Virus record (IMG/VR): IMGVR_UViG_3300046777_000918
Coordinates: 1-27,532 of that record
Length of the DNA: 27,532 bases
Strand: one strand, 5' to 3'
DNA from: a virus
Taxonomy: Duplodnaviria; Caudoviricetes
Shown: one piece after another, positions 1 through 27,532 of the stretch
Layout: the number at the start of each line of letters is the position of its first letter
Position numbering within the stretch: the stretch's first letter is position 1
Made by a program: the position numbers and the translations under genes
The notes under the pieces: model-generated
What the model was told of the DNA's origin: nothing
Seen by the model: only the letters and a program-made list of their open reading frames with translations
Database searches by the model: none

Positions 1-22
1 ACCCAGAAAGCTGAAGCCCTCA

Positions 23-47
23 TGGACTACGTTATCGCTAACGTCAA
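23..47 (-). promoter_or_regulatory. Possible promoter/operator upstream of the next (head) genes
   Basis: Minus strand TTGACG (-35-like) overlaps the inverted repeat ACGTTA-N4-TAACGT (29-44); no clear -10. Confidence 0.3.
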
Positions 48-51
48 TCAA

Positions 52-291
52 TTATTCTTGGGGAGCTTCCAGCTTCAGACCCATCTCCACGAGGAACGAG
101 CGTGCATCCGATAGAGCAGCCGCCCTTCCGCAGTTGTATGCCCTCGCTTCTGGAGTCAATGCCGAGTTGATCGCTGCGGACACCTCGTCAGCAATCAATT
201 CACTCAGCACCTGCCGCAATGCACGCAGCACCGGCTCATGCTCACCCACACCACCCAGTGCCATCCTGAGCTGTTCGTCAGTCATTCTCAT
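52..291 (-). CDS. Small portal-adjacent protein (Bbp19-like), 79 aa
   Basis: ATGA overlap with the portal stop; RAYNCGRAAAL resembles the motif of small proteins that follow podovirus portals. Confidence 0.65.
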   Translation of the reverse strand: MRMTDEQLRMALGGVGEHEPVLRALRQVLSELIADEVSAAINSALTPEARAYNCGRAAALSDARSFLVEMGLKLEAPQE

Positions 292-2396
292 TGAGGAGTC
301 GCTCCGGGTTGCACGCCAAGACGTCCAGTGACCGCGTTTTGCTGCTGTTGGACGCTGAATTGCAGGTTCTCGACGTACTTCTGCAAATTGGCTTGGAACA
401 ACGGATCCGCTTGTGCCTGCTGCTGGTATTTCGGGTTCGCCTGCAGGATCTGCTGAGCAAAGTTCAACCGAGCCTGCGCCGTAGGATCGTTCTCGCGCAG
501 CTTCGGAGGGTTACCCAGCGACATGAGCCCAAGTTCGTCGTTGGTCTCGTCGAACATCTTCTGAGAGGCCGGGCCAGCCTGCATGATAAGCTCATTGGCA
601 AGCGTCGGATCAATCGCACGCAGCGCCAGACCCACTAGTTTGGTGCGATCCACCACACCAACGCTATCCAGCGGCAGCACGAGGCTCGAAAGCGCCTTGA
701 GTTTCTCGGTCACAAGGTCGGTCTGCAGCTCCCGCACGTCGAACTTCAGGCTGACATCGAACTCTTGAACGTTGGTGCTCAGAGGAACGTTGCTGCCGGT
801 GATACGAGCCACTTCCTCTGGCCCGGTGTACTGCAACGTCAGGCTCAGAACCTGCCGGAACGCCTCGGTCCAGCCGTGCAGCCAATTGTTCACAAGCCTT
901 TGCTGCCGCATCTGGGTGAGCGCAGGAGGCACTTTCTCGGTAGGACGGCCAAAGTACCGATCCACCTGCGTTTCGATGGCTGCGATGAGGTTAAACGCAA
1001 CGCTCGGCTCACGCGCAGGAGGCTGCATGAACGAGATTTCACCCGGACGCAGCACCGGAATCTGCACCGCAGGACCAAGACGCAGGTTTCCACCCCTCGT
1101 CTTCGGCACTTGGATCGGCGGAATCGTGTTGAGGCTCGTGTAGTCGAAGATCGAGTCGCGCTGGGCCTTGATCTCGTTCTGCCACGTCGCGCAGATCTCA
1201 GGCACGCCTCGGCTCTCAACGATCTTCCGGTGGATCACCTCGGAACGCCACACGATGAACGGATACTGGCCGTGCTCGTAGTCGATGAGCTCGAACTTGC
1301 CCCACGCGTTGCCTACCTGCGGGCAGAATACCGTGCAGTAAACGCCCGGGACACCATCCTCATCGAGTGCTTTCTGATACGCGTAGACGACCTCGATCAG
1401 ATTCTCACGGTCCAGCACCGCGTTGTTGGTCAGCCCAATCGTGTACGTGTAGTCGCTGAAGTTGCTAAACCGTCCACGGGTAGCGATCGCCTGCTTGGCC
1501 CATTCCTCGTCCCAGTCGTCGGTCTCGACGTGCTGCATCACCTCAACCTCGGTCATGTAGCAGCGACGAAAAACTACACGAGCACTCTGGATGTCAGTCG
1601 TTTCCGGAGGGAAAGCCAGCTCATCGTAGGGAGCCAATGCCGCCACGCTCGGAGAGTTCTTCACCAGTGTCGGCACGTAGATCTCGCACTCGCCCTCCTC
1701 ACGCAGATCCTTCACGCACTCCAAAGCCTTGCGCTTCTTGAGATTCGGAAAGGCGGCCATGAGCAGCTCGGCCAACTGATCGGTGGCATCCGGATTTGCC
1801 AACAGATTCGGCAGGTCCGCCAGAACGCTTCCTTGAGGGCTCTGCGCCGCTATTTGCATGAGCTGTTCGACCGTGACGTACTGCTCCTTCTGTCCGATCT
1901 CCTGCTGCCAAGAGACGTGAACGCCCGCCCAGCCGTAGGTCCACAGATACTGGCTCAGAAGCTCCACCTCACGGGTCATGTCCGTGTACAGCTTCTGGTT
2001 CATCACCCAATCCATCAACGAGTGCGCGGTCACCGCGGTGTCTAAGCTGCGAATGTTGGTCGGAGCCACACGCAGCATCGAGCGCCAGAAGGCTGTGGAG
2101 CACACGTCAACCAGCCCGTTCACCACCTCGTCAGCCAGCGGAATCCGCGTATCTGATGCGCCATCCCAAGGGAAAGCCATCTTCCCATTGGGCTGATTGT
2201 CGTTCCACTTCTTGCCGTCCCCGCTCTGACCGTCCCAGCGGCAGTATCGGGTGTTCTCAGCCTGACCAACCCGAGTCCCAAGACCATAGTCTGTGGCCGC
2301 ACGGCGCAGCTCCTCGTTCAAAGCACCCACGTCCGGCGCGTCACCCACATGCGCCATTGCATCACCACTGGTCTTATAGCTCGTCGCGTATTGCAT
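288..2396 (-). CDS. Portal protein (about 702 aa)
   Basis: Directly downstream of TerL; size and Q-rich helical C-terminus as in P22-like portals; ATG at 2396 (MQYATS) preferred over TTG at 2432. Confidence 0.85.
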   Translation of the reverse strand: MQYATSYKTSGDAMAHVGDAPDVGALNEELRRAATDYGLGTRVGQAENTRYCRWDGQSGDGKKWNDNQPNGKMAFPWDGASDTRIPLADEVVNGLVDVCSTAFWRSMLRVAPTNIRSLDTAVTAHSLMDWVMNQKLYTDMTREVELLSQYLWTYGWAGVHVSWQQEIGQKEQYVTVEQLMQIAAQSPQGSVLADLPNLLANPDATDQLAELLMAAFPNLKKRKALECVKDLREEGECEIYVPTLVKNSPSVAALAPYDELAFPPETTDIQSARVVFRRCYMTEVEVMQHVETDDWDEEWAKQAIATRGRFSNFSDYTYTIGLTNNAVLDRENLIEVVYAYQKALDEDGVPGVYCTVFCPQVGNAWGKFELIDYEHGQYPFIVWRSEVIHRKIVESRGVPEICATWQNEIKAQRDSIFDYTSLNTIPPIQVPKTRGGNLRLGPAVQIPVLRPGEISFMQPPAREPSVAFNLIAAIETQVDRYFGRPTEKVPPALTQMRQQRLVNNWLHGWTEAFRQVLSLTLQYTGPEEVARITGSNVPLSTNVQEFDVSLKFDVRELQTDLVTEKLKALSSLVLPLDSVGVVDRTKLVGLALRAIDPTLANELIMQAGPASQKMFDETNDELGLMSLGNPPKLRENDPTAQARLNFAQQILQANPKYQQQAQADPLFQANLQKYVENLQFSVQQQQNAVTGRLGVQPGATPQ

Positions 2397-2434
2397 CTGC
2401 AGCCCTTTGGTCTCTTTTTGCTTAAAAAGCAATG

Positions 2435-4285
2435 CTAATACCCCCCTCCGCCGTAGCTATCCAACCCACCGGCACCCACATGCTCGATCTTCGATATGAG
2501 CAGCATGCCCAAGCAGTCGATCGGATCCTTGGACGCACCCTTCTGCCCATCCCTCCCAGTATGCTCACTCATGCACCAGATGAGATTATGCATGTCATCC
2601 ACCACGTATAGCCTTGGCTCGTTCAAGGACGTCAGTGGCTTTGTAGCGTCGTAGCTCAGGTCCGAGTTGATGGCTGCAGTCCTTTGGTCCACAGGCACAC
2701 CCGGGGCAGGTATGAACGCCATCCCGTCATCCTGATCGCTAGGCTCGGCTAGAAGGTCAATCAGCGTCGTCCCACCCTGTTCGCTGAGTGCCGGGCTGCC
2801 ACCAGCCCTTGGGTCAATCAACCGCATGACCGGCTCCCCACGGCCAATCTCTTCCTCAATGGTTCGGAATAACTGCCGGTACTCGATCACGCTGCGACCA
2901 GCCTCCAACGTCTGCGCTGGACCCGGTTTTCCATCCGCCTTCTCGCTTGGCAACGCCCACTCTCCGTACCCAGTGAAGTCCGGGAACTCACGCACCACAA
3001 CCTTCCTCCCGTCCTCGTAGACCAGCATCCACAAGCAGTACCAGTTACGGCTGCCTGCCGGGTCGCAAACCATGTACAACGTACCACCATCCGGAATCTT
3101 GCTTCTAGGGATGCAATGCGTCTCTGGCCTGAACCTCGCAAATGCCTTGCCGATGTTGTCACTCGCCCAGCCATAGGCACGCGTCAGTATCTGCCCCATC
3201 GGCGCACCCACCAGCTTGGACTTCATCTCGTCCCACGGGTTGTACGGGTTGTCCTCGGAGTAGAAGAAAACCGTGCTCCGATTCTGCTTCTCCAGCCGCA
3301 TCACCCTAGGAGCCTTGCCCACAGGCCAAGTAGGCAGCCCCTGCTTCCCTTTGAGCATCTGCCCGCCATGCCATTCGGTGATAGCCGCACCCCCAGTGAA
3401 CTCCTTGTACACGCTCGCCACACCCTCCAGCGGGGTCTGCGTCACCAGCAACTTGCCACGGCGTGTAACCAACCGATACCGCAGCGTGTCCACCCAGCTC
3501 TGCGGCACCAGCTCGTCGCACCAGATCAGATCAGCCTCCCGACCCTCAATCGTGTTCTCCGACTGCGTGTAGTTTAAAAAGTCACAGCGGGAGCCGTTGG
3601 GCAAGATGAAGCTCCCGTCCGTGAAGCCGTTCTTCCTCGAGTAGTTCAGGTAGTGGATCTTGCCCTTCTTCGTCGCCTTCAAGGCCACCGGCAAGTACTG
3701 GTAGATCGCAGGCTGCTGCACTGTGACACTCGTGGCGTTGCTCGTATGGCAGCAGAGCACGTTGCAGTTCTCCTTGCTCAGCAGCGTCTCCACCACCCGC
3801 CTAGCCGCCCACAGCGTCTTCCCGGCTCGGTTGCCACCGCTTATCAGCAGCTCGCTACACTCAGACCATACCCGGTTCGCCAACTCCCAGTGGTCCGGTA
3901 CGAAGCCGTAGGTGAAGGGATCAGCCTTCTCCAGCAAGCACAGTTGGGTCCGCTGGTCGCGCAACTCCAAGGCTCTGGGATGCTGCGCGCTGACCTTCGG
4001 GATCACCGGATGCTCCGGCTGACTGTTGTTCCACTCGATCTGGTGCTTCTCGGAGCAGAACCGGCCAGTGTCGCGGTCTGGGGTAAACGACCGGGAGCAG
4101 ATCAGACACTTGCGAGGGGAGAACTTGGACTGTCGAAGGGGGCGATTTGCGAAGTTTTTTCCTTCTGGAGAATGCGTCGCCTTTGACGACCCAGCCGAAT
4201 GCTCGACCCCCTCCCCCCCTATGCCTGACGCATCTGGTGTTACCGACTCGGATTCATCACGATGATACTGGCTAATGCTTGGCAT
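2435..4285 (-). CDS. terL: Terminase large subunit with N-terminal Zn-finger-like motif
   Basis: Walker A GGNRAGKT, Walker B LIWCDE, coupling motif TQTP, RNase H-like acidic motifs CDPAG and DPIDCL; start position uncertain. Confidence 0.93.
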   Translation of the reverse strand: MPSISQYHRDESESVTPDASGIGGEGVEHSAGSSKATHSPEGKNFANRPLRQSKFSPRKCLICSRSFTPDRDTGRFCSEKHQIEWNNSQPEHPVIPKVSAQHPRALELRDQRTQLCLLEKADPFTYGFVPDHWELANRVWSECSELLISGGNRAGKTLWAARRVVETLLSKENCNVLCCHTSNATSVTVQQPAIYQYLPVALKATKKGKIHYLNYSRKNGFTDGSFILPNGSRCDFLNYTQSENTIEGREADLIWCDELVPQSWVDTLRYRLVTRRGKLLVTQTPLEGVASVYKEFTGGAAITEWHGGQMLKGKQGLPTWPVGKAPRVMRLEKQNRSTVFFYSEDNPYNPWDEMKSKLVGAPMGQILTRAYGWASDNIGKAFARFRPETHCIPRSKIPDGGTLYMVCDPAGSRNWYCLWMLVYEDGRKVVVREFPDFTGYGEWALPSEKADGKPGPAQTLEAGRSVIEYRQLFRTIEEEIGRGEPVMRLIDPRAGGSPALSEQGGTTLIDLLAEPSDQDDGMAFIPAPGVPVDQRTAAINSDLSYDATKPLTSLNEPRLYVVDDMHNLIWCMSEHTGRDGQKGASKDPIDCLGMLLISKIEHVGAGGLDSYGGGGY

Positions 4286-4327
4286 CAGATCCTCTCAATT
4301 AAATATAATACCTATTGTACACTGCGG

Positions 4328-4957
4328 TCACGAACCCTCTGGAAGCACCTCAGCGTTGGTCTCGACATCGACAACATCGGCTTGGTTCTTGGTGCCCAGC
4401 TCCTTCATTAGGTCACGGTGGTTGGCCGTTAACGATAAAGAAGCGTGGATTGACGTGGGTTGGCCCTTGAGTGTGTTCAACTTATCAATAGCCACAGCCA
4501 GGCTGATCGGTAGGGTCCTACTATCTATCTCCTCGATCGCCGTATCTGCCAGTCTACGAGTACCTTTCCAGATGGCCACCTCGAGGAACCCGGTGACGTC
4601 TGACCGCCAAGCCTCTTCATTGTCCGGGTAGTCCTGTGGCACCTTAACGCCTCGCACGAGCTTGAACGCGGTGCCTTGGCATAGGCCGGTCTCGTCTGAG
4701 ATCTTGGCGAGTGACTTGTTGGTCAGCACACCTTCCACGACGGTGTCTGCGATGTCTTGGGTGAGCTTGGAGTTGTGATGCTGTCCGGGGTGATTGGTGA
4801 CCTTATAGTCGTGTTCTTCGGCTAGGGCCTTGATCTTATCCGCTAGGGCCTTCGGACAGCGTGGATCGTCACGTAGGGCCAAAGAAACCATGTTCCGGTC
4901 CGTGTTGGCCAGCTTGGCTAGAGTCTTCTGAGATACCTCTTTGGTGGGCTTGCCCAT
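4328..4957 (-). CDS. Putative terminase small subunit with LacI-type HTH and a second HTH
   Basis: Immediately upstream of terL; SQKTLAKLANTDRNMVSLALRDDPR...IKALAEEHDY fits the LacI HTH pattern; SLAKISDETGLCQGTAFKLV is HTH-like; helical C-half with AVAIDKLNTLKGQPTSI. Confidence 0.6.
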   Translation of the reverse strand: MGKPTKEVSQKTLAKLANTDRNMVSLALRDDPRCPKALADKIKALAEEHDYKVTNHPGQHHNSKLTQDIADTVVEGVLTNKSLAKISDETGLCQGTAFKLVRGVKVPQDYPDNEEAWRSDVTGFLEVAIWKGTRRLADTAIEEIDSRTLPISLAVAIDKLNTLKGQPTSIHASLSLTANHRDLMKELGTKNQADVVDVETNAEVLPEGS

Positions 4958-5673
4958 TAGAGCGTGAAGTTGAAATCACCCCAGTGTCTGAGCTTCTCGA
5001 TCGGGGTATACATGTACTGCTTAACCCCAGCGAGCATTAGACGGGCGGAGGCAGCGTAGTCTTCGGATAGGTAGTCCTTACCTTTGTCGCATTCGAGCAG
5101 GAATGGAAGCCAGAGCGTAGGGAACATTCCGGCCATCTCATCGTTAGCCCAGTCGATGCGGTAGGGATGCGGCACGGCATCTGTGGCTAGGACCTCTAGG
5201 GATTGCTCCAGAGCCTTTCTAGGTATCGCTACCGCTCCAGAGGCGAAGAACAGGATGGGTGTCAGGCTAGGCTCATCCTCCAGTGGAGCAGCCTCTGGTT
5301 TAGGGCGATAGGCTGGCCTAGGGGGTAGTGCTCGGCAGGAATAGGGCATGCAGACGGCCGCTTGGTGCTTGTGCGCTAGGTCCGCCATGATCATCAGGTC
5401 CGCGGTGCCAAACTGGATGTCGTGGTCCAACTGGATCCAGACGTCTTTGTCATCATCCAAGAAGAATTTGGTAGCTCTACAACGTGATCTGCTAATCAAT
5501 GCATCCTCACGTATAGTACGTAATGCAGCATATCGAGTACGTTGCGCAAAGTAATTAGCTAGATCTATCCAAGATGTTAATACCGCAGAGTGCATATCAC
5601 CATAAGCATAGCAGGTGACATGTACCGACGGTGGTTTATCAATTATATCCACTGATTTGATCTTATTAGACAT
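4957..5673 (-). CDS. GT-A fold glycosyltransferase-like protein
   Basis: LISRSR, DxD (QLDHD), ASGAVAIPR and YLSEDY motifs in GT2-like order. Confidence 0.7.
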   Translation of the reverse strand: MSNKIKSVDIIDKPPSVHVTCYAYGDMHSAVLTSWIDLANYFAQRTRYAALRTIREDALISRSRCRATKFFLDDDKDVWIQLDHDIQFGTADLMIMADLAHKHQAAVCMPYSCRALPPRPAYRPKPEAAPLEDEPSLTPILFFASGAVAIPRKALEQSLEVLATDAVPHPYRIDWANDEMAGMFPTLWLPFLLECDKGKDYLSEDYAASARLMLAGVKQYMYTPIEKLRHWGDFNFTL

Positions 5674-5696
5674 ATATACTTAGAGTATAACTATAC

Positions 5697-5918
5697 TTAG
5701 TTCATTACCTTCTCAACCATTGCATTAAGATATGACTCTGGAGCAATACGAATATGCTCAAAGCCTCTGATGATGAGCTTATAGGCCGGGTCAGTATCCG
5801 ACATGGAAAACCTAGCGGCTACCTGTTCTGGTGAGGCACTACCGGATCTGACGCTACGGACTACCCAATCCCGGTAGGAGGGCGGTATCATGCGTAGTGC
5901 GTACTCTAGGTCTTCCAT
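5697..5918 (-). CDS. Hypothetical protein, 73 aa
   Basis: Co-oriented ATG ORF filling the gap. Confidence 0.55.
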   Translation of the reverse strand: MEDLEYALRMIPPSYRDWVVRSVRSGSASPEQVAARFSMSDTDPAYKLIIRGFEHIRIAPESYLNAMVEKVMN

Positions 5919-5944
5919 GTGATGCTGCTTCTTGGAGCGGTAAT

Positions 5945-6007
5945 GCCCCTAGGAGGCGTTTTGTTCTCTGATGAGGGTCACCATAGCGCAAAGCATCTCC
6001 TAGGGGC
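5945..6007. repeat. Inverted repeat with perfect 11-bp arms, extendable to about 19 bp
   Basis: GCCCCTAGGAG (5945-5955) and CTCCTAGGGGC (5997-6007) in an intergenic gap. Confidence 0.8.
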
Positions 6008-6017
6008 TTGTGGGGGC

Positions 6018-6281
6018 TTAGAACAGGTTATCGTCTACCGGGGTGTGGGTAGGCGCAGGACGAGGGGCCTTGGTCGAGTGCTTCCAGCTCCCGATGATCG
6101 GTCCACGTTCACCTCGGTCACGGGCCTCCTTGGTTACGCCTTGGACGATGAATCCATCATTGCCGTACTTATCCGGTCCGCTCTTGGATTCCAGAAGGGT
6201 TACTTCGAGGAACTTACCGGTCTTACCTTCATACAGATACTGTTTATCCACTTTGCTGACGTTAATGTTGCATCTAATCAT
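6018..6281 (-). CDS. Putative ssDNA-binding protein, 87 aa
   Basis: Follows DnaB; beta-rich core, Pro-rich linker and SSB-like acidic/aromatic tail DDNLF. Confidence 0.55.
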   Translation of the reverse strand: MIRCNINVSKVDKQYLYEGKTGKFLEVTLLESKSGPDKYGNDGFIVQGVTKEARDRGERGPIIGSWKHSTKAPRPAPTHTPVDDNLF

Positions 6282-6302
6282 GTTATGTTATGTTTGTTTT
6301 GT

Positions 6303-7604
6303 TTACGAATCCTGCAATAGCGCAGGTTCAAATCTACAATAGGCACCTTCGTACCACATGGTGACGAATCCACATTCACCATCTCTTTGTTTAGCGATTG
6401 CCAGTGTTGCTTCTCCTTTTGCTTCGGTGCGTTCTCGGTCTAGTAGCAGCACGGTATCGGCATCTCGTTCGATCTGTCCGGAGTCTGCTAGGTCTGAAAG
6501 TCGTGGCTTGCGTCCCTTCTCCTTCTCGCTCTCCCGATTGAGCTGTGCGAGGCAGAGCATGGCAGTGTTTGTCGCTACTGCGCAAGCCTTCAGGGCTCCG
6601 CTGACCTCGGCTACTTCGTAGGTGCGCTTCTCGTGCTTTCCGGATGCCCTGACCTTCTGCAGGTAGTCGAGGATCACCAGACGCACGCCATGTTTACGGG
6701 ATGCCCTACGGATTGCTGCGATAATGGTGCCGATCTTGGCGTTGGCCGATAGATCGAGGAAGTGAAGAGGCTTGGATGAGATCAGCTTGATCGCTTGGGA
6801 CATGCGACCCATGTGGACGTCCGATAGCTCGCCGGTCTTGATGGCTTGCATGGGCACGTTGGCTACGGCAGAGACCAGACGTCGCATGAGCGCCTGCTCG
6901 GACATCTCACATGAGACGAACAAGGTTGGAACGTTGGCTTCGATGCATGCGGATTTAGCTACGCTTACGGCCATGGCTGTCTTGCCGATGGATGGACGTG
7001 CTGCGATGAGGGTCATCTCTCCGACTTGGATACCATCGGTAAGGCTATCGAGCTTTGGGATTCCGCTTGTGATGCCCGATAGTTGTCCCTTGCGCTTCCA
7101 ACGTTCCTCGGTGGCTGATACGAAGGCATTGACCACGTCCTTGGCGGTGGTGGAGTTCGGCGTCTGGTCCTGCTCCAGCGTGATACCGGCTTCGAGGTTT
7201 GCTAACGCTTGGTCCAATGGGACTGCCGCAGACGCTGTGTCCGCTAGGAGCTTTGAAGCTGCGTCACGGAGCTTGCGTCGATGATGCGCTTCTCGGATGC
7301 CAGTGATGTAATACGGCAGATTCGCCTCAGATGGACATGCCTGCATGGCTTCCATCCAGACGCTGGTTGGCAACCCAACGGATCCCTTGGTCTGTCTCCA
7401 AGCTCTGGTCAGGTTCTCGATCGAAGCCGACTTGTTGTCACGAGCGAGTACGGCGATGACCTCAAGGGTGTCCCGGATGTCCTCGTTGACTAGCATCGAA
7501 GGACTAACCTGAGCCACAGCTTCACTAGCCGTGTCGATGCTACCACCGATGCATGCCCCGAGGAAACCCAGCTCGTCGGATGGCGAGAAGTATGCCTCGG
7601 TCAT
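6303..7604 (-). CDS. dnaB: Replicative DnaB-like helicase
   Basis: AARPSIGKT (Walker A), SCEMS, LDYLQ (Walker B), AQLNR, DLADSGQIERDAD, KQRDG. Confidence 0.96.
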   Translation of the reverse strand: MTEAYFSPSDELGFLGACIGGSIDTASEAVAQVSPSMLVNEDIRDTLEVIAVLARDNKSASIENLTRAWRQTKGSVGLPTSVWMEAMQACPSEANLPYYITGIREAHHRRKLRDAASKLLADTASAAVPLDQALANLEAGITLEQDQTPNSTTAKDVVNAFVSATEERWKRKGQLSGITSGIPKLDSLTDGIQVGEMTLIAARPSIGKTAMAVSVAKSACIEANVPTLFVSCEMSEQALMRRLVSAVANVPMQAIKTGELSDVHMGRMSQAIKLISSKPLHFLDLSANAKIGTIIAAIRRASRKHGVRLVILDYLQKVRASGKHEKRTYEVAEVSGALKACAVATNTAMLCLAQLNRESEKEKGRKPRLSDLADSGQIERDADTVLLLDRERTEAKGEATLAIAKQRDGECGFVTMWYEGAYCRFEPALLQDS

Positions 7605-8404
7605 ATCCAGTCCTTCAGATCGAGTTCCTTCTTTACGGTGGGTTGAGGCGTCTGGAAGAGCTGAGGCGTTTCTGTTTTCTGACGCGCTTTGTCGATCTCG
7701 CCGTTCCAGTTGTTCAGCAGCGTGATGGGGTCCTTGCGGAGGTATTTGTCACCCGACAGATACCATCGCTCCAGAGCGTCGATGTCCTCAGGTGGAGTGT
7801 TGAGCTTCAGGACAGCCTTCAGTGCTCGGTTCTCCTTCTCGCTCCACTGAGTCGTGGGCCTACGCTTGAACCAAGACCCGATGCGTAGCCTGAGAGTCTC
7901 AATCTCTGGATCCTCGTCCGAGCCTGTATGGTTTAGAGTATTATAAGGAGAAGGAGATGGAGAGCTATCATTTTGCCATTCGTTTGCCATAGGCTCTGCC
8001 ATGCCTTCTGCCATTGGCTGTGCTATAGCTGAGCCATCATGTTTGCCATCATGTTTGCCATGTCCCCATCGGATTTCGGCCCCTTTTCGGCCACTTGTTG
8101 ATCTAGACTTGCTGAACTCCTGCTGTTCCTGACGAACGATCTCCAGCCTCTTATTCTTGAGGAGACCATCCACTGGGTCTTTTTCGAACTTAGCAAGCAC
8201 ATAGCAAATGGATGGCAAACCTATTAGCCCAGCCATCATTTCGGCACGCTCTTTGTCATCCGGAATCCCACCCTTGGTCCACTGATGGCAGAGCAGTCTG
8301 ATGAATCCACCCACTTCTTCAGCCTTCATGTCTGCAGTCCCGGCTAGAAAATCGTCAGCATAGAACTGAAACGCAGGGGCTTTCCTCTTATTGGTTGCGT
8401 TCAT
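7601..8404 (-). CDS. Replication initiator, DUF1376/YdaU-like
   Basis: PAFQFYADDFLAGT...EEVGGFIRLLCHQW and LKNKRL motifs; coupled to dnaB; repeat-rich internal linker. Confidence 0.8.
   Translation of the reverse strand: MNATNKRKAPAFQFYADDFLAGTADMKAEEVGGFIRLLCHQWTKGGIPDDKERAEMMAGLIGLPSICYVLAKFEKDPVDGLLKNKRLEIVRQEQQEFSKSRSTSGRKGAEIRWGHGKHDGKHDGSAIAQPMAEGMAEPMANEWQNDSSPSPSPYNTLNHTGSDEDPEIETLRLRIGSWFKRRPTTQWSEKENRALKAVLKLNTPPEDIDALERWYLSGDKYLRKDPITLLNNWNGEIDKARQKTETPQLFQTPQPTVKKELDLKDWI
7964..8061. repeat. Iteron-like array, candidate replication origin
   Basis: GC(C/T)AT cores at 7964, 7975, 7986, 7998, 8010, 8022, 8033, 8045 and 8057; four are TTTGCCAT. Confidence 0.75.
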
Positions 8405-8613
8405 TTAGACTCCTTTCCATCAAGGTAGTCTTTCCTGTTTTTCTCCGCGACGAGCTTCACCTTCTGAAGCATCTCGCAAACTTCATCCACCATGTGAGGC
8501 GCTATCAGGATCAGTGCGTCTTCGCCTTCGTATGACTTTTGCAGAATGCAGCAATAGCCTGCGTCTGATGCGTACAACTCGATGTGGTCTTGGCTTTGTA
8601 TTTCTAGGATCAT
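8401..8613 (-). CDS. Hypothetical protein, 70 aa (MILEIQSQ...)
   Basis: ATG at 8613 lies just after a structured RNA element; coupled to the initiator via AAGGAG-TCTAA-ATGA. Confidence 0.65.
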   Translation of the reverse strand: MILEIQSQDHIELYASDAGYCCILQKSYEGEDALILIAPHMVDEVCEMLQKVKLVAEKNRKDYLDGKESK

Positions 8614-8625
8614 GGGTAACAAAAA

Positions 8626-8713
8626 CCCCAGTCCAACCACCGCCGGGTCGCATAGGCACAACGCAGAAGCAGGAGATGCTTCTTGAAGCCTACCGACGGT
8701 AGCTGGACTGGGG
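8626..8713 (-). ncRNA. C4/CI-type antisense RNA candidate
   Basis: 21-bp stem (3 G-U pairs, no mismatch on the minus strand), two inner stems, and unpaired CGUUGU and UGCGAC complementary to upstream ACAACG and GUCGCA; followed by U5. Confidence 0.7.
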
Positions 8714-8731
8714 ATTCTGTTGTGGTCATGA

Positions 8732-8772
8732 CGTTGTTCGGGATGCGACTCCCGGTCCCTCACGCAAGGGAC
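8732..8772 (-). promoter_or_regulatory. Leader hairpins carrying the antisense target
   Basis: GUCCCU-UGCGUG-AGGGAC hairpin, then CGGGA-GUCGCA-UCCCG hairpin, then ACAACG. Confidence 0.6.
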
Positions 8773-8784
8773 AGTGCTGAGATA

Positions 8785-8970
8785 CTAGCGGCGCATCAGG
8801 TTGTCAATCTGAGCGTCGGTGAGTTTGTACTTAGGCGGCTGGATCCACCCGTTGAGAATTGCCCGATAAACGAGCTTCGGTGCGGCTTCGAGCAGCTCCC
8901 TCACTTCCGCGTCCGAGAGCTTCGGGTCTCCTTGGACTTCGTTTCCTCGCTTTTTGCTATGTAGTGCCAT
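8785..8970 (-). CDS. Hypothetical protein, 61 aa
   Basis: Co-oriented ORF; overlaps the upstream ORF by 70 nt. Confidence 0.45.
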   Translation of the reverse strand: MALHSKKRGNEVQGDPKLSDAEVRELLEAAPKLVYRAILNGWIQPPKYKLTDAQIDNLMRR

Positions 8971-9185
8971 GTTGGATATACGCCTCTCCTTCCATTCTGA
9001 ATACGAAACTTCCTCTGTTCAACCGTTCCCATGTCGATGCCTTTCCGGATTAACCTGATCGCATGAGATACACTGGTTCCCCATTCGGATGCCAGTTGCG
9101 TCATGGTTTTCCATCCGATTGGAACAATCTCCGGCTGGCACGCGATTGCAGCCTTAAGTTCCTTTAGAAGCTGGGTAGAGTCCAT
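8901..9185 (-). CDS. Putative winged-HTH DNA-binding protein, 94 aa
   Basis: TMTQLASEWGTSVSHAIRLIRKG is HTH-like and is followed by a likely beta-hairpin. Confidence 0.6.
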   Translation of the reverse strand: MDSTQLLKELKAAIACQPEIVPIGWKTMTQLASEWGTSVSHAIRLIRKGIDMGTVEQRKFRIQNGRRGVYPTWHYIAKSEETKSKETRSSRTRK

Positions 9186-9913
9186 TGGGTTTCATGTTGA
9201 GGCCACTGGTGGAGATACAGTTGTGCTGATGTATCCGTGTATTCCCCGAATACGATCCCGTGACTCCATGCCAGTGTGGACCTTCGTCGGTGGGCATACT
9301 CCATAGCAGGAAGGTCAGCAAGCGTTCCCGGGCTGAATGCCACCGGGTTGTCTGAGCGCCTTCCGTAAGCGATACCGGCTCGGTGAGCGTGTGCGACGAC
9401 GCAGTTTCCAAAGGTCTCGGCACTGTCTCTGAGGTAGTTCTCTCCGTAGAGCACTCCGTGCCCCCATTTGTAGCCTCCGAGGCTGAACCAACATTCTGGA
9501 AGGACTCCATACTTCAGGACCTTGACCCGGCAGTGCTTTTCAATCGGTGCCATCATTTTCTCCCAGACCGCCTCTGCGAAGCCACGGATCACCGCGTTGT
9601 GATGGTGCAGGTACATCTTGGCCCGCTCGTCATGGTTACCGATGGTGAACACCGTTGGCTTGAGCGCGTTGAGGAACTTAGCTCCCTGACCAATGTCGTC
9701 GAGGTAGTCATCGGCTGCATCTGATTGGTTAGGGTTGCCTAATGAGCCTGCCCGGAGTGCCGCTAGGTCGTAGGCATCACCGAGATGGATCACCTCGTGC
9801 GGTTTGTAGCGTTCACGGAAACGAAGGACTGCTTCCAGAGCTTTTGGATTGGCTCGCGAACCATGGGAACAGCCGATGGCCATCACCCGTTTGCGGGCCT
9901 TGCTGATGTTCAC
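9164..9913 (-). CDS. Calcineurin-like metallophosphoesterase
   Basis: GCSHG, HLGDAYD, GNHD, GHG and AHAH motifs in canonical order; GTG start. Confidence 0.88.
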   Translation of the reverse strand: MNISKARKRVMAIGCSHGSRANPKALEAVLRFRERYKPHEVIHLGDAYDLAALRAGSLGNPNQSDAADDYLDDIGQGAKFLNALKPTVFTIGNHDERAKMYLHHHNAVIRGFAEAVWEKMMAPIEKHCRVKVLKYGVLPECWFSLGGYKWGHGVLYGENYLRDSAETFGNCVVAHAHRAGIAYGRRSDNPVAFSPGTLADLPAMEYAHRRRSTLAWSHGIVFGEYTDTSAQLYLHQWPQHETQWTLPSF

Positions 9914-9951
9914 GGGCAGTCTTATTCAAGATTGGCAAGCAATTTCCAAGC

Positions 9952-10170
9952 TTATTCAGGGAAACCATAGCATTCCTGAATACTAGCGCAGACCATGTGA
10001 TAGATCTCTTCCAGCGCCTGCTCAGTGTTCTCGTAGTTATGTCCGTACTTCACCTTGGACCTCAACATCTCTTGAATCTCTTCCAGTGCGATGCGGTATT
10101 CCGTGGCGTGGATCGCGTCGTAGTGAAGCGTATCCTCATCTGGTAAATCAAACTTCAGAGTTGCTGTCAT
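9952..10170 (-). CDS. Hypothetical phage protein, 72 aa
   Basis: ATGA-coupled to the upstream gene with an AAGGA SD-like motif. Confidence 0.7.
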   Translation of the reverse strand: MTATLKFDLPDEDTLHYDAIHATEYRIALEEIQEMLRSKVKYGHNYENTEQALEEIYHMVCASIQECYGFPE

Positions 10171-10619
10171 GTTTCCTTTCGATTGATGAACTGGGATAGT
10201 CTGGCTGGTTGATACGATGGCGACTTGATGACCTTGCCAGTTTTGTTACGTGCCACCCATCGATCAAAATACGATGTGAATATCAGATCTCCGACATACT
10301 TCTCGTGATTGATTTTCTCATCGTTGGTCCAGAACTTCGACATGTTTGAGTTGTGAACCTCAAGGAATGCCAAGTCTACGCACTGAGAATTAAATCCAGC
10401 AGCCAATGCGGCTCCGTATACTACATAAAGCAGGTCTACGACGGCATCCAGATAGTCTGTGAGATCATCTGAAGCTCCAAGCTCACTAGCCTCTTCTATA
10501 ACTAGATCCATTCTGAGCTTGATTGTCTCAGCGTCCGGCAATTTCTGATGCTCTGGTATTTGCTGTCCGAACGATTCCATGAATCTGCGGACTAGGTTGT
10601 GTTTGTTAATTGAACTCAT
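10167..10619 (-). CDS. MazG-like (all-alpha) NTP pyrophosphohydrolase
   Basis: LRMDLVIEEASEL...LDAVVDLLYV...EVHNSNMSK...GKVIKS; ATG at 10619 overlaps the upstream stop. Confidence 0.85.
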   Translation of the reverse strand: MSSINKHNLVRRFMESFGQQIPEHQKLPDAETIKLRMDLVIEEASELGASDDLTDYLDAVVDLLYVVYGAALAAGFNSQCVDLAFLEVHNSNMSKFWTNDEKINHEKYVGDLIFTSYFDRWVARNKTGKVIKSPSYQPARLSQFINRKET

Positions 10620-11143
10620 TGTTTTATAATCCTTACTGAATCTCCTTCTGGAATAACTATCGCAGCTCTGATGACGCAATGATTGGTCAACAGGATTGGT
10701 TTCTCGTAGAGCGCAGACGTGGCCAATGGCTCGCTTCCGTCTAGCGTGTATCTTATTGGAACTGCACCAATAGGTGACGACAACCTGAGCGTCGCTGGAA
10801 GTCTCACGCTGATACGATCACCAATTACGTCTCGTCCATTGATGCTGAATCGTACGTTGCGTTGGAACTTGACCTTGAACAGAGCAGAGTGACCACTGCT
10901 ACTCTCGACTTTGTATGTGCCAGCGTCAGCCTCCTGTGCGGATAGTATCTCAAGGACGCGGTTTGTAGCGCCGGGGATTGGCTGCCCACCCAGAGACCAC
11001 TGGTAGTCCTCCGCGGTGTGCGGTGCCTCAAGGCGAAGCGGAAGGTTCTCCAGCGCGATCTGAGCTGATGCGGAGAATGCAACGCAACTGACGAGTAATC
11101 CTCGGATGTTCATGTAACAAAAACTGGTCAGTGTTTGTTTCAT
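10616..11143 (-). CDS. Secreted Ig-like + chitobiase/Fn3-associated domain protein
   Basis: Signal peptide ending ASA-Q; YQW...PIPGATN...DAGTY (Ig I-set-like); IRYTLDGSEP...Y..PI (CHB_HEX_C/Fn3_assoc-like). Confidence 0.75.
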   Translation of the reverse strand: MKQTLTSFCYMNIRGLLVSCVAFSASAQIALENLPLRLEAPHTAEDYQWSLGGQPIPGATNRVLEILSAQEADAGTYKVESSSGHSALFKVKFQRNVRFSINGRDVIGDRISVRLPATLRLSSPIGAVPIRYTLDGSEPLATSALYEKPILLTNHCVIRAAIVIPEGDSVRIIKQ

Positions 11144-11442
11144 GGCTTGGCCTCCTTGGCTGCGGTCCACTCCTTCAACGCGATATTCGCTGGGTCTGAT
11201 TTGTATTCTGGACACACCCACATCGACAATCCATCTCCCGCCCGCTCCAGCCTCTTAATGCGCTCCTGTAGCTGTCCGTTCTGTAGCTCCAGACACGTCA
11301 TAGAGCGTGCCCACTGAGGCCGGAACGTCTCGCAGTAGCTGGATCCGCAGCGGTAGCCTTGGATCCCATTCTGGTTGCGATCCGCAGGTAGACCGCAGTG
11401 GTGGCAGGTCATTCCGTTAGACTCACCGATATGATCGCTCAT
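11140..11442 (-). CDS. Hypothetical Cys-rich/coiled-coil protein, 100 aa
   Basis: CHHC and further Cys residues; ATGA overlaps at both ends. Confidence 0.7.
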   Translation of the reverse strand: MSDHIGESNGMTCHHCGLPADRNQNGIQGYRCGSSYCETFRPQWARSMTCLELQNGQLQERIKRLERAGDGLSMWVCPEYKSDPANIALKEWTAAKEAKP

Positions 11443-11648
11443 GGCTTAGCCTCCACGATTCGGATCACCTCGGACAGCGCCTTGGCGTCTGCAGCAATCC
11501 ACTTCTCACCAGTCAACAGCGCCTCAAGCTCCTCGATGCGTTCCCGAGCCTCGGCCAGTTCATCGGCTAGTCTGTGCGCGAAATCCGCGTCTACGACCCA
11601 GCGGTCTGGACCGATCGCAAACTCTCTGACGGTTACACGTTCGCTCAT
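11439..11648 (-). CDS. Hypothetical coiled-coil protein, 69 aa
   Basis: ATGA overlaps at both ends; GGAGG upstream. Confidence 0.7.
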   Translation of the reverse strand: MSERVTVREFAIGPDRWVVDADFAHRLADELAEARERIEELEALLTGEKWIAADAKALSEVIRIVEAKP

Positions 11649-11923
11649 CTGAAGCCCCTCCTGTAGCGAGCCACAGTGGTCTCGGATACACCAAGCGCCT
11701 GAGCAGCGGCAGCAACCGTCACTTCTCGTGGCAGTGCACGGATCTTGTCTGCGATGTGCTTTGCTATGCTTGGCCTGCCTATCTTGCTTGGGCGATAGCC
11801 AACCGGGTTACGCAACTCGACCAGCTCCTGCTCCATGCGGCGAGCCTCTGCTATCAGGGACGGCATTGGAAGCTCTCGGCCCAGTAGCCGGAACGTATGG
11901 TTGTCAGTACGTGGTGTGCTCAT
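11645..11923 (-). CDS. HTH DNA-binding protein, 92 aa
   Basis: GRPS arm followed by TVAAAAQALGVSETTVARY (resolvase-type HTH). Confidence 0.75.
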   Translation of the reverse strand: MSTPRTDNHTFRLLGRELPMPSLIAEARRMEQELVELRNPVGYRPSKIGRPSIAKHIADKIRALPREVTVAAAAQALGVSETTVARYRRGFR

Positions 11924-12009
11924 GCTCCGATCCTCCCGAGTGCGTATCCAAGTGTCATCAGGGCCACTGCACCCCAGAGTATTAGGGCCATTTTTAGGTT
12001 GTGATTCAT
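11920..12009 (-). CDS. 29-aa membrane peptide MNHNLKMALILWGAVALMTLGYALGRIGA (not in ORF track)
   Basis: Translated by hand; ATGA overlaps with both neighbours; single hydrophobic helix. Confidence 0.65.
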   Translation of the reverse strand: MNHNLKMALILWGAVALMTLGYALGRIGA

Positions 12010-12215
12010 TTCTTCTTCCCCCGTGTGTTCTTGTTGCGCTTGAACGACAGCTTACTGCGCTGCTCGAAGGCTTTCAGTTCCTCGGCAAAGGCTGGATCAG
12101 TCAGGCCACGACGCTGTAGCCAAGCCTTGTACTTCGCGTTCATGTACTCTTGAGAGATCATTGGCTCCGCAGGTAGTGAGTCCGTGATCTGCATGGATGG
12201 TGGTCGTTGTCTCAT
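12006..12215 (-). CDS. Hypothetical basic protein, 69 aa
   Basis: ATG after an AC-rich leader; coupled to the downstream ORF. Confidence 0.6.
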   Translation of the reverse strand: MRQRPPSMQITDSLPAEPMISQEYMNAKYKAWLQRRGLTDPAFAEELKAFEQRSKLSFKRNKNTRGKKK

Positions 12216-12264
12216 GGTGTCTGTGTTGTGTTGCGCTGCAAAAAATGTAGGTGATGTCCACCAC

Positions 12265-12603
12265 TCAGAAGTCGAGGCCGCTGATAGAACGGACGTTTTT
12301 CTTCCAGTTGCGGTTGCCGATGGGATCCGCGCTCTTGGGGCAGTAGCGGTCCGCGAGGAAGTCCAAGAACTTGCCGGGCTTGCCAGCGGCCTGCCAGCGG
12401 CGGTGGTTGTTTCGGATGGTGTTCAAGCAGACCTTGCGAGCCTCTGTGGCGTCTTTGACTTTGACCGACAGGATGCCGTATGGAGCTTTGGCCTTGGCAC
12501 CACCCTCGACGCGATAGATGGCGTCAGCGATGCGGTTGGCGTCGAGAGCGAGAGCGTTGGTTGCGACGAGAACGAACAGGACGAGATACTTTTTAAGATA
12601 CAT
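12265..12603 (-). CDS. Exported lysozyme-fold-like protein (putative muramidase/lytic transglycosylase), 112 aa
   Basis: Signal peptide ending ALA-L; AIYRVEGG (Glu at a helix end), PYGI, and RYCP...NWKKNV. Confidence 0.55.
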   Translation of the reverse strand: MYLKKYLVLFVLVATNALALDANRIADAIYRVEGGAKAKAPYGILSVKVKDATEARKVCLNTIRNNHRRWQAAGKPGKFLDFLADRYCPKSADPIGNRNWKKNVRSISGLDF

Positions 12604-12742
12604 ACGAATTATTGGTTAAGTTACTTGGTTTGGTTACTTGCTACGGGGAACAGTGAACCACAGGTCTGATGTCTCGTCTACAGAAAAGTACAGAAATCTT
12701 TCAGCACAGTTCTGACCAATGTTTACGGGCCTCTCGTGCGTG

Positions 12743-12931
12743 TCAGGACTGCGGCACCTTGCGGAACTTGGCTTGGAACTCAGCCGTCCTGCGGATGAAC
12801 AGCTTTCCGTCGCGCTCGTACACCGTGGCTTTCTCCTTCATCTCGCCCACTCGCAGCTCCGCCTCGCCCCACACGTCCACCACGGTTGACGGCTTTAGCT
12901 TGCACTCCCAGAAGTCGTTCTTCGTTTTCAT
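12743..12931 (-). CDS. DUF1653-like small beta protein, 62 aa
   Basis: TVYERDGKLFIRRTAEFQAKF resembles the VVY...WVRP..F..KF pattern; ATG at 12931. Confidence 0.55.
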   Translation of the reverse strand: MKTKNDFWECKLKPSTVVDVWGEAELRVGEMKEKATVYERDGKLFIRRTAEFQAKFRKVPQS

Positions 12932-13037
12932 CGAGTCTATCAAGTAGGAATCCGATCGTGTCTTTGAGTCGCTCGTTTTCGGATGCAAGAGACGTGACCA
13001 TGGCGGTCAGTTCGTTGATCCGAGAGGCAGCGTCCAC
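12780..13037 (-). CDS. Coiled-coil hypothetical protein, 85 aa
   Basis: GTG start after TACAGT; heptad N-half; C-half overlaps the next ORF. Confidence 0.45.
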   Translation of the reverse strand: MDAASRINELTAMVTSLASENERLKDTIGFLLDRLDENEERLLGVQAKAVNRGGRVGRGGAASGRDEGESHGVRARRKAVHPQDG

Positions 13038-13060
13038 GCCTCACTGTAGGTTAAAGAAAC

Positions 13061-13177
13061 ACCCCGGCACCAGCCCGTAGAGCTGCTTTAAGGTCCACCT
13101 AGGAGGGGTATAGAACCATGCCGGGGTCACGTATCACACGATACGCTAAAGTGATCCGCGTGGTCAGGTATGCGCGG
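13061..13177 (-). ncRNA. Candidate structured RNA/terminator element
   Basis: Three hairpins: CCGCG/CGCGG, CGUAUC/GAUACG and ACCCCGGCA/UGCCGGGGU, followed by GUUUCUUU. Confidence 0.4.
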
Positions 13178-13197
13178 CCCACCATGCAACCAACCTA

Positions 13198-13653
13198 CTA
13201 GCGTCCCCCACCCAGAACAAAGTGGAGGACAAGAACTGCATCAGCAGTGGCCAGCGTGATGTCAAGCGTCGGGTACAGCTCCTCTGCTTTCCCGCGTAGC
13301 TTCCGCTTCCACTGGGCCTGCGTATCGACCGACTTGCGTCCACCAAGACCAAGAGGTTCCTGCCAGACCTTTGGTGGTACCCGGTGCAGGGAGTAGCCTA
13401 GAGCCACTGCCGCACCCTCGACCCTGCCCACGTTTTGGAACAGGACTGCCGTGGTGCTGCTGGGGATGTTCTTCCCAGTGAACTTCGGCACCTCCTCGAT
13501 CCAGAGTTCCGCGTCCGCCGTCTTGTAGGTCCTAAGCAATCCCACTAATGCGGGCAACGTCTCCGGCATAGGCTGCAACCAGATGGACCCTCCACAGTCC
13601 CTGATGGCAAGGCCACCAGAAGCGCCGGGATCGACCGCTACGAGCGTTTTCAT
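13198..13653 (-). CDS. RuvC-like Holliday junction resolvase
   Basis: VAVDPGASGGLA, WIEEV, VPPKVWQ and ADAVL motifs. Confidence 0.85.
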   Translation of the reverse strand: MKTLVAVDPGASGGLAIRDCGGSIWLQPMPETLPALVGLLRTYKTADAELWIEEVPKFTGKNIPSSTTAVLFQNVGRVEGAAVALGYSLHRVPPKVWQEPLGLGGRKSVDTQAQWKRKLRGKAEELYPTLDITLATADAVLVLHFVLGGGR

Positions 13654-14657
13654 GAGCGATCCTTGGCTAGGTAGGTTGACGCCGGGCGATGCCGTATAAG
13701 TCCAGACAAACGCTCGTCGATTCGGTTCTCAGCGTCCTTGCGGGTCAGACCCTGCGCCTGCATGGCCTCGATTAGCTTGGGTATCGACAGCTTGCAGGCA
13801 CCGATGAACGCCTCTGAAGACAACCCGGACCTACCGAATGCCTCGTTGATCTGCTCCGGAGCGATCTCGCGTGATCCTGCCCTGCTCTTGAGTGAGTAGC
13901 CCGGGATGTCCACACCTTCTTTCACGGCCAGCGTGCAGTACTCTTTGACCTCGTCAGCCCACTTGGCGGCTACTGTTGCAAGGTTGAGCGCCTTGGCCAG
14001 CGACTCCGGTGATGCCACCGACAGATCGTCCACTTGGACCATCTCGTAGCCGTCAGCGACCTTGTTGATTTCAGCCAGCCTCACCTTGCAGTAGGTCGAG
14101 TGCTTGCACCATCCGCAGTAGTCCGAGATACGGCACCGAGTAGTCGGGTCATTCACCGCATCGAGGATCGGGTAGACGATGTTCTCGGCCTGTTCCCGGG
14201 TAATGGTGTAGCGAGTCGCCTTGCGTTTCTCACCGAACATCAGATGCACCACGATCTCTAAGAAGCCATGCGCCTGCATCAGCCCCAGTGCGTAAGCCGC
14301 CATCTGCTCTGCGTAGTTGCGCTCGACCCACTTCAGATCGAACAACTGGTTGCCAACCACGACATCTGCAGTGCCTTGCAGGACAACCTTGCCGTCACGC
14401 AGTATGTCCACAGGTAGCTCGGATTGGATCTGTGAGCCGGTGAGGATGTTGCCATGAACATAGCCGTAGGCCCATTCGACAGCCTCACGCTCCACGTCGG
14501 GCAGCATAGAGACCAGTGCGGTCTGGCCAGCGAACATCTCGGACAGCGCCAGATGCCGATCAGTTCCAGCCTCAGCCGCAGCCGTAGGTGGACCGGGTTC
14601 GTATCGGGGCGACTTCGCCAGCGCCGGTAGCGCAGAAGGACGTGCCGTAAAGGTCAT
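13650..14657 (-). CDS. PD-(D/E)XK exonuclease (DUF2800/Cas4-like)
   Basis: GTDRH, GTADVV...FDLK, QMAAYAL and C-terminal CGWC...C; adjacent to the SSAP. Confidence 0.85.
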   Translation of the reverse strand: MTFTARPSALPALAKSPRYEPGPPTAAAEAGTDRHLALSEMFAGQTALVSMLPDVEREAVEWAYGYVHGNILTGSQIQSELPVDILRDGKVVLQGTADVVVGNQLFDLKWVERNYAEQMAAYALGLMQAHGFLEIVVHLMFGEKRKATRYTITREQAENIVYPILDAVNDPTTRCRISDYCGWCKHSTYCKVRLAEINKVADGYEMVQVDDLSVASPESLAKALNLATVAAKWADEVKEYCTLAVKEGVDIPGYSLKSRAGSREIAPEQINEAFGRSGLSSEAFIGACKLSIPKLIEAMQAQGLTRKDAENRIDERLSGLIRHRPASTYLAKDRS

Positions 14658-15478
14658 TCGGCCTCCGTGGTCTTGTGTGCTGCCACAGCCATTGTGAACG
14701 CCTCAGGCTTGCCGAGGATCTTAGCCGCCCGGGACTCGGACAAGTCCTTGATCGTCTCAGCAGCGGTGATCCATCCCTTAGCGATGAGGAACTCCCGGCC
14801 AGCAGCGAGCAGATCAGCCTTTGCCAGCAGCTCAACCACCTGAGCCTGCAACGTCAGCTTGGGCTCGTCTGATGCCGTGGTAGGCACCACCTCGACGTCC
14901 ACAGCTTTAGCCTGCGGTTGGGTAGCGAGTACCTGCACCGGAGAAGGCTGCGCGAAGTCGGCGATCTCCTCGGGCGTATAGGTGCCGGTGACAACCTCTG
15001 GGCAGAGCATGCGCACCGCCTTGGAGATCAACCGCGCACGCATCATTTCCGCTGGGAACTTAGCCCATCCAGAGCCACCACGCGCAGGGAGGAACCCGGC
15101 AGCCTTGGCGTCGTCCGAGGTGTAGGCTAGCTCGATGTCGTTGCCGTCGTAGATCCACTGAGCTTTGGCCCCGTTAGCGTCGAACTGCTTCCAGATGACC
15201 TTTCCACCGCGCTCGCGATAAAGGGCCAGCATAGCGTCTGCGCGCAGGCTCAAGCGTCCCTGAATGACGTGGTAGTGCTTGGCCAGCTCCAGCGGCGGCT
15301 TGCGCTCCACGATGCACTGGAGAGCTAAGAGATTGCCCTGCTCCGGACGGTCTGCACCGAACATGCCAGAGCGACAGATCCACTCACCTAACTGGGTAGC
15401 GGCTGCCATTGGGTCCTGAACTTTGTCGTATGTGTGCACTGCGTTCTGTTGCGTTGCGACTGCGGGTAGGTTGCTCAT
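14654..15478 (-). CDS. Single-strand annealing recombinase (RecT/Redbeta-like)
   Basis: HVIQGRLSLRADAM and WAKFPAEMMRARLISKAVRMLCPEVVTGTYTPEE. Confidence 0.8.
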   Translation of the reverse strand: MSNLPAVATQQNAVHTYDKVQDPMAAATQLGEWICRSGMFGADRPEQGNLLALQCIVERKPPLELAKHYHVIQGRLSLRADAMLALYRERGGKVIWKQFDANGAKAQWIYDGNDIELAYTSDDAKAAGFLPARGGSGWAKFPAEMMRARLISKAVRMLCPEVVTGTYTPEEIADFAQPSPVQVLATQPQAKAVDVEVVPTTASDEPKLTLQAQVVELLAKADLLAAGREFLIAKGWITAAETIKDLSESRAAKILGKPEAFTMAVAAHKTTEAE

Positions 15479-15627
15479 CGTAGGATGTAGGTTTGCTGGA
15501 TTGCTTTCTCAACCAGACTCTTGAGCTTGAATCCACCATCTCGGGCATATTCCACGAGCTTGGAGTGTAGCTTGGAGTCGATCTGCACGGTCTTGAGCGC
15601 GACCGGCCTGCGCGGTTTAGCTGTCAC
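15475..15627 (-). CDS. 50-aa ribbon-helix-helix regulator (not in ORF track)
   Basis: Translated by hand: MTAKPRRPVALKTVQIDSKLHSKLVEYARDGGFKLKSLVEKAIQQTYILR; strand KTVQI, helix, G-turn, helix; ATGA overlap with the SSAP gene. Confidence 0.72.
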   Translation of the reverse strand: MTAKPRRPVALKTVQIDSKLHSKLVEYARDGGFKLKSLVEKAIQQTYILR

Positions 15628-15684
15628 GGGTGAGTAGATACCGGACTGCTACTACCGCACAACACAAATCTACAGAAATCTACG
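15628..15684 (-). promoter_or_regulatory. Early promoter/operator region with GTAGA boxes
   Basis: AGTAGA-N11-TCTACT inverted repeat (15633-15655) and tandem GTAGATTT repeats upstream of the RHH gene. Confidence 0.45.
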
Positions 15685-16270
15685 GCTTGAGCTGGTTGAG
15701 CCTGACCACCTCGACTGTCGTGTAGATCTCTGGAATGCCGAATCCACAGGCTTTCCCGAGCCCGTCTGCGGTACTCCGCTCGCACTGACGCTTCAGCCTG
15801 TACGGAGTCTTCTTGCGCGGTTCCACGATGGCATCCGCAACAAGATGTCCCTGCACCGTGGAAGCGAAGTAGCCGTTGAGACTGTTCCCAACCGCCTCTT
15901 CGGCCAGCGCGTCCCAGATCTGCAATCGGGTGAGATCTGTGTAGTGAAACACCGAGTACGCGCGGATAAGGTAGCGTCCCGGCAGCAGCGTGAACGTGTT
16001 GCCAGCAAGCAGCTCAATGATCTCAGAGTCATCCGATGCGACCACGGTGATCTCTCGTGGCAGCATACCTCCGTATGTCATGTCCGCGGTGTACTCGGTC
16101 ATGTCCGCCGTGAGTAGCGTAGTGTCTGCAGTCAGACTAGACGAGGAACTGCCACCAGCCGTGCCACTAGCCTTGCGATCCTGCAACACAGCCACGCGCA
16201 CGTTAAGCCCGTCCACATCGGACCGCAGCTTGTTTATGAGCGCGTTGGATGTCTTGGGATCGTAAGCCAT
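15680..16270 (-). CDS. Virion fibre-like protein with TAD repeats and C1q/TNF-like C-terminal domain
   Basis: N-terminal coiled coil, Ser/Gly linker, three TADxT repeats, TFTLLPGRYLIRA...EIYTTVEV beta domain. Confidence 0.55.
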   Translation of the reverse strand: MAYDPKTSNALINKLRSDVDGLNVRVAVLQDRKASGTAGGSSSSSLTADTTLLTADMTEYTADMTYGGMLPREITVVASDDSEIIELLAGNTFTLLPGRYLIRAYSVFHYTDLTRLQIWDALAEEAVGNSLNGYFASTVQGHLVADAIVEPRKKTPYRLKRQCERSTADGLGKACGFGIPEIYTTVEVVRLNQLKP

Positions 16271-16271
16271 G

Positions 16272-19200
16272 TTACTGGAGCTTCTTCTGGATCATACGCT
16301 GCGCGTCATCCACGGAGCCGACGACGCCAGCCAAAGAACCATCTGGGGAGTATACCCTGAACTTGCTCTTGGTATTGCCCGGAATGATGCGGTAGCCTGA
16401 CATGGAGTAGGTGCCCGGGATGGATGGGTCGGGAACCGGGGCTGGCATATAGCGGATGTCCGGGCTGGAAGACTGGAATCGCTGGCTGAGAGGGATGATG
16501 TTGCCGGAGTCGTCGAGGGTAATTGGGTCGGCAGATTTGATCTGATTAGATGAGAAAACCGCATAGGTTGTCGTTGTACGGCTCTTTCCTTTGACACCGC
16601 TTTGATAGTCATCTTGAACGTTTTTAATAACAATCCCGTCGTTTCCAGCCTTCAAAGCGTCATTGATTGCATCGGTTGTACGTCCTTTTGTTTGAGCTGT
16701 CCTCCAATGCTCTCCTTTCGCATCAATGACAAGCGGGTTGGATAACTTAACGAATGTCTGAATCACCATTGGTTCAGCATTCTGGAAGTCCCAAGCCCTA
16801 GATTCCTTAGCGTAAGTCGAGGCCGTTTTTTGGCTTTCAGCAAACCAATGCACTCCAACGTCCTTGCCCATCCCGAAACGTTCCTTCTGAGACTTAAATA
16901 CTGGGTTTTCCTTAAGGAATCGACCATCTGGAGTTCCATGATACACCGGCCCCACCGTATACCCCGCCGCCTTCGCCGCCTGATCCACTAGTTCCTGCGC
17001 CTTCGCCGTATCTCCAGCTTCTACCGCTGAGAGGTACTCGGCGTCGGAGGGCATGAAGCGAGCGCCTACATCCCCCGCTTGTCGAACCGGCCGGTTGGCT
17101 TGCCCGCCTTCTTGGCCGCCTTCCGTGCGGTCGAGAGCGCGATTGCGATTGCCTGCTTCTGCGGTTTGCCAGACTTCATCTCGCGTCGGATATTGGAGCT
17201 GATCGTTTTCTGGCTGTAGCCTTGTTTGAGTGGCATTTGCTTTCCTTTGTGCTTGTTCTGCGGAGTCGTAGATCCCGAGGAGCTTTCCTTCAGGACCATA
17301 CAACCTAAACTTGTTGCCACTGGTCAGGATTGTGAACCCTGCACCAGACTTCCACGCCTGCTCCTCGCCAACGGATCCCGCAGGCATGAAGCGATCCTTC
17401 ATCTTCTTGTAGGCGCTCTCGGAGAACTTGGCCCTAAAATCAGACGGATCCATCTGACCCATGCGATCCAGACGGAAGCTGTGAATGAACTCGGAGCCAC
17501 CTTTCTCAAGTGAGTTCATAAAGTTCCCAAAGAACTCAGCCTTGTCCGGACCGAACAGGTTGCGGCTTGGAATAGCGTTCTCCTTGCGGTCAAGGTTGGA
17601 CAGATAGGCGTTCAGTTCTCCAAGGAACTCGCCAACGTTGCCCCACAGGCCACCAACGGAGCCGTCAGGACGGATCGAGCGTTGTAACGACTTCCTCACC
17701 TGCGTCAGGTCGATGGCTCGGACGTAGGAATTGTTTTCCTTGGACAGCAGCAGGTTGTACGGCAGCACTTCTCGGAACGTCACTCGCCTCGATGCGTACT
17801 TGGTGCGCCAACGCTTAGAGGTCGGATCCTGAACCTTCTCGGTGGCCGGGTAATACTCAACAAACAGCGACCGTCCTTCGTTGATGCTGCGATTGGTCAT
17901 TTCCAGCCGCTGCTGCATCTGAGACGACACCGAAGAACCCTTGATGGCGTCCAACTGTTCCGGGCTGAGATCGCCGACCACCTCGCCATTGATGTCGATC
18001 TTTGCTCCGGGCAGTCCGTCGATGATCTGCTTGAGTGCCGTGACGTCCCGGGTCTCACGCTGCAACAGCTCACCATTGGTCAGCAGCCGCACCTCGCCAT
18101 TAGGCAGGCGCTCCGCAAAGCCACCGCGGACCGCGTAATCCGCAGCCACTGGGTCCAGAATGGCCTTCTGGTCGATCTTGAAGGACTTCTGGTAGTCCGC
18201 GTTCAGCAGAGCCTCGTCGATGTTCTCACGGGCCTTCAGCAGCCTTCGCAGTGCAGCGTCCAGTGCCGGGGAGGCGTTCTTGATCTCTGGGAACAGAACC
18301 GAGTCCGTAGGCGTAATGCCGAACGTCCGCTCGATGAGTTGACCGATCTTTGACCCAACACGGCTTGCCTCCTGCAGCAACAGCATGTCGGTGAAGTTCT
18401 GCCGCGTAGATCCGAAACCGCGCAGGAATGCGTCTGGCTTCTGAGACGACAGGATTCGTCCTACCTGCTCCGCTGCCAACTCCTCGCCAACATACACCGC
18501 ACGGTCCGATGCCGTCGGATTTGCCGATATGACGTTGGCGCGTGCGTCCTCCGGAAGCTGTTTGACGTAGTCGTTGAAGAGCTGCTCAACCTTGGCTGGT
18601 GAGTATTGCCCTTCGCTTACCAATCGCACCGTCCCATCCGGGTTGGGCACATAGGCTCCGGTCAGAGTCTCTACGAATCCAGTGACGTCGCCTTGGAACT
18701 GCTTGGTCTTGGCCAGTGCGTGCAGCAGTTCGTGCCCCAGCGTGTAGATAGGACTGTCACCCTTCACCTTGGGCATCGCGTCTACATTGATGAGGATGCG
18801 CGGAGTGGTCGCATTCTCGTCAGGGACAACGCCACGAGCAGTGACACCAGCACGCTTCTTGAACTCGTCACCGCGCAGGATCTCGACACCAATGTCTCCG
18901 CGAGTGCCTTTGATGAGGCTCTCCAGATCCATCAGGTTGGCCGCAGTGTCAGTTCCGAACCGCTCTTGGACCGACTGGTAGGCCGCCTTCTTCTCCGGTG
19001 CCAGCGTGTCAACGTAGGTGGTCAGGTCGTTGAGTCGTGCCGCCTTAGCCTCGCTACCAGTCAGTGTTTGCAGACCACGAGCGCCAAGAGAACCAAGAGC
19101 ACCAGCCACACCTCCGGATCCAATTCCGGAAGCAGCTCCTTCTTCTCCGCCAGATAGATAACCAAGAGCACCACCAAGAGCAGCGCCTTCCAGCGTTCCA

Positions 19201-20207
19201 GCAGTGCCTGCAAGTGCAGTACGTAGTGCAGCATCTCCGCCATAACGTCCAATGGTTCCGATGATCCGCTGCCGCATGTTGGCCTCCGGGATTGCACCAA
19301 CAGCCTCCAAGGCACCGATACGGGTCGGCGCACGGCCCATCTGGGCACCGGCAGTCTCCAGAGCGCGACCAACGTCGGTGGCGGCTTCTGCGATGAACGG
19401 AACCGCACCAACAGCGCCAATGGCAGGACCAACACCGGTAGCCGCTAGAACGCCAGACGTGGTTGCCGCTCCGCGCAGGGCCTCTGGAGAGATTCCTGTG
19501 GCTTCCGTGACAAACTTGCCAGCAGCAGAAGAAAGACGCTCTACGGGCTTTGAGATGGCTTGGACACCCTTCCCAGCAACCGCAGCAGCCTTGCCAACAG
19601 CCTTGGCGGCAACCTTCTCAGCTCCCAGAAGCTGTCCAACACCGGGGACGAACATGGTCGGATCTGCAACCATGGCCACACCCTGAACAAACTCAGGATT
19701 GAGATCCTCGGGCTTGAACATGATCGACATGTCGCCCTTAGCATACGCGTCGAGATCCTTGTTGAACTGGCGAGCCTCGAGGAACTGACCGTATCTGTTC
19801 TCTAGCGTACCTGTTCCGCTTATAAGGTTGTTAAGCTTGAACAGTGCGGAGTTCGGATCCTGAGACTGAGCGACAAGCCCGTATAGCTGGGTAGTTCCTT
19901 GAGCAAGGCCTTCAATGTAGTTCTTCGGATTGAACGCAGCTCCAGTAGTAACCGCAGCCTTGCCAGCAGCTCCAGCAGTCTGGACTACCGTATCCGCAGC
20001 GGTCAGAAGGCTTTGTAGCCAGTCAGTCTGCCGGGTTTTGTTGTAGTCCTCGAAAAGCTGATACTGCTCCTGAGTGGGCGTGAAGTTCGGATCCTGAAGA
20101 GCGTTTGCAATGTCCTGACCAGTCGTCGGAGTATCTAGCAGGCTTTCAACGCTCCCTGCCGATTGTGGTCCTAGCAACGAGTCGATGTCAGCCTGAGATA
20201 GTGTCAT
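16272..20207 (-). CDS. Large ejection/polyvalent protein with HExxH metallopeptidase and ART-PolyVal-like ADP-ribosyltransferase domains
   Basis: Gly/Ala-rich membrane-like segments; HELLH (18720-18734) with downstream EELAAE; DAEYLSAV...VYHGT...ASTYA...[10 protein letters not shown]...[11 protein letters not shown]. Confidence 0.8.
17066..17236 (-). CDS. Nested out-of-frame small basic phage protein, 56 aa ([16 protein letters not shown]...)
   Basis: Closely resembles the widespread phage family [29 protein letters not shown] as I recall it; A-rich leader with AAGGA. Confidence 0.7.
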
Positions 20208-21538
20208 TGGAGAGCGCGGAGTTCTTGTTCTGCTTGCTGACGAGTAATGGATCCAGACTGGAACCTAGCCCTGATCGACGCCACACGAGGGTCGGATGCG
20301 AGTTGCGATTGCTCTGCTGTAGTTTCTGGCTGTGTAGATTTCAGGCCAATAGCTTTAGCTTTCAATTTAAGACCAGACTCGGCGCGATTAAGAATAGAGT
20401 TTAATGCTGTTATGTTAGACTCATTAAGCGAAAACAGTTCAGTCGGGTTTCTGACGATTGAATCAAGAATCGCCTGATCTTTATCTGAAACCACTCCTTG
20501 GCCGATAATTTCAGGCCGCAGCTTTGCCTTTGCTGCATTCACGAGTTGTGCCGCTTCAGCTTTAACTTGAGGGTTCTGCTGCTGCATTGTCCCCATGTTT
20601 GCAATCTCGATCAGCCTTTGAATCGTAGTCTTACTGTCCAAAACGTTGGCGTACTGCTCGCGGAAGTCAGAAGCCTCCTTCTCGGTCGGAGCAACGCCTT
20701 GATATTCTGGAAAGTTTATCGTTAAAGCACGCTGCTTGGCGACGTCTGAGAAGGTAGGAGTCTTCTGCTCAACCAGTTTCCTTTCGCCACCCATCGAGAC
20801 CACAGTGCCAACCCCGGGGACCTCTTCGGTTGAAACCTGAGGCAGCTTGCCAGCAGCGATAAGAGCTTTGTCCAAAGCCTCAAGCTGAGGAGTAGCAACG
20901 CCGAATTGACGGAAGACATTAACAGCGTCTGAGCGAATCTGCTCCGGAGTACGCTGGACTGCAGGAAGCTGTTGAACCGGCTGCATGTCAACAGGTCCTC
21001 CAGCTTCTTGAACCGGCATCGGTTGGAACTGAGGCATCTGGGTCGGGATGTTGCCGATCTCACCCATGGCCTGACGCATTGCCTCCTCTTGAAGCAATCG
21101 ACGCTGTTCCTCAGCCAGCTTCAACTGGTTCATCTGATACTGCTGACCTTGAAGCATCCCAGCGATTTGATTCTTTGCTTCTTGATCCTTCCTCTGCAGG
21201 AAGAACTCGGTATCCGCCAGCAACGCTTTCTTCTTGGCATTGCTCAGTCCGGAATACTTCTCCAGAGACGATACGAGGCGCGACTCTGGACTTCCTTCTG
21301 GTGCCTGACCGGCGGTCTGCGCCAAGTACGGGGCAAGACTCTCAAGACGCTGGTTGAGATAGTCTGCTTCCTGACGCCCTTGCTGATAGCGTTGCAACGC
21401 CTGACCAATACCAGCACCAAGCTGAGAGATGCCTGCCGCAAGATTACGCCCCGGCGCTGTGGCAGCCTCCATGTAACCGGGTGGAAGCGGCGCAACGTTG
21501 GTGCTCCGGTAAGGTGTTGAGTATCCGTATTCGGCCAT
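20204..21538 (-). CDS. Ejection/internal virion protein (about 444 aa)
   Basis: ATG at 21538 (MAEYGY) just after the upstream stop; Gly-rich helix then Q-rich coiled coils; position in the ejection cluster. Confidence 0.7.
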   Translation of the reverse strand: MAEYGYSTPYRSTNVAPLPPGYMEAATAPGRNLAAGISQLGAGIGQALQRYQQGRQEADYLNQRLESLAPYLAQTAGQAPEGSPESRLVSSLEKYSGLSNAKKKALLADTEFFLQRKDQEAKNQIAGMLQGQQYQMNQLKLAEEQRRLLQEEAMRQAMGEIGNIPTQMPQFQPMPVQEAGGPVDMQPVQQLPAVQRTPEQIRSDAVNVFRQFGVATPQLEALDKALIAAGKLPQVSTEEVPGVGTVVSMGGERKLVEQKTPTFSDVAKQRALTINFPEYQGVAPTEKEASDFREQYANVLDSKTTIQRLIEIANMGTMQQQNPQVKAEAAQLVNAAKAKLRPEIIGQGVVSDKDQAILDSIVRNPTELFSLNESNITALNSILNRAESGLKLKAKAIGLKSTQPETTAEQSQLASDPRVASIRARFQSGSITRQQAEQELRALQ

Positions 21539-21540
21539 AA

Positions 21541-21966
21541 CTAGTCCTCGTGCTGATCGTGGTATGCTGCCTCGCGAAGTCTCAATGAAATTGCCCGCAT
21601 AAGCGACCAACCGCCCACGATCCATGCCACGGTTAGGATCATGTCGTTGCCGCACTGCCGGATGACGTCAGCAACGCGCTGCTTCCACGGCTCTTCAGAC
21701 ATCTCCCAAGCCACAGACACCGCGTAGGTGTTGGTGAGCGAAGCAATGACCGGCTGCAGCCTCCAGGCGTTGGCAAGGTAGAACGGCGTTGAGTACAAGG
21801 CGTTCGCCGACATTAGCACCCTCAGAAGGTTCTCCGGGTTATATGCCGTGTCCCCGTCGATGAGATCGTCTATCTGATGGCAGTAGGCGTGGAAAGCCAC
21901 CACAAAGGCCAAGGCGTCCGGGTGCCCGTGGCAGACCTCTTGATAGATTGCTACAATCTCCTTCAT
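21541..21966 (-). CDS. All-alpha DDxxD protein (isoprenoid-synthase-fold-like), 141 aa
   Basis: HQIDDLIDGD motif in a helical context; NPFY-like TPFY; ATGA-coupled to the cupin gene. Confidence 0.6.
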   Translation of the reverse strand: MKEIVAIYQEVCHGHPDALAFVVAFHAYCHQIDDLIDGDTAYNPENLLRVLMSANALYSTPFYLANAWRLQPVIASLTNTYAVSVAWEMSEEPWKQRVADVIRQCGNDMILTVAWIVGGWSLMRAISLRLREAAYHDQHED

Positions 21967-22292
21967 GCCGGTACGAAGTCTGTAGCCGCACTGCTAGGCT
22001 TGCCACGCCAGATCTCAAGGTTGGAGAAGATCGAGAAGCTGTGAACCTTGGCCCCATGAACAGCTCCTGATGGAACGTATCTAGTCCAGCCGATGTTCCG
22101 AGTGCAGAGCGTCCTCCGCTTGTTGCCCATCATCCACTCAACGTTTCCAAGCCAATGCGTGATGCGTGAGTCGCACTGCTCGTGTGTGTGGAGCGGTATG
22201 ATCTCTCCTTTAGGGCAGAACCAGACCTCCAACTGCCAGTTGAACAACCGAAACAGTTTGATTCCTACACATCGCTGGAACCTTACGATCAC
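21963..22292 (-). CDS. Cupin domain protein, 109 aa
   Basis: PKGEIIPLHTHEQ (motif 1) and YVPSGAVHG (motif 2); GTGA overlap. Confidence 0.75.
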   Translation of the reverse strand: MIVRFQRCVGIKLFRLFNWQLEVWFCPKGEIIPLHTHEQCDSRITHWLGNVEWMMGNKRRTLCTRNIGWTRYVPSGAVHGAKVHSFSIFSNLEIWRGKPSSAATDFVPA

Positions 22293-22633
22293 AGGCTTTT
22301 GCCAAGGTACTTCGCACCAGACTCAATGCCTCCGATGATGTCCTGCTTGAGCTGACTCTTCATCTCGTCACGTTGGTTCAGAAGGCCGCCGTACTGACCA
22401 ATGATGCCCTGCTCCATGTTAGGATTCAGTCCGAACCGTTTCTGGATCTCATCATCAGAGAAACCTTGTTCCTTGAGGAACTGGATCTGACCGTACTGCT
22501 GGTCCAAGCCTTGAGCATACCGTTGCAGGCCGGAAGGTCCTTGTGGTGAAGGCATGCTGGGTGCTTGGTAGGGCTGACTCATGCCGTACCGACCAAAGCC
22601 ACCTCCGACTTGCTGTGAGTAGCCGTAGTTCAT
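22289..22633 (-). CDS. Hypothetical virion-associated protein, 114 aa
   Basis: G/Q/Y-rich; overlaps both neighbours by 4 nt. Confidence 0.65.
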   Translation of the reverse strand: MNYGYSQQVGGGFGRYGMSQPYQAPSMPSPQGPSGLQRYAQGLDQQYGQIQFLKEQGFSDDEIQKRFGLNPNMEQGIIGQYGGLLNQRDEMKSQLKQDIIGGIESGAKYLGKSL

Positions 22634-23427
22634 AGAGCGTTACCAACTGCACCGATGCCAGCACCGATGAGAGCCGTCTGATTGGCCGCACTAGCTGTCC
22701 TAGCCGCCAGTTGTTGCTGCACGTTGCCGCCATAGATGTCCGCAGCATACTGACTCTCCGGATTGAACAACTGCCCCGGGGACAAGCCCTGCGCCTGACC
22801 AAAGGCACCTTGAGTCATGCCGAACGCCTGCGAAGGACGGCCAAGGACCTGCTGGAACACGTCGCCGTAGACGCCCTGCTGGGCAGCGATGCCTTGGAGC
22901 GCCTGCTGCTGACGTTGCTGTTGGAGACCAGCCCCCATGAGCTGAGACCGCACAGCCTCCTCGACGGCACCACGAGGACTCTCAGCAAGCCCACGGGCCG
23001 CATAAGCTGCACGAGTCTGCTGCTGCGCCATACGCTGCTGTTCCGGGGTCAGCCTAGAGCCAGCCGCAAGATTGGACTGGGCCTGAGCAGCTAGCATGTC
23101 CGCTAATGCCGTAGCCTGCGGGGAGGACTGCTGGATGGCTGCACGAGCACGAGGCCCCAGCTTCTCAATGTCTCCGATGTCAGCCGCACGTGAGACACCC
23201 CGGGCCTGCGCCTCGGTTTGGGCAAGCTGTGGGGCCATCTGGCCATAGATCGCCGTGATCTCTGGAGCAAGCTGACGAGCAATCTGCGCGTTCAGAGCGG
23301 CGTACTGAGGCGCGAACTGAGCCTCTGCAGCATACTTCTGTGGCGCTAGGTCAATCTGCGCCTGCAACGTGTCCCGTGTCTCCTGCCCGTAATTCCGTGG
23401 CGGAGGTGCTTCGATACTAGTTCCCAT
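22630..23427 (-). CDS. Pilot/DNA-transfer ejection protein (P22 gp7-like position)
   Basis: MG...APPPRNY N-terminus, Q/A-rich helices, C-terminal LIGAGIGAVG. Confidence 0.7.
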   Translation of the reverse strand: MGTSIEAPPPRNYGQETRDTLQAQIDLAPQKYAAEAQFAPQYAALNAQIARQLAPEITAIYGQMAPQLAQTEAQARGVSRAADIGDIEKLGPRARAAIQQSSPQATALADMLAAQAQSNLAAGSRLTPEQQRMAQQQTRAAYAARGLAESPRGAVEEAVRSQLMGAGLQQQRQQQALQGIAAQQGVYGDVFQQVLGRPSQAFGMTQGAFGQAQGLSPGQLFNPESQYAADIYGGNVQQQLAARTASAANQTALIGAGIGAVGNAL

Positions 23428-23830
23428 AGATCTTTTCTCCTGTCTTGTAGACGTCTAAAGCTGTCCCGAAAAAGCGAACTTTACGATGCCGAACACCGTA
23501 ACTTGGTAAGCTGGCAGACTCCGGCCTGCGTCGGAACATCTCGCCAAATGCCGACATCAGAGCAATCGGGTTATCTCCAGCGATCTGATCCCAATACCAG
23601 AACCGGCCATGTTCCGTAGTTTCCTGCCACCGGAAGGACTCCACCTGCATCTCTTCTGTCGGCCAGCCGATCACGATAGCTCTAACGTTTCCTTGGTCGT
23701 CCACGGCGGCGACGAGCTGGTTCCTCTCTATCTGCCACATCACGTAGTCCTCCAGAGCTTCCTGAGTCCACCCCGTGAAGTTCCCCGGCAGCTTCTTCCT
23801 GATGTACGATGTCAGGTTGGATAACATCAT
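23417..23830 (-). CDS. Hypothetical protein (possible GNAT-like fold), 137 aa
   Basis: alpha-alpha-beta-beta pattern; sits before the pilot gene where podoviruses often encode GNAT-like proteins; fold call is weak. Confidence 0.55.
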   Translation of the reverse strand: MMLSNLTSYIRKKLPGNFTGWTQEALEDYVMWQIERNQLVAAVDDQGNVRAIVIGWPTEEMQVESFRWQETTEHGRFWYWDQIAGDNPIALMSAFGEMFRRRPESASLPSYGVRHRKVRFFGTALDVYKTGEKIYGN

Positions 23831-23885
23831 CTGGTTCAGGTTTAGGTTTGGTCAGGCGCGAAAGCTTAAAAACACGGATTCGCAT
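23682..23885 (-). CDS. Small protein with C-terminal AT-hook-like RRGRPRKR, 67 aa
   Basis: ATG 10 nt after the fibre stop, preceded by A-rich CCAATAAAAAC; overlaps the next ORF by 149 nt. Confidence 0.45.
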   Translation of the reverse strand: MRIRVFKLSRLTKPKPEPDDVIQPDIVHQEEAAGELHGVDSGSSGGLRDVADREEPARRRRGRPRKR

Positions 23886-23895
23886 GTTTTATTGG

Positions 23896-24828
23896 TTACC
23901 AAATCGAAAGCGTAAAACCAACGTACAGAACGTTGTAATCTAATCCCGCATTCGGGCTGACAGTTTGAAGGCGGAAATAAACCACACTAGGAGATCCGGT
24001 GACAGTAATTGAGCCAGTAGTTCTGATGTGTGCGTTGGCGGATCCTCGCATATCAAAACCGGAATCAACATCGTTCCAAGGGCCAGCCGTACTCGACGCC
24101 CACTGCAGCTTGAATCCTGAGAAAGAACTAGCTGAATGTGCAGCAGTTAACGTGAACGAAACCGCATAATTGGTTGGGATAAATTCGGTACTGAAGATCG
24201 CGTAGGATTGCTCATAACGACACGGGAAACACCAGAGACCGATTCGAGAATCCGGCCTTCCAGATCCAGTGAAGTATAAAGTCGAATATCTATCGTTTCC
24301 GCTAAGACTTGAAGATCCATCAAGAAGAACCTCAAACCTCTTAGCGGCTGCATTCAGCGTCGATCCAGTAAACGACAATCCTGATCCAAGCGTGATTTCG
24401 GAAGGCGCAGCAGCGGATCCAGTGGGGTTTCCAAGCAACTTGCTCGCGGAAACGTTCTGAACCTTCGCATAGGTGACTCCAGAGTTAGCGATCTGGATGT
24501 TGGTGCTGCTGTTCTCAAGACCTCCCGCAGGATTGACGGCCAACAGGTTCTTCACATCAGACACACTGAGGTCAGATGGGACAGCGGTTGCCCCTGTGTT
24601 GTTACCCTTGATCGTATTTGCCGCCATCGTTGCCATCTTGGCATTCGTGACCGCATTGGCAGCCAACTGAGTGGTGCCGACCGATCCAGCAGCGAGGGAT
24701 AGCGACCCGCCATCGACGGTTCCAACCACGTCAATGGATGGCGTGCCCAACAAGTTGAGCGTGGTCGGATCCAGCGTGGTGCTGTTGGTGACCGTTGTTC
24801 CCGGGGTGACAGTGACAAATAGTGGCAT
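23896..24828 (-). CDS. Tail fibre protein, 310 aa
   Basis: AVTNAKMA / GVTYAKVQ repeats, KLLGNPTGSAAAPSEITLGSGL, beta-rich C-terminal domain. Confidence 0.78.
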   Translation of the reverse strand: MPLFVTVTPGTTVTNSTTLDPTTLNLLGTPSIDVVGTVDGGSLSLAAGSVGTTQLAANAVTNAKMATMAANTIKGNNTGATAVPSDLSVSDVKNLLAVNPAGGLENSSTNIQIANSGVTYAKVQNVSASKLLGNPTGSAAAPSEITLGSGLSFTGSTLNAAAKRFEVLLDGSSSLSGNDRYSTLYFTGSGRPDSRIGLWCFPCRYEQSYAIFSTEFIPTNYAVSFTLTAAHSASSFSGFKLQWASSTAGPWNDVDSGFDMRGSANAHIRTTGSITVTGSPSVVYFRLQTVSPNAGLDYNVLYVGFTLSIW

Positions 24829-24831
24829 GGC

Positions 24832-27531
24832 TTAGACGTCGTTCTTTCCGTACAGACGAAAGGGAATTCCTACAACTTTAACGTTAGCGACTATGAGAGA
24901 TCCGCGATCTGTGGTCAGGATTGGTTGCGCTGCGGAAGCGTGACCTTTGAGCCGCGCCTTGTGCGTGTAGCTCTGGTGCAGGCCAGCTTCAAATCCGTTC
25001 GACCCAGTCCTCAGTACCGGCAGCGTCGAATAGTCCTCTCGATATGCCGCAAGGAAGTCGTCGTTGGCGTTGGTTGGGTTATATGCGCTGTACCCGTATT
25101 TGTAGTACAGAGATCGGTCCTTCGTGACACTCTCGGCGATATCCAAACTCTCAGAGACACCATCAAAATCAACGTTGATGTCGTAGCGCGTGTCCCAGTT
25201 CCGAAGTTCTAGGTGAAGATCTGTCCACTGCTTGTGCTCTACAGTATCACCAGTGTATCCACGGAACTCAACGCGGGTTGAGATCTGATAAGACGTGCCT
25301 GTAGCATTGCGATCGAATAGAGCGTCCTTGTCGAAGTTATGGACGTAGCCGCTCTCGTCAGCGAAAACCAACCGCTCGGTACCGGATACTACAACGCGCT
25401 CGAAGAACTTCGGGTTTAGCAACCGACCTTCCCAATATCCCTCCCACGCTTGGTTTAGGAAGTTATAGGACAGTACTCGGTCGTTGGTACCGTCTCCGCC
25501 TTCAGTCGGGTGGGCGAGCAGATAGCGATTGTCGAAGTAAGCAGCGCAGGACTTCTCCCAGTTCGTCTCGTCGATGTCGTCCACGAGGTTCTGGATCGAG
25601 TCCGACAGAGGCAGGATCACCGACTGAGCAATTCCGAACTCAGTCTGTTTTAGAGAGATGATACCGCGCTGGCTCAGGAAGATGAGATCAGAGCCTGTGT
25701 TGACCACGCTGTTAGGCGCGACACAGCCGAATTCTCGCGTGACCTCAGTCAGTCGAACGTTACTGAGATCTCCATACAGATTCTCAATCGCCAGCACCGA
25801 CCTCTGCTTGAACACCACCAGCGTTGTGGAGTTGAACGCAGCAATGGAGACCACACGATCATTGGCTCCAGTGTTGAGCTTAAAATCGTTGGTGACCTTG
25901 GCGTAGTGCAGCGGATCCAGCACGTCTGAGACGGCCAAGAAGTCGTTTCCGTACACCATCAGAAGACGGTTCTGGAAGTACAGGCCATCACGTCCAGCAG
26001 GGACTGCAGCACCAGATGCTGAAGACTTCTTGATCGTAGCAGTGAACGAACCGGTGATGTCCACTAGCGTGTTCGGCGTCGACGCAGTAGCCGTTGGAGC
26101 TGCTGTGTAAGCTCCACCACCGGACACGCTCGTGGTCGATGTTACCTTGCCATCCGTGATGGTTGCGTTGAACGAAGCTCCGGTGGGGCTAAACGTGATG
26201 GTAGGAGCTGTGAGGTATCCGGAACCCTGATTCAGGATCGTCAGTCCAGAAACGCTGATCGTCGGAGAAGTTCCAGTCGTCTGCACCGAGAACGTAGCCC
26301 GGCTGGCGTCGTTCAACGAATCAGTCTCTTCGGTGGAACCTTGGAATAGCCGAAGAGTATTGGAATCGACAGGATAGACGTAGAAGATCCCATCAGCGAC
26401 TCCGCCTCCAGTGCTGTTAATGATCTCGACCTGATCGCCAGCTACGAAGTTGTGGTTCGGGACCGTGATTGTGTCAGCGGCTGCATCAGCAGACACCACA
26501 GATCGCGACTCCGGAATGCGTGTGAAGCCAGCGTCGAGAGCCTGAACGTCACTGCCACCGCTGTACGTGGCCTCCATGATGAGCGGAAGACCATCGTTCT
26601 GGTAGCTCTCCAGCCCCTGAGCGATGTCGTAGCTGGTCGTGTTGTTCTGTAGCTCTATGAAGAACCGATTCGCCGAAGTCAGACCCGCAGCAAGATCCAG
26701 TTTGTTCGCTCCAGTCAGAGAATCAGCCTGAGTGAGATACAGCGTCACCGCAGAGCCAACCACATTGACGTAAATTCCAAATCCTTGGCCAGATCCAGTA
26801 GCACCAATCCAGAGCGGAGTCTGTGTTCCTGTCTGACCAATGACGACACGATCACCAGTCTGCAGATCAGGTGTAACGTTGAGCGTTATAGTGTCGGTCG
26901 TCGCGTTTACGTCTGTGCCGTTGAAGTAATACCGAGCAGGCCCAGGCCTGAGCATGACCACCGAATCACCGCACTGAATCAGCCTGACATCATCGTAGAA
27001 GTCGTGGCCGTTCATCGGAACCTCCAGATGCGCCTGATTCGGTCGCAGCAGGAAGACACGTCCCTGACCGCCATCAGTAGTCCTAGCCACGTTGCTGGCC
27101 ACGAGCAGTGACTGCGTTCCTGTCGTCTTGTCCCGGTACTTCAGCAGCGCCACGATGTCGGTGATGCCGGTCGTGGAGGAGTAGTACTTGAATGTCTGCG
27201 GATTCGGGTAAGTGAACGAGTACGCACTGGTACTCATTATCGCGTTGCTGTTGTCGAGAGACTTCGACACCACCCGCGTCCCGTTCTTGAAGATCAACTC
27301 ACTAGCTGTCTCGTTGCAGGAGACGATGGTGTTGGGCGCAACCTGAGCCAGACCAGATGCAGAACTGACGGTTGAACTGTTAGCCGTGACAGTTGCCGTG
27401 AAGCTGCCATTGACCCAAAGACCTCCCCACTTGGGACGCACCACGCCCCAGCGATTCTTGATGTTCTTGTCCTCGAACCTGCGATTGATCGCCAACGAGA
27501 CGTAACTCGGAGGCAACAAGTCAGCGTTAAG
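24832..27531 (-). CDS. Tail hub/DNA-stabilisation protein (P22 gp10-like beta-propeller), 5'-truncated
   Basis: Frame is open to the window edge; FQNRL, LVVFKQRS, FGCVAPNSVV, LIFLSQRGI and LSDSI propeller motifs. Confidence 0.78.
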   Translation of the reverse strand, partial: LNADLLPPSYVSLAINRRFEDKNIKNRWGVVRPKWGGLWVNGSFTATVTANSSTVSSASGLAQVAPNTIVSCNETASELIFKNGTRVVSKSLDNSNAIMSTSAYSFTYPNPQTFKYYSSTTGITDIVALLKYRDKTTGTQSLLVASNVARTTDGGQGRVFLLRPNQAHLEVPMNGHDFYDDVRLIQCGDSVVMLRPGPARYYFNGTDVNATTDTITLNVTPDLQTGDRVVIGQTGTQTPLWIGATGSGQGFGIYVNVVGSAVTLYLTQADSLTGANKLDLAAGLTSANRFFIELQNNTTSYDIAQGLESYQNDGLPLIMEATYSGGSDVQALDAGFTRIPESRSVVSADAAADTITVPNHNFVAGDQVEIINSTGGGVADGIFYVYPVDSNTLRLFQGSTEETDSLNDASRATFSVQTTGTSPTISVSGLTILNQGSGYLTAPTITFSPTGASFNATITDGKVTSTTSVSGGGAYTAAPTATASTPNTLVDITGSFTATIKKSSASGAAVPAGRDGLYFQNRLLMVYGNDFLAVSDVLDPLHYAKVTNDFKLNTGANDRVVSIAAFNSTTLVVFKQRSVLAIENLYGDLSNVRLTEVTREFGCVAPNSVVNTGSDLIFLSQRGIISLKQTEFGIAQSVILPLSDSIQNLVDDIDETNWEKSCAAYFDNRYLLAHPTEGGDGTNDRVLSYNFLNQAWEGYWEGRLLNPKFFERVVVSGTERLVFADESGYVHNFDKDALFDRNATGTSYQISTRVEFRGYTGDTVEHKQWTDLHLELRNWDTRYDINVDFDGVSESLDIAESVTKDRSLYYKYGYSAYNPTNANDDFLAAYREDYSTLPVLRTGSNGFEAGLHQSYTHKARLKGHASAAQPILTTDRGSLIVANVKVVGIPFRLYGKNDV

Positions 27532-27532
27532 T

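Follow-up and report, generated by a model that had tools for sequence, protein, structure and literature searches.

We found that the leader of a predicted phage replication operon carries an 88-nt antisense-type RNA hairpin in which two unpaired patches, a' and b', are complementary in nested order to two sites, a1 and b1, lying just upstream on the same strand. The window, by which we mean the whole stretch of DNA analysed here, is a 27.5-kb linear virus record (27,532 nt) with a completeness of about 74%. In the window and its relatives we observed the hairpin structure, covarying a and b matches, an open leader frame that overlaps the next start codon as ATGA, and no downstream target. 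The best explanation, to which we assign a probability of about 0.6 from sequence and analogy, is that the hairpin RNA acts in trans, blocks translation of the leader ORF and thereby uncouples ORF70, the initiator and dnaB, with recognition being allele-specific.

The hairpin (8626..8713, minus strand) contains a 21-bp stem, an inner stem, a side hairpin, b' and a'. All parts of the 88-nt minus-strand element described in the initial annotation were recovered (8713-8626), including the five U that follow it (8625-8621). Its predicted fold consists of one long stem, the inner stem and a single side hairpin and places b' in an internal loop; the free energy is -57.2 kcal/mol (z -7.8, 0/200 shuffles), and the opposite strand reaches -44.2 kcal/mol. 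The 21-bp stem includes three G-U pairs. Fold energy and G-U pairs together favour an RNA of the sense strand, so the earlier argument that the stem deviates only by G-U pairs and thus points to the minus strand holds, with an advantage of 13 kcal/mol over the other strand. The stem starts with CCCC, and the 5' GG motif, the start described as the RNase P cleavage site of C4 in PMC5320573, is absent; in C4/CI systems this cleavage leaves an RNA of 77-80 nt.

The target region upstream is predicted to form two hairpins on the minus strand. In the sub-threshold alignment with the Rfam model c4-a1b1, hairpin 1 (8755..8772) matches the first hairpin of the model; hairpin 2 (8739..8754) displays the target a1 (GUCGCAU, 8749-8743). 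The second target, b1 (ACAACG, 8732..8737, minus), ends 2 nt before the AUG of the leader ORF. Within the hairpin, patch b' (CGUUGU, 8663-8658, minus) is the complement of b1, and patch a' (8653-8647, minus) is a 7-nt complement of a1. The two hexamers noticed initially, GUCGCA (8749-8744) and ACAACG (8737-8732), are indeed complemented exactly and in nested order by UGCGAC and CGUUGU; the first match had been undercounted, and extends over 7 nt (8749-8743 with 8653-8647), not 6. Both hexamers occurred in order in 11 of 20,000 dinucleotide shuffles of the upstream 77 nt, and all four patches are predicted to be mostly unpaired in the folded leader.

Homologous elements were collected from 80 of 237 viral initiator-relative loci, 3 ORF70-relative loci and 24 pattern matches. 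The element scan required a CCC/GGG stem, four T in the tail and a downstream ATG, and ignored the pairing patches and the upstream ATG. Elements were found in 100 of 108 loci, and 67 of them were distinct. Three elements that had been caught on the wrong strand were flipped, and one (L111) was added by eye, giving 68. The eight misses comprise four loci cut by contig ends, which are matched by model R2, three more distant versions and one locus without an element. The 68 elements fall into 22 of type I, which are window-like and 84-89 nt long, and 46 of type II (61-65 nt), in which b' lies in the apical loop and P2 is absent. Two further scans with the outer-stem sequence gave 235 matches in 228 loci, 63 of them with the inner stem and enough flank; 39 were distinct and 24 new. 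Three of these (L158, L215 and L329) were discarded as chance matches, with a match of only 3-4 nt and no target hairpin, leaving 21 held-out elements and 43 of type I in total. Model R1 had no match in four type II loci, and the window escaped model R2. Because these models barely cross-detect, we regard type II as a sister family on the basis of its architecture and context, and the covariation claimed for the window rests on type I. The type II elements (L006, L024, L073 and 43 others) lie upstream of the same initiator family and covary strongly, and none of the type II loci tested gave an Rfam match. The three distant versions (L077:2650-2813, L079:740-880 and L081:2270-2445) show an a match of 7-8 nt, a b match and a leader ORF ending in ATGA, and the type I model gives that of L081 a score of 27 bits.

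An exact Watson-Crick complement of the a1 7-mer was present in the hairpin of 43/43 type I elements, 27-28 nt from the hairpin end, and 21 of these elements had been found by stem sequence alone. The complementarity on whose persistence in homologs the initial annotation had staked its reading is thus kept, through compensatory change. There are 12 a alleles in type I, 1-6 positions apart, and on a tree built without these columns they require at least 15 changes (11 being the minimum for 12 alleles). As the relatives share ancestry, the counts given here do not represent independent events. In type II, the a match covaries likewise and is present in 46/46. Non-cognate a pairs reached 7 nt in 0/56 and 0/12 cases. 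The a helix is free of G-U pairs, whereas the long stem has 119 G-U in 817 pairs (type I). In the 22-sequence type I alignment, changes on both sides were found in 6/7 a pairs and 8/19 stem pairs, and the observed covariation score was reached by 0/500 shuffles. The 19 stem pairs are 99.5% paired in this alignment, the GGG/CCC stem of hairpin 2 is invariant in 22/22, and six unpaired a cells appear to reflect a one-column misalignment of three rows. The b match is more variable: in type I it covers 3-8 nt (6 nt in the window) and is 4 nt or less in 12/43, with a mean of 5.3 nt for cognate versus 3.7 nt for non-cognate combinations (27 distinct pairs). In type II the b match is strong, with double changes in 6/7 pairs. 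The a alleles differ even among phages whose terminase and portal are 87-98% identical to those of the window, which is what one would expect if they determine specificity.

Control is probably exerted at a leader ORF that was overlooked in the initial annotation, as was the promoter-like site described below. This ORF (8610..8729, minus) has 39 codons and traverses the hairpin, and its stop overlaps the ORF70 start (ATGA, 8613-8610). In the homologs, the leader start codon follows b1 and lies 13-19 nt before the stem; it is AUG, with GUG once, and b1 stays within about 10 nt of it. The leader frame is stop-free across the hairpin in 67/67 elements and 21/21 held-out ones. In shuffles it was open at frequencies of 0.30 (type I) and 0.51 (type II), and because the +2 frame is likewise open (15/21 and 14/21), openness alone is modest evidence. 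The ATGA overlap between the leader stop and the next start is found in 41/43 type I elements, across six combinations of spacer, hairpin and tail length, and the gene that follows varies, including initiators of several PHROG families, HNH nucleases, methyltransferases and small ORFs. In type II, ATGA is present in 10/46, and the other leaders stop 9-47 nt past the hairpin. The leader peptide varies between relatives without conservation, and a Pfam search with it gave no match. An SD-like motif was found ahead of the leader in 0/43 and ahead of the next gene in just 7/43 type I elements. From these features, we predict that the leader ORF is translationally coupled to ORF70, the initiator and dnaB.

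All annotated genes of the window lie on the minus strand, in the order RecT and exonuclease, resolvase, small genes, phosphoesterase, the element, ORF70, initiator-like gene, DnaB, terminase and SU10-like portal. ORF70 (8401..8613, minus) is the first gene of the predicted coupled series after the leader ORF. A longer frame of 120 aa that contains it (8763-8401) has no Pfam or PHROG match; it was dropped as a gene start, as it traverses the target hairpins and the relatives of ORF70 begin past the hairpin. The next gene (7601..8404, minus), whose start overlaps the ORF70 stop via ATGA, is likely the replication initiator, as judged from sub-threshold DUF1376 matches, PHROG "primosomal protein" matches, its place before dnaB and internal iteron-like repeats; these repeats (7982-8062) suggest a lambda-O-type origin. 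Its stop is overlapped by 4 nt by the gene for a DnaB-like helicase (6303..7604, minus; PF03796, E 1.8e-69). Elsewhere on the minus strand, a small unannotated ORF before recT (15475-15600) resembles, by eye, a ribbon-helix-helix (Arc/CopG-like) repressor, and the intergenic stretches at about 12660-12700 and 15630-15681 have a common 11-nt motif with promoter-like spacing and are likely early promoters. The interval 16272-20207 encodes a polyvalent protein of 1311 aa with a C-terminal ART-PolyVal ADP-ribosyltransferase domain, whose relatives vary widely in length.

Upstream of the target region is a predicted promoter-like site (8779..8807, minus) composed of TTGACA (8807-8802), a 17-nt spacer and TATCTC (8784-8779). 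As it ends 6 nt before hairpin 1, transcription would start near 8772. The same arrangement of -35, 17 nt and TA at a fixed distance is found in 55/68 elements and in 20/43 of type I, by a pattern written post hoc. The -10 box is atypical, with its final T missing, and a consensus promoter scan of the window missed this site and found no plus-strand promoter. After the hairpin comes a U-rich tract (8618..8625, minus; 7/8 U), a possible intrinsic terminator tail. The tract reported earlier is present in the window, where a consensus terminator scan missed it. At least 5 T of 8 follow the hairpin in only 26/43 type I elements, and the tract is poor in 17/43. From one sequencing run, probably of DNA, a few short pieces at low depth fell on the element, and three other runs gave none.

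The mechanism that we favour may be described as follows. Transcription would start at the promoter near 8772, and a ribosome loading at the leader AUG would cross and unfold the hairpin and reinitiate at ORF70, so that the replication genes would be made. On an untranslated leader the hairpin would fold, and transcription would stop at the U-tract or by polarity; the stopped leader, whole (about 150 nt) or trimmed, would accumulate as the repressor. The repressor would dock via a' on the a1 loop, which would give specificity, and b' would pair beside the leader AUG and block initiation. Since one sequence would be either message or repressor, we propose that initiator synthesis would be subject to negative feedback and that phages carrying the same allele would be excluded. 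Promoter use, the free RNA, action in trans, the direction of the effect and its outcome are modelled on the precedents of P1, P4 and R1. Several features favour this explanation. First, the 7-nt a match is kept in 43/43 through 12 alleles and at least 15 changes, a non-cognate match never reaches 7 nt, the a helix avoids G-U and the alleles are diverse among near-identical phages. Second, the leader frame is open and ends in ATGA in 41/43 over varied next genes, with few SD-like motifs. Third, the downstream target is missing, and P1 offers a parallel in the 4-nt coupling of icd-ant1 with b2 before icd. Counting against it, all of the pairings could also form in cis, 12/43 type I elements have a b match of no more than 4 nt, the U-tract is poor in 17/43, the RNase P-type GG is absent and the -10 box is atypical.

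The possibility of pairing in cis leads to another explanation, which we consider unlikely though worth serious attention, namely that a1:a' and b1:b' form within one transcript, as an intermediate or pseudoknot that competes with the ribosome at the leader start, with no diffusible repressor and no immunity. The nested order of the patches permits this, and a nascent transcript ending at 8640 is predicted to fold with a1:a' and b1:b' paired intramolecularly at -44.8 kcal/mol. The single target set and the absence of the RNase P-type 5' GG also fit a purely cis-acting switch, and covariation is blind to the difference between cis and trans. However, a merely structural helix need not diversify into 12 recurring alleles or avoid G-U, and the RNAs of P1/P7 and P4, which have the same a1 hairpin, work by an antisense mechanism according to PMC5320573 and PMC4825925. 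Cis and trans pairing may both occur.

The remaining explanations fit less well. It is improbable that the element activates rather than represses, in the manner of IsrK of Gifsy-1, with a short RNA opening the leader and switching the replication genes on. According to PMC4825925, IsrK is a structural homolog of P4 seqA and activates orf45-anrP through coupling; the element has a weak isrK match (RF01394, 12.5 bits, E 7.3, gathering threshold 50), and in the predicted full fold the leader AUG pairs with the ORF70 start region. Against this, CAUG at both starts is found in only 17/43 type I elements; moreover, pairing at b1, 2 nt before the AUG, would hinder ribosome loading, and the IsrK-like part of the element is the target, not the binder. 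It is quite improbable, too, that the hairpin serves mainly as an intrinsic terminator or attenuator whose effect is lifted when the leader is translated, with the a and b matches being secondary: the window has 7/8 U after the stem and the leader ORF of every relative runs through the stem, but the tract is weak in 17/43 while the a match is perfect in 43/43. Finally, targets elsewhere (other phage genes or host mRNAs), as with the co-opted C4-like RNAs proposed in Acinetobacter in the excerpts of PMC5320573, or a role of the structure as single-stranded DNA near the origin, are very improbable, since a' changes together with the a1 upstream of it throughout the relatives, the many G-U pairs and the strand bias agree with RNA, and the one a-then-b coincidence in the window (18808/18826, non-coding strand) is differently spaced and antisense to its gene. 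This plus-strand site (18808-18831) contains the exact a and b words in the right order at a distance of 18 nt; it lies antisense to the gene of the polyvalent protein and is probably due to chance.

With regard to family membership, the window element reached the gathering threshold of no Rfam model. RF01695 (C4, gathering threshold 45 bits) gave no match up to E 10 in the window and none in two sets of 16 homolog loci, and the controls P1 C4 and P4 CI scored 68.8 and 74.9 bits. For RF03163 (c4-a1b1), the upstream part aligned over the full length of the model and on the right strand with 20.6 bits (E 0.014), below the threshold of 46.7, and 1/16 homolog loci gave 21.2 bits. The c4-2 RNA, described in the supplement of PMC5737381, gave no match up to E 10 in the whole-Rfam scan. 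The Rfam comparison proposed in the initial annotation is therefore divided, with the target region aligning to c4-a1b1 below threshold and the hairpin matching no C4-clan model. The statement that there is no second downstream target proved right for the whole family. Exact copies of a within 600 nt downstream numbered 3 in 68 elements (3.07 expected) and 0 in 18 further elements (0.64 expected), which is the chance level, and the positive control recovered a2 and b2 of P1. As a canonical set, we used 11 above-cut-off Rfam C4 matches from a 151-genome sample together with P1 and P4. Of these 13 loci, 12 had a1 upstream and 10 had an exact a2 no more than 7 nt downstream, and by eye a terminator-like hairpin mostly lies between b1 and C4. 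An AUG near b1 opening a frame across C4 that ends at the next start was found only in P1. Because the Rfam thresholds were failed and the second target and the P2/P3 layout are absent, we do not file the element as a C4 member, but it probably works like C4/CI, with a homologous target region.

The comparison with known systems draws on PMC2864571, PMC5320573, PMC4825925, PMC5737381, PMC8201110, PMC3632133 and PMC8053102. Like P1/P7 C4 (RF01695 and RF03163, clan CL00128), the element has two hairpins that begin 6 nt after a promoter (a promoter-like site in the element, the annotated P1c4 promoter in P1), a 7-nt target in the second loop, an a' just 5' of the 3' arm of the long stem and a b site adjoining a start codon. 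It also has a small ORF that would be coupled to the next gene, as P1 couples icd and ant1 by a 4-nt overlap with b2 just before icd. Compared with P1/P7 C4, it lacks a2/b2 and has no hairpin resembling a terminator in the stretch from b1 to the RNA; P2 and P3 do not form distinct arms, the 5' GG and the 3' CCA are absent, RF01695 is blind to it, b' lies in an internal loop instead of the apical loop of P3, and the genes that follow are initiator and dnaB, whereas P1/P7 C4 controls ant. In P1 (L114:368-568), a 66-codon frame, unannotated in the record, begins at b1, passes through C4 and ends 2 nt short of the start of icd. This frame was once regarded as coding for a c4 protein. The specificities of P1 and P7 C4 differ by 4 changes according to PMC5320573.

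In P4, translation of the eta frame across CI prevents termination. An AUG after b1 of P4 opens a frame that stops at the CI start, whereas the frame of our element crosses the hairpin. The a1 allele of P4, GUGAGAA, is shared by 4 elements of type I and 16 of type II. In P4, a1 is 160 nt from CI versus 36 nt from the RNA in the element, and P4 differs from the element in carrying a copy of the target downstream and in that the following gene has a start of its own. As PMC4825925 describes, P4 CI, with seqA and seqC, is a same-strand antisense RNA embedded in the replication-gene leader, as predicted for our element, and controls those genes. The setting recognised at first, with replication genes instead of an antirepressor, therefore stands, but it is not a departure from known systems, because P4 CI already does so. 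IsrK-orf45-anrP of Gifsy-1 has a short RNA nested in a long mRNA and a small ORF with a variable peptide coupled to the next gene, as would the element. IsrK differs in being an activator and the 5' hairpin unit, while the binder of the element would be the downstream hairpin, and the terminator hairpin of IsrK is absent here; PMC3632133 calls the mechanism of an IsrK-like sequence unclear. In R1 (CopA/tap/repA) and IncI1/IncB (Inc/repY/repZ), antisense RNA blocks a leader peptide coupled to the initiator, according to PMC8053102. The element has a leader ORF that overlaps the next start codon as well (ATGA in 41/43 type I elements), but the RNAs of these systems come from the opposite strand, whereas that of the element would be sense-strand RNA from within the leader ORF and would pair by two short patches. 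A search of literature largely outside subscription journals gave no description of this element family.

The lifestyle of these phages bears on what such a switch would do. Two complete genomes of 63-66 kb with type I elements encode tyrosine integrases. Among the ORFs scanned, the close relatives G003, G005 and G006 had no integrase, resolvase or ParA, and only a weak co-directional HTH. Given these absences in the three closest relatives tested, the clade of the window shows no evident lysogenic state that immunity would protect. G003 (41.7 kb) is estimated as complete but linear, and its 524-aa ORF gave no useful match in Atlas. In G005, the recT-exonuclease-resolvase block (G005:C1:29726-32422) is inverted compared with the window and G006, by an assembly artefact or a real inversion. 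The element is also found in a phage with a lambda-type terminase (G004). Comparison of L111 with the window gave 98% identity for DnaB but 34% for the initiator, indicating from sequence that initiators are exchanged among near-identical phages. L111 is a 40-kb phage contig in a Rubrivivax-labelled bin, possibly mis-binned, with a different a allele and with terminase and portal 97-98% identical to those of the window. As it is a phage contig near-identical to the window, the Rubrivivax label gives no host. Three of five bins with initiator relatives are labelled Verrucomicrobia, a weak host lead. A search with the type I model gave no match in 4 bins that contain initiator relatives, nor in two samples of 151 genomes (phylum and order of the Pedosphaera-labelled bin), where only 17 candidates per genome were scored, which makes the latter result uninformative. 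Cultured phages gave no DNA match and one weak protein match.

From this setting we tentatively put forward a further idea, which we rate as doubtful. In a podovirus-like clade without detectable integrase, partition or divergent repressor, the element could be an RNA-only replication switch, in which early ribosome loading, or its failure, would decide if the same 150 nt serve as leader mRNA or as diffusible repressor, and the 7-nt allele would sort co-infecting phages into incompatibility groups and set initiator output in a non-integrated carrier state. If true, the two-patch recognition of the C4 type would here be merged with the leader-peptide copy control of plasmids.

In conclusion, C4/CI-type RNA control is catalogued for Proteobacteria and their phages in PMC2864571, and the element described here would carry it to uncultured phages missed by Rfam. 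The element would be a compact relative of C4/CI, with one target set and one leader ORF, and this minimal form makes the role of the upstream a1/b1 (seqA) sites directly testable. It also suggests that the 66-codon frame across C4 in P1 is regulatory, not incidental. In addition, the 12 natural and mutually mismatched alleles would provide a ready set of orthogonal RNA switches.

Follow-up and report, generated by a model that had tools for sequence, protein, structure and literature searches.

A small phage gene nested out of frame within a polyvalent-type gene, at the junction between variable cores and exchangeable cassettes

The window analyzed here comprises 27,532 nucleotides and represents a 27.5-kb phage record with an estimated completeness of 74%. 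Its positions 16272–20207 (minus strand) are occupied by a gene for a 1311-aa phage polyvalent-type protein (the host gene), which consists of a core, a first module (module 1), a linker, an ART cassette and a terminal module. The core contains an HExxH motif (HELLH, residue 492; 18720–18734, minus strand), a possible zincin-like peptidase site; no peptidase family was matched in Pfam or PHROGs. Module 1 (17238–17393, minus strand) is composed of an RFMP motif and a domain of about 50 aa with four strands and one helix, and is a paralogue of the terminal module. The exchangeable cassette (16455–17060, minus strand) includes an RFMP motif (17049–17060) and an ART-PolyVal domain (16527–16946; PF18760, 52.9 bits, cut-off 31.2) and is replaced by other cassettes in relatives. 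The gene ends with an RYMP motif and the terminal module (16272–16454, minus strand), the second conserved flank of the cassette region, whose pattern was matched in 91 of 95 complete host frames.

The host protein shares with polyvalent proteins its ART-PolyVal domain, several variable domains (ART, PBECR5 and a methyltransferase in the 17 proteins scanned) and a terminase–portal context. Terminase_6N scored above its cut-off in the window, and the portal match was weak (SU10_portal, E 9e-5, under the cut-off). No real homologue of the host protein was found in cultured phages (one weak ART match), the Atlas held nothing for module 1, and the three genome-bin matches each carried another taxon label.

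It should be mentioned that RFMP/RYMP-type motifs (17382–17393, 17049–17060 and 16443–16454 in the window) open most modules of the family; they may serve as microhomologies in recombination or as sites that the HExxH core cleaves. The module of about 55 aa that occurs internally (17238–17393) and at the C-terminus (16272–16454) has no Pfam, PHROG or Atlas match and is possibly a packaging signal. For the 196-aa gene 3′ of the host gene (15680–16270), too, neither Pfam nor PHROG yielded a match. Its N-terminus starts much longer tail-fibre-like proteins of 860–984 codons in relatives (L005, L010, L016), and parts of it are skipped by contigs of other runs.

Between module 1 and the cassette lies a second, small gene, designated S (17066–17236, minus strand), which encodes a basic protein (pI 11.6) with a predicted helix hairpin, belonging to phrog_2423. 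The translation of this segment gives the 56 aa of the original prediction followed by TAG, and its frame is one base off from the open 1311-codon host frame, inside which S lies completely; the claim of a complete small gene nested out of frame thus holds. The S frame stays open 5′ of its start, up to an ATG at 17299 and a GTG at 17320. The predicted adjacency of the S end to the next RFMP motif is correct, the gap being 5 nt and not 4 nt. Since six ATG-initiated ORFs of at least 58 aa exist in this frame of the big gene, the S ORF included, the size of the ORF alone is uninformative. What goes beyond chance is the phrog_2423 match from residue 1 and the conservation in relatives. Residues 1–44 of S align with positions 1–44 of the 52 in the phrog_2423 profile (E 1.2e-19), so homologues of the small protein do exist; Pfam DUF6496 (PF20106) is related but below its cut-off (18.6 bits, gathering cut-off 24). 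Relatives of S were found in 146 phage records, and 75 of the best 80 viral-contig homologues are not nested, in agreement with the view of S as a normally free-standing phage family.

AlphaFold predicts a helix hairpin for S (pLDDT 83). No match to a solved structure was obtained by sequence, Foldseek or VIA-align (best Z 5.3, generic hairpins), the Atlas clusters for S are unnamed or carry DUF6496 only, and prediction of a complex of S with module 1 scored 0.02. In the host frame the S DNA (17067–17237, minus strand) is read as a 57-aa polar linker that is predicted to be disordered. In a fold model of the host segment (11-row alignment, mean pLDDT 61), pLDDT falls below 50 at model residues 59–114, the overlap corresponding to residues 55–111, and the linker lies between folded module 1 and the folded ART domain. 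The description of the host frame as a featureless linker is therefore apt: it is the newer frame and is predicted to be disordered.

The assembly of the long open frame was confirmed. Contigs of run X1 span the S start (2 differences) and the S stop into the ART cassette (0 differences) without any indel, and both differences are synonymous in S and amino-acid-changing in the host protein. Because X1 may be the source sample and X2 may represent the same data, these bridging contigs do not count as independent support; the same layout occurs in more than 100 other assemblies. We are highly confident that S is a real, conserved nested gene. The expectation that gene callers would miss it was borne out in part: the 56-aa sequence is absent from a collection of 15 billion while the 1311-aa protein is present in the Atlas, but four of six other nested variants looked up are present in that collection.

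We determined how widely the nested state is conserved in this freshwater phage family. A DNA pattern for the S start revealed 64 viral loci; in each of them S lies within a host frame that is open, one of the loci being interrupted by a contig end. With module 1 alone as the query, a search blind to S, 67 of 69 viral loci were nested; of the other two, one was truncated and one contained the terminal module only. The same query gave 89 metagenome loci; of the best 80, 75 were nested, and the remaining five comprised two contig-end cuts and the loci L281, L282 and L259. In total, 107 haplotypes were obtained by pooling the S-start-pattern loci and the metagenome module-1 loci (L123, L302, loci with a flank shorter than 300 nt and duplicates were left out). 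All of them have the S ATG and a stop codon (TAA in 39, TGA in 36, TAG in 32), the length of S is 159 or 171 nt, and the host frame is open across S in 106. The equivalent host frame contains a stop in 69 of 75 free-standing homologues. The S-derived linker was present in 153 of 160 large host homologues, and nested copies occur on cores 23–100% identical to that of the window, which does not fit the proposed recent overprinting. The five near-complete nested genomes each have a single copy of S.

Several loci depart from this layout. In L281 and L282 a host TAA lies within S, S itself being intact, and is followed by an intact 594-codon cassette frame with the terminal module (L281:1406–3318; L282:6176–8088); here either the split is tolerated or the cassette is translated on its own. 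The short protein P0092, with its host stop inside S, has five members on 11 contigs. In L259 (6149–6339) most of the cassette is deleted by a frameshifting deletion, so that the host frame stops six codons past an intact S. A far more diverged nested S, about 64% identical to that of the window, was observed in L288 (2648–2818) with frame and place unchanged. One 44-kb viral contig carries two different nested copies (L096:481 and L131:7001) and is possibly a chimera or concatemer. Linker duplication was considered for three proteins and rejected, their second matches being non-significant.

The likely ribosome-binding region of S (17237–17250, minus strand) is A-rich and weakly folded, and contains AAAGGA (17248–17243), which includes a host arginine codon AGG and is located 6 nt 5′ of the ATG, as expected for the predicted SD-like leader. 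AGG occupies host codon −3 in 68 of 68 type-0 and type-2 haplotypes, compared with 9% of arginine codons in the core, and synonymous variation in these leaders drops over the last ten codons. Type-1 leaders (34 of the 107 haplotypes) are A-rich, lack AGGA and show no such drop. In the window, the anti-SD pairing is equalled or exceeded by 10 of 47 internal ATGs, the S ATG itself counted. The host residue over the S start is D, N or Y, and the ATG is kept regardless. Promoter and terminator scans gave chance levels. Two runs of the same study that are labelled metatranscriptomic yielded no match at this locus, which speaks neither for nor against expression.

Comparison of the two frames revealed opposite patterns of selection. 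For codons 11–40 of 55 distinct sequences, the S frame gave a pN/pS of 0.23 and the host frame one of 2.79; a set of 51 sequences obtained without use of the DNA pattern gave 0.25, corresponding to purifying selection on S, and 2.08, the underlying pairwise counts not being independent. Module 1, located immediately upstream and used as a control, showed the reverse, with a pN/pS of 0.16 in the host frame. Of 14 sites at which a third-position T would create a stop in the host frame, none had it, versus 9 of 24 safe sites (p 0.008; the stop of L281 lies outside the sites scored). From this substitution pattern and the predicted disorder of the host linker we conclude that in S it is the protein that is constrained, and in the host frame mainly the openness of the reading frame. 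Both frames are retained, as in internal overlapping genes, and they pair an ancestral with a de novo frame: the S family is widespread, and the linker is restricted to nested hosts and absent from six full-length outgroup proteins.

The DNA on the two sides of S assorts independently. Five core types and 18 first-cassette types were distinguished among the haplotypes, and each of the 14 cassette types represented by two or more members is combined with at least two core types. DNA identity between core groups is 48–68% in core segments, 57–68% in module 1, 79–85% in S and 47–55% in the 180 nt after S. Similarly, the 30 nt 5′ of S differ by 0.56 between core types, compared with 0.06–0.24 in S (its first 29 nt being partly fixed by the search pattern), and the 12 nt downstream of the S stop track the cassette. 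Between the A and B core groups, whose core proteins are about 25% identical, S DNA similarity is 0.85, versus 0.85–0.86 within them. At 17060–17068 loose ends were found, with other sequences joined here within single samples. S haplotypes track cassette or core only weakly. Four-gamete incompatibility in S affects 48% of site pairs less than 20 nt apart and 65–74% of those beyond, a signal that may be homoplasy through repeated third-position change. Thus, conserved DNA lies between independently assorting modules, as in boundary sequences. Judging from these comparisons, S is likely a dual-coded recombination joint, and S and the terminal module would serve as homology anchors. S is not a required joint for cassette sharing, because S-less L305 and L095 have cassettes that share 82% identity over 1380 nt.

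To get insight into the origin of the nesting, we examined an outgroup sample made up of the six database proteins, which share the core, together with L305 and G006. For P0103 and P0106–P0109 the absence of S is known from the protein alone (a viral contig for P0103 was not found). In four of the six linker-less proteins an internal module 1 runs on into further sequence. L305 has a 14-aa spacer after module 1 and no S within 10.7 kb. In G006, which is 99% complete, the locus is split between the record ends: at one end the core and module 1 are followed by a 13-aa spacer and the first part of an ART-type cassette, and the other end carries ART, the terminal module, a stop and then, 4 nt on, a free S. 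We infer that the locus is continuous across the record ends. The last codons of G006 module 1, D-Y-A, already include an ATG at the start site of type-1 nested copies.

In a tree with long branches, the module 1 of nested genes clusters with internal modules irrespective of the presence of S and separately from the terminal ones (support 87/86, 59 columns). A single clade of S-bearing cores was rejected (p-AU 3e-5) in a test of 9 versus 5 rows with long branches, P0109 being left out, that was run after the tree had been seen; since these cores are not one clade, S has spread sideways or has been lost several times. Most likely, S moved into the host gene rather than the host extending through S, because G006 keeps core, module and ART cassette with S free after the stop. 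The most economical explanation would be that the downstream gene was captured at the module-1/RFMP junction; a whole ORF inserted there, being a multiple of three, would have kept the host frame.

As to the probable role of S, head, portal, terminase, adaptor and lysis genes predominate among the named neighbours of free S homologues (72 scanned of 143 extracted), and the S domain forms the N-terminus of prohead proteases in Acinetobacter phages (Obolenskvirus) and in BcepB1A. PB1 gp20 is homologous to S (hhalign 98%), and ORF22 of the Pbunavirus SCUT-S1 is its counterpart (53% over 38 aa). ORF22 was identified in DNA-released particles by mass spectrometry, with 7 peptides and 77% coverage (PMC6521218, Table 1); this virion homologue is distant from S and less basic, the PB1 counterpart having a pI of 8.9 versus 11.6 for S. 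By analogy, the neighbours, the protease fusions and ORF22 make it fairly probable that S is a small protein bound inside the head, and its basic tail may contact DNA. The phrog_2423 proteins (PB1 gp20, SCUT-S1 ORF22, RSB1 ORF47 and the protease N-domains) resemble S in sequence from residue 1, and share with it a late or head gene context and the predicted hairpin. They are mostly free, unlike the window S, which is nested and more basic than its PB1 homologue. The available text of the Pa193 paper does not mention the number of the homologous gene. Fusions were also noted elsewhere: an N-terminal S-family domain in a 184-aa protein (L076:6001–6555) and, by fold search, an S-like domain on a Nudix-domain protein and a prohead protease.

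Retention of both frames, substitutions driven by the S frame, and assortment of cores and cassettes around S are observed. With reasonable confidence, we propose that S is an old, selected, same-strand nested gene whose doubly constrained DNA forms a shared crossover joint. S would be made from its own start as a head or virion component acting inside the capsid, and ribosomes translating the host gene would pass through this DNA in a frame shifted by one base, giving a linker predicted to be floppy, both products presumably being translated. A once free-standing downstream gene would have been captured in frame at the module-1/RFMP junction, S DNA would have spread laterally to unrelated cores, and crossovers within S would join variable N-terminal cores with variable effector cassettes. 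More tentatively, and with somewhat less than even confidence, the captured virion gene may be a universal in-frame adapter: dual coding would freeze 160–170 nt that spread onto unrelated cores and opened a shared pool of effector cassettes through homologous recombination. It is rather unlikely that S, as a real nested gene, has an incidental position, with cassettes swapping at RFMP microhomologies and dual coding merely slowing S change. Such a position would agree with the cassette that S-less L305 has in common with nested phages, with breakpoints at or just past the S stop, near RFMP, and with the weak tracking of cassettes by S alleles, but S DNA differs between core groups A and B about as little as it does within them, and the scattered S-bearing cores require S transfer or several losses.

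The original prediction was that the big gene formerly had its end at this point and grew through its neighbour to capture the ART module. On this view, module 1 was the end of a short polyvalent gene followed by S, and loss of the stop allowed read-through of S into a downstream cassette. In G006 (L037) S does lie directly behind the family stop, a cassette-less variant exists (L259), and a short gene could be obtained by deletion between module 1 and the terminal module, as these are paralogous. Nevertheless, this route is improbable: the module 1 of nested genes falls with the internal modules that S-less relatives carry (87/86), G006 and four of the database proteins lacking S continue from module 1 into more sequence or cassettes, S in G006 is free after the terminal stop, and the nested state is not recent. 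No relative whose large gene ends at module 1 with a free S was found among the 69 + 80 module-1 loci. Still less probable is that S is joined to the core by +1 ribosomal frameshifting, or that translation restarts at the RFMP methionine, to give short and long polyvalent forms. S-like domains are indeed fused to larger head proteins, the next host-frame ATG lies 5–11 nt past the S stop in 76 of 107 haplotypes, and L281 and L282 retain the 594-codon cassette frame behind the host stop; against this, the S ATG is invariant (107/107) and aligned with residue 1 of the free-standing family, S is N-terminal and not C-terminal in known fusions, and MP-type motifs are also present at junctions distant from S. 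A dead relic or an assembly artefact is hardly tenable: ORFs of this size do arise by chance in the S frame, but purifying selection, the invariant start and stop, and more than 100 separately assembled haplotypes plus the bridging contigs speak against it.

The usual example of nested overlap in tailed phages is Rz/Rz1 of lambda. Among overlaps described elsewhere, phiX174 E in D and the movement protein from apple stem grooving virus (ASGV) are, like S, same-strand internal overlaps with asymmetric evolution, and the ASGV protein, encoded over a polyprotein linker, also combines a conserved inner protein with a variable outer linker (Pavesi, 2021, PMC8227390). S differs from the overlaps treated in the available text of that work in belonging to a tailed dsDNA phage, in its likely origin by whole-gene capture and not by point-mutation overprinting, and in its location at a domain-swapping junction. 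The out-of-frame integration proposed for remodelled E. coli genes (Watson et al., 2021, PMC8788219) matches the likely origin of S; unlike the genes in the portion of that study available, in S the donor gene is intact, under purifying selection and inside the recipient. Boundary sequences of mosaic phages, as presented in the available part of PMC3233612, are conserved DNA at module borders and proposed targets of homologous recombination, like S. They lie between genes, whereas S is a dual-coded gene within another gene and would preserve the reading frame when modules are swapped.

The host protein resembles ART-PolyVal-containing polyvalent proteins (Iyer et al., 2017, PMC5512222) in its large multi-domain structure, terminase–portal phage context, HExxH motif and PBECR5. 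In the available text of that paper, cassette recombination is raised as a possibility for polyvalent proteins, and virion packaging and injection are predicted for them as a class; the same text contains neither "overlap" nor "linker", and its supplements could list such proteins. The window gene differs from this description in that its cassettes are bounded by RFMP-type motifs and that it contains a nested gene. In the open-access literature searched, neither this locus nor the S family was found to be described. The S locus is an internal nested overlap of a new form, nested overlaps themselves being already known.

Annotation usually discards fully nested genes, and the locus offers an unusually clear overlap history, with an old and widespread inner gene, a new outer frame and the un-nested layout kept in a relative. 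The more than 100 natural haplotypes provide a test bed for overlaps formed by gene capture, and the locus bears on the old question of conserved boundary sequences in phage mosaicism. S also points to a widespread, uncharacterised small virion protein, and marks the exchange junction of polyvalent effector domains that are predicted to attack the host. If the adapter reading is true, the inner gene would organise the evolution of its host gene.
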